A stretch of 64,000 bases of DNA from an uncultured Chloroflexia bacterium (GCA_963779375.1 CAVZXW010000024.1:142734-206733); one strand, 5' to 3'. Shown: positions 1-64,000, counted from the first letter of the stretch. The notes: a model not told the origin generated them from the sequence alone. Made by a program: numbers and translations.

Positions 1-5
1 CCGCC

Positions 6-1643
6 ATGTCGGTGCTTCGAACCCGGGTCACGGCAGGCGGCCCGGATCCGGCCGCCAACCGTGCGGCGATGGAGACGCTCGTCGCGGAGCTTCGCGAGCG
101 ACAGCGTGCCGTGGCGGGCCGGGACGCCGGCGGGGACGACGCGGCCGTCGCGCGGCACCGCGCGCGCGGGAAGCTTCCCGTGCGCGAGCGGATCGACCGG
201 CTCCTCGACCCTGGCACCGCCTTCCTCGAACTCAGCCCCCTGGCCGGGGACGCCGTCTACGACGAGCCGGTGCCCTCCGCGGGCATCGTCACGGGGATCG
301 GGCGCGTCGAGGGGACGACGTGCGTGGTGATCGCCAACGACGCGACCGTCAAGGGCGGCACGTATTACCCACTCACCGTGCGGAAGCATCTCCGCGCCCA
401 GGAGATCGCGCTCGAGAACCGGCTGCCCTGCCTGTACCTGGTCGATTCCGGAGGCGCGTACCTTCCGCTGCAGGCGCAGGTGTTCCCGGACCGGGACCAC
501 TTCGGCCGGATCTTCTACAACCAGGCGCGCATGTCGGCGCTGGGCATCCCGCAGGTCGCGCTCGTCATGGGCAGCTGCACGGCCGGCGGCGCATACGTGC
601 CGGCGATGAGCGACGAGACGGTCATCGTGCGGGGAACCGGCACGATTTTCCTGGGCGGGCCGCCGCTCGTGAAGGCGGCAACCGGGGAGGATGTCACGGC
701 CGAGGATCTCGGCGGGGCCGACGTCCACACGCGCGTCAGCGGCGTGGCCGACCACGAGGCGCTGAACGACGAGCACGCCCTCGCCATCGGTCGGTCGATC
801 GTGCGCAACCTGTCGCGCCGCGCACCGGATCCGCCGTGGGATCGCCTGGCCCCCGAACCCCCCGCGGTGGGATCGGATGGAACGGATGGATCGGCCGGCC
901 TCTACGACCTCATCCCGACCGACCTGCGCGCGGGCCGGCTGGACGCACACGAGCTCATCGCTCGCCTGGTGGACGGCAGCCGGTTCCACGAGTTCAAGGC
1001 GCTCTACGGCGAGACGCTGGTGTGCGGCTTCGCTCACCTGGAGGGGTACCCGGTCGCGATCCTCGCCAACGACGGCGTCCTGTTCGGCGAATCGGCGCTG
1101 AAGGGCGCGCACTTCATCGAGCTGGCGGCGCAGCGTCGCGTCCCGCTCGTGTTCCTGCAGAACATCACCGGCTTCATGGTGGGGCGCGAGTACGAGGCCG
1201 CCGGCATCGCGAAGCACGGCGCCAAGCTCGTGAGCGCGGTGGCGTGCGCCGAGGTGCCGAAGTTCACGGTCCTGACCGGTGGCAGCTTCGGGGCCGGCAA
1301 CTACGCCATGGCGGGCCGCGCGTACCAGCCGCGCTTCCTGTGGTCATGGCCGAACAGCCGGATCAGCGTGATGGGCGGGCAGCAGGCCGCGCGCGTCCTC
1401 TCGACCGTTCGCGAGTCGTCGCTGCCGGACGGGCGGTGGCCGTCGGAGGCGGCGCGGGAGGCCTTCGAGGCACCGATCCTGGCGTCCTACGAACGCGAGG
1501 GTTCGCCGTGGTACGCCACGGCGCGGTTGTGGGACGACGGCGTGATCGATCCGCTCGACACGCGCAGGGTGCTGGCACTCGGGATCGAGGCGTCACTCCA
1601 CGCACCGATCCCGGAGACGAGGTTCGGCGTCTTCCGCATGTAG
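6..1643 (+). CDS. mccB: Methylcrotonoyl-CoA carboxylase beta subunit (carboxyltransferase)
   Basis: 545 aa ORF with [40 protein letters not shown] and C-terminal FGVFRM typical of MCC-beta; next to biotin carboxylase and HMG-CoA lyase. Confidence 0.9.
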
Positions 1644-1666
1644 GCGCGCACCCGGCGCGCCATCCG

Positions 1667-1672
1667 TACAAT
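1667..1672 (+). promoter_or_regulatory. Candidate -10 element (TACAAT) for the SemiSWEET gene
   Basis: TACAAT just after the mccB stop, about 80 nt upstream of ATG 1756; stands out in GC-rich context. Confidence 0.5.
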
Positions 1673-1755
1673 CGACGCTGCCGCGCGTGCGCTCCTCCTG
1701 TGATCCAGTGAGCACGGCCCGTTCGTTCGAGCGCCGGTTGTTCCGGAGAATCACG

Positions 1756-2085
1756 ATGGATGCGCTCGCCGTCCTCGCGGGGTCGTGGGGCGTCCTCATG
1801 GGGATCAGCCCGCTGCTGCAGATCCGCCGCATCGTCCAGCGGGGATCCTCGGCAGACGTGTCGATCGGGTACCTGACGGTCCTGATCGTGGGCTTCGCCC
1901 TGTGGGCGGCCTACGGGGCCTCGATCGCGAACGTGGCCCTCATCATCTCGAACAGCGTCGCCCTCGTCGTCGGCCTCGCCACGATCGCGATCGCACGACG
2001 GTATCGGCACCCCGCCGGGCCGGGCCCGGTGGGCCTGCAGGGTCCGGCCGGGACCGCGACGACAGAGGGACGCGCCGCCGACTGA
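1756..2085 (+). CDS. SemiSWEET / PQ-loop family small transporter
   Basis: Three hydrophobic helices; PLLQIRRI..SSADVS..LWAAYG..IISN pattern; GGAGA SD before ATG 1756. Confidence 0.8.
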   Translation: MDALAVLAGSWGVLMGISPLLQIRRIVQRGSSADVSIGYLTVLIVGFALWAAYGASIANVALIISNSVALVVGLATIAIARRYRHPAGPGPVGLQGPAGTATTEGRAAD

Positions 2086-2214
2086 GTCGCCCGGCGCAAG
2101 GGGCGGGATCGCCCCACCGGCAAGGGCGATCGCTCGCCCCGCACGGCCGATCCGTCGCCAGGCACGGTCTGCCCCTCGCCCGGACCGCCACGGCGGTGCC
2201 GCTACCATGGCGGC

Positions 2215-4128
2215 GTGACGAGCGTCCCGGCCGACGGCCCGATCCGCGTCCTGTTCGTCGCCAACCGCGGCGAGATCGCGGCGCGCATCGAGCGTACCTG
2301 TCGTCGCCTGCGCATCGCCGCAATCCTGCCGCACCGGGACACGGACCCCGGCCTGGACCTTCTCGATTCCGCCGCCGTGGTGACAGCCGCGGTGCGGGCG
2401 GGCGCCGACGCCGTGCACCCCGGGTATGGCTTCCTCTCGGAGAGCGCGGCGTTCGCCCGGGACGTGCTCGAGGCCGGCCTGCGATGGGTCGGTCCGCCGC
2501 CGCCGGCGATGCGGGCCATGGGCGACAAGTCGGCCGCGCGGCGCCTCGCCGCCTCGCTCGGCATCCCCGTGCTCCCCGGGTACGACGGCAACGGCCAGTC
2601 CGACGATGACCTCCTGTCCGCGGCCCGCGGCATCGGCTTCCCGGTCCTCGTCAAGCCTGCCGGCGGTGGAGGCGGCAAGGGGATGCGGATCGCGACCGAT
2701 GCCGTCGAACTCGCCCATGCGCTCGCCGCGTCGCGGCGGGAGGCGCTGGCGGCGTTCGGCGACGGCCGGTTGCTGCTGGAGCGACACGTCGCCTCGGGAC
2801 GTCACGTCGAGATCCAGGTGCTGTTCGACGCAGCCGGCGCCAGCGTCCACCTCGGCGAACGCGACTGCTCACTGCAACGGCGGTACCAGAAGGTGCTGGA
2901 GGAGGCACCCGGACCCGGTGTCGACGCGCGACTGCGCGGCCAGCTCACCCGGGCCGCGCTCCGGCTGGCAACCGCCGTCGGGTACGTCTCCGCCGGCACG
3001 TGCGAGTTCCTCGTGGAAGGGCCCGACCGGTGGTGGTTCCTCGAGATGAACACGCGGCTCCAGGTGGAGCACCCCGTGACGGAGCTCGTGACGGGCCGCG
3101 ACCTGGTCGCAGACCAGCTGGGGATCGCGGCAGGCGAGCCGCTGCCCTTCGCACAGGCCGACGTGCACGCACGCGGCCACGCCGTCGAGGTCCGGTTGTA
3201 CGCCGAGGACCCCGCCGCCGGGTTCCTGCCGGCGACCGGCCGCGTCGCCATGGTCCGCTGGCCCGAACGGGCGGACGTGCGGGTCGAGTCCGGGATCGAG
3301 ACTGGCGACGAGGTCTCGGGCCGGTTCGACCCGATGCTCGCCAAGCTGGCCGCCTGGGGGCGCACCCGCGACGCCGCGCTGGACCGGCTCGCGGCCGCGC
3401 TCGACGAGACCGTCGTACTCGGCGTGACGACGAACCTGCGCTTCCTGCGCTGGCTCGTGCGATCAGACGTGGTGCGCGGTGGCCGTGGCCGAACCGACAC
3501 GCTGGACGGGCACTGGCCGCCACCCGGCGGATGGCAGATGCCGGACGTCCCTGCGGCGGCATGGCGGCTGGCGGGCCGCGAGCTGCTGGATACGGGCGTC
3601 TCCGGTCGGGAGCACGATCCGTGGAACGGTGGCTGGCGGATCAACGCGCCGCCGACCGTCCGCGTCCGGGCGGGTGACGACGAGCGGGCGGTAAGGGATC
3701 CGCTCGGACGCGACGACGTGCTGCCGGAGTTCGCGTACGCCCGGGATGGAGACGGCGTGCACGTGGACGTCGAGGGCCGGAGCGTCTCCTTCCACCTCGC
3801 GGGCGCCCCGGACGTCGACCGCGCGGCCCGCGACGCGGCACACCAGGGATCCGCGGGCTCGTCGCGCGTCACGGCCCCGATGCCGGGTCGGGTCCTCGCC
3901 GTGCATGCGCCGGAGGGGGCATCCGTGGCGGCCGGCGACCCCGTCGCGACGCTCGAGGCGATGAAGATGGAACACGTGGTCACCGCGCCCCGCGCCGGCA
4001 CTCTCCGGGAGCTGCTCGTGCGCACGGGCGACCAGGTGGCCGCGGGCCAGCTGCTCGCGGTGATCGGCGCTCGTGATGGGGGGACGCCCGGCCGGGGCGG
4101 TTCCGACGTCCCCGCTCGAGGAGGATGA
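2215..4128 (+). CDS. mccA: Biotin carboxylase / biotin carrier (MCC alpha subunit)
   Basis: ANRGEIA, HPGYGFLSE, GGGGKGMR, ERDCSLQRR, EMNTRLQVEHPVTE and biotinylation motif EAMKM. Confidence 0.9.
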   Translation: MTSVPADGPIRVLFVANRGEIAARIERTCRRLRIAAILPHRDTDPGLDLLDSAAVVTAAVRAGADAVHPGYGFLSESAAFARDVLEAGLRWVGPPPPAMRAMGDKSAARRLAASLGIPVLPGYDGNGQSDDDLLSAARGIGFPVLVKPAGGGGGKGMRIATDAVELAHALAASRREALAAFGDGRLLLERHVASGRHVEIQVLFDAAGASVHLGERDCSLQRRYQKVLEEAPGPGVDARLRGQLTRAALRLATAVGYVSAGTCEFLVEGPDRWWFLEMNTRLQVEHPVTELVTGRDLVADQLGIAAGEPLPFAQADVHARGHAVEVRLYAEDPAAGFLPATGRVAMVRWPERADVRVESGIETGDEVSGRFDPMLAKLAAWGRTRDAALDRLAAALDETVVLGVTTNLRFLRWLVRSDVVRGGRGRTDTLDGHWPPPGGWQMPDVPAAAWRLAGRELLDTGVSGREHDPWNGGWRINAPPTVRVRAGDDERAVRDPLGRDDVLPEFAYARDGDGVHVDVEGRSVSFHLAGAPDVDRAARDAAHQGSAGSSRVTAPMPGRVLAVHAPEGASVAAGDPVATLEAMKMEHVVTAPRAGTLRELLVRTGDQVAAGQLLAVIGARDGGTPGRGGSDVPARGG

Positions 4129-5147
4129 CGGCCATGACGGGTGACCCGGGCGGATGGCCGGCGAGTGGCGGCGCCGAGGCGGGCAGCCCCACGGGCGGCG
4201 TGGCCGGCCGTCAGGCCGTTCGCGTCTACGAGGTGGGGCCGCGGGACGGCCTCCAGAACGAGTCGCGCGTCGTGTCAACCGAGGACAAGCGGCGCTTCGT
4301 CGGGCTGCTCGCGGCCGCCGGCCTGCGCGAGATCGAGGCGACCAGCTTCGTGTCGCCCCGGTCGGTGCCGCAGCTCGCCGATGCGGACGAGCTGGTGCGC
4401 TCGCTCCCCGGCGACGACGGAATCCGGTACCCGGTCCTCGTCCCCAACGCGCGGGGCCTGGAGCGCGCCGAGGCAGCCGGCGCGCGGGCCGTGGCGGTCT
4501 TCACCGCCGCCACGGACGAGTTCACGCACCACAACATCGGCATGAGCGTCCAGGCGTCGCTCGACGCCTTCCGACCCGTACTCGAGCGCGCCGGCCGGCT
4601 CGGCTGGTGGCGCCGGGCGTACGTCTCGACGGCGTTCGGGTGCCCCTATTCGGGCCGCGTCGAGCCCGGGCGTGCGGTCGCGGTCGCGCTTCGCCTGCTC
4701 GACCTGGGAATCGACGAGGTGTGTTTCGGCGACACGATCGGGGTCGCGGTGCCGACCGACGTGCGCGCCCTTCTCGCCCGTGCACTGGAGGCGGGGGTCC
4801 CCGTCTCGCGCATGGCGCTGCATTTCCACGACACGCGAGGGACCGCCCTTGCCAACGTCGTGGCGGGGCTCGAGGCGGGCGTGCGCTGCTTCGACGCCTC
4901 CGCCGGAGGCACGGGCGGCTGCCCGTACGCGCCCGGTGCCGCCGGAAACCTGGCGACCGAGGACCTGGTCTTCCTGCTCGATGGCATGGGTTTCCAGCAC
5001 GGCGTGGATCTTCCGCGGCTCCTCGCCGCCGCCCAATTCATGGCCGCGCGCCTCGGCCGGCCGCTGTCGTCCAGGGTCGGCCGGGCCGGTGGGTGGGATC
5101 CGGCAACGGGCCGATCGACCGGCGCGGACGGGGACGCCGCCGGCTGA
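4125..5147 (+). CDS. Hydroxymethylglutaryl-CoA lyase
   Basis: EVGPRDGLQNE, HFHDTRG, GGCPYAPGAAGNLATED; overlaps the upstream stop. Confidence 0.93.
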   Translation: MTAMTGDPGGWPASGGAEAGSPTGGVAGRQAVRVYEVGPRDGLQNESRVVSTEDKRRFVGLLAAAGLREIEATSFVSPRSVPQLADADELVRSLPGDDGIRYPVLVPNARGLERAEAAGARAVAVFTAATDEFTHHNIGMSVQASLDAFRPVLERAGRLGWWRRAYVSTAFGCPYSGRVEPGRAVAVALRLLDLGIDEVCFGDTIGVAVPTDVRALLARALEAGVPVSRMALHFHDTRGTALANVVAGLEAGVRCFDASAGGTGGCPYAPGAAGNLATEDLVFLLDGMGFQHGVDLPRLLAAAQFMAARLGRPLSSRVGRAGGWDPATGRSTGADGDAAG

Positions 5148-5218
5148 GCCGGACCCGGGGCCATGCGGGCATGGACGCCGGCGCCTTCCGGCGCCGACTG
5201 GCATGCTTCCGCTGGCGA

Positions 5219-5710
5219 TCATCTGCGGCGGCGCGGCGGCGTCGGCTCCGCCGGCTCTTCCGGCCAGTCGAAGCCGGTCGGCTCGTGAGTCTCCTGATCA
5301 CCGCCAGCCGGTCCGCTCTCCGACGGGGACGCCAGGCGGACCACCGAGCGCGTCGCGCGGGCGGGCGCGGCCGACCGGTCCGGTGGCCGCGCCATCATCT
5401 CGACCGCGAGCAGGGCGAGCGCAGCCGGCAGCAACACGAAGGCCACGGCACCGGGCAGGAAGAACACGATCCCGAGCGCGACGAGAGCGACGACGATCCG
5501 CAGGAGCCGGTTGTACGCGACGCGGCGGACGGCGAATCGCCCGGCGACGATGGCAACGAATGTGCCGCCCACGACGAGAAGGACCAGGGCCACCAGGGAC
5601 GGATCCGCCAGTGACTGGACGATCCCGGCGACCGCCAGCATCGCGAGGCCGGTCGCGGCGAGCCAGAGCGGGATGTCGCGCACGGTGAGGAAGGGTCGGA
5701 GGCGCTCCAC
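5219..5710 (-). CDS. Hypothetical membrane protein (about 4 TM)
   Basis: Hydrophobic helices; GTG 5710 preceded by TACGAT 6 nt upstream (leaderless-type). Confidence 0.6.
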   Translation of the reverse strand: MERLRPFLTVRDIPLWLAATGLAMLAVAGIVQSLADPSLVALVLLVVGGTFVAIVAGRFAVRRVAYNRLLRIVVALVALGIVFFLPGAVAFVLLPAALALLAVEMMARPPDRSAAPARATRSVVRLASPSESGPAGGDQETHEPTGFDWPEEPAEPTPPRRRR

Positions 5711-5793
5711 GCCCAAATCGTAGCTGCCGGCAGCGGAGCGATGGCCGGGTCGCCGCTCGGCGGCCCGTCGGGGGCCACCCGCGCGCACCCGCG

Positions 5794-6948
5794 TCAGCTC
5801 ACGCGCAGTCCCAGGATCTCGCGGCCGATCACGAGCCGCTGGATCTGGCTCGTCCCCTCCCCGATCTCGGTGAGCTTGGCGTCACGGAGATAGCGCTCCA
5901 CGCGATACTCCTCGATGTACCCGTAGCCACCGTGGATCTGCACGGCCGCGTTGGTCGCCCTCGACGCGACCTCGGACGCGAAGAGCTTCGCCTGGGCGGC
6001 CTCGAGCCGGTACGGCCGGCCGCGGTCCTTGAGCCAGGCGGCCCGGTAGACGAGCGCGCGCGCCGCGGCGACCTCGGTGGCCATGTCGGCCACCATGAAC
6101 GCCACGCCCTCGAACGTGCCGATGGCCCGCCCGAACTGCTCGCGCTGGCGCGCGTAGGCGGCCGACGCGTCGAGCGCGGCCTGGGATATCCCGAGCGCCA
6201 TGGCGGCGATCGAGATCCGACCGCCGTCCAGGACCTGCATCAACATCGGGAACCCGCCGCCCGGCTCGCCGAGAAGGTTCGCCGAGGGAATGCGGCAGCC
6301 GTCGAAGTGGAGCTCGCCCGTGGCGGAGGCGTGGAGGCCCATCTTCTCCTCGAGCCGCCCCACGGAGAACCCGGGCGCATCGGCCGGCACGATGAACGCG
6401 CTGACGTCAGCCGATCCGTCCGGACGGCTGCCGGTCCGTGCCGCGACGATGTACGTGCCGGCCTGGCCCGCGTTCGTGATGAACCGCTTCTCGCCGTCGA
6501 GGACCCACGAGTCACCCTCTCGGCGGGCTGTCGTGCGCGTGGCTCCCGCGTCGCTCCCGGCGCCCGGCTCGGTCAGTCCGTACGCCCCGATCACGCGGCC
6601 CGACGCCATGGGCACCAGGTATCGCTCACGCTGCTCGGGGGTTCCGAAGAGGTGGACGGGCCCGCATCCGAGGCTGGTGTGCGCGGCGACGATCAGCGCG
6701 AGCGAGCCCCACGTGCGCGCCATCTCCTCGACGGCAACGGCATACGCGAGCGTGTCCATGCCGGCCCCGCCCTCGTCCTCGGGATACGGGATCCCGAGCC
6801 AGCCGAGTTCGCCGATGTGGCGGACGATCTCGGAGGGGAAGCGGCGCTGACGCTCGTGATCGGACACGACAGGCTCGACCTCCCGGTCGAGGAAGTCGCG
6901 AACGGTTTCCCTGAGGAGCCGATGCTCCTGCGGCAGCTCGAGATCCAC
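5794..6948 (-). CDS. Acyl-CoA dehydrogenase (short/branched chain)
   Basis: YGLTEPGAGSDA, GEKRFITN, REQFGRAI, QIHGGYGY, EIGEGTSQIQR; start set at GTG 6948. Confidence 0.93.
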   Translation of the reverse strand: MDLELPQEHRLLRETVRDFLDREVEPVVSDHERQRRFPSEIVRHIGELGWLGIPYPEDEGGAGMDTLAYAVAVEEMARTWGSLALIVAAHTSLGCGPVHLFGTPEQRERYLVPMASGRVIGAYGLTEPGAGSDAGATRTTARREGDSWVLDGEKRFITNAGQAGTYIVAARTGSRPDGSADVSAFIVPADAPGFSVGRLEEKMGLHASATGELHFDGCRIPSANLLGEPGGGFPMLMQVLDGGRISIAAMALGISQAALDASAAYARQREQFGRAIGTFEGVAFMVADMATEVAAARALVYRAAWLKDRGRPYRLEAAQAKLFASEVASRATNAAVQIHGGYGYIEEYRVERYLRDAKLTEIGEGTSQIQRLVIGREILGLRVS

Positions 6949-7006
6949 GGGCAGGCACGGTACCACGCGGCGCCGTCGCCGCCCATTCCCGGGACGCCGC
7001 CGTCCG

Positions 7007-7031
7007 CCTCGCGGCCATTCCGGCCGCGAGG
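7007..7031 (-). terminator. 10-bp GC hairpin directly after the micro-ORF stop
   Basis: CCTCGCGGCC-attcc-GGCCGCGAGG perfect inverted repeat; no U-tract. Confidence 0.45.
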
Positions 7032-7035
7032 CGCG

Positions 7036-7098
7036 TCAGACCTTCGGCTTCTTCGGCTGCTTCGGCTTCGGTGGACGCTTGGGAGTCTTGTCACCCAT
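7036..7098 (-). CDS. 20-aa Lys/Pro-rich micro-protein MGDKTPKRPPKPKQPKKPKV
   Basis: Read manually on the minus strand: GGAGGT SD 5 nt before ATG, TACGCT -10 at 7117-7122, hairpin after the stop. Confidence 0.6.
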   Translation of the reverse strand: MGDKTPKRPPKPKQPKKPKV

Positions 7099-7286
7099 CT
7101 GGCACCTCCGGGCCCAAGCGTACGACACGCGGCGCACGTGTCGCTCGCCGTGCCGGAGCCGCGACCCGGGCGGGCTGCCATCGCGCGCCAGGGGGCCCTG
7201 CCATCGCGCGCCAAGGGCGGTCGTGCCCGTTCCTGAGGGCCAACCGACCGTTGACGCCGTTGGTGGGAGCGGCGGATGGTCCGGTC

Positions 7287-8618
7287 GTGGCCATCATCCT
7301 CCCGCCCGGAATCCCTCCGGCAGGGGCCGTCGGGCATGCACCGGCAGCCCCCGGGGTCATCGTCGGCAGGTCGGTGCCCCGCCGTGACGCCGCCGCCAAG
7401 CTCGCGGGGCAGGCGCGGTACGTCGCCGATCTGCACGTCCCCGGAACCTGGCACGGCGTGACGGTGCGTGCGACGGAGCCTCACGCGCGGTTGCTCGGCA
7501 TCGATCTCGGCCCCGCGTTCGACTGGTCGCGCGTCGTGGTCCTGACCGCGGCCGACGTGCCGGGCGAGAACGTCGTGCACCTGATGGCCGACGACCAGCC
7601 CGTCCTCGTCGCCGACGAGATCCGCCACGTCGGCGAGCCCGTCGCACTGATCGCCGCGCCCGACCTGTCGACCGCCCTCGCGGCGCGCGACCACGTCGTC
7701 CTGCGCACCGAACCGCTCCCGCCGGTCCTCGACCCGCTCGCGTCCGAGCGGTCGTTCGCCAGCTACGAGATCGCCAGGGGCGACACGGCAGCCGGTTTCG
7801 CCGCGGCCGATCTCGTGATCGAGGGGACGTACACGGTCGGACGGCAGGAACAGCTCTACCTCGAGACGCAGGGCATGCTGGCCGTGCCTCGCGAGGCCGG
7901 CGGGGTGACGGTCCACGGCTCGCTGCAGTGCCCGTACTACGTGCACGCCGCGCTGCGTCGCGCGCTGGCGCTCGACGACGCGCAGTTCTCGGTGGTCCAG
8001 GCCGAGACGGGCGGCGGCTTCGGCGGCAAGGAGGAATTCCCCTCGGGGCTCGCGATCCACGCGGCGATGCTCGCCATGCGCTGCGGGCATCCCGTCCGGA
8101 TGATCTACGACCGGCACGAGGACCTCGTGGCCACCACGAAGCGGCACCCCGCCATCGTGCGGAGCCGGATGGGCGTGACGCGGGACGGCAAGCTCGTGGC
8201 ACAGGACATCGACATCGTGATGGACGCCGGCGCATATGCCACCCTCTCCGCCGTCGTCCTGTCCCGCGGCACCATCCACGCCGGCGGCCCCTACCGCTGT
8301 CCGAACGTCCGCATCCGTTCCCGTGCCGTGATGACCAATACGCCGCCGAGCGGCGCGTTCCGCGGCTTCGGGGCACCGCAGACGGAGTTTGCCGCGGAGA
8401 TGCAGGTGAACCGCGCCGCGGAGGCCCTCGGGGTGTCGCCGGCCGTGCTGCGGGCGCGCTGGGCGTACGGCATCGGCGATACGACCGCCACCGGCCAGGT
8501 GCTGCGCGACAGCGTGGGGGCACGGTCCGTGCTCGAACGGGTCGTGGAGGCGAGCCGGTTCGAGGAAGTCCGGACGGCCACGGCCGAGGCGCGCGCAGGG
8601 ACACGAGGCCGGCGATGA
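7287..8618 (+). CDS. Xanthine dehydrogenase family Mo-binding subunit, N-terminal part
   Basis: DAAAKLAGQARYVAD, QEQLYLET, GGGFGGK, AFRGFGAPQ; start uncertain; ends at a TGA in frame with the next ORF. Confidence 0.85.
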   Translation: MAIILPPGIPPAGAVGHAPAAPGVIVGRSVPRRDAAAKLAGQARYVADLHVPGTWHGVTVRATEPHARLLGIDLGPAFDWSRVVVLTAADVPGENVVHLMADDQPVLVADEIRHVGEPVALIAAPDLSTALAARDHVVLRTEPLPPVLDPLASERSFASYEIARGDTAAGFAAADLVIEGTYTVGRQEQLYLETQGMLAVPREAGGVTVHGSLQCPYYVHAALRRALALDDAQFSVVQAETGGGFGGKEEFPSGLAIHAAMLAMRCGHPVRMIYDRHEDLVATTKRHPAIVRSRMGVTRDGKLVAQDIDIVMDAGAYATLSAVVLSRGTIHAGGPYRCPNVRIRSRAVMTNTPPSGAFRGFGAPQTEFAAEMQVNRAAEALGVSPAVLRARWAYGIGDTTATGQVLRDSVGARSVLERVVEASRFEEVRTATAEARAGTRGRR

Positions 8619-8645
8619 CGCCGCCGGGATGCCGGGCCCGACGGC

Positions 8646-9596
8646 ATGGGCCAGGCGCAGGAGGCGGCCGGGCGCGAGCATCCTGCCCACGGCATCGGCG
8701 TCGCCATGGGATGGCACGGAGCGGGCTTCACCGGCTCGGGCGAGGAGCACCTGGCCAGCGTCGTGCGGGTCGAGGTGACCGCAGACGGGCGGATCGTGCT
8801 GGCCACCGACTCGACGGAGATCGGGCAGGGCTCGCGGACGGTGCTGCCACAGCTCGTTGCCGAGGAACTCGGCGTCGACGTGAACATGGTCGAGGTCGCG
8901 CCGATGGACACCGCGATCGTGCCCAACAGCGGCCCGACGGTCGCCAGCCGGACGACGATGGTGATCGGCGGGCTGCTCGTGACGGCGGCGCGCCGGCTCC
9001 GCGCGGAGGTCGAGGGTCGCACCGGCCGTCCGTTCGCGGAGTCGTACGCGGACGATGCGCGGGATCACGGGCCGGCCGACGCGGTCGAGCAATTCGCCGG
9101 CTACCCGGGCATCGAGTGGGACGAGGCGACGCACCGTGGCGACGCGTACCCGGCCTATGGGTGGGCAGCGGCGACCGCCGAGGTCGACGTCGATCTCGAC
9201 ACGGGCGAGGTCACGGTCAGGTCCGTCGTCGCCGCCGACGACGTCGGGCGCGCGGTGAACCCGATGCTCGCGACCGGGCAGGTCGAGGGCGGCACCCTGC
9301 AGGGCGTGGGCTACGCGACGATCGAGGAGACACGGCTCGAGAACGGTCGCGTGCTCAACGACCGCATGGCCACCTACCTGGTGCCCACGGCGATGGACGC
9401 GCCCCGGATCGAGGCGATCCTGGTCGAGGAGCCGTTCGAGGGCGCGCCGCACCGGGCGAAGGGGCTCGGCGAACTGCCGATGGACGTGCCGGCCCCCGCG
9501 GTCGTGGCCGCGATCCACGATGCGACCGGCGTGTGGATCCACGACCTGCCCGCATCGCCGGAACGGATCCTCGCGGCGCTGCAGGCGCGCCGATGA
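8646..9596 (+). CDS. Xanthine dehydrogenase family Mo-binding subunit, C-terminal part
   Basis: EIGQG, GPTVASRTT, DVGRAVNP, GQVEGG, AKGLGE (catalytic Glu). Confidence 0.88.
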   Translation: MGQAQEAAGREHPAHGIGVAMGWHGAGFTGSGEEHLASVVRVEVTADGRIVLATDSTEIGQGSRTVLPQLVAEELGVDVNMVEVAPMDTAIVPNSGPTVASRTTMVIGGLLVTAARRLRAEVEGRTGRPFAESYADDARDHGPADAVEQFAGYPGIEWDEATHRGDAYPAYGWAAATAEVDVDLDTGEVTVRSVVAADDVGRAVNPMLATGQVEGGTLQGVGYATIEETRLENGRVLNDRMATYLVPTAMDAPRIEAILVEEPFEGAPHRAKGLGELPMDVPAPAVVAAIHDATGVWIHDLPASPERILAALQARR

Positions 9597-11095
9597 CCCT
9601 CTCGATCGGCGCGGCCGTGCGCTTCAGCGTCAACGGGCGCCCCGTCGTGGCGGACGGGCCGGGAAGCCGTCGCCTGCTCGACGTCCTTCGCGAGGACCTG
9701 GGGCTCACGGGCACGAAGGAGGGCTGCGGCGAGGGCGAGTGTGGCGCGTGCTCCGTGCTGGTGGATGGGCAGGTCGTGGACAGCTGTCTCGTGCCGCTGT
9801 GCCAGGTCGACGGATGCGATGTCAGGACGGTCGAGGGCCTGGCGGATGACGCGCGGCTCGGGTCGCTCCGCGAGGCGTTCGTCGCCAGGGGGGCCGTGCA
9901 GTGCGGCTTCTGCACCCCCGGGATGCTGGCCGCGGCGGCCGCGTTCCTTGAGTCGGGGGCGGCACCGACGGACGCCGCCGTGCGCGAGGCGATCGCCGGC
10001 AACCTGTGCCGCTGCACGGGCTACACGAAGATCGTCGAGGCGATCCAGGTCGCGGCCGAGGATGAGGGGGAGGCGGCCGCGGGCGCGTTGCGGCACGGTG
10101 GTCCGGAGGGCGCAGGCGGAGGACGGCCCGGTGGTCCGGCCGACAAGGGCGCGTCGCGGCCCGTCGGTCCGGAGGGCGCAGGCGCAGGCGCGTCGCGGCA
10201 CGGTGGTCCGGAGGGCGCAGGCACAGGCGGCCCGGGCGCCCCGTCCCTACGGCCGGACGTGGCCGAACCCCGGACCCTCGCGGAGGCCCTGCGGATGCTC
10301 GCGGCCTCGCCGCACCGGCCCATCGCCGGTGGCTCGGACGTCATGGTGGCGCTCGCGTCGGGCGCGTGGGACGACGCCGTTCCGCTCCTTGACCTCTGGG
10401 GGCTCGACGAGCTTCGCGGCATCCGGATCGAGGACGGCATGCTCGTGCTCGGCGCGCTTACGACGTACACGGACCTCCGCAACTCCGCGCTCGTCCGGGA
10501 GCACGTGCCAACGCTCGCCGGGATGGCCGCCGGGGTGGGGGCGACGCAGATCCAGAACCGCGGCACGCTTGGCGGCAACGTGGTGAACGCCTCGCCGGCG
10601 GGCGACGCGCTGCCGCTGCTGCTGGCGACCGACGCGGAGATCGTCGTGGGCGACCTGCGGGGCGAGCGGACGATCCCGGCTGGCGCCTTCTGGACCGGCT
10701 ACCGCCGGACCGCGCTGCAACCGGGCGAGCTGCTGCTCCGCGTCCGCGTGCCCCTCCCCCAGGGCCGGCGGGTCGCGTTCCGCAAGATCGGGACGCGACG
10801 GGCCCAGTCCATCGCCAAGGCGTCGATCGCCGTGAGCTGGCGCCCGGGGCCGGAAGGCACGTGGCTTGATGTCCGGGTCGCGCTGGGATCGGTCGCGGAC
10901 CGCGCCATCCGGGTGCCACGAACCGAGGCGGTGCTCGAAGGTCGCCGGCCGTCCGTGGCGGCCGCGGACGAGGCCGCGCGGGTCGTCGCCGGCGAGATCG
11001 CGCCGATCGACGACGTCCGGTCCACGGCGGAGTACCGTCGGGCAGTCGTGGCTCGCGTGCTGCGCCGGATCGTGCTCGAGGCCGCTCGCCGCTAG
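9593..11095 (+). CDS. Fused (2Fe-2S) subunit and FAD-binding subunit of XDH/CODH family
   Basis: GTKEGCGEGECGAC, QCGFCTPG, NLCRCTGY followed by IAGGSD, QIQNRGTLGGN, ASPAGD, PIDDVRSTAEYR; ATGA overlap with the upstream gene. Confidence 0.88.
   Translation: MTLSIGAAVRFSVNGRPVVADGPGSRRLLDVLREDLGLTGTKEGCGEGECGACSVLVDGQVVDSCLVPLCQVDGCDVRTVEGLADDARLGSLREAFVARGAVQCGFCTPGMLAAAAAFLESGAAPTDAAVREAIAGNLCRCTGYTKIVEAIQVAAEDEGEAAAGALRHGGPEGAGGGRPGGPADKGASRPVGPEGAGAGASRHGGPEGAGTGGPGAPSLRPDVAEPRTLAEALRMLAASPHRPIAGGSDVMVALASGAWDDAVPLLDLWGLDELRGIRIEDGMLVLGALTTYTDLRNSALVREHVPTLAGMAAGVGATQIQNRGTLGGNVVNASPAGDALPLLLATDAEIVVGDLRGERTIPAGAFWTGYRRTALQPGELLLRVRVPLPQGRRVAFRKIGTRRAQSIAKASIAVSWRPGPEGTWLDVRVALGSVADRAIRVPRTEAVLEGRRPSVAAADEAARVVAGEIAPIDDVRSTAEYRRAVVARVLRRIVLEAARR
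10091..10222 (+). repeat. Direct repeats encoding the (RHG)GPEGAG linker
   Basis: CGGCACGGTGGTCCGGAGGGCGCAGGC at 10091 and 10196, plus a partial copy near 10166. Confidence 0.85.
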
Positions 11096-11248
11096 GGCCC
11101 GGCTCGGCTGGGGCCCGGCTCGGCCAGGGCGCTGCTCGGCGCTTCGTGGGCCGCGTGGCTGCATCGGCGGCGCCGCCGTCTCGAGGCCGCCTGCCCGTCA
11201 CCGGCGTCGTGCCGCGACGGCAGGCCTCGCGGTGTAGATTGGCGGCCC

Positions 11249-13240
11249 ATGTTCGGCCGCGACGTCCCCGACGCCCCGTGGCGCCCCTCACCCGAGCTCC
11301 TCGCGGAGAGCCGGGCCGCGCGCCTGCTCCGCGGCCTCGACATGCCCGACCTCGAGACGCTGCAGGCACGGGCCGTCCATGACCCGGGCTGGTTCTGGGC
11401 CGCAGCCGTGGCCGACCTCGGACTGTCGTGGCAGCGGCCGCCGGGCCGGGCACTCGACATGTCGGACGGGATCGAGTGGGCGCGCTGGTGGCCGGGCGCG
11501 GCGTTCAACCATGCCACGGCGTCGGTCGACCCGTGGGCGGAGGCGCGTCCCGGCGACGAGGCCCTCGCCTGGGAGGGCGAGGACGGGGCGATCCGGCGGC
11601 TCACGCGGGCCGAACTGCGCGATGCCGTGGATCGGGCGGCGGCCATGCTGGCGCGCAACGGCGTGGGCGAGGGAACCCGCGTCGGCATCTTCCTGCCCAT
11701 GCTGCCCGAGACCGTCGTCGCGGTGCTCGCGCTCGGCAAGCTGCGCGCGGTCTTCACGCCGATCTTCTCCGGCTACGCGGCGCATGCCGTGGCCGCGCGC
11801 CTGGCCGCCTTCGAGGCCACGCACCTGATCACCGCGGACGCCTTCCTGCGCCGCGGCCGGCTCGTGGCGCTCAAGGAGGTCGCCGATGCGGCCCTGGCCG
11901 ACGCGCCCACCGTCGAGCGGGTGCTCGTCGTGCGCCGCATGGTCGGCCGCCGCGGCTCACTCCCCTGGAATGGCGAGCGCGACCGCTGGTGGGACGAGGA
12001 ACTGGCGGCCGAGGGGCTCGTGCCGCTGCGGGAGACACCCGAGACCGACCCCGAGACCCCGTACATGGTGATCTACACGTCGGGCACGACCGGTGAGCCC
12101 AAGGGCACCGTGCATGTCCACGGCGGGTTCCCCATCAAGGCCGCCCAGGACCTCGCCCACACGTTCGACCTGCGCGCGGGCGACGCGCTCTTCTGGTTCA
12201 CCGATCTCGGCTGGATGATGGGCCCCTGGGCGATCAGCGGCGCGCTCCTGCTCGGCGCGCGGCTCGTCCTGTACGAGGGCGCGCCCGACTGGCCGGGGCC
12301 GGACCGCATCTGGGCCGTGGCCCAGCGCCACCGCGTCACCCACCTCGGCATCAGCCCGACGCTCGTGCGTGCCCTGATCGTCCACGGCGAGGAGCCCGTG
12401 CACGCCTATGACCTCTCCAGCCTGCGCGTGCTGGGTTCGACCGGGGAGCCCTGGAACCCGGACCCCTGGTGGTGGTACTTCCGCGTCGTGGGCGGGGGGC
12501 GGCTGCCGGTCGTCAACTACTCGGGCGGCACGGAGATCAGCGGCGGGATCCTCGGCTGCACGCTGCTGCGCCCGATCCGGCCCGCGTCGTTCAACGGCCC
12601 CTGCATCGGGATGGCCGCCGACGTGATCGATCCGTCGGGAGCCAGCCTCCGCGGATCGGTCGGCGAGCTCGTCCTGCGGGCGCCCTGGCCGGGCATGACG
12701 CGCGGCTTCTGGGGTGGCGACCGCGAGCGCTACCTCGACACGTACTGGCGCCGCCTGCCCGGCACGTGGGTGCACGGCGACTGGGCGCTGATCGACGGCG
12801 ACGGCTACTGGTATCTCCACGGCCGTTCCGACGACACGCTCAAGGTGGCCGGCAAGCGCGTGGGGCCGGCCGAGGTCGAGGCAGCGGCCGTGGCCCACCC
12901 GGCGGTGGTCGAGGCGGCGGCGATCGGCGTGCCCGACGCGCTCAAGGGCGAGGCCGTGGTCGTGCTGGTCGTGCTGCGTCCCGGTGTCCCGGCCGACGAC
13001 CCGGCCCTCATGCGCGAGATCGCCGAGCGGATCGTCCGGGACCTCGGCAAGCCGCTCCGCCCCGCGGCCGTCATCGCGGTGCCGGACCTGCCCCGCACGC
13101 GCAGCGGCAAGATCATGCGCCGCGTGGCGCGGGCGGCGTTCCTGGGCACGGACCCGGGCGACCTCTCCGCGCTGGAGAATGCCGCGGCGGTCGAGGCGAT
13201 CGGGGCGAGCGGGCGCGAGGATCCCGGCCTGTCCCGTTGA
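11249..13240 (+). CDS. Acyl-CoA synthetase (acetate/acetoacetate-CoA ligase family)
   Basis: YTSGTTGEPKG, STGEPWN, SGGTE, HGD, GRSDDTLKVAGKR, PRTRSGKIMRR. Confidence 0.9.
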   Translation: MFGRDVPDAPWRPSPELLAESRAARLLRGLDMPDLETLQARAVHDPGWFWAAAVADLGLSWQRPPGRALDMSDGIEWARWWPGAAFNHATASVDPWAEARPGDEALAWEGEDGAIRRLTRAELRDAVDRAAAMLARNGVGEGTRVGIFLPMLPETVVAVLALGKLRAVFTPIFSGYAAHAVAARLAAFEATHLITADAFLRRGRLVALKEVADAALADAPTVERVLVVRRMVGRRGSLPWNGERDRWWDEELAAEGLVPLRETPETDPETPYMVIYTSGTTGEPKGTVHVHGGFPIKAAQDLAHTFDLRAGDALFWFTDLGWMMGPWAISGALLLGARLVLYEGAPDWPGPDRIWAVAQRHRVTHLGISPTLVRALIVHGEEPVHAYDLSSLRVLGSTGEPWNPDPWWWYFRVVGGGRLPVVNYSGGTEISGGILGCTLLRPIRPASFNGPCIGMAADVIDPSGASLRGSVGELVLRAPWPGMTRGFWGGDRERYLDTYWRRLPGTWVHGDWALIDGDGYWYLHGRSDDTLKVAGKRVGPAEVEAAAVAHPAVVEAAAIGVPDALKGEAVVVLVVLRPGVPADDPALMREIAERIVRDLGKPLRPAAVIAVPDLPRTRSGKIMRRVARAAFLGTDPGDLSALENAAAVEAIGASGREDPGLSR

Positions 13241-13375
13241 CCGCTGCCCCGGTGGGGACGCGCGAGGCCGTGCCCGTCCGTGCCCCGGCTGGCATCCTCG
13301 CCGCACTACTCTTGGCGTGGTGGTGTCGCGCAGAGCACGGCGCCTCCAACGCAGGCGCGGGGAGGGCGGTGGCGC

Positions 13376-14023
13376 GTGGATTACGCAGCACTGATCGTGG
13401 TGGCGCTCCTGGTGCTGCTCGTCGGCGGGTATGCCGTCGGGGGCGCGCTGAACGTCCGCCGGATGCAGATCCTGGTGGCCGGCCTGCGGGACGTCATGTC
13501 CGGCCCGGGAGGCCCACCCAGGGTCCGGCGCCTCGGGCGAAGCATCGTGCGTCTCGAGACGGAGCGGCCCGTGCGCGGCACCGGCGCCACGGTGGCCACC
13601 ATTCGCGTGGCCCCCCGCGAAGCCTTGCTCGTGTGGCTCGGGTGGTCGCTCCAGGGCCGCGGCGACCAGCTCGACGTGGTGGCGGAGCTGGACGCCGCGC
13701 CTGCCGGGGCCGGCCTCGTGGCAGATCCGCGACACCGCACCGGACGGGCCGCGCTTGCGGCCGCGGTGGCCGCCGGCGGGACGCGTCGGGATCTGCCGGG
13801 CCGCAGGCTCGCAATGGTCACGTACGACGCCGCCGGCACCGCGGCGATGGAGCGCGTGTCCGCCGTGGTGGCGGAGGCCGGGGATCTCGTGGTGCTGGAA
13901 CTCCGGGGAGCCCAGCCACGTCTCACGCTGCTGGTGTCGCTCCGTCACGCACCCCGGTCGCTGCCGACGCTGAGACCGCTGTTGCAGAGAGTGGTCAGCG
14001 CCGCCATCGCGCGACCGCGCTAG
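13376..14023 (+). CDS. Hypothetical membrane-anchored protein
   Basis: GGGAGG SD before GTG 13376; N-terminal TM helix; coding-like codon bias. Confidence 0.6.
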   Translation: MDYAALIVVALLVLLVGGYAVGGALNVRRMQILVAGLRDVMSGPGGPPRVRRLGRSIVRLETERPVRGTGATVATIRVAPREALLVWLGWSLQGRGDQLDVVAELDAAPAGAGLVADPRHRTGRAALAAAVAAGGTRRDLPGRRLAMVTYDAAGTAAMERVSAVVAEAGDLVVLELRGAQPRLTLLVSLRHAPRSLPTLRPLLQRVVSAAIARPR

Positions 14024-14124
14024 GCGTGCGCCGCCCGGGCGCACGACCCTCGCCAGGCGTGCCCCGCCCGGGCCGCCAAGCGGTGGTACGGTCAGGCTGA
14101 ACGACGAGACGACAGGAGGTCGGG

Positions 14125-14490
14125 ATGACGGACAAGCCCGTGACGGCGGCCTACTTCTACCGGGTGCGGTGGGGCCACCATGACGAGTGGGTCGAGCTGT
14201 TCGCGAAGAACCACTGGCCCATCCTGCGGGAGCAGGTGAAGACCGGCCGCATGCTCGGCGTGCACATGTACCAGCCGCGCTTCCACGGCGACGGTCGAGC
14301 CGACTGGGACCTGATGGTGACCATCACCTACCGTGACTGGGCGGCGATGGAGGAGCACTCCGAGGCCGACATCGCGAAACGGCTCTACCCGGACCAGGAG
14401 ACCTTCCGCGCGGAGGAACGGCGGCGCTTCGAGCTGGTCGACGCCCACTGGGACACTCCTCTCGAGGAGCGGCCACTCCCGCAGCAATAG
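14125..14490 (+). CDS. Hypothetical protein, probably dimeric alpha/beta-barrel (NIPSNAP-like)
   Basis: AGGAGG SD; 121 aa with normal composition; fold call is inference. Confidence 0.7.
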   Translation: MTDKPVTAAYFYRVRWGHHDEWVELFAKNHWPILREQVKTGRMLGVHMYQPRFHGDGRADWDLMVTITYRDWAAMEEHSEADIAKRLYPDQETFRAEERRRFELVDAHWDTPLEERPLPQQ

Positions 14491-14514
14491 TCCCGCCCCG
14501 GCCGGAGGAACGCG

Positions 14515-14817
14515 ATGCACGTCACGCTCGTGTACGTCCACGTGCTGCCACAGCACCTGGAGGAGTTCATCGCCGCGACGCGTGCCAACCACGAGGCGTC
14601 GGTACAAGAGACCGGCAACCTGCGGTTCGACATCCTGCAGTCGGCGGACGATCCGACGCGGTTCGTCTTCTACGAGGCCTACGTGGATGCCGCCGCGGCC
14701 GGCGCGCACAGGGAGACCGAGCACTACCTGGCGTGGCGCGAGGCGGCTGCCGCGTGGATGGCGGAGCCCCGTGAAGGGATCCGCTACGTCGGGCTCATGC
14801 CGGAGATGGAGCGCTAG
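14515..14817 (+). CDS. Antibiotic biosynthesis monooxygenase / LsrG-like protein
   Basis: EASVQETGNLRFDILQ..DPTRFVFYEAY..HRETEHYLAWR; GGAGG SD. Confidence 0.85.
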   Translation: MHVTLVYVHVLPQHLEEFIAATRANHEASVQETGNLRFDILQSADDPTRFVFYEAYVDAAAAGAHRETEHYLAWREAAAAWMAEPREGIRYVGLMPEMER

Positions 14818-15088
14818 GCGGCCTTCCGCGGCCCATGCGACGGCGCGTCGTCACCTCGACCGAGGCATCGTCCGTTTCGGTCGCCGGATGCTCGACCAGC
14901 GCGATGAGCCGGCTGGCCATGAAGCGGCCCGTCCGCACGGGGTTGCCGCCGCGCGTCACCTCCGTGACCTCGACGATGCCGCGGGCGGACGTGACCTCGA
15001 GGCGGCGCCCGGCGCGCGTGGCCACGATCTCGAACGTCTGGACGCCCTGGCCCGTATCGACCACCGCCTCGACACGATCGCCCTTCAT
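14795..15088 (-). CDS. Small hypothetical beta-rich protein
   Basis: MKGDRVEAVVDTG...; TACCAT 6 nt upstream of ATG. Confidence 0.65.
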   Translation of the reverse strand: MKGDRVEAVVDTGQGVQTFEIVATRAGRRLEVTSARGIVEVTEVTRGGNPVRTGRFMASRLIALVEHPATETDDASVEVTTRRRMGRGRPPSAPSPA

Positions 15089-15123
15089 GCGCTGATGGTA
15101 CGGCACGCCGCTCCATCCCCAAT

Positions 15124-15726
15124 TCACTGACGGCTGAATCCGGGCTCCGATTCATGCACGGCGCGGAAGGCCATCAGGCGCGTGCCCTCGTGGCGCCAGG
15201 CATCACCCGAAAGCCCCGCCTTGCGGCAGACCGCATCGAGCGTGGTCTCCGCGTCCCAGCCGAGCTCCCCGGCCACCTGCGGCAACAGCAGAGCGCGGCG
15301 GCCCGATCGTTCGACGATGATCCCGTGCGCTCGCACGTCGAAGTCGGCCGGCCCGCGCAGCTCGACCGGGGGTCCCAGGACGGAGATCTCGAGCCGGATC
15401 GCGTCCAGCTCGACGCTCGAGACAGGCATGAAACGGGGATCTTCGCGAGGCGCGATGGTGCCGGCGGCCATGACGTTGACCCACATCGGACGGGCCCAGT
15501 CGAGCTGCCCCATGCAGCCGCGCAGCTCACCGCGCTCGTGGAGCGTGACGAAGGCCGCGGCGGGCGCGAGGATGGCCGGCGGCAGGCTCCCGGCGTCGGG
15601 CAACGTGCACGGGTGACCGGCGACGGCGGCCTCCACCGCGAGGCGCGCCAGCCGCAGCAGCGACGAGAAGTCCGCCGCGCCCAGCTCTGGGACGGGCGGG
15701 GCCAACGCGATCCGCGAGGGCACCAT
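15124..15726 (-). CDS. AMMECR1-domain protein (AmmeMemoRadiSam system protein A)
   Basis: AFVTL..GELRGCMG, EDPRF, EISVL, ALLLPQV, CRKAGL. Confidence 0.88.
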   Translation of the reverse strand: MVPSRIALAPPVPELGAADFSSLLRLARLAVEAAVAGHPCTLPDAGSLPPAILAPAAAFVTLHERGELRGCMGQLDWARPMWVNVMAAGTIAPREDPRFMPVSSVELDAIRLEISVLGPPVELRGPADFDVRAHGIIVERSGRRALLLPQVAGELGWDAETTLDAVCRKAGLSGDAWRHEGTRLMAFRAVHESEPGFSRQ

Positions 15727-15861
15727 GACCGCCTCCGGGCGAGATTCGCCTGCCCGCGCGCGGGATCGGCAGTGTGCCTGTCCGCCGCGCGCCAGCCGTC
15801 ATCCTCGCCGCGCCCGGGGCACATCTCCAGATCCGGGCAGCCCCAACCGCCCGGCCGTTGG

Positions 15862-16347
15862 TCAGGTCGCCTCGCCCTGCCCCTCGGCCTCACGCGCGTC
15901 GTCCGTCTCCAGCCGTGTCTCCACGAGCGAGCGGAGATCGGCGAGGGCCGCGACCAGCGCACGCTGTCGTGCCGGCTCGAGCGTCGCGACGCGCGTACGC
16001 AGCCAGTCCACGGCCGCCGACCGGGCGTTCTCGAGCTGGCCGGACCCCTCGGCGCTCAGTGTCAGGCGGATCCGGCGTCGCTCCGCGGGATCGGTCTCGC
16101 GCACCAGCAACTCCTCCCGCACGAGACGGCTCACGAGCTCGGAGGCGGCGGGCACGGATGTCCCGAGGTGCTCGGCGAGGTCCGACAGGCCACACCCGGT
16201 GTTGCGGCGCACGAAGAGCAGGGCACGGAACTGCGCCACCGAGATCCCGGGCGGACGGCCTTCCCGCATCCGTGCCCGGATCGCACGCATCGCCACGGGC
16301 ACGTGCTCCAGGATCGCCCCGGCGGCGTCCTCCTCGGACGACATCAT
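15862..16347 (-). CDS. MarR family transcriptional regulator
   Basis: SVAQFRAL, LSDLAEHLG, LVSRLV, DPAERRRIRLTLS; divergent from the ABC operon. Confidence 0.88.
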   Translation of the reverse strand: MMSSEEDAAGAILEHVPVAMRAIRARMREGRPPGISVAQFRALLFVRRNTGCGLSDLAEHLGTSVPAASELVSRLVREELLVRETDPAERRRIRLTLSAEGSGQLENARSAAVDWLRTRVATLEPARQRALVAALADLRSLVETRLETDDAREAEGQGEAT

Positions 16348-16363
16348 CGCTCGATGATAGACT

Positions 16364-16378
16364 GTTAGGCACCCTAAC
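16364..16378. promoter_or_regulatory. Palindromic operator, probable MarR site
   Basis: GTTAGG-CAC-CCTAAC in the 54-bp AT-richer gap between marR and the ABC genes. Confidence 0.7.
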
Positions 16379-16401
16379 TGTTGTCCATCCGCGAGGTCGC
16401 G

Positions 16402-17199
16402 ATGCTGCAGGCAATCGAAACCCGGAACCTGACCCGCCGGTTCGGGACGGTGACGGCGGTCGACGCCCTGTCTCTGACGGTGCAACCCGGCGAGGTGTTC
16501 GGACTCCTCGGCCCGAACGGCGCAGGCAAGACCACCACGATCAAGATGCTGATCACGCTGCTGCCGGTGACGTCCGGGAGCGCCACCGTGGCCGGCCATG
16601 ACATCGTGTCCGACCAGCGGCTGGTCCGCCGGGCGATCGGTTACGTGCCCCAGCTGCTCTCGTCCGACGGAGCCCTGACCGCGCGCGAGAACCTCGACAC
16701 TTCGGGCCGCCTGTACCACATCCCGTCCGGCGAGCGTCGCGAGCGGATCGCCGACGCCCTCGAGTTCATGGGGCTCGCCGACGTCGGCGACAGCCTCGTG
16801 CGCACCTTCTCCGGCGGCATGATCCGGCGCCTCGAGATCGCGCAGGCGATGCTCCACCAGCCGCAGGTCCTGTTCCTCGACGAGCCGACGGTCGGCCTGG
16901 ACCCCGTGGCGCGCCGAGCCGTCTGGGAGCACGTGCGCAGGCTGCGGGACCGCGAGGGAACCACGATCCTGCTCACCACGCACTACATGGACGAGGCGTC
17001 CGAGCTCTGCGACCGCGTCGGCATCATGCACCTCGGCCACCTCGTGGCGCTGGGCACCCCCGATGCGCTCGCCGCCGACGTCGGCCCGGGCGCGACCCTC
17101 GACGACGTGTTCACCCACTACACCGGCAGCGACCTGGAAGAGGGAGGAAGCTATCGTGACGTCGCTCGAACGCGCCGCACGGCCAGCCGCCTGGGCTGA
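16402..17199 (+). CDS. ABC exporter ATP-binding protein (DrrA-like)
   Basis: GPNGAGKT, FSGGM, LDEPT, TTHYM. Confidence 0.92.
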   Translation: MLQAIETRNLTRRFGTVTAVDALSLTVQPGEVFGLLGPNGAGKTTTIKMLITLLPVTSGSATVAGHDIVSDQRLVRRAIGYVPQLLSSDGALTARENLDTSGRLYHIPSGERRERIADALEFMGLADVGDSLVRTFSGGMIRRLEIAQAMLHQPQVLFLDEPTVGLDPVARRAVWEHVRRLRDREGTTILLTTHYMDEASELCDRVGIMHLGHLVALGTPDALAADVGPGATLDDVFTHYTGSDLEEGGSYRDVARTRRTASRLG

Positions 17200-17980
17200 G
17201 CCTCCGGCCGCGGCCCGGTTCTTCCTCGACGCCTGGACCGTCGCGGAGTCCGAGCTCCAGAAGCTCGCCCACGACCCGACGGAGCTGCTGACCCGCGCGA
17301 TCCAACCGATCCTGTGGCTCCTCGTCTTCGGCCAGGTCCTGGCCCGCGCGAGAGCCATCCCCACCGGCTCGATGGGGTACATCGACTTCCTCGCGCCGGG
17401 CGTCCTCGCCCAGAGCGCGCTCTTCTCGGCCATCTTCTTCGGCATCGCCGTGATCTGGGAGCGGGACCTCGGAGTCCTGCACAAGTACCTCGTGAGCCCC
17501 GCGTCGCGCGTCGCGCTGGTCAGCGGCAAGGCGCTCGCGGGCGGCCTGCGCGCGCTCGTGCAGGCGGTGGTGGTCTACGCCGTGGCGGCGATCATCGGGG
17601 TGCATCTCCAGCTGGGGATCCTCCAGCTGGCCGGCGTCGCGCTCGTGGTGGTGCTCGGCGCGGCCGTCTTCGCCACGTTCTCGCTGGTCATCGCGTGCTG
17701 GGTCCGCACACGCGAGCGATTCATGGGGATCGGCCAGGTCCTGACGATGCCGCTCTTCTTTGCCAGCAGCGCCGTGTATCCCATCGCGATCATGCCCGGC
17801 TGGCTCCAGGCGCTCGCGAAGGTGAACCCGCTGACGTACCAGGTGGACGCGCTCAGGAGCCTGATGGTGGACGGCGGGACGGCGACGTTCCCGATCGTGC
17901 TCGACTTCGGGGTCCTGGCATTCTCGCTGGTGGTGCTGCTCGTGGTCGCCGCGCGACTGTATCCCCGCCTCGCCATGTGA
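17156..17980 (+). CDS. ABC-2 type permease
   Basis: Six TM helices, YIDFLAPG, NPLTY; GGAGG SD before GTG 17156. Confidence 0.9.
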   Translation: MTSLERAARPAAWAEPPAAARFFLDAWTVAESELQKLAHDPTELLTRAIQPILWLLVFGQVLARARAIPTGSMGYIDFLAPGVLAQSALFSAIFFGIAVIWERDLGVLHKYLVSPASRVALVSGKALAGGLRALVQAVVVYAVAAIIGVHLQLGILQLAGVALVVVLGAAVFATFSLVIACWVRTRERFMGIGQVLTMPLFFASSAVYPIAIMPGWLQALAKVNPLTYQVDALRSLMVDGGTATFPIVLDFGVLAFSLVVLLVVAARLYPRLAM

Positions 17981-18071
17981 CGTCCCGGGCCTGGTGGGCA
18001 GTGCCGGTTTGCCGCCCAGGCCGAGTGCCCGACCCGGACGGAGCCATCCCCGATCCCCTACAGTCGGCTCG

Positions 18072-18905
18072 ATGACACGCGACCGACGGCAGGCGGACAC
18101 GGCGGCACCCACCGACGGGGTCCGGGCCGACGTCGCGGCCTCGCGACGTCGTCTGTGGGCGGAATCCGCGGGGATCGCGATCTCGTCCGGCGGCTTCGGC
18201 CTGGTGTACGGGCTCGCGGCGAGGAACGCGGGTTTCAGCCCCGTCGAGGCCGTCGCGATGAGCGTGCTCGTGTTTGCCGGCGCGTCCCAGTTCGCCGCTG
18301 TCGGGCTCGTCAGCGGCGGTCTCGCGTGGCCGGCGATCGCGCTGGTCACCGCCGTGCTGAACGCACGCCACCTCCTCTATTCGGCGGCCCTTGCCCCGTG
18401 GCTGAGGGAGAGCCCGCGGCGCAGGCGCGCCATGATGGCCTACGTCCTCACCGACGAGTCGTTCGCGCTGGCCATCGCCCACTTCCAGCGGCTGGGATAC
18501 GCCGACGAGCGCGGTTACTGGATCGGCGCGGTGGCGTCGACCTACGTGCCGTGGAACGTGATGACCGTCGTCGGAGCCGTCCTCGGCGGGCAGATCGCCG
18601 ACCCGAGCCGGCTCGGCCTGGATGTCGTCTTCCCTGCCGCGATGGCGGGGCTCGCGGTCGGGCTGATCTCGGGACGGCCCGAGCTGCTCGCCGCGCTGGC
18701 CGGGGCGGCGCTCGCCGTCATGGCCGGCCTGGCTCTCGGCACGGCCGCGGGCGTCGTCGTCGGGGGGCTCCTGGGGCCGGTCGCCGGGCTCGTGCTCGTC
18801 CCCGGCCGGGGGGCGGCGGCACCGGCCGGAGCGGCACTGCGCGATCAACTCCTGGCCGACGCGGAGGAGGCGGCGCTGCCGCCGGACGAGGCCGGCCTCC
18901 CGTGA
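18072..18905 (+). CDS. azlC: AzlC family branched-chain amino acid exporter
   Basis: FAGASQF, NARHLLYS, LTDESFA. Confidence 0.88.
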   Translation: MTRDRRQADTAAPTDGVRADVAASRRRLWAESAGIAISSGGFGLVYGLAARNAGFSPVEAVAMSVLVFAGASQFAAVGLVSGGLAWPAIALVTAVLNARHLLYSAALAPWLRESPRRRRAMMAYVLTDESFALAIAHFQRLGYADERGYWIGAVASTYVPWNVMTVVGAVLGGQIADPSRLGLDVVFPAAMAGLAVGLISGRPELLAALAGAALAVMAGLALGTAAGVVVGGLLGPVAGLVLVPGRGAAAPAGAALRDQLLADAEEAALPPDEAGLP

Positions 18906-18915
18906 GCGCCCCCCG

Positions 18916-19245
18916 ATGAGCGTGACGCTCGTGGCCCTCGCGGCCCTCATGGGCGCCGTGACGTACCCGTCACGGGCCGTCCCGCTTCTGACGCCCGGCA
19001 TCGAGCGGCTGCCGGCGGGGATCCGCCTCTACCTGCGCCTGGTCGGCCCGGCAGTCCTTGCCGCACTTGCGGCCGCCAACGCCATGATCGGGATGGAGGC
19101 AGGACGTCCGGTCTTCCACGTCGGAATCGCGTGGCTGGCGGTGGCGGCGTCCGTCGCGCTGGTCGCCTGGCGCCGGAACCTGTTCGCGGGGCTCCTGCTC
19201 GGCGTCGTCCTGACGGCGCTCGCGAGAGCGACCGGCCTGGCCTGA
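18916..19245 (+). CDS. azlD: AzlD family membrane protein
   Basis: TYPSRAVP..PAVLAAL; small hydrophobic ORF after azlC. Confidence 0.82.
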   Translation: MSVTLVALAALMGAVTYPSRAVPLLTPGIERLPAGIRLYLRLVGPAVLAALAAANAMIGMEAGRPVFHVGIAWLAVAASVALVAWRRNLFAGLLLGVVLTALARATGLA

Positions 19246-19288
19246 CACGCCGGATCCGCGTCATCGCCCGAGGGGCGCGAGACAGCCC

Positions 19289-20050
19289 CTACTCCGGAAG
19301 GGTCAGGATGTACCCGGTGAAGTCCTTGACGAGCGGGCCGGGGGCGAGCTCGGCGGGCAGGTTCGGCAGCTTGACCTCCTCGTCGTCCGAGAGCGCGATC
19401 CAGTCCACGAGCTCGCGGTTGACGATCAGCGTGCCGACCCGCACCCGCTGGCGCTCGGCGGCGTTGGGGTACTCGATCCAGGCCTCGGTGACGGGGACCA
19501 TCGCCTTGCGGCGCCGGACGTGCAGCAGCGGGTCCGCGCCCGGGAGCGTGTGGACATAGCCGTGGATCGTGTACGGCCCGGTCTGCAGGGTGACCGGGTA
19601 GGGCCGGACGCGCGCGCGTCGTCCCGAGTTGCCGCGAGGTCCGGAGCCCCGCACGGCGAGCAGCTCGTCGCGGCTCACCGTCATCTCCCCGACCTCGATC
19701 GCATGGCCGTCGTCGAGGCCGATCGCGACGGCATCCACCAGCCGGATCTCCTCCTGGACGTTGAGCATGTCCGTGAGCCGGTCGCCCTCGAGCCGCAGGA
19801 ACCCGAAGACCCTGCAGTCCTCCGCGTACCCCGTGAATTCCAGCTCCGGACGATGAGGCTCCCCCGCATGCGGCGGCGGCTGCGGAGCCTGCTCGGCGCG
19901 CGAGCGACTCAGCGCGTCCCGCAGGCGGGCCCACAGGCCGCGATGGATGCCTGCGGACGCGATGCCTGCGGACGCGACGCCGGCCGATCCCACCGGGTGT
20001 GTTCGCTCCCGGCCCATGCCCGCGGGGAGCGCCGGTCCGCGCGCGTTCAC
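19289..20050 (-). CDS. Hypothetical protein with two similar beta-rich domains (DUF6812-like)
   Basis: Overlaps the GGDEF gene stop by 4 nt; two halves each with G-x-hydrophobic...hydrophobic-V-[SN]-R pattern; start uncertain. Confidence 0.6.
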   Translation of the reverse strand: MNARGPALPAGMGRERTHPVGSAGVASAGIASAGIHRGLWARLRDALSRSRAEQAPQPPPHAGEPHRPELEFTGYAEDCRVFGFLRLEGDRLTDMLNVQEEIRLVDAVAIGLDDGHAIEVGEMTVSRDELLAVRGSGPRGNSGRRARVRPYPVTLQTGPYTIHGYVHTLPGADPLLHVRRRKAMVPVTEAWIEYPNAAERQRVRVGTLIVNRELVDWIALSDDEEVKLPNLPAELAPGPLVKDFTGYILTLPE

Positions 20051-21582
20051 GCGGACGCCGCATTCCGTGGGACGCGCCGTTCCCGGGCCCGGAGTGACGG
20101 CACCGGCGGAGCGATCAGGAGCGACGGGTCCGGGACCGGTGCCTGCTGCGCGTAGACGTCGCAGAACAGGTGGACGAGCTGGGGGTCGAACTGGACGTCG
20201 GCATGCCGGCGGAGTTCGGCCACGGCGGCGTCATGACCGATCCCCTGGCGATACGGCCGATCGTGGACCATCGCGTCGTACGCGTCGGCGATCGCGACGA
20301 TCCGGGCGCCCAGGGGGATGTCGCTGCCGCGGAGCCCGTACGGGTACCCATGGCCCGAGAATCGCTCGTGGTGGTGCAGGATGATCGCTCCGGCGTCCCG
20401 GACGTTGGCGACCTGGTCGATGATGACCTGCCCGATCCGCGGGTGCTGGACGACGCTCTGCCACTCGTCGGTTGTGAGGGGTCCGGGCTTCTCCAGGATC
20501 TGTTCCGGCACCGCCACCTTCCCGATGTCGTGGAGCAGGGACGCGACGCGGATGCGCTCGACCTCCTGCTCGGGCAGCCCGAGCTCGCGGGCCAGCCGCA
20601 CGGCGATCGCGGCGATGAGGGATGAGGGCTTGCCGCGGTAGTGCGGCAGCGGGGACACGGCGGCGGAGAGCGCTGCCTCGGCGGCCTGGCGGGCGGTTCG
20701 CCCGACCTCCGCCGCCAGGGCCCGGCCGGCGGGGGTGATCGGCGCGCGGGGGATCCGTGCGTCGTCGTCGGGCTCGCTGAACGCAAACGTCTGGTTACGT
20801 CCGAGCGACTTCGCCGAGTACATCGCCGCATCGGAGTCGCGGATCAGCTCGTCCACGCGCAGGCGCGGGCCCTGGCCTCCGGCCACCCCGATGCTCACGG
20901 AGACCGTGAGCATGGTGCCGTCGCCGGCGTCGAAGCGCTGCTTGAGCGTCAGCAGCCGCAGCTTCTCGGCGACCGCCGTCGCCTCCTCGACGGTGGTTTC
21001 GGGCAGGACGATGACGAACTCCTCGCCGCCATACCGTCCGACGGCGTCGACTTCGCGCAGGTTCTCGCGGAACACGTCCGCGACGCCGCGCAGGACGATG
21101 TCGCCGACGGCGTGACCGTAGGTGTCGTTGATGTTCTTGAAGTGATCCAGGTCGACGAATGCGACCGACAGCGGGCGCCCGTAGCGCGAGGCGCGGTCCA
21201 CCTCCTGGAAGAGCTGGGCCAGCATGGTCGGCCGGTTCATCAGGCGCGTGAGCCGGTCCATCGTGGCGGCCTGCTGAGCGGTCCGCAGGGCCTCCGAGAC
21301 GTCGGCGAGGCCACGCGCGATCGGAGCCAGGGGTCCGAACCCGCGCGGGTCGGGCAGGCTGTCCACGGGACCTTCGGCGAGCCGTGCCAGCTCTGCCTGG
21401 AGCGACACGGCCGATGCGCGGAACGACGCGGCGGACGCGCCGACGCCGATCAGGGAGCCCACGGCGGCGAACCCGAGGGCCAGGGCCGCGAGGGCTCCCG
21501 CACCGGTGGCTGCAACGGCAACGGCGATCGCGCCGAGCACCACGGCCGGGAGCAGGGGCGCTCCCGAGAGCAATCGCGACAT
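20047..21582 (-). CDS. Membrane-anchored GGDEF and HD-GYP protein
   Basis: Two N-terminal TM helices; DLDHFKNINDTYGH, REVD I-site, GGEEF; LLHDIGK, HHHERFSGHGYP. Confidence 0.92.
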   Translation of the reverse strand: MSRLLSGAPLLPAVVLGAIAVAVAATGAGALAALALGFAAVGSLIGVGASAASFRASAVSLQAELARLAEGPVDSLPDPRGFGPLAPIARGLADVSEALRTAQQAATMDRLTRLMNRPTMLAQLFQEVDRASRYGRPLSVAFVDLDHFKNINDTYGHAVGDIVLRGVADVFRENLREVDAVGRYGGEEFVIVLPETTVEEATAVAEKLRLLTLKQRFDAGDGTMLTVSVSIGVAGGQGPRLRVDELIRDSDAAMYSAKSLGRNQTFAFSEPDDDARIPRAPITPAGRALAAEVGRTARQAAEAALSAAVSPLPHYRGKPSSLIAAIAVRLARELGLPEQEVERIRVASLLHDIGKVAVPEQILEKPGPLTTDEWQSVVQHPRIGQVIIDQVANVRDAGAIILHHHERFSGHGYPYGLRGSDIPLGARIVAIADAYDAMVHDRPYRQGIGHDAAVAELRRHADVQFDPQLVHLFCDVYAQQAPVPDPSLLIAPPVPSLRARERRVPRNAASA

Positions 21583-21806
21583 GCCGACACCCTAGCCTTC
21601 GGGAAGTACCGCACGTACCCTTCCGATGGTACCGATCGCCCTATCCATCGGGGCCAGCCCGGCGTGGTGGGTCGCACGGCACGCGGCCCGCTCGGCCGTC
21701 GGCTGTGTCGCTTTCTTCACCGGCACGATGCAGCGGACTGAACGCGCAGGGCGCAGGATACTGTCGACCGGGAACCGAGGCGGTCGGTCACCAAGGAGCG
21801 AATGGG

Positions 21807-22017
21807 ATGCCGGACCTGGAGCAGGCGTTCGGAGAGTTGAAATCGGACCAGCCGCGCAGCGATGCTGCGCCGCCGGCTCGCCAGGCCTGGGACGGAGGCA
21901 TGGCGTCAGGCCGACGAACTCGTGCACGAGGTGGCGGCCGTCATGAGCGAGGTCGCCGCGCTGATCGAGCGCAGGCAGGGGCGCCGCCTGCAGCCGGTCC
22001 GGGTGCGCAACCGCTGA
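21807..22017 (+). CDS. Small hypothetical protein (about 69 aa), one apparent extra base near 21840
   Basis: AAGGAG SD; MPDLEQAFGEL joins RTSRAAMLRRR...QPVRVRNR* if one A of TTGAAATCG is removed. Confidence 0.45.
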
Positions 22018-22062
22018 CCCGGCCGCGGCCACCGGTGCGCTGAAGGCGCCCGGGCAGGCCGC

Positions 22063-22089
22063 GGAAACCGGGAGGACGCCGGGCGCGTA
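22063..22089 (+). promoter_or_regulatory. ECF-sigma-type promoter
   Basis: GGAAAC-N17-CGTA upstream of the lipoprotein gene. Confidence 0.55.
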
Positions 22090-22134
22090 CTCCCGTCCAT
22101 CGCACATGTCGAATGGACCGGGAGGAGTTGTCGA

Positions 22135-22716
22135 ATGCCGTTCCCTGGAGTTGCCACCCACCCACATCCCGCCCCGGGGGCCGCCCGTCCACGCCGGTGG
22201 CTGGGGCTCGTGCTCGCGGCGGGCCTGCTCGCCGGAGCGTGCTCCGCCTCCGCGACACAGGAACCGGCTGCCGCGCCGAGCACCGGCGTGGCTGGTGCCA
22301 GCGGCCAGCCGGCCGCGCCGGCGGGGGTCGGGACCGCCACGGCATCCGGGCTGGGTCCGTTCCTGACCGGGGCAGGCGGCCGGACCCTGTACATCCTCAC
22401 GAAGGACAGCCCGGGCACGAGCACGTGCACCGGCGGCTGCGCGAGTGCATGGCCGCCGTTCACCGTGTCCGGCAGCACGGCGCCGAACGCCGGCGCGGGC
22501 GTGACCGGCAAGCTGGCGACACTCACGCGGTCGGACGGTGGGGTCCAGGTGACCTACGACGGGATGCCCCTCTACTACTTCTCCGGCGACAGTGCCGCGG
22601 GGCAGGCCAACGGCCAGGGCGTGCAGGGCGTGTGGTACGTGGCGCTTGCCGCAGGCAACGCCTCGCCGAGCGGGTCGACGGCGTCCCCGTCGGCGTCCGC
22701 GGCGACTGGATACTGA
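22135..22716 (+). CDS. COG4315 / Lipoprotein_15 repeat lipoprotein
   Basis: Lipobox LAGAC; GRTLY..KD..STCTGGCASAWPP; QVTYDGMPLYYF..D..NGQGV..VWY. Confidence 0.88.
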   Translation: MPFPGVATHPHPAPGAARPRRWLGLVLAAGLLAGACSASATQEPAAAPSTGVAGASGQPAAPAGVGTATASGLGPFLTGAGGRTLYILTKDSPGTSTCTGGCASAWPPFTVSGSTAPNAGAGVTGKLATLTRSDGGVQVTYDGMPLYYFSGDSAAGQANGQGVQGVWYVALAAGNASPSGSTASPSASAATGY

Positions 22717-22850
22717 CGGCCGGCCGGCACCGTCCCATCGGAGGACGCTCCACCGCGGTCCGGGCCCGGCCACGTGCCTGACGGCGCCGGGGAGTGATCG
22801 GCTAGAGTCTGGGCAAGCCCGGCCAGCCCATCACGCCCGGAGGACCCGCC

Positions 22851-24056
22851 ATGCCGCTGCCCGAACGGGCGCTCACGCCAGCCCCGCCTGATCCGATCCT
22901 CGGGCTGAGCGAGGCATACCGTGCCGACCGGCGTCCGGAGAAGGTCAACCTCGCCGTCGGGGTGTATGTCGACGAGACCGGGGCCACGCCCGTGCTGCCG
23001 TCGGTCATCGAGGCGGAACGAAGGATTGCCGGGCGCGGGGGCTCGCGCAGCTACCTGCCCATCGACGGCCGCCCGGCGTACTGCTCGGCGGTTCGGGACC
23101 TCGTGTTCGAGCCAGGGCACGAGGTGGTTGCGAGTGGGCGGTCGGTCACCGCACAGACGCCCGGCGGGACGGGCGCCCTGCGCGTGGCGGCCGACTTCCT
23201 CGTCCAGGTCGGCGGCAACCGGACCGCCTGGCTCAGCAACCCGACGTGGCCGAACCACCCCCAACTCTTCTCGCTGGCCGGTATGGAGGTGCGGACCTAT
23301 CCCTACCTCGACGGGAGCGGCCGCCGGCTCGACATCGACGCCATGCTGCACGGTCTGGCGGCGGCCGCCCCGGGGGATGTGGTCGTCCTGCACGGGTCGT
23401 GCCACAACCCGACCGGTATCGATCCCGACTCCGAGGCGTGGCGGGCCATCGGCGACGTGGTGGTCGACCGCGGGCTCGTACCCATCGTCGATTTCGCATA
23501 CCAGGGCTTCGGGCACGGCCTTCGGGAGGACGCCGACTGGCTGGCGGGGCTGGCCAGGCCCGGGCTCGAGTTCCTCGTCTGCTCCAGCTACTCGAAGAAC
23601 TTCGCGCTCTACAGCGAGCGAGTCGGCGCGCTCACGGTGGTCGCGTCCGATCCCGCCCGAGCCGCATCGGCGCTGTCGCACGTCAAGATCGCCATCCGGG
23701 CCAACTATTCAAATCCGCCTTCGCACGGTGCGGAGGTGGTCGAGACGATCCTCTGCGATCCGGCCCTGCGGGCGCAGTGGGAAACGGAGCTGGCGGGCAT
23801 GCGGGGGCGCATTCGCGGCAACCGCGCGGCCTTCGTCGACGCGCTGCGGGCGGCCGGGCTGCCGGGCGACTGGGAACCGCTGCGGAACCAGCGCGGGATG
23901 TTCGCGCTGCTCGGCCTGTCCGCGTCCCAGGTCACCCGCCTGAGGGATGAGTTCGCGGTCTACCTTGTGGGTGCGGGACGCATCAACGTGGCGGGGCTGA
24001 CCGAGGCCAACCTCCCGAACGTCGTCGCGGCGCTGGGAGCCGTCGTCGGGGCCTGA
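22851..24056 (+). CDS. Aspartate/aromatic amino acid aminotransferase (AspC/TyrB family)
   Basis: PPDPILGL, GGTGALR, HNPTG, DFAYQGFG, SYSKNFALY (PLP Lys), GRIN. Confidence 0.93.
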   Translation: MPLPERALTPAPPDPILGLSEAYRADRRPEKVNLAVGVYVDETGATPVLPSVIEAERRIAGRGGSRSYLPIDGRPAYCSAVRDLVFEPGHEVVASGRSVTAQTPGGTGALRVAADFLVQVGGNRTAWLSNPTWPNHPQLFSLAGMEVRTYPYLDGSGRRLDIDAMLHGLAAAAPGDVVVLHGSCHNPTGIDPDSEAWRAIGDVVVDRGLVPIVDFAYQGFGHGLREDADWLAGLARPGLEFLVCSSYSKNFALYSERVGALTVVASDPARAASALSHVKIAIRANYSNPPSHGAEVVETILCDPALRAQWETELAGMRGRIRGNRAAFVDALRAAGLPGDWEPLRNQRGMFALLGLSASQVTRLRDEFAVYLVGAGRINVAGLTEANLPNVVAALGAVVGA

Positions 24057-24108
24057 TCCGGGCCAACCTCCCGAACGTCGTCGCGGCGCCGGGACCGTCG
24101 TCGCGCCT
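24005..24108 (+). repeat. About 50-bp tandem duplication of the aminotransferase 3' end
   Basis: GGCCAACCTCCCGAACGTCGTCGCGGCGC... at 24005 and again at 24061. Confidence 0.9.
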
Positions 24109-24356
24109 CGGCGCCAGCGGGCGTGGTCCCTCGTCCGGACCGGAGCAGGTCCGGCAGCCCCGTGGCCACGCAGGGTGGGATCCGGGGCAGTCCATCGTCG
24201 GGCCGCCACCGCTGTCGGCACGGGTCCGGTCGCGTGGCAACGGCGCGTCCTGCCCCGCCTACCCGGACGAGTAGAGCCGATCCGGTGGTTGGACCCGTCA
24301 ATTCGCTGCCAACCGGCCGCTGGCCCGGCCCGTGGACAGGTCGATCATGTCGGGCA

Positions 24357-24883
24357 TGTTCACCGCTCAGCCACTCGCCATGGTCTCGCCGTCGACCGTC
24401 CACCTGCGACTCGTGCAACCCGTCTCGCCGGTCTGCCTGGCCGACGTCACGTCGCTGGAGGCGGACGAGCTCGCGTGGCTCGGTGACAGGGTGGACGACA
24501 CGACCACTCCCGAGCGCGAGGCCGGCACGAGGCAGTTCCAGGTGGATCTCGGACTGGCGGCTCGCACGGATGGAACCCGGCCGATGCTTCGCAAGGCGGC
24601 GTTCGTCGAGCTCGGGCGGCCTGTCGCGACGCCCGACGGCTGGCGAATGGCGATCGGTTGGCGCGCCGCCTCCATGGCACCCCTGTTTCCCGTGTTCGCC
24701 GGCCATCTGTCCTGCCGGGGCGGATCGCTCGTCCTCGAGGGTGAGTACGCGCCGCCCGGTGGCGACCTGGGCGTGGTCGTCGATCGCGCACTGCTGAACA
24801 TCGCCGCGCGCCGGACCGCCGTCTGGCTGCTGCGCCGCATCGCCGACGCCCTTTCCGCCGACGGGTCCACGGCGTTCGCGTAG
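24357..24883 (+). CDS. Conserved-looking hypothetical protein
   Basis: LFPVFAG...LEGEYAPPGGDLG..VDRALL..AARRT; start uncertain (24332-24379). Confidence 0.65.
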
Positions 24884-24957
24884 CCTCCGAGCCTGCTTGG
24901 GGGCCCGGGCGTCACCAGGCACGGGCCGAGGACGCCCGGCGTCCCCTGGGACGACAA

Positions 24958-25142
24958 TCCTGCAGATTCGTTCGGTGCGGAACCGTATGTCTGAAGTCCG
25001 ACGGCCGTCGCGGTCGGCGGACGCCCCCTGACGCCGTCCGCGTGCACGAACCGGGCGTGGATCATGCCGGCACCGCCTCGGACCGGGACGTCGGAGCGGC
25101 CGTCATCGGACATACGTATCCGTGCGGACGCGAATTGCAGGA
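24958..25142 (+). ncRNA. Candidate 185-nt rod-like structured RNA (6S-like size)
   Basis: Ends pair extensively: TCCTGCA/TGCAGGA, ATTCG/CGAAT, GTGCGGA/TCCGTGC, CGTATGTCTGA/TCGGACATACG, TCCGACG/CGTCGGA; mismatches are G-U on the plus strand. Confidence 0.5.
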
Positions 25143-25152
25143 AAGCACGGGA

Positions 25153-25282
25153 TGGGGCGCCGGGGCACATGGGGCCCGCGGTGGTCGGGCCGCGTGCATG
25201 AGGCGCGCCGGGAACATGGGGCGCCGGGCACATGGGGCCCGCGGTGGTCGGGCCGCGCGCCCGGTGGCGCCGGGCACATGGT
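25153..25282 (+). repeat. Direct repeat of about 42 bp upstream of kgd
   Basis: TGGGGCGCCGGG(G)CACATGGGGCCCGCGGTGGTCGGGCCGCG twice, plus a partial third copy. Confidence 0.8.
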
Positions 25283-25334
25283 GGCGCCGCGGGCGCCCTG
25301 TGGCGCGCCGGGCGGTTCTGGCAGCTTCTGCCGT

Positions 25335-28300
25335 ATGCGGCTACCCTCGGAACCGCCACCGATGACGACCTCCGATCGCGACCCTCGCGCCCCCGCCGAT
25401 GTCCTGCGCCCCGGCGCCTCCCCGGATTCGCTGCCCCGTTCCCGACGACCGGGCGGAGCCGGAAGTGGTTCGCTGATCGCCTCGACGGCGTCCGGCTCGG
25501 GTGACACCCGGGCCGAGCCAGGCTCCCGTGACGCAGGGGCCGGGGCAGGTTCGGACACCGCCCGGTCCGTGGCGGGCCCCGGTGCGATGCGGAACACGGC
25601 AGGGGGCGTGTCCGCCCGCGGCACCCGCCCGGTCGAGCCCGCCGCGAGCGGTGCATCCCGGGACGGCGAACTGACCGTTCCGATCCAGGGGATCGCGGCC
25701 CGTCTCGTGGCGAACATGACGGCGAGCCTGTCCGTTCCGTCCGCCACGTCGTTCCGCGAGATCCCGGTGACCGCCCTGCGGGATGCACGGGAGCGGATCA
25801 ACGCGTCGATCGCCCCGCGACGGCTCTCGTACACCCACCTCGTGGCGTATGCCGTCGGACAGGCCGCGGCGGCCCACCCGGCGCTCGCCTGCTACTACCG
25901 CGAGATCGATGGCCGCCCGCACCGGGTCGATCCCCGGCGGGTCAACCTCGGCCTCGCCGTGGACGTCGAGGGCCGGGACGGGGCTCGGTTCCTCGTCGTG
26001 CCCGTCGTCCATGGGGCGGCCGATCTCGACTTCGCGGAGTTCGTCGCGGCCTACGACGATCTCGTCGCGCGAGCGCGGTCGGGAAGGCTGAACGTCGACG
26101 ACCTGCAGGGCGGGACGATCACGCTCACGAACCCGGGAACGCTCGGGACCAGCGCGTCGGTACCACGGCTGATGGCCGGCCAGGGAACGATCGTCGCGAC
26201 CGGAGCGATCCGACAGGTCGGCGGCGAGCCGGTCATGACCGTCAGCAGCACGTACGACCACCGCGTCATCCAGGGCGCCGAGTCCGGGCGCTTCCTCCGG
26301 ACCCTCGACGAGCTCCTGCAGGGAGCCGACGGCTTCTACCAGTACGTGGCCGGGTTCCCGGACGTTGGCCTGGCGCCGGCCGGTCGGAGCATCGCGGAGC
26401 AGGCAGGCATCGCGCCAGGGGTCCAGCCATCCACGGACGTGGACGCCCGCGTCGGTGCCGGGCCACCAGGACAACCCGACCTCGCGACACGGACCCCGTC
26501 AGTCCCGAGCGAGGCCGACCTCGCCGACGTCGCCTCGGCCATGGCGCTCGTCCGCTCGTACCGCCAGTTCGGGCATCGCGCGGCGCGTCTCGACCCCCTC
26601 GGCACGGAGCCCGCCGGAGACCCCTCGCTCGATCCGGCCACGTGGGGGCTCACCGCCGACGCGCTCGCCCACGTTCCCGCGTCGGTCCTGCGGGTCCACG
26701 TTCCGGGCGCCACCCTCGCCGACGTGCTGCCCGAACTGCAGCGCACGTACTGCGGCACCAGCGCATTCGAGGTGGAGCACATCGGGAGCCACGACGAGCG
26801 CACCTGGCTGCGCCGGGCGATCGAGTCGGGCGACTATCGCGAGACGCCACCGGCGGACGTGCGTCGGCGGGTCCTCGACCGGCTGACCTCCGTCGAGGCG
26901 TTCGAGCTGTTCCTCCAGCGCGCCTACCTCGGACAGAAGCGCTTCTCGATCGAAGGTCTCGACGTGCTTGTGCCGATGCTCGACCAGCTGATCGATCTCG
27001 CGTCGCGCTCGGGCAGCGACTCGGTCGAGATCGGCATGGCCCACCGCGGCCGGCTCAGCGTGCTCGCCCATGTCGTGGGCGTTCCCTTCGCCGAGATCCT
27101 GGCGGAGTTCGAGAGCACCCAGCTGCCCGCGGAACCCGAGGCGGCCGGAGAAGAGACCAGCGACGTCAAGTACCACCGCGGCGCGAGCGGCACCTTCCAC
27201 GCGCCGGGCGGAGACATCCGCGTGGCCGTGTCGCCGAACCCGAGCCACCTCGAGGCCGTCGATCCGGTCGTCGAGGGCCGGGCCAGGGCCGAGCAGACGG
27301 ATCGGCGGAGGCGCGAGGCGCCTCGCGACACCAGCGTGGCGATCCCGGTCCTCGTCCACGGCGATGCGGCGCTCGCGGGACAGGGCATCGTCGCCGAGAC
27401 CTTCAACCTCGCCCGCCTGCGCGGCTACACGACCGGCGGCACGGTGCACATCGTGGCGAACAACCAGCTCGGGTTCACGGTCGATCCGGCGGACGCCCGC
27501 TCGACGGACTACGCGAGCGACGTGGCCAAGGGCTTCGACGTGCCCATCGTCCACGTGAACGCGGATGATCCCGACGCGTGCCTCTCGGCGGTGCGCCTGG
27601 CGGTCGCCTACCGGGAGCTCTTCCACGGCGACTTCCTGATCGACGTTGTCGGGTACCGCCGGCGCGGGCACAACGAGGAGGACGAGCCCGCCTACACCCA
27701 ACCCCTCATGTACGAGCTCGTCGCGGGACACCCCACCGTCCGTGAGAGCTACATGCGACGGCTCGCGGCGGAGGGCATCGTCGACGAGGCGGCCGCCGAG
27801 GCGGCGTTCACCGATGCCGGGCGGCACCTGGCGGAGGTCCAGGAAGCGCTGCCGAAGACCGGGCGCAGGCGAACGGCCCGGAAGACCGACGAGGCATCCG
27901 CGCCCGGGGGCGAGGCGTCGCACGCCTCCGTCGTTCCCGGCGTCACCGTCGAGGGCCTTCGCGAGCTCGACGACCAGCTGCTGCAGTGGCCGGCCGACTT
28001 CACCGTCCACCCGAAGCTGGTACGGCAGCTCGAGCGTCGTCGCGAGTCGGCGGCTCCGGGCGGCCGCATTCCCTGGGCGCAGGCGGAGGCGCTCGCCTTC
28101 GGGTCGCTGCTGCTCGACGGCGTGCCGGTCCGCCTCACGGGGCAGGACACGGCGCGCGGCACCTTCAGCCAGCGACACCTGGTCCTGCACGACGCACGGA
28201 CCGGTGCGACGCACGTGCCCCTGCAGCACCTGCCGGGCGCGACGGCCTCGTGCGAGATCCACAATTCGCCGCTGTCGGAATACGCGTGCCTGGGCTTCGA

Positions 28301-29096
28301 GTACGGCTACGCGGTCCAGGCCCCCGAGGCGCTGGTCGTGTGGGAGGCGCAGTACGGCGACTTCGCGAACGGGGCCGAGGTGATCATCGACCAGTTCATC
28401 ATCGCCGGGCTTGCCAAGTGGGGGCTCACGTCACGGCTCACGATGCTCCTGCCGCACGGGTACGAGGGGCAGGGGCCGGAGCACTCCAGCGCCCGCATCG
28501 AACGGTACCTGGCCCTCGGCGCCGAACGGAACATCCGGGTGGCCAACTGCACGACCCCGGCCCAGTACTTCCACCTCCTCCGGGACCAGGCGCTCCGCCG
28601 GACGCCCAGGCCACTCGTCCTGATGACACCGAAAGGGTTGCTGCGGCTGCCGGCGGCGACGTCGACGCTCGACGAGCTCGCCGAGGGCGGGTTCCGGGAG
28701 GTCCTGGACGACGATCGCCATGTCGCCGATCGCGGGAAGGTGCGTCGGGTCGTGCTCTGCAGCGGCCGCCTGTACTACGAGCTCACGTCGCCGGAGGCCG
28801 CCCGCTCCGCTCCCGACACGGCGGTCGTCCGCGTCGAGCTCCTCTACCCGTTCCCGGTCCGGGAGCTCCGGCAGGTTCTCCGTCGATACCACGCTCTCGA
28901 GACGGTGGTGTGGGCACAGGAGGAGCCCCGCAACATGGGGGCGCGCAAGTTCGTGGTTCCGGAAGTCGCCGAAGCGGTCCCTGCCGGAATCCCCATCGTC
29001 GAGGTGTCACGGCCGGAGCGATCGAGCCCGGCAGAGGGGTATCACGCGATGCATCGGGCCGCGGAGGCGCGGATCGTGCGGGAGGCGCTCGGCTAG
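25335..29096 (+). CDS. kgd: Multifunctional 2-oxoglutarate dehydrogenase (E2-like acyltransferase fused to E1; Kgd/OdhA type)
   Basis: TNPGTLGT, YDHRVIQGAESG, then KRFSIEG, GMAHRGRL, DVKYH, HGDAA, EAQYGDF, HGYEGQGPEHSS; start uncertain. Confidence 0.9.
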   Translation: MRLPSEPPPMTTSDRDPRAPADVLRPGASPDSLPRSRRPGGAGSGSLIASTASGSGDTRAEPGSRDAGAGAGSDTARSVAGPGAMRNTAGGVSARGTRPVEPAASGASRDGELTVPIQGIAARLVANMTASLSVPSATSFREIPVTALRDARERINASIAPRRLSYTHLVAYAVGQAAAAHPALACYYREIDGRPHRVDPRRVNLGLAVDVEGRDGARFLVVPVVHGAADLDFAEFVAAYDDLVARARSGRLNVDDLQGGTITLTNPGTLGTSASVPRLMAGQGTIVATGAIRQVGGEPVMTVSSTYDHRVIQGAESGRFLRTLDELLQGADGFYQYVAGFPDVGLAPAGRSIAEQAGIAPGVQPSTDVDARVGAGPPGQPDLATRTPSVPSEADLADVASAMALVRSYRQFGHRAARLDPLGTEPAGDPSLDPATWGLTADALAHVPASVLRVHVPGATLADVLPELQRTYCGTSAFEVEHIGSHDERTWLRRAIESGDYRETPPADVRRRVLDRLTSVEAFELFLQRAYLGQKRFSIEGLDVLVPMLDQLIDLASRSGSDSVEIGMAHRGRLSVLAHVVGVPFAEILAEFESTQLPAEPEAAGEETSDVKYHRGASGTFHAPGGDIRVAVSPNPSHLEAVDPVVEGRARAEQTDRRRREAPRDTSVAIPVLVHGDAALAGQGIVAETFNLARLRGYTTGGTVHIVANNQLGFTVDPADARSTDYASDVAKGFDVPIVHVNADDPDACLSAVRLAVAYRELFHGDFLIDVVGYRRRGHNEEDEPAYTQPLMYELVAGHPTVRESYMRRLAAEGIVDEAAAEAAFTDAGRHLAEVQEALPKTGRRRTARKTDEASAPGGEASHASVVPGVTVEGLRELDDQLLQWPADFTVHPKLVRQLERRRESAAPGGRIPWAQAEALAFGSLLLDGVPVRLTGQDTARGTFSQRHLVLHDARTGATHVPLQHLPGATASCEIHNSPLSEYACLGFEYGYAVQAPEALVVWEAQYGDFANGAEVIIDQFIIAGLAKWGLTSRLTMLLPHGYEGQGPEHSSARIERYLALGAERNIRVANCTTPAQYFHLLRDQALRRTPRPLVLMTPKGLLRLPAATSTLDELAEGGFREVLDDDRHVADRGKVRRVVLCSGRLYYELTSPEAARSAPDTAVVRVELLYPFPVRELRQVLRRYHALETVVWAQEEPRNMGARKFVVPEVAEAVPAGIPIVEVSRPERSSPAEGYHAMHRAAEARIVREALG

Positions 29097-29218
29097 CAGC
29101 AGGCGCGCCGCGACCTGGCGCGATGCGGCACGCGATGACCGCCCCGGGCGGCCGCGGCCGATCCGCGTGCCGAGGCGCGTCGAGCAGCTCGACAGCACGT
29201 CAGCAGTTCACCAGCACG

Positions 29219-30208
29219 TCAGCCATCCCGCAGCGCGGCGACGGTGGCGGCGCTCCCGGACACGATCAGGATCTCCCCGGCCACGACCCGCCGCTCGGGC
29301 CGCGGGTTCGCCGCGTACCCGCCCGTCGGCGGGACGATCGCCAGCGTGAAGACGCCCTCCTCCCGGAGTTCGCCGACCGTGCGGCCGGCGACCGAGTCTC
29401 CCTCGCGGGCTGTCACCTCCTCGAGCGAGAAGGCCAGCTCCCCGTGCGAGAGCGCGGCGTCGATGTAGTCGACGACCCGTGGCCGCATCGCGAGCCCCGC
29501 AATGCGATGGCCGGCCATCGTGTACGGCGAGACGACCCGGTCCGCGCCCGCCTGCAACAGCCTGGCATCGGCGCCCGCGGCGTTGGCCCGTCCCACCACG
29601 AACAGGCCCGGGTTGATGGCGCGTGCGGAGAGGATCACGTAGACGTTCTTCGCATCCGAGTCCACGGTGGTGATCAACCCGCGCGCCCGTTCGATCCCCG
29701 CCGCCCGGAGGGTCGCGTCGTCGGTCGCGTCGCCTCCGACCACGAGGAACCCGTCGTCCCGGGCTCGCTGGAGCGACTCGGGCAGGACGTCGATCACGAC
29801 GACGGCCTCGCCATCGTGCCGCAATTCGCGCGCCACGGTCGACCCCACGCGACCGTATCCGCAGAGGACAACGTGACCGCTGAGCCCGTCAACCTCCCGC
29901 GCCATGCGCCGTGCCTCCCGTTTCCCGCTCGTCGCCTCGACCACGAGCGACTCGGCCACCACGCCAACGAACCCGAAGAGCAGCCCGACCCCGACAACGG
30001 CCAGCAGCATCGTCCAGATGCGCCCGGCATCGCCCAGTGTCCCCACCTCGCGGTATCCCACCGTCGTGACCGTGATCACGGTCATGTACAGCGCGTCGAG
30101 CGGCTCCCAGCCCTCGATCACCACGTACCCGAGCGTGCCGACGACCACGGCTGCGAGGACCAGGGCGATCCAGAGCCGGATATGCGACGACCGGAACCGC
30201 GCGGTCAT
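29219..30208 (-). CDS. Potassium channel protein with TrkA-N/TrkA-C domains
   Basis: TVTTVGYRE filter, CGYGRVG, GDATDD, GADRVVSP. Confidence 0.92.
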   Translation of the reverse strand: MTARFRSSHIRLWIALVLAAVVVGTLGYVVIEGWEPLDALYMTVITVTTVGYREVGTLGDAGRIWTMLLAVVGVGLLFGFVGVVAESLVVEATSGKREARRMAREVDGLSGHVVLCGYGRVGSTVARELRHDGEAVVVIDVLPESLQRARDDGFLVVGGDATDDATLRAAGIERARGLITTVDSDAKNVYVILSARAINPGLFVVGRANAAGADARLLQAGADRVVSPYTMAGHRIAGLAMRPRVVDYIDAALSHGELAFSLEEVTAREGDSVAGRTVGELREEGVFTLAIVPPTGGYAANPRPERRVVAGEILIVSGSAATVAALRDG

Positions 30209-30315
30209 GGGCGGCTGGTGCCCAGCCGCCGGGCCGTGGCCTGACCACGCTCCCGGGGTGGCGGGCGCGCGGTCGCGTCGTTGCAGCAGGCTGCCACGAC
30301 CGGCCGGCCCCCGCG

Positions 30316-31353
30316 TCACGACCCCTCCGGCACCAGGCTGACGGGTTCCCCGGCGGCGATCGAGCGGTAGGCGGCGTCCACGATCTCGACGGCCCGGAGG
30401 CCATCGATGCCGGTCACGGCCGGGGCCCGCCGGTCACGGACGACGGCGGCGAACTCCTCGAGCATGCCGTGGTCCGCGTCGGGCCCCCAGGACGGCCACG
30501 AGATGCCGGCCTCCCGCGTCCCGTACAGGGCGAGGCGCTGGCGGAACGCGTCCACGCGGATGGCGCCGCCGGTGCCGATGGCATCGATGGACAGCCCGCC
30601 CCAGGTGGGGTAGGAGCGCGGCTTGCTCCAGCTGCAGTCGATCGTGGCGAACGCGCCGTTGGCGAAGCGGAGCGAGACGAGCCCCCCGGTCTCCACGCGC
30701 TCGAAGTGCTCCTGGAGGATGCGGTTGGCGACCGCGTACACCTCCACGACCTCGGAGCCGACGATCCAGCGGTACAGGTCGGCGAGGTGCACGACGTGGT
30801 CCGTGACGGCGCCGCCTCCCGAACGGGCGGGGTCGACGAACCACGCGGCGTGCACGTCCGGCATGGTGCCCGTGTTGACGCCCTCGAGGCAGACCACCTC
30901 CCCGAGACCCCCGGCACGAACCGTCGAGTGGAGCGAGCGCAGCCCGGGGTTCCAGCGCGAGGGGAATGCCGTCATCAGGCGCACCCCGGCGCGCTCACAC
31001 GCCTCGACCATGGCGCGGGCGTCGTCCACCGTGGTCGCCAGCGGCTTCTCGCACAGCACGTCGACGCCGGCGGCGGCGGCCTGCTCGGTCAGCTGCCGGT
31101 GCTCGGCGTTGGGCGCCGCGATCACGACGCCGTCGACGCCCGCCAGCAGCTCGGCGACCGACGGCACGGCGCGCGTGCCGGCGCCAGCGGCCGCGGCCTC
31201 GGCCCGGGCGAGATCCGCATCCCAGATGCCGGCGAGCTCGACGCCGGGCATGGCGGCCAGCAGCGGGACGTACGTGCCGGCATGGACGTGCTCCATCGAC
31301 AGCACGCCGATGCGGACGCGAGCCCCGGGCTGCCGCGCGTTCGTGCCGGCCAT
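30316..31353 (-). CDS. Gfo/Idh/MocA family oxidoreductase
   Basis: HVHA, LCEKPLA, GGGAVTDHVVH. Confidence 0.88.
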   Translation of the reverse strand: MAGTNARQPGARVRIGVLSMEHVHAGTYVPLLAAMPGVELAGIWDADLARAEAAAAGAGTRAVPSVAELLAGVDGVVIAAPNAEHRQLTEQAAAAGVDVLCEKPLATTVDDARAMVEACERAGVRLMTAFPSRWNPGLRSLHSTVRAGGLGEVVCLEGVNTGTMPDVHAAWFVDPARSGGGAVTDHVVHLADLYRWIVGSEVVEVYAVANRILQEHFERVETGGLVSLRFANGAFATIDCSWSKPRSYPTWGGLSIDAIGTGGAIRVDAFRQRLALYGTREAGISWPSWGPDADHGMLEEFAAVVRDRRAPAVTGIDGLRAVEIVDAAYRSIAAGEPVSLVPEGS

Positions 31354-32366
31354 CACGCGGCCTCCGCCGGATCGAGGTGCACCACGCGCCCGCCGCTGCG
31401 CGCCAATTCGTCGGCCGCGAGCGCCAGGCGCAGCGTGGCGAGGGCATCCCGCGCGCTCGTCCGCGCGGGCGTGCCGTCTCGGATCGCGCGGGCGAACTCG
31501 GCGAGCTCCAGGCGGAAGGGATCGCCGTTGAGGGACGTGTCGGCGAGCGCGGTGGTCGAGCCACCCGCGGCCGTCTCCAGCAGCGAGACGCTGATCGGCG
31601 CGGTCTGCGCGGAATCGTGCTCGAGCAGGCCCTGCGAGCCCGCGATCTCGAAGGCCGTGCGGAACGTGGGCGGCGCGTAGGCCCAGGAGGCCGACACGTG
31701 GCTGATGGCGCCCGAGGCGTGCGTCAGGATGGCCACCGCGTGGTCCACCCCGGCGCCGGGACGCTCGACGCTCGCCGAGTGGCACGACACGCGCACCACC
31801 TCGCCCGCCACCCAGCGCGCAAAGTCGAGGTCGTGGATCATCAGGTCGAGCACGATGCCACCCGAGCGGGCATGGTCGAAGAACCAGTGTCCGGCGGGCT
31901 GGCGCGGCCGGAAGCTCGCCCGCGTCAGGCGCAGCACCGCCACGTCCCCGATGGCACCCCCGAGCACCTGCTCGCGCGCCGCCACGTACTCCGGGAAGAA
32001 GCGCACCACGTGGCCCACGAACAGCCGCACGCCCGCCGCGTCGGCGGCCGCGAGCATGGCCTCGCCGTCCTCGAGCGTGCGCGCCAGGGGCTTCTCGCAG
32101 ATGACGTGACGTCCGGCCTGCGCGGCGGCGATGGCGATGGGCGCGTGCAGGTACGTCGGCGTGCACACGTCGACCACCTCGACCGAGGCGAGGAGCGCGT
32201 CGAGGGAGGGCGCCACCGAGGCGCCGAAGCGCGCCGCGAGGGCCGCCGCCCGCTGCGGGTCGACGTCGTGCACGATCACCCGCGCGCCCTCGGCGGTCCA
32301 GGCCGCGAGATGGGTCTCGCCGATGAACCCCGTGCCGGCCAGGCCGACGCGCAGCCCGCGGCTCAT
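31353..32366 (-). CDS. Gfo/Idh/MocA family oxidoreductase
   Basis: GTGFIG, CEKPLA, GHVVRFFPEY, SGGIVLDLMIHD. Confidence 0.9.
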   Translation of the reverse strand: MSRGLRVGLAGTGFIGETHLAAWTAEGARVIVHDVDPQRAAALAARFGASVAPSLDALLASVEVVDVCTPTYLHAPIAIAAAQAGRHVICEKPLARTLEDGEAMLAAADAAGVRLFVGHVVRFFPEYVAAREQVLGGAIGDVAVLRLTRASFRPRQPAGHWFFDHARSGGIVLDLMIHDLDFARWVAGEVVRVSCHSASVERPGAGVDHAVAILTHASGAISHVSASWAYAPPTFRTAFEIAGSQGLLEHDSAQTAPISVSLLETAAGGSTTALADTSLNGDPFRLELAEFARAIRDGTPARTSARDALATLRLALAADELARSGGRVVHLDPAEAA

Positions 32367-32521
32367 GTGACCGGCATCCGGGCGGGAGTTGGTGTCACGC
32401 GCGCTGCTCCTGTTCCGAACGGCAAATCCGCGGAACCACGCCCGACCCCCCGTGCGGGGGCCCCGCACCGCGATGATATCGCCCGGGGTATGTCACGACG
32501 GCACGATCGCGCAGCGGATTC

Positions 32522-33169
32522 TCAGTCCGCGGCGGCCCGCTCCAGGACCGGCAGCCCGCGCGCGGCGAGGTCGCGCCGCAGGGGCACCGCACCCACGAAC
32601 CGGATCGCCGCGAAGCCAAGCTCGGCCGCCACGGCCACGTTCGGCCCCGAGTCATCGACGTAGACCGTCGCCGCGGGGTCGATCGAGTCCCGCTGCACGA
32701 GCGCCCGGAACATCGCCGGGTCCGGCTTGATCGTGCCGAGGTCGCCGCTGATCACGATGTCCCGGAACCGGGCCAGGAACGGGTACCGGGCCCTCGCGAT
32801 CGGGAACTTCTCGGCGGACCAGTTGCTGAGCGCGTAGAGGGGCACCCCTCCCGCGTGCAGCTCCTGGAGGATGTCCAGCATGCCCTCGATCGGGCCGTCG
32901 AGCATCTCCTCCCAGCGCTCGTGGAACGCAACGACGAGCTCGCGGGCGTCGGGGTGCTCGGCGGCGAGCTCGGCCACGGCCTCGTCCCAGGGACGTCCGG
33001 CGTCCAGCAGCGAGTTCCACTCGGGCGTGCAGACCTCGCCCAGGAACGCCTCCATCGCCTCGTCGTCACCCCCGAACAGCCCGCGATACAGGTAGCGCGG
33101 ATTCCAGTCGATGAGGACGCCGCCCAGGTCGAACACGACTGCACGGATGCGGGACCCGCCGGGGATCAT
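32522..33169 (-). CDS. HAD-superfamily phosphatase
   Basis: FDLGGVL, LSNW, KPDP, YVDD; ATGA overlap with the DUF3037 gene. Confidence 0.88.
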   Translation of the reverse strand: MIPGGSRIRAVVFDLGGVLIDWNPRYLYRGLFGGDDEAMEAFLGEVCTPEWNSLLDAGRPWDEAVAELAAEHPDARELVVAFHERWEEMLDGPIEGMLDILQELHAGGVPLYALSNWSAEKFPIARARYPFLARFRDIVISGDLGTIKPDPAMFRALVQRDSIDPAATVYVDDSGPNVAVAAELGFAAIRFVGAVPLRRDLAARGLPVLERAAAD

Positions 33170-33657
33170 CCGGAGGCCAGCCCGTCGGTGTTCGGGTCAC
33201 CCCGGGCGCTGCGATCCCCGCCAGGGGCGCCGCTGCGGTCCCGGGCCGGCGCGGCATCGGGCCCGGGCGGCGTCACCAGGGCCGCGAACAGGTGATCGAG
33301 CGTGGGGGCCGGGTCCGCCGTCATCCCCGTGTGAACCTCCGACCGCTGGACGATCGTGCTGCTGGGTGACGCCAGCCAGTGGAAGCGCTCGGACTTCGAG
33401 AGCCGGGCGATGGGCCCGGCCGACCGATCACCCGCGGCGACCCGCTCGATCGCGTCCAGCTGCGACTCCACCGCCGCCGGATCGCAGCCCGGGCTCAGCG
33501 CCGCCAGCCGTTCCGGATCGAGGTGGACGCGCGCGCCCAGGAACCGCAGCGGCCGCGACCACAGGATGATGCCGGCGTTGATGTACTCGCCTCGCTCCAC
33601 GTGCGGGACGACCCGGAGCACGACGTAGGCGAACGGGCTACGCGGCGAGCCGGGCAT
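33166..33657 (-). CDS. DUF3037 domain protein
   Basis: FAYVVLRVVPHVERGEYINAG, ERFHWLASPSST..HTG. Confidence 0.88.
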   Translation of the reverse strand: MPGSPRSPFAYVVLRVVPHVERGEYINAGIILWSRPLRFLGARVHLDPERLAALSPGCDPAAVESQLDAIERVAAGDRSAGPIARLSKSERFHWLASPSSTIVQRSEVHTGMTADPAPTLDHLFAALVTPPGPDAAPARDRSGAPGGDRSARGDPNTDGLASG

Positions 33658-34417
33658 CCTCGGCCTCCTCCGCGAACGCCCGCGGCCGGGCCAGCCGCCG
33701 CGAGAGGTACTCGACGTAGGCGCGCCGGTGGGCGGCCGGGTCGGGAAGGCCGTGCTCCGGCACGAGCCAGCCGTCCGGCACCGCCTCGAGGATCGTCTCG
33801 AGCAGCTCGCGCCCGATGCGGGGAGCGAGCCGTGCGTCGGCGTCGCGGATCGAGGAGGCAAACGGCAGCAGCACGTGGTCGCGGCTCTGGGGGAACGGCC
33901 GCACGGCGTGGGCGACCGGGTCGCGCCAGGTGTGGTGGATGTACAGCGCCGACCCGTGGTCGATGAGCCAGAGCCGGCGGTGCCAGACCAGCATGTTCGT
34001 GTTCCTCGCCGTCCGGTCCACGTTGGTGACGAGCGCATCGAACCAGACCACGTCGGCCGCGAGGTCCGCGTCCGGCACGAACCCCGCCGCAGGGTCGAAC
34101 CCGAGCGCGCCGGGCAGGAAGTCGAGGCCGACGTTCATGCCGGCGCTGCGTGCGAGGAGCTCGCGGATCTCCGCGTCCGGCTCACCGGCCGCGAGCGCGG
34201 GATCCAGGTCGACCAGGACGATGTCCGGCACGAGCAGCCCGAGGGCCCGTCCGATCTCCCCGGCGACGATCTCGGCGACCAGCGCCTTGGCGCCGTGGCC
34301 GGCGCCGCGGAACTTGGCCACGTAGAGACCGTCGTCGTCCGCCTCGACGATGGCGGGCAGCGAGCCCCCTTCCCGGAGCGGGGCGACATAGCGCGTGGCG
34401 GTGACGGGCCGGAGCAT
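33638..34417 (-). CDS. HipA-like kinase
   Basis: PLREGGSLP, KFRGAG, NVDRTARNTN, LIDHG. Confidence 0.85.
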   Translation of the reverse strand: MLRPVTATRYVAPLREGGSLPAIVEADDDGLYVAKFRGAGHGAKALVAEIVAGEIGRALGLLVPDIVLVDLDPALAAGEPDAEIRELLARSAGMNVGLDFLPGALGFDPAAGFVPDADLAADVVWFDALVTNVDRTARNTNMLVWHRRLWLIDHGSALYIHHTWRDPVAHAVRPFPQSRDHVLLPFASSIRDADARLAPRIGRELLETILEAVPDGWLVPEHGLPDPAAHRRAYVEYLSRRLARPRAFAEEAEDARLAA

Positions 34418-34571
34418 CGCGCGCAGTCTATGCGCTGCGAGCGCCGGCGGATGGGACGGGCCGTGGAACGCACGGACGGCCCTCTCGGGCTATAGTCCCG
34501 GCACCGGACGCCCATGGGGCGCCGGGCACACCGAGCCGACAGCCCGCTCAGGCCACGCATCCCGAGGCAGC

Positions 34572-35423
34572 ATGGTGACCGCCAGGCTCTCCTCGCCGAG
34601 CCGGGACATCGTCGAGACGCGGACGCTCGCCGTCCGCGGGACCGTCGTGTCCAGCATGCCGGATGCCCTGGCCGGCGAGGAACCCATGGAGATCCGTGCC
34701 GCCGGCCCCGGGCAGGACCCCGTGTCCGTGGCGGTCACCATGCGCACGCCGGGCCACGACGAGGAACTCGCGGCCGGGTTCCTGCTGACCGAGGGCCTGC
34801 TCCGCCAGGGCGACATCGTCCGGTTCGACCTCGGCGACCCCGGTGCGATCGCCCGGCCCGAGAACGTCGTGACGGTCTGGCTGAACCGCGTGTTCGACCC
34901 CGGGCAGGTCGCGGCACGGAACTTCGCCGCGACGGCCAGCTGCGGCATTTGCGGCAAGGCGTCGCTGGACGCCGTCGAGACTCGCTGCGAACGGCTGCCA
35001 GCGGGGCCTCTCGTCGCGCGCTCCACCATCGTGGCGCTGCCACCCGCACTGCGCGAGGCCCAGGCCGCGTTCGACGCCACGGGCGGGCTTCATGCCGCCG
35101 GCCTCTTCGAGGTCTCCGGCAGCCTCGTCGCCGTGCGCGAGGACGTGGGGCGGCACAATGCCCTCGACAAGCTGGTCGGGACGATGCTGCAGGCGGGCCG
35201 CCTCCCGCTGCGCGACTCGGTGCTGCTCGTCTCCGGCCGGGTGAGCTTCGAGATCGTCCAGAAGGCGGCGATGGCCGGCATCGCGATCACCTGCGCCGTC
35301 TCGGCGCCCACCGACCTGGCCGTGGAAGCGGCCGGGCGGCTGGGCATGACGCTGGTGGGTTTCCTGAGGGGCGACTCGTTCAACGTATACGCGCACCCTG
35401 AGCAAATCGAACTGGAGGTCTGA
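34572..35423 (+). CDS. fdhD: Formate dehydrogenase accessory sulfurtransferase FdhD
   Basis: MRTPG, SCGICGK, TGGLHAA, REDVGRHNALDK, VSAPT; start approximate. Confidence 0.92.
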   Translation: MVTARLSSPSRDIVETRTLAVRGTVVSSMPDALAGEEPMEIRAAGPGQDPVSVAVTMRTPGHDEELAAGFLLTEGLLRQGDIVRFDLGDPGAIARPENVVTVWLNRVFDPGQVAARNFAATASCGICGKASLDAVETRCERLPAGPLVARSTIVALPPALREAQAAFDATGGLHAAGLFEVSGSLVAVREDVGRHNALDKLVGTMLQAGRLPLRDSVLLVSGRVSFEIVQKAAMAGIAITCAVSAPTDLAVEAAGRLGMTLVGFLRGDSFNVYAHPEQIELEV

Positions 35424-35424
35424 C

Positions 35425-37976
35425 GTGGCCGTCCCCGGATCGTCATCGCAGCCGAACCCGACGCGCGGTCGCCCGGACGCGCGAGGCGATCAGCCATCCC
35501 CGGCGGACATGCCGGCGGCCCGGGAGGACCGGCCATCCCCGGCGGACGTGCCGGAGGCCCGGGGACACGAGTCGCCGGGCACGATGGCCCAGGCCACCCC
35601 CGCCGCCCCGGCCCACCGCTCGCCGCACCTGCCGGTCCATGTGCCCAAGCGTCCCCGCTTCGTCGCGCCGGAGCTGTGGGCGGGCTGGAAGCCGAACGGC
35701 ATCGGCGAGCTGAAGCCGAACCACTACGTCGAGATCGCCGAGACCATCTGGGACAACCGGCGGGCGCTGCCGTACGCGCTCCGGATCCTGCGGAACGGCG
35801 TTTGCGACGGCTGCGCACTCGGCGTCACCGGGTTCCACGACTGGACCATGGACAGCGTGCACCTCTGCACGACCCGCCTGAGCCTGCTCAAGTACAACAC
35901 CGCGCGGCCGTTCGACCACGACCGGCTCGGCGACGTGGCCGCGCTCCGGCGCATGGACGGCGCGGAACTGCGCGACATGGGCCGCCTCGCGTACCCGATG
36001 CTCCGGCGTCGCGGCGACCCCGGCTTCCACCGGATCGGCTGGGACCAGGCGCTCGACCTGGTCGCGAACCGCATCCGGGCGGCGGGCCCCGACCGGACGG
36101 CCTTCTACCTGACCAGCCGCGGCATCACCAACGAGGTCTACTACGTCGCCCAGAAGGTCGCGCGCTTCCTCGGGACCAACAACATCGACAACGCGGCCCG
36201 GGTCTGCCACTCGCCGTCCACCGCGGGGCTCAAGAAGGCGCTCGGCGTCGGCGCCACGACGGTCTCGTACTCCGACGTCCTGCAGAGCGACCTCGTCGTG
36301 ATCTTCGGCGCGGACGTCGCCAACTCCCAGCCCGTGTTCATGAAGTACCTGTACCTGGCGCGCAAGGGCGGCACGAAGGTCGTGATGGTCAACCCGTTCC
36401 GCGAGCCCGGCATGGAGCGGTACTGGGTGCCGTCCAACGTCGAGAGCGCGATCTTCGGCACGAAGATGACCGACGACTGGTTCCACGTCAACACCGGCGG
36501 GGACATGGCGTTCATCAACGGCGTGCTCAAGGTGCTCATCGCGGACGGCGGCGTCGACCGGCGGTTCATCGAGGCGCACGCCGCCGGGTTCGACGAGCTG
36601 CAGGCCTCGCTGGAGGCGCAGTCGTTCGAGGACCTCGAGCGGGCGAGCGGAGCGTCGAAGCGCGGACATGGAACGGTTCGCGCGGCTGTACGCGTCGGCG
36701 CGCTGCGCGGTTTTGGTCTGGGCGATGGGCATCACCCAGCACGTCCACGGGAGTGACAACGTGCGGGCGATGGTCAACCTCGCGCTCTCGCGCGGGCAAC
36801 GTCGGACGGGACGGCGCCGGCCTCATGCCGATGCGCGGCCACTCCGGCGTGCAGGGCGGCGCCGAGATGGGCGCCTACGCGACCGCGCTCCCGGGCGGCC
36901 TGCCGATCACGCCCGAGAACGCCGCCGCGCTGGAGGCCCAGTACGGGTTCCCGATCCGGTCCGAGCGCGGGCTGTCCGCGGCCGAAATGGTCGAGGCCGG
37001 CGGCCGTGGCGAGCTCGACGTGCTCTGGTACTCGAGCGGCGGCAACTTCCTCGACGTGCTGCCCGATCCGCGGAGGTCGCGCGAGGCACTCGAGCGCGTG
37101 CCGCTGCGCGTGCACCAGGACATCGTGCTCAGTCAGCCAGATGCTCGTCGACCCGGCGAGGACGGTGCTGCTGCTCCCGGCGCGGACGCGCTACGAGCAG
37201 CGCCGGCGGCGGCACCGAGACGACCACGGAACGCCGCATCGCTGTTCAGCCCGCGACATCCGCGGGCCGCAGGGTGGGCGAGGCCCGTGGCGAGTGGGAG
37301 ATCTTCGTCGACCTCGCCCGGCGCGTGGATCCCGCAGCGCGGCCACCTGGTGGACTTCCGCGACGCGCACGCCAGATCCGCGAGGAGATCGCCCGCGTGA
37401 TGCCCTTCTACAGGGCGATCGAGCAGCTGCGCAAGGCGGGCGACCAGGTCCAGTGGGGCGGCGCGCGCCTGTGCGACGGCTGGGTCTTCCCGACCGCCCG
37501 ACGGCAGGGCCCATTTCGGCGCCGTCGAGCCCCCCGAGAGGCCGAGCCGCCGAGGGCCGGTTCCTGCTCTCGACCCGCCGTGGCAAGCAGTTCAACTCCA
37601 TGGTGTTCAAGCAGAAGGACCCGCTGACCGGCGCGCGACGCGACGCGCTGTTCATGTCGGACGAGGACGCGGCGGGGCTCGGCCTCGGCGACGGCGACCG
37701 CGTGGTCGTCCGTTCGGAACATGGCGAGGTCCAGGCGCGGGTGCAGCTGGCCGCGATCCGCCCGCGGAACCTTCAGATGTTCTTCCCGGAGGCGAACCCG
37801 CTGATCCAGCCTGGCCGGCGCGATCCCGGTCGCGCTCGTGCCCGGACTACAACGCCATCGTGGAGGTGATCCCGGAAGCGCGCGCGGCCGGAAGCCACGC
37901 GCAGGCCACCCACGCGACCGGATCGGCGGCACGACACGAGTCCGGGAGCACCCCGGGAAGCGCCGCCGCGCGCTGA
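35425..37976 (+). CDS. FdhF/YdeP family molybdopterin oxidoreductase; several frameshifts after about 36650
   Basis: CDGCALG, RVCHSPS, then in shifting frames WAMGITQH, RGHSGVQG, TETTTERR, TRRGKQFNSM, PDYNAIVEV. Confidence 0.82.
35491..35566 (+). repeat. 39-bp tandem repeat in the N-terminal extension
   Basis: Encodes PSPADMPAARED / PSPADVPEARGH. Confidence 0.75.
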
Positions 37977-38023
37977 GGCCGGGTCCCGGCCGGGATGCCC
38001 GGGCAACAATCGTCGAGGGCGCC

Positions 38024-38824
38024 TCAGCCGGCGATCGGGGCCTGCAGGGCCGGCGTGACCGGCGATCGCCGCAGTACGGACAGGGCGACCGCCTGGATCA
38101 CCACGACCGTCGCGAGGGCAGAGCCGAACGAGAGCGCGACGCCGAGTGGCTCCACGGAGATGCTCACCACCGCCAGGAACGCGGCGGTCCCGAACAGGCC
38201 GGTCATGACCCCCCGGAGCACGCCGATCGCCGCCCCTGCGCCGTCGCGGCGTTGCGTGAAGATCGCGAGCACCGAGGCGATCACGGGCAGCATCGCCAGG
38301 AGCCCGCTCACGGCCGGGCCGAGCGACGGCGCGGCGGCCGTGAGCGCGACGACGATCACCGTTCCGGTCACGACGCGCAGTGGCAGGTCCCAGCGTGCGG
38401 GCGCCGTCCGGGAGGGTGCCGCGGAGTCCGGTGGCATCAGCCGCAGGCCCAGCACGAGCACCGCGACGGCCGCGATGAACACCAGCCCGACGGGCAGGAG
38501 CAGTACCGGTTGCAGCAGGATGGCGGCAACGAGCCAGGCGGCGCCGGCGGCCGCGATGGCGGCCCGCCACCCCGCACGGGGCGCCGTCCTCGCGTAGGCC
38601 AGGCAGAACGCGACGATGGCGATGTTGCCCGCCACGGATGCCTCGGCCGCCGACGCGGCGAACGTCGGGCCATGGCCCAGGGCCAGGAAGAGGGCGACCG
38701 GCCCGGACGTCAGCGGAAGCGAGACCATCCAGCCGCCGATCACGGGACCCCAGCGCCGCCCTCCCAGGGTCGCACCCCCGATGAGGATCGGGGTCAGCAC
38801 CAGCTTGAGCGCAAGGAGGACCAT
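38024..38824 (-). CDS. Polytopic membrane protein of unknown function
   Basis: About 9-10 hydrophobic segments with internal GP..G....P repeat; TACTCT 6 nt before ATG. Confidence 0.7.
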   Translation of the reverse strand: MVLLALKLVLTPILIGGATLGGRRWGPVIGGWMVSLPLTSGPVALFLALGHGPTFAASAAEASVAGNIAIVAFCLAYARTAPRAGWRAAIAAAGAAWLVAAILLQPVLLLPVGLVFIAAVAVLVLGLRLMPPDSAAPSRTAPARWDLPLRVVTGTVIVVALTAAAPSLGPAVSGLLAMLPVIASVLAIFTQRRDGAGAAIGVLRGVMTGLFGTAAFLAVVSISVEPLGVALSFGSALATVVVIQAVALSVLRRSPVTPALQAPIAG

Positions 38825-38872
38825 GCACCCAGAGTACTGGTTCGCGGCCCTCTGCCGCGTCGCGCGACGGCG

Positions 38873-40820
38873 TTACGCGGCCGCGGTCTCCCAGACGGGC
38901 TCGCGGCAGGTCTCGCGTCCCTGCTCGGCGACGTCGGAGGGCACCGCCGGATGGAACAGGGCCACGGCGAGGCGGCCGACGGCAGTCTCCTGCCCGGGTT
39001 CGAACGCGATGCCGAGCTCGGTCGACCCGCTGCCCTGCGGAAGCCGGCGGCGCACCGCGCCGCCCAGCTCGACGGAATCGCTGCCCAGGTCGAGTCGCAG
39101 CGTCAGCCGCTCTGCGTGGGCGGGCCACGGATCGGGAACGATCACCCGGGCGCCCGTCACCGACAGGTCGCAGACGTCGCACAGGACCGACCCGATGTGT
39201 GCCTGCACGCGGACGGGAAGTCTCGTGCTGGCCCGGCGGTTCCCGGCGAAGCGGGCGGCGCGGACGCGCCCGATCGCGGCGAGCAGCAGCGCCTCGTTCA
39301 CGGCGATGAAGAACGCCGCGCCGATCGCCGCCCACGGGACGCCGTAGTGGACCGGCCCGAGGCCGAGGAGCGTGGCCGCGAACCAGACCATCCCGAGCGA
39401 TGACGCGGCCGCCAGGACGGACAGGAGCCTCGGAACCCGCGGAGTGGAGGTCCGGTCCTGCCTGCCCTTCGGCGTCACGCGGAACCTGGCGTCGCGCTGC
39501 GGCCGCACGATCGCGAGCGTCGCGGGCAGCACGGCCGGCATGCGCAGGACCTCGAACAGGACGGAGAGGACGGGCGGGTAGTGGCCGCGTGCCAGCAGCC
39601 GGAGCGCGACGAACTGCAGCGCGAGGGTCACGACGAAGAACGGGGCGAAGACCGCGCCGGGAGCGCTGATCGGCACCGCGCCGGTCGCGACGACCGCCAG
39701 GGGGATCAGCATGTAGGCAAGGGTCCGCCAGGAGGCGAACCATCCGAACAGTGTCGTGAGGAACGCGAGGCGCTGGCCGGCGCAATCCGGGCCCGAACAG
39801 AGGGTTCTCTCGGCGCAGCACCTGCATCGCGCCGAGGGCCCAGCGATTGCGCTGCAGGAGGTACGAGCGCGCATCGTCGGGGGCGAGCCCTCGCGCCAGC
39901 ACCTCGTTGTGGTATGCGCCGGTCCAGCCCCGTCGGTACATGCGTATCGTCGTGTGGATGTCCTCGGTCACGCTGTCGGTCGCGACGCCGCCGACCGAGC
40001 GGAGCGCGTCCACGCGGACCAGGGCGCAGGTACCGCACCAGAACGGCGCCGACCACCGGCTCTTCGCCGGCGCGATCACGCGGTAGAAGTCGGCCTCCTC
40101 GTTGAAGATCTTCCCGTCACGGCGCCGCTCGTGCTCGAACGACTGGAGGTTGTAGAAGTCCTGTGGCGTCTGGACGAAGGCCAGGCTTCGATCGACGAAG
40201 TACGGCAGCGTCGCCGACAGGAAGCGCGCCGTGGGAACATGGTCGGCGTCCAGGATCGCGACGATGTCGGCGTCGATCCACTCCAGCGCGTGGTTCAGGT
40301 TGCCGGCCTTGGCGTTCCGGTTGTCGGGACGTGACAGGTACCGGGCGCCGAGCCGTTCCGCCAGCTCGCGGATCTCGTCGCGACGGCCGTCGTCGAGGAC
40401 CCACGTCTCATGCTCCGGTGCGAGCGCCACCGACGCGGCGATGGTCGGCAGCAGGACCTCGCCTGGTTCGTTGAAGGTCGGGATCAGGACCGCCACGCGC
40501 CACGCCGTCGTGCCGGACGGCACCGGGGACGCGACGGGATCCACGTCCCACAGGGCGATCGTGTACAGCAGCAGGCCGAAGGCGTTGTGAACCTCGACGG
40601 CGAAGAGCGGGATCGCGACCCACCACCAGGCAAGGTCGATCGTGCCCGTGAGCCGCCAGGCAAGGTAGACCGCACTGACGCCGAGCTCAAGCAGCGCAAA
40701 GCCGTGGATCAGGACCTTGCGAGCGGGAGACTCGGGAGCCGGCATGGCGCCGTAGGGGAAGACGGCGTCGGGGCGGGCATGGCCCTCCTGCCGCGCCCTG
40801 TCCGGATGGTGAACGGTCAT
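38873..40820 (-). CDS. Cellulose-synthase-like GT2 with C-terminal PilZ; one frameshift near 39780
   Basis: DDG, KAGNLN, DADH, QTPQ, TED, QRNRW; next frame FRVTPK, RRASTR and DLSVTG. Confidence 0.85.
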
Positions 40821-41015
40821 GCGCCGGACGCTAGAGAGTGGTGCCGCCGCGCGCCATGGACTGTTCGTCGACGGCGCCGGCCGCCATTGGTAGGAGGTGG
40901 AGAGCGGCCCGGGAACGTGCGGCGGGCCGCGGCCGGGAATCAGAACACCGGGAATCGCAGCGGGCGGACGGCAGAGGTGCCGCCCGCCCGCTGGCGGTCG
41001 AAGAGGACCGGCGTG

Positions 41016-42266
41016 CTACGCCGTGTGGACGAGCGTGCTGACTCCCCAGAAGGTGTTCCGGGCACGCGCACCGGGGGCGAGCACGACGTGGCCGAGCCAG
41101 ATGCCGTACCAGTTGCCGAAGATGGTGTTCCCGGAGATCGTGACCTTGATCGGCGTGACGGCGGACCAGACGAGGATGCCCGTGGTCGCCATGTCCTTGG
41201 TCGGGGCAACGTCGGGATCGCCCACGGTGTTGTTGGTCCCGATGACGTTGTTCCGGATGACGTTGTCACCCACCCATGCGCCCGGCGCATGGCTGTGGAT
41301 CGTGACGCCGGACTGCCCGTTTCCGGCGATGGCGTTGTTCTCGATCACGTTGCCGTAGGACGCCGCCCCGGGGAACGGCGCGGCAATCAGGACGCCGGCG
41401 CCCTGTCCGATCAGCCCGTTGTCGAGCACGACGTTGTTGCGGACGACGTTGTCGTACACGCCGCCGAACGTCGGCATGAGCTTGCCCGTCTGAGGATCGC
41501 GACCCAGGTTGTGCGAGGAAATGGTGATTCCGCAGTCGTAGGCGTTGTCCGTCACGACGTTGCCGGCGATCAGGTTGTTGTGCGTCGGCCCGAACTCGTC
41601 GGTGAGCAGGATGCCGCCCGCGTTCCCGGTCACGGTGTTGAGCAGCACCTCGGAGTTGGCGACGCTCCAGAGGTGGATGCCTTCGCCGCAGTCACCGGGG
41701 ATCTGGCCGGACGGCTTGCACTCGGCGTAGGTGGTGGTCGCCGCGTTGGCGGGGAGGCCGCCCAGGTCGTTGTTCTTCACCACGTTGTGCTTGATCACGA
41801 CGTGCGTGATGGGCGCGCCCGTGTAGAGCTGCTGGCCCTGGATCATGGGCCCCTTCACGGGGTTCGGCTGCTGGGCCAGGATGCCCTCGCCGGTGGCGTT
41901 CTCGACCGTGAAGCCGCTCACGGTGACGTTGGACGCGGCGATCTTGATGCCGTTGTCCAGGCCGGTTGCGTCGATCGTGGCTCCCTGGCCCGCGAGCGTC
42001 AGAGACTTCGAGATGGCGACGCTCTCCGTGTAGGTGCCCGCGCACACCACCACCGTGGAGCCCGCCGCGGCTGCAGCGACGCCGCCGCCGATCGTGGAGT
42101 ACGCGGCCGTCGCGCACGACGTGCCCGCTCCTCCCTGGGTGCCCGTGGGTGACACGTACACCGTGGTGCCGCTCGCCGCGACACCCGGAGCCGCCGCGAG
42201 TGCCGTGGCCAACAGGAGCCCGGCACCCGTCGGACCGGCGAACAGCATGAACCTGGGACGCTTCAT
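41016..42266 (-). CDS. Secreted right-handed beta-helix repeat protein
   Basis: Signal peptide, VYVSPTG, AGTYTE, repeated Asn-rich GI...NN.I.GN units; AGGAGG SD. Confidence 0.85.
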   Translation of the reverse strand: MKRPRFMLFAGPTGAGLLLATALAAAPGVAASGTTVYVSPTGTQGGAGTSCATAAYSTIGGGVAAAAAGSTVVVCAGTYTESVAISKSLTLAGQGATIDATGLDNGIKIAASNVTVSGFTVENATGEGILAQQPNPVKGPMIQGQQLYTGAPITHVVIKHNVVKNNDLGGLPANAATTTYAECKPSGQIPGDCGEGIHLWSVANSEVLLNTVTGNAGGILLTDEFGPTHNNLIAGNVVTDNAYDCGITISSHNLGRDPQTGKLMPTFGGVYDNVVRNNVVLDNGLIGQGAGVLIAAPFPGAASYGNVIENNAIAGNGQSGVTIHSHAPGAWVGDNVIRNNVIGTNNTVGDPDVAPTKDMATTGILVWSAVTPIKVTISGNTIFGNWYGIWLGHVVLAPGARARNTFWGVSTLVHTA

Positions 42267-42552
42267 CGATCCCTCCTGCGCCCGAGGTCACCCGCCGGGC
42301 AGCGACGACTGTAGACGGGGCGGGCTCACCAGTGGCTCGGCGCGGGTCAAGGTGACCGTTCGGGGACGCGCGCGTCAATGCCTCCCGTCGTGCTCCGGCA
42401 TTATGCACATGGGACACGCCGGAGCGGCGATATCGGCGATTGCGAACGCATCGCCGCCGCCGGGCACGAAACCGGCATGCCGTGTGCAGGGCCGGCATGG
42501 CGCCCGGGCAACCCGGGCACATGCCCGCCCGGACCTGCCCGCCGTGGGAGAC

Positions 42553-44757
42553 TCAGTGGGCCTCGTCCGGTCCGCCGCGGCTTCCGTTCCCCGCGCCGGC
42601 CTCGAGCGGGACGAGCATCTGCACCCGGGAGTAGGCCGGCCCCTCCGGGCGGGTGAGCTGGCTCATCACGTCGAGCGGGAGCTCATTCATCACCGCGTGA
42701 TTCGGATTGAACAGCAGGTGCTCGTCGAGCGCGAGCCCGAACGCGGACCCTTCCTTCACGGCCCAGTAGAGGTTGCGGGGCCGCACCGCGTCTCCCGCGT
42801 TGATCACCCGCACTCCTGCGGCACGCAGCTCCCGGAAGAGCGCGGCGGCGGGCCGCGTGTGGCACGCCACGACCGTGTCGGCCTCGATCGTGGTGCGGTT
42901 GAAGCTCCGGTCCTCGAGCACCACCGATCCCTCCTGGATCTCGTGGACGCGCGTGCTCGTCAGGATGGTGACCGGGTGCCTGAAGGGCCGGGAGTTGAGC
43001 ACCTCCGCGTCGCCCTGCGCGAACCGCTTGCGCTCCACGTACATGTGGATGACTTCGCACTCGGCCGCGAACTCGCGGTTCTCCGTGACGATCGTCACCT
43101 GCTTGCCGTGGGCGCCCAGGAACGCCGCCGTGTCGGTCGCCGCGTAGTGATCGCCCCACAGCACGACGCGATCGCCCAGCTTCGTGAGGCGCCTCTTGCC
43201 GGGGTGGCACTCGCACGCGACCTTCGGGCACGCCATCGCGTCCTCGAACGGGACCACGAGGTCGCGGCGGCCGAGGACCTCGGGCACGAACGACTCCGCC
43301 CCCGTCGCGTTGAGCACGACGTCGTAGCCCCGCAGTTCGTCCACCGTCGGCGCGTGGTTCAGCCGGATGTCCACGTGGAGATCCAGCAGCTGGTCCCGGA
43401 TCCAGTCGAGGTACCAGCGCATCTTTTCCTTGCCGGGAACGAGGCAGCAGAACAGCAGCGCCCCGCCCAGTTCCGGTGCCTTCTCGAACAGCGTCACGTC
43501 GTGGCCGCGCTCGGTCGCCACGCGGGCGGCCTCCATGCCCGCGGGTCCGCCGCCAACCACCGCGACCCGCACCGGCCGGCTGGTCCGCCGCATCTCCGCG
43601 TAGGCCGGGTTCCCGCATGCCGCGTTGATCGAGCACTGGATCTCGTGCTTCGCCATCAGGGATTCCTGCCAGCATCCGCCGAGGCAGGAGATGCACTTCC
43701 GGATCGACTTGACGCGACCCATCTGCGCCTTCGCCGGCCAGTAGGGATCGGCGAGCAACTGCCGGGAAAGGCCCACCAGGTCCGTCTTTCCCTCGGCCAG
43801 GATCTGCTCGCAGTACTCGGGATCGCGCAGGGAGTGGCTGGTGATGACCGGGATCCGCACCGCGCGCTTGACCGCCTCGGCGGCGTAGGTCGCCCAGCCC
43901 TGCGGGTACTGCATCGGATCGAAGCCCGCTCCCGGGCTCTCCTGGATGCCCTGGCTGATGTCCACGCCGGCGCAGCCGGCGCGCTCCAGCATCCGCGCGA
44001 TCTCGACGCCCTCGTCGAGGGTGCGCCCGCCGGGGACGAACTCCTCGAACGAATACCGCACGAGCACGGGGAATGACGTTCCGCACTTCCTCCGGATCTG
44101 GTCCACGACCGCCAGCGTGAAACGCATGCGGTTCTCGAGGTCGCCGCCGAACCGGTCGGTCCGGCGGTTCAGGATCGGGCTCATGAACTCGGACAGCAGG
44201 TAGCCGTGGGCGGCGTGCAGCTCGACGGCGTCGAACCCGGCCTGTTTGACCCGCCAGGCTGCCTCGGAGAACAGGTCGACCAGCTCCAGGATCTCGGCGA
44301 CCGACGCCTCCCGGATCTCCTTGCCCTTCTCGTCGGCGTTCTCGTACACGATCTCGTGGCCGGCGGACCACGGCAGCTTCAGCACCCGGTCGGTGGCGCC
44401 CAGCGTGTTGTAGCGGGGGATGGCGCACTGGCGTCCGGGGTGCTGCAGCTGCACCGCGCACTTCGCCCCATACCGGTGCATGCTCTCGGCGAGCCGCGCC
44501 AGGCCCGGGATGTAGTTGTCGCCATCGGCGACCAGGCACGTGACCGTCGGCCGGCCGGTCTTCATGTCGGGGGTCGTGGCGCCCACGATGATGAATCCGG
44601 CGCCCCCGCGGGCAACGTCGGCGTGGTGGTGGATGTCGCGCTCGCTGACCTCGCCGTCCGCGTGGGACGAACTGATGTCCGTGGGGACGTGGACGATGCG
44701 GTTCGGCAGTTCGATGCCGCCAAGCTGTATCGGACTGAACAGGTGCGGGAACTGCAC
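42553..44757 (-). CDS. NADH:flavin oxidoreductase (OYE barrel, 4Fe-4S, FAD domain)
   Basis: ELHAAHGYL, NRRTDRFGG..NR, CISCLGGC..C, GGGPAG; GGAGAGG SD before GTG. Confidence 0.92.
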   Translation of the reverse strand: MQFPHLFSPIQLGGIELPNRIVHVPTDISSSHADGEVSERDIHHHADVARGGAGFIIVGATTPDMKTGRPTVTCLVADGDNYIPGLARLAESMHRYGAKCAVQLQHPGRQCAIPRYNTLGATDRVLKLPWSAGHEIVYENADEKGKEIREASVAEILELVDLFSEAAWRVKQAGFDAVELHAAHGYLLSEFMSPILNRRTDRFGGDLENRMRFTLAVVDQIRRKCGTSFPVLVRYSFEEFVPGGRTLDEGVEIARMLERAGCAGVDISQGIQESPGAGFDPMQYPQGWATYAAEAVKRAVRIPVITSHSLRDPEYCEQILAEGKTDLVGLSRQLLADPYWPAKAQMGRVKSIRKCISCLGGCWQESLMAKHEIQCSINAACGNPAYAEMRRTSRPVRVAVVGGGPAGMEAARVATERGHDVTLFEKAPELGGALLFCCLVPGKEKMRWYLDWIRDQLLDLHVDIRLNHAPTVDELRGYDVVLNATGAESFVPEVLGRRDLVVPFEDAMACPKVACECHPGKRRLTKLGDRVVLWGDHYAATDTAAFLGAHGKQVTIVTENREFAAECEVIHMYVERKRFAQGDAEVLNSRPFRHPVTILTSTRVHEIQEGSVVLEDRSFNRTTIEADTVVACHTRPAAALFRELRAAGVRVINAGDAVRPRNLYWAVKEGSAFGLALDEHLLFNPNHAVMNELPLDVMSQLTRPEGPAYSRVQMLVPLEAGAGNGSRGGPDEAH

Positions 44758-44983
44758 GACGATCGCCTCTCCCCTCTGACGGCCGGCCGGGGACGCGACG
44801 CGGCATGGGCCAGGACCACGCGCGGGCCCACTTGCCGCGAGTGTCGCCCCCCGGAGGCGGGAGCGGCTATGTCACAACCGGCCGAGAAACTGGCAGGATC
44901 GGCTGCCCGGCGGCGCCGGGCGGGCCCGGCGTGGCGGGACGTTTCGGGCCGAACGGCCCTCCATGGCCTGTCCACAAGCACCG

Positions 44984-46043
44984 ATGATCGTGCGTACCCG
45001 ACCGCCTGACCCCCGACGGTCCGCCGGGGGATTTCGAGGGATTGAGGAGCGTCCGTTCCAGTTGGCCGTCTACGTCTGGCACCATCCGCTCGACCCGGAC
45101 TTCCCGCTGTCGATCCTCGACTACGAGACGAACGACCGGGAGGCACGCCTCCACTGGCACGACTACATGGAGCTCGTCCTGTGCGTGGAGGGAACCGGGC
45201 GTTTCCTGTTCGGCGGGCGCGAGGTGCCGATCGAGCCGGGTGACATCGTCGTCGTCGACTACTCCGAGCCGCACGTGGCGGTCGCGGACGGCCCGGGCCC
45301 CCTTCGACTCATGCTGACGCTCTTCCTGCCCGAATTGATCGCTCCGCCGGGCTGCCGCGCCTTCGACGCGGAATACCTGTCGCCGTTCACGCGCCAGACG
45401 GCGCTCTCGAACCCGATCCGCCATGGAACCCCGCTGGCCATCGAGCTCGGGACGGTGCTCGGCGACCTCTCGACGACGTGGGAGCGACGCCAGCGAGCGG
45501 ACCGGCACCTGCTCGACGCGATCCTCAGGCGCGCGCTGGGGCTCCTCGTCAGCGAGTGGCGGCCGGCCTCGCTCGAGGAGGGACTCTGGCGACGCCGACC
45601 GCCTGGAGCACGTCCGGCCCGTGCTGCGGTACGTGGAGGACCACTTCCGCGAGAACGTGACCCTCGGGGACGTGTCGGCGTTCGTGCATGTCAGCCCGTC
45701 GCGCGTCAGGCACCTGTTCAAGGAGGTCACGAACGTCGGGTTCAAGGAATACCTGACGAACGTCCGCCTCGCCGAGGCGCGACGCCTGCTCCTGGGCACG
45801 GACGTGAACGTGTGTGACGTCGCCCGGATGGTCGGGTACACGAACATCCACCAGTTCTACAAGGTGTTCTACCGGTACAGCACGATGTCGCCGGCCGACT
45901 ACCGCCGCTACTACACGCTCGGTGTCGCGAACTCGGGGAGCCTGTGCCGGCGGCGCGGTTCCCGTGGCGGATACGCGGACGTCGATGCGTTCGACCTGCC
46001 GTCCGGCGTGGACGCTCCCCTGTCGGTGCCGATCGCGAGCTGA
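44984..46043 (+). CDS. AraC family regulator (cupin and HTH); frameshift near 45580
   Basis: LHWHDYMEL cupin; second frame FKEVTNVGFKEYL..RL..A..LL, VGY..F.KVF..MSPADYR. Confidence 0.85.
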
Positions 46044-46237
46044 GATCCCGGCGCCCGGCGCCCCTCTCGGGTTCCCGCGGTGCGGAACCCGGCGCCCGGT
46101 GCCCGACAACCGCCGCCTGCCACGGCCGCCTGCGGGGCCGCGGATGACCGTTGCCCCTTCGACCGACCGCCCGGCCCGTGATATCGTCGGCGCTCCGCGT
46201 CGCGAGGCGCGACGGCGGCGGGTTGAGGGGGGACGTC

Positions 46238-47321
46238 GTGGACCAGCAGATCCTCGTCCTGGCAGGGACGAAGAAGGGTGCGTTCATCCTCGAGGGCACC
46301 TCGGCGGCCCGACAGCGAGTGGCGCCTGCGCGGGCCGCTGTGCGAGGGGTGGCCCATCAATCACTTCTGCCAGGATCCGTCGAGCGGGACCCTGTACGCC
46401 GGCGGAGGCAACCCCTGGTACGGGGCCGCCGTGTGGCGCAGCGACGACCTCGGCGCGACCTGGACCCACTCGAGCGCCGGCCTGACGTACGGCGAGCACG
46501 GCCCGAAGATGCGCTCGGTCTGGCACCTCACGCCCGCGCACGGCGCGCTGTATGCCGGTGTCGAACCGGCCGGTCTCTTCCGGTCCGAGGACGGCGGCGC
46601 CACGTGGGCGCACGTGGAGGGACTACCAGGCCCACCCGACGCGCGAGAACTGGACGCCGGGGAACGGCGGCCTGATCTGCCACACGGTCCTCGCCCATCC
46701 GGAGGATCCCGACCGGATGTGGGTGGGGATCTCCGCGGTGGGCTGCTTCGCGACCGAGGACGGTGGCGCGACCTGGGAGGCACGCAATCGAGGCGTGCGC
46801 GCGGACTTCTTGCCGGACATCGAACCCGGAGACCGGCCAGTGCGTGCACAAGATGGTCCTCGCGGCCGGCATGCCGGATCGTCTCTACCAGCAGAACCAT
46901 TGCGGGACGTACCGCAGCGATGACGCGGGACGCACGTGGATCTGCCTCGACGAGGGGCTTCCCTCGACCTTCGGATTCCCGATGGTCGCGCACCCGCGCG
47001 ACGCGGACACGGTCTTCACCGATCCCGCTCAACGGCGCCGAGAAGGGCCGGTTCGTACCCGACGGCCGCATGGCCGTGTGGAGCACGCCCGACGCGGGCG
47101 CGACATGGCGGGACCTGCGCGACGGCCTTCCCCAGTCGGATGCCTTCGTCGGCGTGCTCCGCGAGGGGATGGCGGGCGACGGGCTCGACCCGTTCGGCCT
47201 GTACGTCGGGACGAGCACGGGCCAGATCTTCGCGAGCCCCGACGAGGGAGCCCACTGGCGGCGCATCGTGGACCTCCTGCCTCCCGTCCTGTCCGTCGAG
47301 ATCGCCCTGCCGGACGCGTGA
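46238..47321 (+). CDS. BNR/Asp-box beta-propeller protein; about 4 frameshifts
   Basis: GTKKGAF start; Asp-boxes SDDLGATW, SEDGGATW, TEDGGATW, SDDAGRTW, TPDAGATW, SPDEGAHW; GQCVHK, QQNHCG. Confidence 0.82.
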
Positions 47322-47335
47322 CCCGGCCCGGCACG

Positions 47336-47597
47336 ATGGCCACCGTCGTCCTGCCGCGCTCTCTGGTGGCGCTGTTCCCCGGCGTCGACCGGCACGTCGC
47401 CGTCGAGGCGAAGACGGTCGGCGACGGTCATCGACGCCCTCGACGCGCGCTGGCCCGGCATGCGGGACCGGCTGTGCGTGCCCGGCCCGGCGCTGCGCGA
47501 GTACATCAACGTGTACGTCGACGGCCATCCGGCCGACCTGGCCAGTGACGTCCCGGATACCGCCACGGTGCACATCCTGCCCGCAGTCGCCGGCGGG
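47336..47597 (+). CDS. MoaD/ThiS ubiquitin-like protein; frameshift near 47427, true end unclear
   Basis: MATVVLPRSL..TVGD / VIDALDARWPGMRDRL..INVYVDG..ILPAVAGG; no stop after GG, so the end is given at the di-Gly. Confidence 0.75.
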
Positions 47598-47683
47598 CAG
47601 GAGGCGCGCGGGCCGTTCCCGTTTCCATCCGGATCGGACGGCGGCCCGATCGAACGGGACTCGCCGGTCCCGTCCTCGGGACC

Positions 47684-49177
47684 CTATCCTCCGGCCACCA
47701 CCGCCACGACGCCGCCCATGGTGCCCACCAGCACCCGACCCTGCCACAGTGTGGGTGAGGCGAAGTGCGGAACCTCGCCCACGCCGACGTGCGCGATGGC
47801 GGACCCGTTCGACGCATCGAGCGCGTACAGGACGCCGGCCGAGAGGTCCAGGCTCCAGACGACGCCCGGAGCGGCGACGGGCGATCCGTTGGCGCCGGTC
47901 GGCGTCCGCCACAGCGGGTGGATCGAGCCGTCGGCGCCGATGCGGACGGCCCGCAGTCCGTCGGCGCACGGCACGAACACCGTGGATGCCGCCAGGGCGG
48001 CTCCGCCGAATGCGCGGCAGAGCGGAGCCGATGCCACTTGTCCACCGATCCCGCCCAGGTCGCCCTGGCGGAGGGTGTAGGCAGTCCCGCCCTTCCCGTC
48101 GATGAACACGAAGCCGCCGGGCACCAGGACCGGCCCGAGCGATCCCAGGTCGGCGTCGCCCGCGTTGTCCGCCGCCCACGTGGACGGCGCGAAACGCGAC
48201 AGCAGCTGCAGGGTCGGCGAGAGTTCGAGGACCGAGTCGGTCCCGTCGTACGTGGTCGTGGAGTTCCCGTTGCCGACGGAGACGTAGACGTGTCCCTCGC
48301 CATCCACCGCCGGCCCGGCCGTGGCCCAGACGGCGCCCATGCGGGAGGTCGGCACGCGGTAGGCGAGCGTCGGACCCTGCCCATTCACGGGCACGCCCAG
48401 GACCTTGCCGCGGTACTGGCCGCAGTCGCCATCGAGCCCGCCGATCCCCACGTACACGTAGCCGTTCGCAACGGCCAGGGCCGGCCGCTGCTGGTGGGTC
48501 GCCGGGTCATCTCCCGGCAGGTCGATGGTCCGTGACCAGCGGACGGCACCGCTGACCGGGTCGAGCGCGAACAGCACGTGGTGCGGACCGGCGACCTCCG
48601 CCACGGCGAACAGGGAAGCAGAGCCGGGGTCGTACGCGGGCGTTCCTGTGATCCCGAGCGGGTCGATGTTCCCGCACGGGAGCGTCGAGAGCGGTACAGG
48701 TGTCCCGAGGTGGCGGCGCCAGCGCACGGCGCCACTCGACGCGTCCAGCGCGTAGACCGAGTCGTTCTCCGTTGCCGCGATCACGCTCCCGCCGACGACC
48801 AGCGGCTCGGCGTAGACGGCTCCGTCGAGCCGGGCAGACCAGGCGATCCGGAGCGAGGCCGGAGGAGACGCGAAGCCCGGGTCGTAGCCGGTGCGCCGGG
48901 CGTCCCGGTGGTACACGGGCCAGTCATTGGTCGCGGTTGCCGCACCCGACGCGGGCGAGGCCGGGACCTGGGCACCGCCCGAGGCCGGCGAACCGGACGG
49001 CGAACCCGACGCGCTGCCCGCGGGGCCGGCCGAACCTGCCGGAGACGACGGATTCCCGGTGGCCGGGGCCGATCCCGTCGGCGGGGACGACGAGGATGGC
49101 GATGGGGTCGCTCCGCCCGCGCAGCCGCCGAGGACCGCGACGGAGAGCAGCGTCGCGACGAGGCGGCCCGGCGTCAC
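47684..49177 (-). CDS. PQQ-like beta-propeller lipoprotein
   Basis: Lipobox LGGC, S/P/A linker, DWPVYHRD, repeated YALDA.SG...W, CGNIDPLGITGTP. Confidence 0.85.
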   Translation of the reverse strand: MTPGRLVATLLSVAVLGGCAGGATPSPSSSSPPTGSAPATGNPSSPAGSAGPAGSASGSPSGSPASGGAQVPASPASGAATATNDWPVYHRDARRTGYDPGFASPPASLRIAWSARLDGAVYAEPLVVGGSVIAATENDSVYALDASSGAVRWRRHLGTPVPLSTLPCGNIDPLGITGTPAYDPGSASLFAVAEVAGPHHVLFALDPVSGAVRWSRTIDLPGDDPATHQQRPALAVANGYVYVGIGGLDGDCGQYRGKVLGVPVNGQGPTLAYRVPTSRMGAVWATAGPAVDGEGHVYVSVGNGNSTTTYDGTDSVLELSPTLQLLSRFAPSTWAADNAGDADLGSLGPVLVPGGFVFIDGKGGTAYTLRQGDLGGIGGQVASAPLCRAFGGAALAASTVFVPCADGLRAVRIGADGSIHPLWRTPTGANGSPVAAPGVVWSLDLSAGVLYALDASNGSAIAHVGVGEVPHFASPTLWQGRVLVGTMGGVVAVVAGG

Positions 49178-50013
49178 GCGGGGGATCCCGGCTCCGGACC
49201 CGTGGCGACCGGGTATCCCGCGGTGCTCCAGTCACTCCACGACCCGACGTACAGCGTCGGATCCCCCATCCCGGCGATCCGCATGGCGAGCGCATGGTGC
49301 AGCGCCGACGTGCCGCTGCCGCAGTACGTGACGACCTCGGGCCCGGACGCCGCCCCGAGGGCCTGGAACCTCGCGGCAAGCGCATCGGGCGGCAGGAAGC
49401 GCCCGTCCGGCCCGAGATTGCCCTCGAACGGAGCGCTGATGGCCGTCGGGATGTGCCCGGCCGCCGGGTCGATCGGCTCGACCTCGCCGCGATACCGCGG
49501 AGCGGCCCGCGCATCGAGCAGCACCACGCGGCCGAGGCGCGACCGAAGCGCGTCACGGTCCACGATGCCCGACCACCCGGAGGCTGCCTCGAGCCGCGAG
49601 GGCGGCCACTCCGGCACGTCGGTCGTCAGCTGCCCGCCCGCCTCGATCCATGCGCGGAGGCCGCCGTCGAGGACCCGTGCGTGACGGTGGCCGATGCGCT
49701 CGAGCATCCACCACAGCCGCGCGGCGACCCACCCGCCGGCATCGTCGTACGCCACCACCTCGTTGCCGGATCCGATGCCCGCGTCGCCCATGCGGCGCGC
49801 GAACGCCTCGACGTCGGGCAACGGGTGCCGGCCCGGTCCATCCGCGGCACTCAGGTCGTCGTCCAGGTCGAGATGGATCGCACCGGGCAGGTGGCCGTGC
49901 TCGTACGCCGCGCGCCCCTCGCCGGGGCGGCCCAGGTACCAGCGGACGTCGACGATGCGGAGGTCGGGGTCGTCCAGGCGGGACAGGAGCGCTTCGGGGG
50001 CGATCAGCGGCAT
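49174..50013 (-). CDS. Sulfurtransferase (tandem rhodanese, SseA-like)
   Basis: GHLPGA, GRHPLP, LDGG, GHIP, YCGSG, YVGSWSDW. Confidence 0.92.
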   Translation of the reverse strand: MPLIAPEALLSRLDDPDLRIVDVRWYLGRPGEGRAAYEHGHLPGAIHLDLDDDLSAADGPGRHPLPDVEAFARRMGDAGIGSGNEVVAYDDAGGWVAARLWWMLERIGHRHARVLDGGLRAWIEAGGQLTTDVPEWPPSRLEAASGWSGIVDRDALRSRLGRVVLLDARAAPRYRGEVEPIDPAAGHIPTAISAPFEGNLGPDGRFLPPDALAARFQALGAASGPEVVTYCGSGTSALHHALAMRIAGMGDPTLYVGSWSDWSTAGYPVATGPEPGSPA

Positions 50014-50062
50014 CGGCGCATTCTGCCCCGTCGGTGTCGGCGTGTCAGCCCGGCACGGCGTG

Positions 50063-51055
50063 TCAGCCGGTCGCGATGTCCCCGCCGAGCAGGAGCGACA
50101 GCTCGCGAACGCGGCCCATGTCGAGCGCGGCCGGGTCCGTCTGGACCGCGCCGGCCAGGGCGGTCGCGCATCCGCACGAATCGCGCGATGGCAGGCCCGT
50201 CGCGGCGATCCGTCGCAGGATGGCGCGCGCGGACGCGACGTTCGCGCCGAGGTTGGCCACGACCTGCGCAACGGTGACGGGCTCCTCATCCTCGTGCCAG
50301 CAGTCGTAGTCGGTGGCGTACGCGAGCATGCCGTAGCACAACTCCGCCTCGCGGGCGAGCTTCGCCTCGGGCAATCCGGTCATGCCGATCACGCTGACGC
50401 CCCAGCTGCGGTACAGGTTCAATTCCGCCCGGGTCGAGAACTGCGGGCCTTCCATGGCCACGTACGTCCCCCGCCGGTGGACTGTCCGGGCATCCGCCCC
50501 GTCGGCGGCGCCGGCCCCGCGATCGGTCTCCGCGAACACGGCCGCGGCCTCGTCGGCAAGCCGCGCCGAGAGCGTCGGGCAGGTGGGGTCGGCAAACGCG
50601 ACGTGCACGACCACGCCGCGTCCGAACAGCGTCGCCGGCCGGTCCTTCGTCCGGTCGATGAACTGGTCGGGCACCACGACGTCCCGCGGCCTGATCTCCT
50701 CGCGCATGGAGCCGCACGCCGAGACGGCGACCACGGACCCGACGCCGAGGACCTTCAGCGCGTAGAGGTTGGCGCGGTATGGAACCTCGGACGGCGTCAG
50801 GCGGTGTCCGCGGCCGTGGCGTGGCAGGAACGCCACCCGCGTGTCGCCCAGCGACCCCACGACGAGGGCATCCGAGGGAGGCCCGTACGGCGTCTCCGGA
50901 CGTACCTCCACGACGTCCCGCAGCCCGTCGATCTCGTAGAGGCCGGATCCGCCGATGACACCGAGCGTGGCCTCCGCCGATGCCGGGAGGCCCTGCCGGC
51001 CCCGTTCGGCAGCTGCCCGGGCACGGGCGGCGGCGAAGCGATCGGTCACGGTCAT
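50063..51055 (-). CDS. mtnP: S-methyl-5'-thioadenosine phosphorylase
   Basis: IGGSG, RHGRGH, PDQFIDRT, EGPQFSTRAE, GMT..PEAKLAREAE, TDYDCW. Confidence 0.93.
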   Translation of the reverse strand: MTVTDRFAAARARAAAERGRQGLPASAEATLGVIGGSGLYEIDGLRDVVEVRPETPYGPPSDALVVGSLGDTRVAFLPRHGRGHRLTPSEVPYRANLYALKVLGVGSVVAVSACGSMREEIRPRDVVVPDQFIDRTKDRPATLFGRGVVVHVAFADPTCPTLSARLADEAAAVFAETDRGAGAADGADARTVHRRGTYVAMEGPQFSTRAELNLYRSWGVSVIGMTGLPEAKLAREAELCYGMLAYATDYDCWHEDEEPVTVAQVVANLGANVASARAILRRIAATGLPSRDSCGCATALAGAVQTDPAALDMGRVRELSLLLGGDIATG

Positions 51056-52302
51056 CGGACCGGGCCCCTGCGCCGGATGATCGCGACCGCCGCCAGCCAT
51101 ACCCCGGCCACGATCACCAGCCAGGGAACCAGGTAAAGCCAGGTGCCGGTCTGGCCGCTGCGCTCCATCGTCTGGACGCCGGCCACGCCGGCAAGCGCGA
51201 GGCCGATGCCAACCAGGAGCCGGGGCCAGGAGATCGTCGATGGGAACGTCATGACCCACTCCCGTGCGCTGCCCATGCTGCCCATCCCGAGCGTGTCGTC
51301 GCGCAGGCCGGCCAGGCGGCGCTGCACCACGCCGGCACGCGTGATGAGGTAGTACGACACGTACGCGTACGAGATCCCGCCGATGCAGTCGATGAGCCAG
51401 TGGTCGCCGGTGTACATGACGGAGAAGGCCACGAGCAGCGTGTACGCAAACCCGATCCACCCGATCTTCCCGAAGGCGCGCCGCAGCACCAGGAACGCGA
51501 GGAACGGATAGCCCACGTGGAGCGACGGCCAGGCGGCGAAGCCGTTCGGGTTCACGTCGTAGAACGTGTACGTGTAGATGTAGTCGGCCTTGAAACCGAA
51601 GAAGTTGGCGAGCGTGTCGAACGCGCCGGGCTTGAGGTACGAGATCGCCGCGTGCCCGTTGGGCCCGTTCAGCGCCCCGACCTCCGCGGCGTACCAGGGC
51701 GGGGCGGTGGGGATCAGCACGAACGTCACGAAGCCCCAGAGGCTGAGCAGGATGAGCGCCGCCACGAAGTCGTAGTAGTGCGCGCGCCGCCAGACCCAGA
51801 GGATGAACCCGGTCACGAGCGGCAGCGCGAAGTGCAGCATGTAGACGACGGTGGCGATCTCCGCGATCACGTCGACGCCGGAGGCGGGATGCAGGGCATC
51901 CTGCAGCACCTGCGAGGGAATGTGGCCGAACGATGCGAGCCGCTCGGCCGTGACCATGTCGGTGATGTGGACCGGAAGTCCGACGTTGTCGGCGAGGCCG
52001 CGCATGAGCTCGTAGGCCAGGAAGAGCACGACGAAGGGAAGCCAGTCCCGCAGGAACAGGCGGCCCCTGCCGAGGATGACGGCGCCCAGCCCGAACGCGA
52101 CCGCCATGACATCGGGCGTGATCTCGATGCCGCGCAGGAACATGAGCAGGACGACGAGGGCGCTGTACCCGACGACGCCCGCCATCATCAGGCGTTCGTT
52201 ACGCCTCCCGAGGGCGTGGACCGCAGACGGCGCGGCCGGCTCAACCGATGCGGACCCGGCGGATGGCGCGCCGGCGTTGTCACGCGTGTCTCCCGGCGTC
52301 AC
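51052..52302 (-). CDS. PAP2-superfamily membrane enzyme (AUR1/IPT1-like)
   Basis: PTAPPWY, NGFAAWPSLHVG, MYTGDHWLID; multiple TM helices. Confidence 0.85.
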   Translation of the reverse strand: MTPGDTRDNAGAPSAGSASVEPAAPSAVHALGRRNERLMMAGVVGYSALVVLLMFLRGIEITPDVMAVAFGLGAVILGRGRLFLRDWLPFVVLFLAYELMRGLADNVGLPVHITDMVTAERLASFGHIPSQVLQDALHPASGVDVIAEIATVVYMLHFALPLVTGFILWVWRRAHYYDFVAALILLSLWGFVTFVLIPTAPPWYAAEVGALNGPNGHAAISYLKPGAFDTLANFFGFKADYIYTYTFYDVNPNGFAAWPSLHVGYPFLAFLVLRRAFGKIGWIGFAYTLLVAFSVMYTGDHWLIDCIGGISYAYVSYYLITRAGVVQRRLAGLRDDTLGMGSMGSAREWVMTFPSTISWPRLLVGIGLALAGVAGVQTMERSGQTGTWLYLVPWLVIVAGVWLAAVAIIRRRGPVR

Positions 52303-52482
52303 GGTGTAGGAACGTCCGTCATCTGGACCCCGAGCTGCTCGGCGGCGAGCTGCGGCGGCAGACCGGCCGCCGGCGGGTGCACAGGCGCCGCCCGGCGGAT
52401 TATGGCAAGGATCGCCGCGGGGCGTGATGCGACGAGACGGGCCGCCGTTGCGCGCAGCAGCGGCCCGTGCGCGGCGTGGGCG

Positions 52483-53181
52483 TCACCCGAGCCGGCGCCG
52501 CTCGCGGTCGAGGTGTGATTCGAGGTCCGGGGCCGCCACCGGGGCAGGCACGCCGCTCAACGGTCCGAACGGAATCGCGGAGGCGTCGGGCCGCCGGACG
52601 CTCATCAGCCAGCCGGGAACCTGCTCTCCTGCCGCGACCGGCTGCTCGGGCCGTGTCTGCCTGCCTCCGTCCGGGCCCGGTTCCGCCACGGCGGACCGCA
52701 CCGCGGCGGTCCACCGTGCAGCGACATGGGCGGCGCGGGCGGCAGCCACGCCGGCGAGCGATCGTCCCTCGGTCCGGGCGCGCGACGCGACGATGCGTGC
52801 CGCTCGGGTCGCGCCGGCACGTGCTCCCGCCACCCGTGGGCGCGCCGAATCCACGCTGGAGCCCGCCGACGCCCCGGCCATTGCAGCCGTCCGGGTTACT
52901 GCCCGGGCGGCGAGCCGGAGCGCGCCGGAGAGACGACCTGCGATGCGCGGCACCGGAGACAGGGACGGGCGACGCGCCGCGGCCGGCACGCTTCCGGCTG
53001 ACTGCCACGCGTCGCGAGCCCTCACGCGAGTTCCGTGGTAGCGGAGATGCGTGATGCGCCGCGCGTGGTCCACCACGGGATCGTCCGCCCGGGCGTCCCG
53101 GGCCCACGCGATCAGCCCCACCAGGCACACGACCCCTGACAGCACGAGGATCGGTTGGTACGCACCGGTGATGTACTGCAC
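52483..53181 (-). CDS. Hypothetical single-TM, Ala/Arg-rich protein
   Basis: AGGAGG SD before GTG 53181; one TM helix then low-complexity sequence. Confidence 0.4.
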   Translation of the reverse strand: MQYITGAYQPILVLSGVVCLVGLIAWARDARADDPVVDHARRITHLRYHGTRVRARDAWQSAGSVPAAARRPSLSPVPRIAGRLSGALRLAARAVTRTAAMAGASAGSSVDSARPRVAGARAGATRAARIVASRARTEGRSLAGVAAARAAHVAARWTAAVRSAVAEPGPDGGRQTRPEQPVAAGEQVPGWLMSVRRPDASAIPFGPLSGVPAPVAAPDLESHLDRERRRLG

Positions 53182-53422
53182 CTTCTGTCCTCCTGGAGTC
53201 GCCGAACGGGCGGCGCGCTGCCCGCAGGCACGCATCATTCATCCGCGGGCCTTGCGAATGGGACGGCAACTCCCGGGTGCGCGGGCTGCGGCCACGTATC
53301 GACGTGGTGGCAGTGGCAGCTGGACTCAACCGAATGGCCACCGGCTGGACCTACCGCTCGCCCCGCCAGCGGTGGCATGATCACGGAGTTCAGGGTTCTG
53401 GAGCCAGCCTGTGTCGCAGTCG

Positions 53423-54499
53423 ATGGACGAGATCTCGCTGGGCGTCCCCCCGTCCTCGGACGTCCTGCTCGACGTGCGCGACCTGCGCACGCACTTCAAG
53501 GTCATGGACGGCACCGTGCCCGCCGTGGACGGGGTGAGCTTCCAGGTGCGCCGTGGCGAGACGCTCGGCGTGGTGGGGGAATCGGGCTGCGGCAAGAGCG
53601 TCACCGCGCTCACCATCATGCGCCTCATCGAGATCCCGCCGGGCCAGATCGTGGGCGGCGAGATCTGGTTCGACGGGCGCGACGTCTTGCGCCTCTCCAA
53701 CGAGGAGATGCTCGACGTGCGCGGGGCCGAGATGGCCATGATCTTCCAGGAGCCCATGACGTCGCTCAACCCGGTGCTGACGGTGGGCGACCAGATCGCC
53801 GAGGCCGTGGTGGCCCACAAGAAGGTGAGCCACGCGGCGGCCCGCGAGCGGGCCATCGAGATGCTCCGCCTGGTGGGCATCCCCGAGGCGCAGCGCCGCG
53901 TGCGCCAGTACCCCCACGAGCTGTCCGGCGGCATGCGCCAGCGCGTCATGATCGCCCTGGCCCTCTCCTGCGATCCCAAGCTCCTCATCGCCGACGAGCC
54001 CACCACCGCGCTCGACGTGACGATCCAGGCCCAGATACTGGAGCTCATCCGCCACGTGCAGCAGGAGACCGGCACGGCGCTCCTGCTCATCACCCACGAC
54101 CTGGGCGTGGTGGCCGAGACCGTGCAGCGCCTGGTCGTCATGTACGCCGGCAAGGTCGTCGAGACGGGCACGGTCGAGGAGGTGCTGCGCGCCCCGCAGC
54201 ATCCCTACACCGAGGGCCTCCTCGCCTCCATCCCCTCCAAGACCATGCGCGGCAGCCGCCTCAACGTCATCAAGGGCAGCGTGCCCAACCCCTTCCGCAT
54301 GCCCGTGGGCTGCCGCTTCCATCCCCGCTGCCCCTACGCCTTCGCGCCCTGCCCCGACCACGAGCCCCCGCTCGACGCGCAGGGCCATCCCGAGCGCAGG
54401 GTGGCCTGCTGGCTGCATACGAATTCGATCGTGCCGGCCGCGCGCGCGCCGCGGCACGCGGACCCGGCCCCGGTCCTGGAGCGGGTCCGGACGTCCTGA
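53423..54499 (+). CDS. Oligopeptide/dipeptide ABC ATP-binding protein (OppD/DppD-like)
   Basis: [40 protein letters not shown]. Confidence 0.92.
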
Positions 54500-54618
54500 G
54501 GGTCGGTCGACCCCCGCGGCACCGGCGGGGCCGTCGTGTCGCACCACCGGGTGGGAGACACGGCTGGTGCGTGCCGCAAGCCGGGCGCTCCTCCACTCGT
54601 ACCGCGGGAGATGGGAGA

Positions 54619-54664
54619 TCTCACATCTTCGCCCAAGGCGTGTCACATGGCACGGCCCTAGCGT
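54619..54664 (+). promoter_or_regulatory. Candidate OmpR/PhoB-type direct repeats and -10
   Basis: TCTCACAT and TGTCACAT 22 bp apart, followed by TAGCGT at 54659. Confidence 0.45.
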
Positions 54665-54706
54665 CGACTCATCCGGACGAACCGGATTCGAACGAGGTCC
54701 CGCCCC

Positions 54707-55045
54707 ATGAACGCCTCCATCCACCGCGTCGGGCTCGCCGTCGCCGCGCTGGCCGTCGTCGTGACGCTGGCCGGCTTCTTCGCGGTCGACGGCTACCTTT
54801 CGGCCCGCGGATCGGTGTCGCAGCAGGTCTCCCCCGCGGTCGCGATGACCGCCCCGCCGTCCTCCTCGGCGTCCCTTCCGCCCGAGGTGGTCTACGTGCG
54901 GCCGGCCCCGTCGCCCAGGGTCATCCACATCACGCAGACTGCCCCGCCGGCACCGCCCAAGGTGGTCCACGTCACCGTGCCGACCGCCGGCGGCGAGGGC
55001 ACCGATGGCGAAGGCGGCGGCGAGCACGACGGCGGTGGTGACTGA
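54707..55045 (+). CDS. Small membrane-tethered Pro-rich protein with acidic Gly/His tail
   Basis: N-terminal TM helix, VVYVRPAP, tail GGEGTDGEGGGEHDGGGD; TGATG coupling to the next gene. Confidence 0.7.
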   Translation: MNASIHRVGLAVAALAVVVTLAGFFAVDGYLSARGSVSQQVSPAVAMTAPPSSSASLPPEVVYVRPAPSPRVIHITQTAPPAPPKVVHVTVPTAGGEGTDGEGGGEHDGGGD

Positions 55046-55507
55046 TGTCCCGCCCGCTCGATCACGAGGAGCCGGCTGCCGGCCGGCCCGCAGCCGCACG
55101 GCCCGCAGCCGCACGGCCCGCACCCGCACGGCCCGCACCCGCACGGCCCGCCGCCGCACGGCCGGCAGCCGCACGGCCCGACCCCACGCGTCTCCGGTTT
55201 GCGCTCGGCGCCGGAGGCCTGGCGACGTTGTCCGCGCTCGTGACCGCCATCGTGACGCCTGCCACGGGCGCCCCCGCGACTCCGACGGGGCCGGGCGCAG
55301 CGACCGCCACGGGAACGCCAACGACGATCGCCGCCCAGCGTCCGGTCCAGTACGTGCAGCTGGCCCCCGGGCAGACGCCGCCTCCGGGCGCCGACGGTCA
55401 TCGACGCGAAGGCACCGAAGCCCATCACGATCGTGACCCGCGTGCCCGCCCCGGCGCCGCAGACGGTCGTCGTGCGGACGACCCAGTCCGGGAAGCCGAT
55501 CCCGTGA
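55045..55507 (+). CDS. Small membrane-tethered Pro/Thr-rich protein ending VVRTTQSGKPIP; one extra base near 55393
   Basis: Removing one G gives ..PPPGATVIDAKAPKPITIVTRVPAPAPQTVVVRTTQSGKPIP*, whose stop overlaps the apbE GTG (GTGA). Confidence 0.6.
55075..55180 (+). repeat. 15-bp tandem repeat encoding (A/P)ARPA about 7 times
   Basis: GCACGGCCCGCA(G/C)CC units. Confidence 0.9.
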
Positions 55508-56562
55508 TCGCCGTGGACACCCTGGCGAGAACGGCGGAGCCGCGCTCCGCAACGGCCGGGCGAGCGCAGCCCCGCCCCGTCCCGGTGGTGCTCGCGCCGA
55601 TCGCGCCGCTGTCGGTGGCGACCGCCGCGATGGGAGGGCGTCTCACGGTGCACATCGACCCAACGGCCCCCTCCCCCGCCACGGGTTGCTCGAGCAACGA
55701 CATCAGGCCCGGCGAGTCCGAGGAACGGGCGCGCCGCGACGCCGGGCGCGTCCTCGCCCGCGTCGGACGATGGGCCGGCCGCCTGAGCCGGCACCTCCCG
55801 GAATCCGAGCTCTCACTCCTGAACGCCGATCCGCAGCCGGCCGTCCACGTCGGGCCCACGCTCGCGGCGGCATTGCGTTCCGGACTCGGCGCCGCCGAGG
55901 CAAGCGGCGGCCTGGTCGACATCACGCTGCTCGACGCCCGCCTCGCCGCCGAGGGCCTGGTACCGGCGCCTCCCCGGTTCGGGTCCCGTGCCTGGGACAT
56001 CGAACCCGGCCCGGGGCCGGGGGCGACCGTCCGGCGGGAGCCGGGCGTCCACTTCGACCTCGGCGGCGTGGCCAAGGGCTGGCTCGCCGATCGAGCGCTC
56101 GCCCTGCTTCAGGGGTGGTCGAGCGTCGTGGTGGATGCAGACGGCGATCTCGCGATCCGTGCCGCTCCCGGGAGTCGCTGGGCAGTCGCCGTCGACGACC
56201 CCAGGGCCGAGGGCGCGTCTCTGGCGATCCTGGCCCTCTCCGCATCCCGGGATGGCTGGGGCGAGCGCTGGGGCGTGGCCACGTCGGGCACGTCGATCCA
56301 TCGCTGGCAGCGGGACGGCGTCGCGAGCCATCACCTCATCGACCCGCGGACCGGGGCACCGGCCATCACGGACGTCGTCCAGGCCACGGTGATCTGCGCA
56401 TCGGCGCTGCGCGCGGAGGCCCTGGCGAAGACGGCCGTGATCCTCGGATCCGTGAACGGGCTGGCCATGCTCGAGCGCGTCGGGGTTCGGGGAGCAATCG
56501 TGCTGACCGATCGGGGGGACGTCCTCGCCTTGCCGTCCACACTGTCGCTTCTGGCCGACTGA
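55504..56562 (+). CDS. apbE: FAD:protein FMN transferase
   Basis: AMG, LSRH..SELS.LN, DLGGVAKG, ADGD, VATSG, HHLIDPRTG, AEALAK. Confidence 0.9.
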   Translation: MIAVDTLARTAEPRSATAGRAQPRPVPVVLAPIAPLSVATAAMGGRLTVHIDPTAPSPATGCSSNDIRPGESEERARRDAGRVLARVGRWAGRLSRHLPESELSLLNADPQPAVHVGPTLAAALRSGLGAAEASGGLVDITLLDARLAAEGLVPAPPRFGSRAWDIEPGPGPGATVRREPGVHFDLGGVAKGWLADRALALLQGWSSVVVDADGDLAIRAAPGSRWAVAVDDPRAEGASLAILALSASRDGWGERWGVATSGTSIHRWQRDGVASHHLIDPRTGAPAITDVVQATVICASALRAEALAKTAVILGSVNGLAMLERVGVRGAIVLTDRGDVLALPSTLSLLAD

Positions 56563-56575
56563 TGCGAGCGATCCG

Positions 56576-57511
56576 ATGAGCCAACCGATCGACCTGCCGC
56601 CTCGGCGGGTCCTCGCGCCCGCGGAGCCGGCGGGGGCCGCCGCCGCGACGGCCTTGATACCTGTGCCCTCCGACAGGCCCGCACCGGGGCCACGGTCCGC
56701 GCCCGTGCGGCGGGGACCCACGTACCGCGGGCTTCCGAAGCCCGTCCGCCTGGCGGTCTGGGCCGCTTATGCCGTGGGCATCGGCGTCGCCATCGGGGCC
56801 ACCTTCCCCGTGGCGATGCACCTCGTCGGTGCCGCCGCGGCCCTCGCTCCCGGCAGACTCGCCTGGTATGCGGTCCGCGCGACCGGCTTCCTCGCCTACT
56901 TCGCCGTGGCCGGGTCCGTGATCTACGGCCTGTTGCTGTCGACGAAGCTGCTCGACGCGATCGCCCACCGGCCGGTCAGCTTCGCGCTGCACAAGGACCT
57001 GGCGCTCGTCGGGCTCGCCCTGTCGGGACTGCACGGGATCCTGCTCCTGGCCGATCACACGTTCACGTTCACCCTCGCCGCGATCGCCATCCCGTTCGCC
57101 TCGCCGTACGCGCCGGCCGCCGTCGGCGTCGGACAGCTCGCGTTCTACGTGATCGCGATCGTCACGGGCAGCTTCTACGTCCGCCGCCGCATCGGCCAGC
57201 GAGCGTGGCGGCTCATCCATTACCTCACGTTCGCCGGCTTCCTCGGCGTGACCGCACATGGCATCGGGTCGGGGTCGGACAGCGGCGCGCCATGGGCCGC
57301 CTGGTCCTACCTGGGCCCCATGGCGGCCATCGTCTTCCTGTCCGTCTATCGCCTGGTCGTGAGCATCGCGGGCCGCCGCGACGCCGCGTTCCACCCGGCC
57401 AGCTCGGCCGGTGGGCCACGTGCGTTCGAGCGCACGTCGTCCGCCGTGCCGATCGCGGCCTCTCGAGCCACCACCCCCGGCCTCGCGGCAGAACGGTCCG
57501 CGGAGCCCTGA
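56576..57511 (+). CDS. Ferric-reductase-like / MsrQ-like di-heme b membrane protein
   Basis: WYAVRATG; four intramembrane His (LHKD, LHGI, IHYL, AHGI); WRLIH; GSD. Confidence 0.85.
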   Translation: MSQPIDLPPRRVLAPAEPAGAAAATALIPVPSDRPAPGPRSAPVRRGPTYRGLPKPVRLAVWAAYAVGIGVAIGATFPVAMHLVGAAAALAPGRLAWYAVRATGFLAYFAVAGSVIYGLLLSTKLLDAIAHRPVSFALHKDLALVGLALSGLHGILLLADHTFTFTLAAIAIPFASPYAPAAVGVGQLAFYVIAIVTGSFYVRRRIGQRAWRLIHYLTFAGFLGVTAHGIGSGSDSGAPWAAWSYLGPMAAIVFLSVYRLVVSIAGRRDAAFHPASSAGGPRAFERTSSAVPIAASRATTPGLAAERSAEP

Positions 57512-57526
57512 ACCCTGGAGGACGAC

Positions 57527-57817
57527 ATGTCGTACGTCATCGCCGAGCCGTGCGTCGACCACATGGACCAGTCCTGCGTGGCCGTGTGCCCGGTCGACTG
57601 CATCACCGCCGATCCCGGGATCGACCGCAAGTTCTACATCGACCCCGACGGGTGCATCGACTGCGGGTCATGCGAGCAGGCATGCCCGAACGCCGCCATC
57701 TTCCGGATCGACCAGCTGCCGGCCGAATGGGCGTCCTACGCGGGCATCGATACCGCCTTCTACCGGAGTCCGCAGTCTGCCCGGGAGGGCGTGGACGCCC
57801 TGTGTCCAGCGGCATGA
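57527..57817 (+). CDS. Ferredoxin (7Fe FdxA type)
   Basis: YVIAEPCVD..D.SCVAVCPVDCI and CIDCGSCEQACP; GGAGG SD. Confidence 0.92.
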   Translation: MSYVIAEPCVDHMDQSCVAVCPVDCITADPGIDRKFYIDPDGCIDCGSCEQACPNAAIFRIDQLPAEWASYAGIDTAFYRSPQSAREGVDALCPAA

Positions 57818-58656
57818 CGACGGGGCCCGCACCCCTCGGGTCGCGCGTTGCCTCGACCACGCCCGGGATCGTCGGGCTCACGACGGCGGGACCGAATGCG
57901 ACGCTGGTCCGACGGATCGACCTGACACCGGCCGTCGCGCGCTTCATCGTGAGCCCCGACCAGGGCGTGCCGGCATTCGCACCCGGCCAGTACTTCGCGC
58001 TGGGGCTCACGCTCGATGGCCACGTCGTGCAGCGTCCCTACTCGGCCGCTTCGCCGCCCGGCCCGGGGCGGTACCTGGAGTTCCTGATCCGCCGCGTGCC
58101 CGGGGGCAGGCTCACGCCGGCCCTGTGGGAGCTGGGCGCGGGCGCCCGGCTGCGCCTCGGCAGGCCGAAAGGGCTGTTCGGCCTTGACCCCGGCGAGCGG
58201 CGAACCCACCTGTTCGTGGCGACCGGCACGGGCCTCGCCCCGACGCTGTCGATGCTCGGATCGCTCCGGGCGTCCGTGGGTCCGGGGATGTCGACGTCCT
58301 GGCGCGCCGTGGTCGTCCACGGAACATCGTCGGTCTCCGAACTCGCGTACCGGGACCGGCTCGAGCGCTGGGCGAGGGCTGACCCGCGAGTGGCCTATGT
58401 GCCGGTCGTCTCACAGCCCGGTCTCCCGGACAATGCGTCCTGGAACGGGGCAACCGGTCGGGTGGACGGGCTGGTTGGCGCGATCTGCGATCGGTACGGG
58501 CTCGATGCGGGCGGCACGGTCGCCTACGTGTGCGGCAACCCGGACGCCATCGCATCCGTGACCCGCGCGCTCGCGGCTCGCGGCTTCCCGCCCGGTGCGA
58601 TCGTGACCGAGCAGTACTGGACGGCATCCGGACCGCAGCCGACACGATCCGCATGA
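57814..58656 (+). CDS. Ferredoxin-NADP+ reductase family flavoprotein
   Basis: FAPGQY, RPYS, GRLT, ATGTGLAP, YVCGNP, EQYW. Confidence 0.9.
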   Translation: MTTGPAPLGSRVASTTPGIVGLTTAGPNATLVRRIDLTPAVARFIVSPDQGVPAFAPGQYFALGLTLDGHVVQRPYSAASPPGPGRYLEFLIRRVPGGRLTPALWELGAGARLRLGRPKGLFGLDPGERRTHLFVATGTGLAPTLSMLGSLRASVGPGMSTSWRAVVVHGTSSVSELAYRDRLERWARADPRVAYVPVVSQPGLPDNASWNGATGRVDGLVGAICDRYGLDAGGTVAYVCGNPDAIASVTRALAARGFPPGAIVTEQYWTASGPQPTRSA

Positions 58657-58738
58657 GCGGGGACCGGATCCGCCCGTGCCGGTTGCCGGGGCCATACGGA
58701 CGTTGACGCGGAGCCGGATCGTCCCAAGCATTGCGCAG

Positions 58739-59413
58739 ATGCGAGTGCTGGTCGTCGAGGACGAGATCCGGATGGGCGAGCTCATCCGGCGCGTGCTCCT
58801 CGCGGAGCGGTACGCGGTCGACCTCGCCGAGGACGGTGTCGGGGCACTGGCCCTGGCGCGGGAGGGCGGTTACGACGCGATCGTGCTGGACCGCATGCTG
58901 CCGGACCTCGACGGCACGGAGGTGCTCCAGGTGCTGCGGGCGCGGGGCGACCGCACGCCCGTGCTGATGCTGACGGCGCTGGGATCCGTGGAGCAGCGCG
59001 TCGCGGGTCTCGACGCCGGCGCCGATGACTACCTGTCCAAGCCCTTCGCGTTCTCGGAACTGCTGGCTCGCCTGCGCGCACTCGGCCGCCGGCCCGTGCC
59101 GGGCGTGCAGGAACGGCTCGTCGCGGGCGACATCGAACTGGACGAGCAGCGGCACGTGGTGCGCGTGGCGGGCTCGACCGTGGAGCTGACGGCCCGCGAG
59201 TTCGCGCTGCTCGCGTTCCTGATCCGGAACGCGGGGCGCGTCCTCAGCCGGAGGCAGATCCTGGACGCGGTCTGGGGAGCGGAGCCGGACGTGTATTCGA
59301 ACGTGGTCGACCTGTACGTCTCGTACCTGCGGCGGAAGCTGGCGACACTGGGGCGGGAGGAACGCCTGCGCACGGTGCGGGGCGTGGGATACACGCTGGA
59401 CGGGACGGACTGA
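58739..59413 (+). CDS. OmpR-family response regulator
   Basis: VVEDE, LDRMLP, GADDYLSKPF, LTAREF, TVRGVGY. Confidence 0.93.
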   Translation: MRVLVVEDEIRMGELIRRVLLAERYAVDLAEDGVGALALAREGGYDAIVLDRMLPDLDGTEVLQVLRARGDRTPVLMLTALGSVEQRVAGLDAGADDYLSKPFAFSELLARLRALGRRPVPGVQERLVAGDIELDEQRHVVRVAGSTVELTAREFALLAFLIRNAGRVLSRRQILDAVWGAEPDVYSNVVDLYVSYLRRKLATLGREERLRTVRGVGYTLDGTD

Positions 59414-59417
59414 CGGA

Positions 59418-60716
59418 GTGACCGATCCGACCGAGCGGGTGATCGCGGCAACCCGGCGACGGCTCGCCCTCCTCACGCTCGGCCTCCTCACCGCGCTGCT
59501 CATCGCGATGGGGATCGCCACGACGGTCGTGGCGATGGCGCAGCTCGACGGCGCCACGGATTCGGCGCTGCGGGCGTCGGCCCAGGGCGTGCTCTCCTCG
59601 CTGGAAGGGCATCTTCCCGGCGCGACCGCGGGCGAGAGCGAGGCGGAGACGGCAGACGAGCCTGTCGGATCGGCGGACACGTTCGCGCTCGTCCTGGATC
59701 CGTCGGGGAACGTCGTCCAGAACCCGCGCAATGTCCACCTGTCCGGCCTGCCCGACCGGTCGGCACTGGCGGCGGCGATGGCGGGCGGCTCGGACCTCCG
59801 GACGACGACCGCGGGCGGGGTGCCCGTGCGTCTGCTCACGCTGGCGATCCGCCCGTCCGACGGAACCAGACCTGTCGGCGCGGTCCAGGCCGGGCTCGTC
59901 CTCACGCTGCACGACCAGCAGGCATCGGACCTGGTGCGGACGATCGCCCTGGTGGGACTGGGCGGACTGGCGGCCGCGGCGCTGCTCGCGCTCCTGCTCA
60001 CGGGCCGCGCCCTCGTTCCGATCCGGGCAGCGTTCGCCACCGAACGGCGGTTCGTGGCCGCCGCGTCCCACGAACTGCGCACCCCCGCGGCGATCATCCA
60101 CGCATCCGCGGAGGTGCTCCAGCGCGAGAACCTCGTCAGGGAGGACGGCTCCTCGCTCGTTTCCGGCATCGTCGCGGAAGCCGATCGCCTGGGCCGGCTG
60201 GTCGCGGGCCTGCTCGCCCTCTCGGCATCTCGTGCGGACCCGGACGCCGTCCACGTGGAGCCGCTCGACCTGGGTGCTCTCGCAGCCGACGCCGGCGCGC
60301 GGACCGGGGCCCTGGCCGCCGAGCGGGGATGCGCGATCGCGGTGACGCCCGATCCGGTTCCGGTCCTCCCGGTCCTGGGTGATCCGGACCGGCTGCTCCA
60401 GGTGCTGCTGGTGCTGCTCGACAACGCCACCCGCCACTCGCCCGCGGGGGCCGACGTGACGCTCGACATGGGCCGCCGCGATGGACGTGCGTGGGTATCC
60501 GTCGCCGACCGGGGCCCGGGCGTTCCCGCGGCCGACAGGGAGCGGATATTCGAGCCCTTCGCTCGTGCCGTGGGGGCGCGCGGGCGCCGGCCCGAGGGCA
60601 CCGGGCTCGGGCTGGCCGTGGCCCGGACGCTGGTCGAGCGACACCACGGGTCCATCGAGGTCGAGGATCGGCCCGGCGGAGGGGCCGCGTTCACGGTATC
60701 CCTGCCGCTGCGCTGA
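59418..60716 (+). CDS. Sensor histidine kinase (2 TM)
   Basis: ASHELRTP, LLDNA, DRGPG, GTGLGL. Confidence 0.92.
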   Translation: MTDPTERVIAATRRRLALLTLGLLTALLIAMGIATTVVAMAQLDGATDSALRASAQGVLSSLEGHLPGATAGESEAETADEPVGSADTFALVLDPSGNVVQNPRNVHLSGLPDRSALAAAMAGGSDLRTTTAGGVPVRLLTLAIRPSDGTRPVGAVQAGLVLTLHDQQASDLVRTIALVGLGGLAAAALLALLLTGRALVPIRAAFATERRFVAAASHELRTPAAIIHASAEVLQRENLVREDGSSLVSGIVAEADRLGRLVAGLLALSASRADPDAVHVEPLDLGALAADAGARTGALAAERGCAIAVTPDPVPVLPVLGDPDRLLQVLLVLLDNATRHSPAGADVTLDMGRRDGRAWVSVADRGPGVPAADRERIFEPFARAVGARGRRPEGTGLGLAVARTLVERHHGSIEVEDRPGGGAAFTVSLPLR

Positions 60717-60803
60717 TCGTGGCCAGCGCCCCGACCGTGGCGCCATGCGGCCGATCGTGTGGCGCGAGGGCCCGTGTCCCGCCGGCGCTCCGGCAGGGGC
60801 GGC

Positions 60804-61283
60804 TCAGGGCTGTGTGACGGCCTCCGGTGGGGCCGACGGCTCCCCGATCAGGAGGGTCAGCAGGGCGCGCTCCTCCTGTTCGAGGTGGGACGAGAGGACG
60901 GCGTGGAGCGCATAGAGGTGGGCCCGCAGGTCCGCGACGTGCCGGCGCGCCGGATCGGACTGCAGGACGGCGCAGTCGGCCTCGAGCACGGCGATGTTGC
61001 CGCGGATCTGTTCGTGCTGGACGCGCAGGAACCGCGTCGCCCACGTCGTGGCCGCGAGACGGTCGGTCTCGGGGAAGCAGACCTGCTCCTCCCACTCCAT
61101 GTGGGTCCGGAGCGTCTTCGTCAGTTCGTCGAGCAGACTCCGCGCGACACTTGCGAGGCTCGACGTCTCGAGGGTTCCGGCCACCTCGGCGGTCGTCTCG
61201 ATGCGGGTGAGCGCGCGCTCGAGCGAGCGATGCGCACGGTCGAGGATATGGCGTTCGACCATGGCGACGTGGTGCTCTGTCAT
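60804..61283 (-). CDS. Hemerythrin-like (HHE) domain protein
   Basis: AHRSL, HMEWEE, QHEQI, HLEQEE. Confidence 0.8.
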   Translation of the reverse strand: MTEHHVAMVERHILDRAHRSLERALTRIETTAEVAGTLETSSLASVARSLLDELTKTLRTHMEWEEQVCFPETDRLAATTWATRFLRVQHEQIRGNIAVLEADCAVLQSDPARRHVADLRAHLYALHAVLSSHLEQEERALLTLLIGEPSAPPEAVTQP

Positions 61284-61488
61284 CGGTGCGCGATTCCTCG
61301 TCCTGCAACGCTGCCGGCCAACGCTACCCGACACCGGCGGCGGCGCAGAGAGGCCTTTGGCACGAGGGAGGCGGGCACGCGATCCGCGGGCGGGGCCGAC
61401 TGGCACGGACGCCGACCCGGCACACCCGGTGCGTCAGCGGACGCACGTCCCTCGCGGCGCCGGGCGGGCGCCGCCGCGATCACCCGGA

Positions 61489-63057
61489 TCAGGTCCCGTA
61501 CGTTGCCGGCACGACCGTCTCGATGAGCAGCTTCTGGACCTCGTCGGCCTGCTCGAAGGCGACCGAGTGAGCCGCGCCCAGGAAGGTGACCCGCTGCTTG
61601 ACCGGCGCGACGAGCTGGTCGAACCACTCGATCGCGAGGTCACGCCGGCCCGCCAGTTCGGCGGCGCCATCGAGGAGGTACACGGGAACGTCCAGGCTCG
61701 GGACGTCGCGACGGAAGTCCACGGAGTACAGCTGCGGGTACATGACCGCGAACGTGTCGGCGAGGCCGCGCAGGACGTTCGTCTTCTCGACGAGCGTGTA
61801 TTCGGAACCGAGCATGCCGTAGAGCCCGACGCCGGACGATGCGCCGCGACTCTCGTACCCGGCCGACGGCGTGTACGGCTCGTACAGGTAGTCGTACCAC
61901 CCAGCGACGAGCACGTTCGCGAACGGGAAGTCGCGGTAGGGCGGGCCGCCGAGGCCCCGGAGGTTCGACGCGAGCGCTCCGTCGCCGACTCGATCGGCGT
62001 AGGCCACCAGGTCCGCGTAGATGCGCCGGTCCGTCTCGAGAACGTCCACCATCTGGCCGCTCCCCAGGTAGGCGTAGTAGAGATCGGGGCGCCGCTGGAC
62101 GGCGAGGACGCCGAGGATCGTCCCCCAGGACTCGCCCATCAGGTAGATCTTCCGCTCGCCGAAGCGCTGGCGCAGGTAGTCGGTCAGCTCGATCGTGTCG
62201 GACACCGCCTGGTCCAGCGTCATGGTCGAGAGCGGGTCGAGCGCCGCGTAGGACTTGCCGTTGCCTCGCTGATCCCAGTCGACGAACACGAAGTCCCGGA
62301 CCCACCCCGACGCGAGGGCGCGTGAATACGCCAGGTCGGACTGGCCCGGGCCGCCGGACAGGTACAGGAGCACGGGCTTGTCAGGGCTCGCCGCGCGGAT
62401 CATCACGGCCTGGTCGTGGCCGCCGAGCGCGACGGTCGCCAGCTCGGCGAGGCTTCCCGGGATCGAGGTGCCGTCGGCGCCGAGGACCGGAGGCGCCGAG
62501 GCCGGCGCTACCACCACCAGCGTCAGCGCGAGCGTCGCGAGCGCACCGATGCCGGTCGGGGTCTGTCGTAGCAGACCGCGCATGCGCCCGTGCGCGGCTC
62601 CGCCGGTGGACGCGCGCAGACGTCGCGAGACGATGAACCGCACGAGGCTGCCACTGGCGATCATCGGCAGGAACACGAGGAGACCGTGGAACCCGCGGGC
62701 AACGACCAGCATGACGACGGCGACCGTGCTGTCGACGCGGATGGCGCCGACCGATGGCCCCGCCCACGAGGGTCGCGCCAGCTCGTAGCAGACGACGTAG
62801 GCGACCGCGGCGAGCAGCATCGCCCGGCGCCGGGGCCACGTCAGGCCGGCGACGATGCCGATCACCGCCCCCGTCGCCATCACGACGAGTGCCTGCGCGG
62901 TCGTGGCGGGCCCCCTCGGCATCGCGATCGCGGAGAGCGCGGCCGTCGCACCACTGGCGATCGCGACGACGGCCGGCCCTGACCAGGGGCGCTGCCCCAG
63001 GCGCACGGCAGCGTGCCGCATGCCGGCGAAACGGCCCGGCGGCGTCGGAGCGATCAT
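61489..63057 (-). CDS. Membrane-anchored alpha/beta hydrolase (proline iminopeptidase-like)
   Basis: About 5 TM helices, then LSGGPG, WDQRGNGKS, GESWG, AHS. Confidence 0.85.
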   Translation of the reverse strand: MIAPTPPGRFAGMRHAAVRLGQRPWSGPAVVAIASGATAALSAIAMPRGPATTAQALVVMATGAVIGIVAGLTWPRRRAMLLAAVAYVVCYELARPSWAGPSVGAIRVDSTVAVVMLVVARGFHGLLVFLPMIASGSLVRFIVSRRLRASTGGAAHGRMRGLLRQTPTGIGALATLALTLVVVAPASAPPVLGADGTSIPGSLAELATVALGGHDQAVMIRAASPDKPVLLYLSGGPGQSDLAYSRALASGWVRDFVFVDWDQRGNGKSYAALDPLSTMTLDQAVSDTIELTDYLRQRFGERKIYLMGESWGTILGVLAVQRRPDLYYAYLGSGQMVDVLETDRRIYADLVAYADRVGDGALASNLRGLGGPPYRDFPFANVLVAGWYDYLYEPYTPSAGYESRGASSGVGLYGMLGSEYTLVEKTNVLRGLADTFAVMYPQLYSVDFRRDVPSLDVPVYLLDGAAELAGRRDLAIEWFDQLVAPVKQRVTFLGAAHSVAFEQADEVQKLLIETVVPATYGT

Positions 63058-63291
63058 GCGCTGTCTCCCTCCCGCGGGACGCCCGGTCACCCCCCTGCAG
63101 GTCCCGAGGGTCCCGGGCCGTGCCGGCGCCTCGCAATGGCTGGCCGGCCTGTTTCGCCCGCCGGTCGGCCCCCGTGCGCCGGCCGGCAGTACCCCGAAGC
63201 AGGAAGGGGCAGGAAGACTCTGTCGCGGGACCGCGCACACGCGCCACCATCGGCTCGGAGGGCACCATCCGCGCCGCAGGGAGGGCACAGC

Positions 63292-63750
63292 ATGTCGCTC
63301 GTGCAGGGCAGGGCCGCATCCGCGATCCGCCGCCTCTGGCACGAGGAGAAGGCGGAAGTCACCCAGGTCGCCGCCCGTGTCTCGCTCGTCGCGAACGGCG
63401 TGACCAACGTGAGCGCGGCACTCGTCGGCGGCAGGGCGCGGGGCCTGCTCGAGCTGCTCGAGCACGAGGTGCTCCCCTACCTCGACTGGGAGGAGACGAT
63501 CGTCCATCCGGTCCTGGACCGCCTCGTCGGCACCTCGCGGGCCAGCCGTGCCCTGCGTGCCCAGCTCGAACAGGTTCGCGTCGCGATCGGGCAGGTCCAG
63601 GCGGACTGGGACGGACTGCGCGGGCCGCCGACGGCCCGCCAGCTGGTCGACCTGCGGATGCATCTCCGGCGCCTCGGCGCGATCATGGCCGCGCACCTGG
63701 AGCAGGAGGAGCGGGCGCTGGCCCCCGTCCTCGCCGTCGCCCGAGCCTGA
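63292..63750 (+). CDS. Hemerythrin-like domain protein, partly degenerate
   Basis: Paralogue of 60804-61283: YLDWEE, QLEQV, HLEQEERAL; AGGAGG SD. Confidence 0.72.
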   Translation: MSLVQGRAASAIRRLWHEEKAEVTQVAARVSLVANGVTNVSAALVGGRARGLLELLEHEVLPYLDWEETIVHPVLDRLVGTSRASRALRAQLEQVRVAIGQVQADWDGLRGPPTARQLVDLRMHLRRLGAIMAAHLEQEERALAPVLAVARA

Positions 63751-63841
63751 TGTCCGGCGCCCGCGGGCCGGGTGCGTAAGCTTGTGGCCGGGACCGGCCG
63801 GCGCGATGTCGCCGGCGACGATCAGGAGGCGCGACTCGTCC

Positions 63842-64000
63842 ATGAGCGGCAGCGACAGGTTCGGGGGGCGCCGGCTGGCGCAGTCGATCGGGCGCGTGGG
63901 AGTGTGGAGCTGGGCGCTCCAGCGCATGTCGGCCGCCGACGCGGGCGCGACGGCGCGCGGGTTCGAGGCGCTCGGCTACCCGGCGGTCTGGATCCCCGAG
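63842..64000 (+). CDS. LLM-class (probably F420-dependent) oxidoreductase, 5' fragment
   Basis: AGGAGG SD; MSGSDRF..IGRVGVWS..FEALGYPAVWIPE runs off the window. Confidence 0.7.
   Translation, partial: MSGSDRFGGRRLAQSIGRVGVWSWALQRMSAADAGATARGFEALGYPAVWIPE

Follow-up and report, generated by a model that had tools for sequence, protein, structure and literature searches.

Which protein would accept FMN from an ApbE encoded in an operon that has no gene for a known flavinylated domain is the question raised by positions 54707-60716 (+ strand) of a 64,000-nucleotide stretch of DNA (hereafter designated the window) from a soil Chloroflexota bacterium. The genes for two small anchored proteins (A and B), ApbE, a four-His ferric-reductase-type membrane protein, ferredoxin, FNR, a response regulator (RR), and a histidine kinase (HK) follow one another in this order. 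A preliminary description of the window had reported eight co-oriented genes, mostly overlapping or closely spaced; ORF calls and Pfam searches reproduced that order, with every gene on the + strand, and the junctions were indeed tight.

54609..54628, strand not applicable: palindrome AGATGGGAGATCTCACATCT, 20 nt, about 90 nt 5' of A; possible operator
54707..55045, + strand: gene A, 112 aa, N-terminally anchored (ORF)
55045..55392, + strand: gene B, 5' part (translation; alignment with the intact B of genome G009 up to the inserted base)
55391..55507, + strand: gene B, 3' part, in the +1 frame, PTVIDAKAPKPITIVTRVPAPAPQTVVVRTTQSGKPIP*, with the T-T-Q-S-G tail; reached only when an extra base near 55391 is ignored
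55504..56562, + strand: apbE, 352 aa, FAD:protein FMN transferase family (Pfam ApbE, PF02424, 1.5e-39)
56576..57511, + strand: MsrQ-like/ferric-reductase-domain membrane protein, six TM helices (Ferric_reduct, PF01794)
57527..57817, + strand: ferredoxin, 96 aa, FdxA-like (Pfam Fer4, 1.4e-10)
57814..58656, + strand: FNR-type flavoprotein reductase, 280 aa (FAD_binding_6, 7.4e-9; NAD_binding_1, 1.9e-12)
58676..59413, + strand: OmpR-type response regulator (Response_reg and Trans_reg_C)
59418..60716, + strand: sensor histidine kinase (HisKA and HATPase_c)

Three junctions overlap (A/B, TGATG; B/apbE, GTGA, in which the GTG start of apbE overlaps the TGA stop of B; ferredoxin/FNR, ATGA), and the remaining gaps are 13 (apbE to the cytochrome gene), 15, 19, and 4 nt. 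Upstream of A, closer relatives have a related inverted repeat (GATGRGA..TCYCATC) at an equal distance, and more distant loci have arrays of CTCCAC-like direct repeats in its place, both patterns being judged by eye, without statistics. The true start of the RR is perhaps the ATG at MRVLVVEDE, 21 codons downstream of the called start, and the HK has two TM helices around an outer loop of ~130 aa; by their domains, the two are an OmpR/PhoB-type two-component system. None of the eight window proteins gave a Pfam match to FMN_bind, DUF2271, or DUF3570, and a motif scan found [ST]G[AG][ST] in none of them, in agreement with the preliminary description, which had seen neither an FMN_bind domain nor a canonical [ST]GA[ST] motif.

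The apbE product has the family fold with conserved FAD and catalytic stretches and is predicted to be active as a transferase. It matches 13 solved ApbE/Ftp sequences with E-values of 1.6e-17 to 1.2e-11 (4XDT/4IFU at 1.6e-17), and its alignment with solved FMN transferases covers the stretches DLGGVAKGW, TSG, and HHLIDPRTG. This alignment argues against an improbable alternative, in which the ApbE-family protein would bind or hydrolyse FAD in the cytoplasm, trafficking flavin for the reductase side, and the tails of A and B would serve docking or kinase signalling. Consistent with such a role, the ApbE orthologues of 45 loci carry no export signal, their N-termini being hydrophilic as assessed by eye (that ApbE lacks an obvious signal peptide or lipobox had been pointed out before); His aligns with position 55 in the T. 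pallidum protein, a position that we take to separate pyrophosphatase from transferase behaviour; and 34/47 loci have RR and HK genes after the module. However, the other 13/47 loci keep the A-B-ApbE-cytochrome core without the kinase pair, and the RR/HK genes are of two unrelated types across loci (about 70–86% vs about 40% identity), which ties A and B to ApbE and the cytochrome rather than to the sensor. Moreover, a cytoplasmic ApbE of Klebsiella pneumoniae, likewise without a signal peptide, is a real flavin transferase according to the part of a review that concerns it (PMC12052999), its substrate being a soluble cytoplasmic fumarate reductase, whereas all candidate sites in the window are predicted to face outward.

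The membrane protein scores 22.5 bits against Ferric_reduct, under the Pfam cut-off of 28, and PF01794 was matched by 25/26 orthologues (best E-value, 3.4e-9). Its haem-ligand pairs, His139/His153 and His215/His228, are invariant in 51/51 orthologues and align with those of the NOX-like protein of the genome. The ferredoxin lies above the Pfam cut-off for Fer4, its best NCBIfam match being FdxA_Actino at 94.5 bits against a cut-off of 125. Donor modules are interchangeable among relatives: some loci have an FdxA-type ferredoxin, accompanied by FNR or not, and 12/57 loci have a NuoF-like protein plus Fer4_15. In the MsrQ-like clusters as characterized in the relevant part of Meheust et al. (2021, eLife, PMC8238504), apbE likewise adjoins a PF01794 membrane protein with six helices and two haems, a PF00175 NAD-binding or NuoF-like (PF10589) protein serves as cytosolic donor, VIT1 is an occasional neighbour, and an extracytosolic flavin is the proposed destination of electrons from NAD(P)H, all as here. 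The window cluster thus has the apbE gene and the PF01794 protein with two His pairs, and the gene for a known flavinylated domain is missing. In contrast to the clusters characterized there, A and B take the place of an FMN_bind, DUF2271, or DUF3570 gene, separate genes encode the reductase and the ferredoxin, neither being fused to the cytochrome, ApbE has no signal peptide, and the host belongs to Chloroflexota, not Actinobacteria. A and B have N-terminal anchor helices but fall outside the four target gene kinds named in that part of the study; fold-less and N-terminally anchored, they occupy the place of the FMN_bind gene in canonical clusters.

A matched no Pfam or NCBIfam family, and its 91 homologues are all annotated as hypothetical. 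It consists of a Pro-rich arm with V-V-Y-V, V-I-H-I, and V-V-H-V strands and an acidic Gly/Asp/Glu/His tail (..GGEHDGGGD); the AF2 model has a helix at residues 3–38 and is otherwise extended, with no fold. Among the homologues, the N-terminus reads M-x-x-S-[IV]-H-R in 87/91 and [VIL][VIL]YV occurs in 91/91, and the last 20 residues carry a net acidic charge (D+E minus K+R) of +1 to +7 (median, 4) and include His in 52/91. The V-x-Y-V strands said earlier to be shared by A and B do resemble each other at the motif level, but hhalign pairs the membrane helices only (28% probability), so the likeness is a motif resemblance and nothing further. Pairing of A with B, and metal binding through the acidic tail of A, are conjectures.

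B, previously counted as one of the eight genes, is present but not as one intact ORF, its frame being broken by a 1-nt insertion: its start at 55045 and its end at 55507 (..VVVRTTQSGKPIP*) lie in different, successive reading frames. When the DNA was aligned with the intact B genes of G009 (L002:1085-1501, used for comparison) and G001, one extra A stood after 55390, and the insertion near 55391 is missing in three relatives. The GC3 profile switches frame at about 55300–55340, with GC3 of 0.90–0.97 in the +1 frame of the 3' part. In the assembled sequence, the sole long ORF (55045-56562, 505 aa) fuses the N-terminus of B to ApbE; the insertion may reflect either faulty assembly or a genuine lesion. 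The 5' part encodes an Arg/Pro/Ala-rich cytoplasmic head, in which a 15-nt tandem repeat lies at 55071-55190, a membrane helix, and a first V-Q-Y-V-Q-L-x-P-G-Q module. The AF2 model of B shows one membrane helix and an extended arm without a fold. Since neither A nor B is folded beyond one helix in these models, flavin retention would need a covalent link.

The A-B-ApbE-membrane protein core recurs in 57 Chloroflexota loci, mostly Limnocylindria, and 63 copies of B were collected from the 57 genome loci, all in MAGs whose record titles name Chloroflexota. A lies upstream of B in 49/60 copies by tblastn, 5 of the 11 misses having an A-like ORF by eye; ApbE is immediately 3' of B in 48/58 copies, and the cytochrome comes next in 47/56. 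The 10/58 copies without apbE directly downstream count against B as an ApbE substrate. The stop of B and the start of apbE overlap (NTGA) in 44/47 pairs (42 by script, plus L023 and L035 from printed junctions), and the canonical cluster of the same genome has an equal layout, in which the FMN_bind stop overlaps the apbE start. When 31 relatives were surveyed, B was present in 8 genomes, G000 included; all 7 others also have a strong ApbE match (E 2e-32 or better), and in one further genome with such a match, G024, apbE lies 394 nt from the contig start.

This linkage bears on a reading to which we give little credence, that ApbE serves a canonical FMN_bind or other canonical substrate encoded elsewhere and that A and B are unrelated to flavin. 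Indeed, G000, which is only 62% complete, encodes an FMN_bind protein with S-G-A-T (the only FMN_bind gene of the window genome above the cut-off sits on another contig), 5/5 other genomes checked have 1–2 FMN_bind genes and 2–5 ApbE genes, and G032, G034, and G035 each have at least one FMN_bind gene not beside any apbE, some of these genes being distant from every apbE, which also weighs against the B tail. However, the FMN_bind genes of G000, G031, and G033 and one of those in G032 have their own adjacent or nearby apbE paralogue, and the window-type apbE is tied to B by the overlap and by phyletic co-occurrence, neither of which a trans-acting housekeeping role would need.

The preliminary description had made its proposal of B as the acceptor depend on a conserved terminal Thr/Ser motif among homologues, and the proposal withstood this check: T-x-Q-S-G was found in 253/264 family members, as T-[T/R]-Q-S-G followed by 0–5 residues; the 11 others look truncated, frame-shifted, or changed, one reading KQSA. 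Strictly, the pattern common to the 253 tails is x-x-x-S-G, of which 244 have Thr at -3 and 250 have Gln at -1. All five tail codons show synonymous variation (e.g., Gly GGC 45, GGG 9; Ser TCC 34, TCG 21), and the constraint therefore acts on the protein, not on the ribosome-binding site of apbE. The motif is retained across variable linkers and in B copies without a neighbouring apbE, and order-level relatives keep it as TKPSG; a T-G-A-T in the linker of the G009 B is not conserved. Targeted literature searches found no paper describing this tail family. As had been claimed, TTQSG is non-canonical, differing from D-x-x-[S/T]-G-A-[S/T]; the bulky Gln at the Ala position, the lack of Asp, and the members that end at Gly count against it as a flavinylation site.

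Short, unstructured acceptors have precedents. In the account of the flavin-tag (Tong et al. 2021) given by the review (PMC12052999), a short unstructured terminal peptide suffices as an ApbE substrate, 7-residue tags perform best at protein termini, and D-to-A, G-to-A, and A-to-V changes merely lower flavinylation. B resembles this tag in being a terminal peptide that would need no flavin-binding fold, but the tag is canonical (D-x-x-[S/T]-G-A-[S/T]), whereas B offers a candidate T-[T/R]-Q-S-G tethered to the membrane through a Pro-rich arm. FMN_red proteins that are associated with ApbE, as treated in part of Huang et al. (2024, mSystems, PMC11334425), also carry the flavinylation motif on an unstructured C-terminal extension, although A and B have no such domain in the AF2 models. 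Furthermore, two sister families of small anchored proteins precede other signal-less ApbE genes and end in ..SSGS or ..[ST]GGS: the D-type ORFs end in a near-canonical [ST]-G-[GSV]-S in 15/15 cases, with the apbE start ≤70 nt downstream in 12/15, and the C-type proteins end in ..[ST]SGS in 15/15. At the sequence level, these tails support the idea of a flavin-bearing tail.

We tentatively propose, at somewhat less than an even chance, that the operon is a lineage-specific 'MsrQ-like' flavinylation-associated electron-export variant with the B tail as FMN acceptor, B being the likeliest candidate for a non-canonical acceptor. NAD(P)H would supply electrons to FNR, from which they would reach the outer face by way of ferredoxin and both haems, a predicted route that was put forward in the preliminary description and fits both the domain content and the donor modules of relatives. 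The acceptor at the outer face would be FMN placed covalently by ApbE on the T-[T/R]-Q-S-G tail, most likely on its Ser, given the T-x-x-S spacing as in [S/T]-G-A-[S/T], and B would act as a Pro-rich leash for the flavin. A would be an obligatory partner that, with an acidic tail containing His, may bind a cation or else B's basic arm. Fe(III) may be one candidate final acceptor, because VIT1 iron-transporter genes lie ≤8 kb from B in 5/57 loci.

The main rival to the B tail is the G-A-T at the outer end of TM1 of the cytochrome (residues 74–76). It is possible, though unlikely, that the FMN acceptor is the cytochrome itself, as in NqrB/RnfD, at the Thr of this site or, in some relatives, in a D-T-G-A-T loop after the second haem-ligand helix, and that A and B are unflavinylated outer-face accessories (e.g., scaffold, substrate or metal binder, or assembly factor). 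NqrB and RnfD, described in part of Huang et al. (PMC11334425) as integral membrane subunits flavinylated by ApbE, provide the precedent, but their fold is unrelated to that of the window cytochrome and they belong to multi-subunit ion pumps. The TM1 site is largely conserved (G74 in 49/51, A75 in 41/51, and T76 in 48/51 orthologues), shares the core G-A-[S/T] with the canonical motif, and by positive-inside topology is at the outer face beside the haem helices, and the gene adjoins apbE in most loci. Both T76-less orthologues (L029 and L033) fall in the sole clade (L027/L029/L033) with D-T-G-A-T-W in an outer loop. The paralogous cluster on contig C21 has a conserved G-[TS]-G-A-T-P on its cytochrome; since the extension that carries this canonical site in the C-type cluster belongs to the cytochrome itself, a tail protein 5' of apbE need not be the sole substrate, or any substrate. 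However, we know of no haem protein with a known ApbE site, 2 orthologues have Leu or Trp at the Ala position and 8 have Ser/Thr/Gly there, no Asp or Ser/Thr stands upstream of G-A-T, and packing at the helix end could explain its conservation. The loss of T76 and gain of the loop site amount to a single phylogenetic event, and L029 and L033 retain apbE and B intact, which counts for the B tail. A cytochrome acceptor would also leave the near-invariant B tail and the B/apbE stop/start overlap unexplained.

The lack of an export signal in ApbE counts against the B tail, for which the positive-inside rule predicts an outside location; the same mismatch occurs in the canonical FMN_bind/ApbE pair and in a third ApbE cluster of this genome, and therefore weighs equally against every candidate site. 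One doubtful solution is that leaderless ApbE loads FMN derived from cytoplasmic FAD on the tail of type-II anchored B before export, the tail then taking electrons from the outer haem.

If ApbE does load the B tail in this way, B would represent a new class of ApbE substrate, one that has no domain and is modified at a non-canonical T-x-Q-S-G site, and export of a ready-made flavin on a leash would be a new answer to the source of FAD for extracytoplasmic flavinylation. Such loading and the sister tails ..[ST]GGS and ..SSGS would between them explain many 'orphan' ApbE genes.

The window is very GC-rich (GC content 0.70–0.77 around the operon) and therefore has long ORFs on both strands, from which the genes of the + strand were singled out by their third-position GC content (GC3). 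The ORF and GC3 data bore out the eight co-oriented, tightly joined genes that the preliminary description had placed at positions 54707–60716 of the + strand, with the exception of the second gene, B, whose reading frame is broken. A and B denote the two small anchored proteins encoded upstream of apbE.

Genes of the apbE operon (window positions)
54707–55045, + strand: A, small anchored protein, 112 aa
55045 to 55507, + strand: B, small anchored protein, start and end in different frames
55504–56562, + strand: apbE (Pfam ApbE, 1.5e-39)
56576–57511, + strand: membrane protein (MsrQ-like cytochrome), weak Ferric_reduct match
57527–57817, + strand: ferredoxin (Pfam Fer4)
57814–58656, + strand: FNR-type reductase (FAD_binding_6 and NAD_binding_1)
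58676–59413, + strand: response regulator (Response_reg and Trans_reg_C)
59418–60716, + strand: histidine kinase (HisKA and HATPase_c)

The cytochrome of the window scored 22.5 bits against Pfam Ferric_reduct, versus a cut-off of 28, and the same family was matched by 25 of 26 orthologues, with a best E-value of 3.4e-9. Five His residues, including the pairs His139/153 and His215/228, are invariant in 51/51 cytochrome orthologues, and these pairs align with those of the NOX-like protein encoded elsewhere in the same genome (G000); comparison with PDB sequences gave no meaningful match. Neither sigma-70-like promoters nor intrinsic terminators were found in 54400–61000. A 20-nt palindrome lies at 54609–54628, about 90 nt before A. 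When the 260 nt upstream of A were inspected by eye in loci L023–L079, a GATGRGA..TCYCATC inverted repeat was seen there in close relatives; loci with the other response regulator type have instead, also by eye, three to five CTCCAC-like direct repeats at a spacing of about 11 nt, which look like OmpR-family boxes. On the – strand, a gene for a hemerythrin-domain protein (60804–61406; PF01814, 1.7e-12) converges on the kinase gene, a neighbour found among 57 loci only in the closest relative, L023. Beyond it, an 812-aa ORF (61489–63927, – strand) combines a C-terminal half of alpha/beta-hydrolase type (S33 aminopeptidase-like) with a long N-terminal stretch rich in Arg and Pro; this ORF probably has its true start much further in.

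AlphaFold2 predicted a single N-terminal helix in each small protein (residues 3–38 in A and 32–55 in B), the rest taking an extended form without any packed fold (mean pLDDT, 73 for A and 72 for B; pTM, 0.28 and 0.23, respectively). Judged from their charged flanks by the positive-inside rule, both would have the N-terminus inside and the arm outside the cell. Protein A starts with M-x-x-S-[IV]-H-R in 87 of 91 relatives and contains a [VIL][VIL]YV strand in all 91; its last 20 residues are acidic on balance, by 1 to 7 charges (median 4), with His in 52/91, and distant members have very long Asp/Glu/His tails. Protein B consists of an Arg/Pro-rich head, the anchor helix, one or two V-x-Y-V modules (V-x-Y-V-x-L-x-P-G-Q-x-x-P-P-G-A-x-V-I), a variable Pro-rich linker and the tail. 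Within the head, a 15-nt tandem repeat at 55071–55190 (about seven units of GGCCCGCAGCCGCAC-like sequence) encodes P-A-A-A-R repeats on the cytoplasmic side; the array is longer in the window than in the related genome G009 and is absent from G001. Among public sequencing runs, a 3-nt insertion occurs at 55122 in one contig each of X1 and X3, and 79 nt across the array are skipped in one contig of X3. The number of repeats probably varies between strains. Homology between A and B found no support in a profile comparison, in which hhalign aligned only the membrane helices with 28% probability, and we do not call them paralogues. A complex prediction for the full-length proteins, run with their own alignments and without controls, scored 0.02 versus a mark of 0.32 and speaks neither for nor against pairing.

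The terminal TTQSG of B had been proposed as a non-canonical flavin site, and the lack of a conserved terminal Thr/Ser motif in homologues was looked for as a possible refutation. The motif is present: 253 of 264 family proteins end in x-x-x-S-G followed by 0–5 residues, with Thr at –3 in 244 of these, Thr or Arg at –2 in 229 and Gln at –1 in 250, while the other 11 look truncated or frame-shifted, one of them reading KQSA. In order-level relatives the tail is TKPSG. The idea that the tail is conserved as the ribosome-binding site of apbE was rejected, since all five tail codons vary synonymously (Gly being mostly GGC), the distance to the apbE start varies with the residues after Gly, and the tail is retained in B copies that have no apbE downstream. 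Likewise rejected as a flavin site was a T-G-A-T in the B linker of G009, which is not conserved in the B family.

In a set of 5.8 billion proteins, B had 151 relatives at an E-value of 0.01 or better and A had 91, all named 'hypothetical protein' wherever a source names them. A profile search with B against 1.84 billion representatives gave 213 matches, and the 150 of them listed measure 74–276 aa, none being fused to a large domain. For A, B and the small proteins of the sister families described below, no known family was found in Pfam or NCBIfam, and the protein atlas gave only unnamed Chloroflexota clusters. A genome scan revealed 57 loci with 63 copies of B, all in genomes titled as Chloroflexota metagenome assemblies, many of them Limnocylindria/Limnocylindrales. 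A lies upstream of 49/60 B copies by tblastn, and an A-like ORF was recognized by eye in 5 of the 11 without a match; ApbE follows directly in 48/58 copies and the cytochrome next in 47/56. Among the 47 B copies with at least 6.5 kb of downstream sequence, ApbE was present in 40, the cytochrome in 41, the ferredoxin in 25, the FNR-type reductase in 12, and the response regulator and the histidine kinase in 34 each. A NuoF-like protein with a Fer4_15 ferredoxin occurs in 12/57 loci, often where the ferredoxin and the FNR-type reductase are missing, and VIT1 is nearby in 5/57. Where B has no apbE, it mostly forms part of an additional tandem A-B pair or belongs to a VIT1-A'-B'-NuoF-like-ferredoxin set. 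Such a set, with no apbE, is seen at L024:6756-10001 and L025:6755-9956, where a second A'-B' pair (A' being only 87 aa) stands between the VIT1 gene and the NuoF-like and Fer4_15 genes, and the same contig carries, about 5 kb upstream, an ApbE-cytochrome-response regulator-kinase set. In a set of 31 relatives, B turned up in 8 genomes, one of them G000, and the 7 others of these all have a strong ApbE match (E 2e-32 or better); one genome, G024, has a strong ApbE match and no B, and its apbE sits at a contig start.

In the window, B starts at 55045 in one frame and its conserved end (..VVVRTTQSGKPIP*, stop at 55505–55507) lies in the next, the GC3 profile changing frame at about 55300–55340. 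B is a single intact ORF in G009, G001 and G010, and in a DNA alignment with the relatives the window has an additional A following position 55390, GCCG[A]CGGTC. Thus, the B gene of the preliminary description is present with its conserved tail, but not as one intact ORF, its frame being shifted by the 1-nt insertion. The reading frames of B and apbE differ by one base, so that the insertion also produces a 505-aa ORF (55045–56562) that joins the head and anchor of B to ApbE; read-through of this kind, from the B head into ApbE, is also seen in one metagenomic protein (P0267). We rejected a programmed frameshift fusing the two proteins and attach no function to the fusion, because any single-base insertion in the GC-rich B gene would create such an ORF; no conserved slippery site was seen by eye in the B/apbE junction sequences. 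Nine public runs with matches contained at most 0.20 of the sampled words, and the contigs built from four of them gave no usable piece across 55391, the pieces listed ending at 55370 and resuming at 55437 with a depth of at most about 2. Conserved genes are also split into two or three in-frame pieces in related assemblies (an ABC ATPase, L023:6363-7450; a cytochrome, L038:9363-10137; an ApbE, L045:8395-9296), which points to indel errors in the assemblies of this group. An assembly error is therefore plausible for B, the alternative being a real lesion.

The B stop overlaps the apbE start (NTGA) in 44/47 pairs. G000 also has a canonical cluster on its contig C26 (L021:605-3179, – strand), composed of a NOX-like Ferric_reduct-FAD_binding_8-NAD_binding_1 protein, an FMN_bind protein and ApbE, in which the FMN_bind protein is anchored, contains S-G-A-T-Y-T and overlaps the apbE start with its own stop; B thus occupies the very position of the known substrate. 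At 45 loci ApbE has a short N-terminus that stays hydrophilic until the first strand of the fold begins, with no export signal, and the ApbE proteins of the C26 cluster and of a third cluster, on contig C21, are likewise leaderless. The combination of a leaderless ApbE with outward sites seems to characterize the lineage, because the canonical FMN_bind protein is anchored with its domain outside and its ApbE is leaderless too. The puzzle of a signal-less ApbE and outward-pointing sites is real for all three ApbE clusters of G000; being shared by the canonical pair, it is no specific argument against B.

Two sister families of small anchored proteins precede other apbE genes. In the C21 cluster (L016:83-3503), a divergent response regulator is accompanied by a small anchored Gly/Ser-rich protein directly before a leaderless apbE, and by an MsrQ-like protein. 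The small protein ends in ..MMISSGS, and 15/15 homologues end in [MI]-M-[ITV]-[ST]-S-G-S. In the cytochrome of this type, a conserved G-[TS]-G-A-T-P comes after a seventh helix, and caution is needed here in that the cluster has a canonical site besides the tail. The D-type proteins (L013:732-2604; L080–L099) are anchored and Ser/Thr-rich, and tblastn found 15 of their ORFs in 14/20 fetched loci. All 15 have [ST]-G-[GSV]-S within the last seven residues, the tail being the canonical [S/T]-G-A-[S/T] with Gly for Ala, and in 12/15 a leaderless apbE starts within 70 nt downstream, followed by a five-helix MsrQ-like gene; the canonical motif is absent from the one D-type cytochrome examined (L013). 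Two D-type genes stand in tandem at L091, and a YceI-like protein takes the place of the small protein at L012. The three tails compare as ..VVVRTTQSGKVIP (B), ..TTGGS (D-type) and ..MISSGS (C-type). With these sister families, a substrate consisting of a tail alone becomes credible, and by analogy they suggest that the T-x-Q-S of B would keep the [S/T]-x-x-[S/T] spacing, with Ser as the putative acceptor.

The flavin acceptor may instead be a site in the cytochrome itself, which is the main rival reading. Its first helix ends on the outer side with G-A-T (G in 49/51, A in 41/51 and T in 48/51 orthologues). Two cytochromes, L029 and L033, read G-A-A there, and D-T-G-A-T-W occurs in the outer loop behind the second haem helix only in these two and in L027. 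The apbE and B genes of L029 and L033 are intact. This pattern could mean that the site moved within the cytochrome or that ApbE was kept for another substrate; being one evolutionary event, it decides nothing, and we consider the cytochrome site an unlikely acceptor. Less probable still is that ApbE serves a substrate in trans, a reading kept alive because some FMN_bind genes are not near any apbE; FMN_bind genes were found in all five further genomes checked, each having 2–5 ApbE genes. A role of ApbE other than as a transferase is just as improbable. Collectively, the best single explanation, which we put forward tentatively and at slightly less than an even chance, is that B is a non-canonical flavin carrier without a fold of its own.

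Covalent flavinylation by ApbE is a known bacterial way of keeping flavin outside the cell, and to our knowledge all accepted ApbE substrates are folded domains or membrane subunits with one sequence motif. That motif is given as D-x-x-[S/T]-G-A-[S/T] in a review, which also notes that 7-residue tags work best at termini and that a cytoplasmic ApbE is known in Klebsiella (PMC12052999). In the FMN_red proteins, the motifs lie in a C-terminal extension that is unstructured (Huang et al. 2024, PMC11334425); according to the same paper, these proteins have a flavin-binding fold, whereas A and B have no packed fold. The closest system that we found described is the MsrQ-like flavinylation cluster of Meheust et al. 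(2021), which consists of apbE, PF01794 and an FMN_bind gene, often joined by an NAD-binding domain or NuoF-like partner and occasionally by VIT1 (PMC8238504). As far as that description goes, the present operon lacks only the FMN_bind gene and the exported ApbE and shares the rest. For a cluster to be retained in that survey, a signal peptide had to be predicted on one of four kinds of target gene, and after it several hundred genomes had ApbE but no known substrate (PMC8238504). In the portions consulted of the literature on ApbE in Limnocylindria and, since 2021, on MsrQ-like flavinylation by ApbE, we found no description of tail-only ApbE substrates. The system is of a known kind, and the operon is a conserved variant of it specific to the lineage. 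If the tails of the B and D types are true acceptors, a flavin carrier would need only an anchor, a linker and a five-residue tag, the specificity of ApbE would be wider than the textbook motif, and sense could be made of a whole set of MsrQ-like modules for electron export in soil Chloroflexota.
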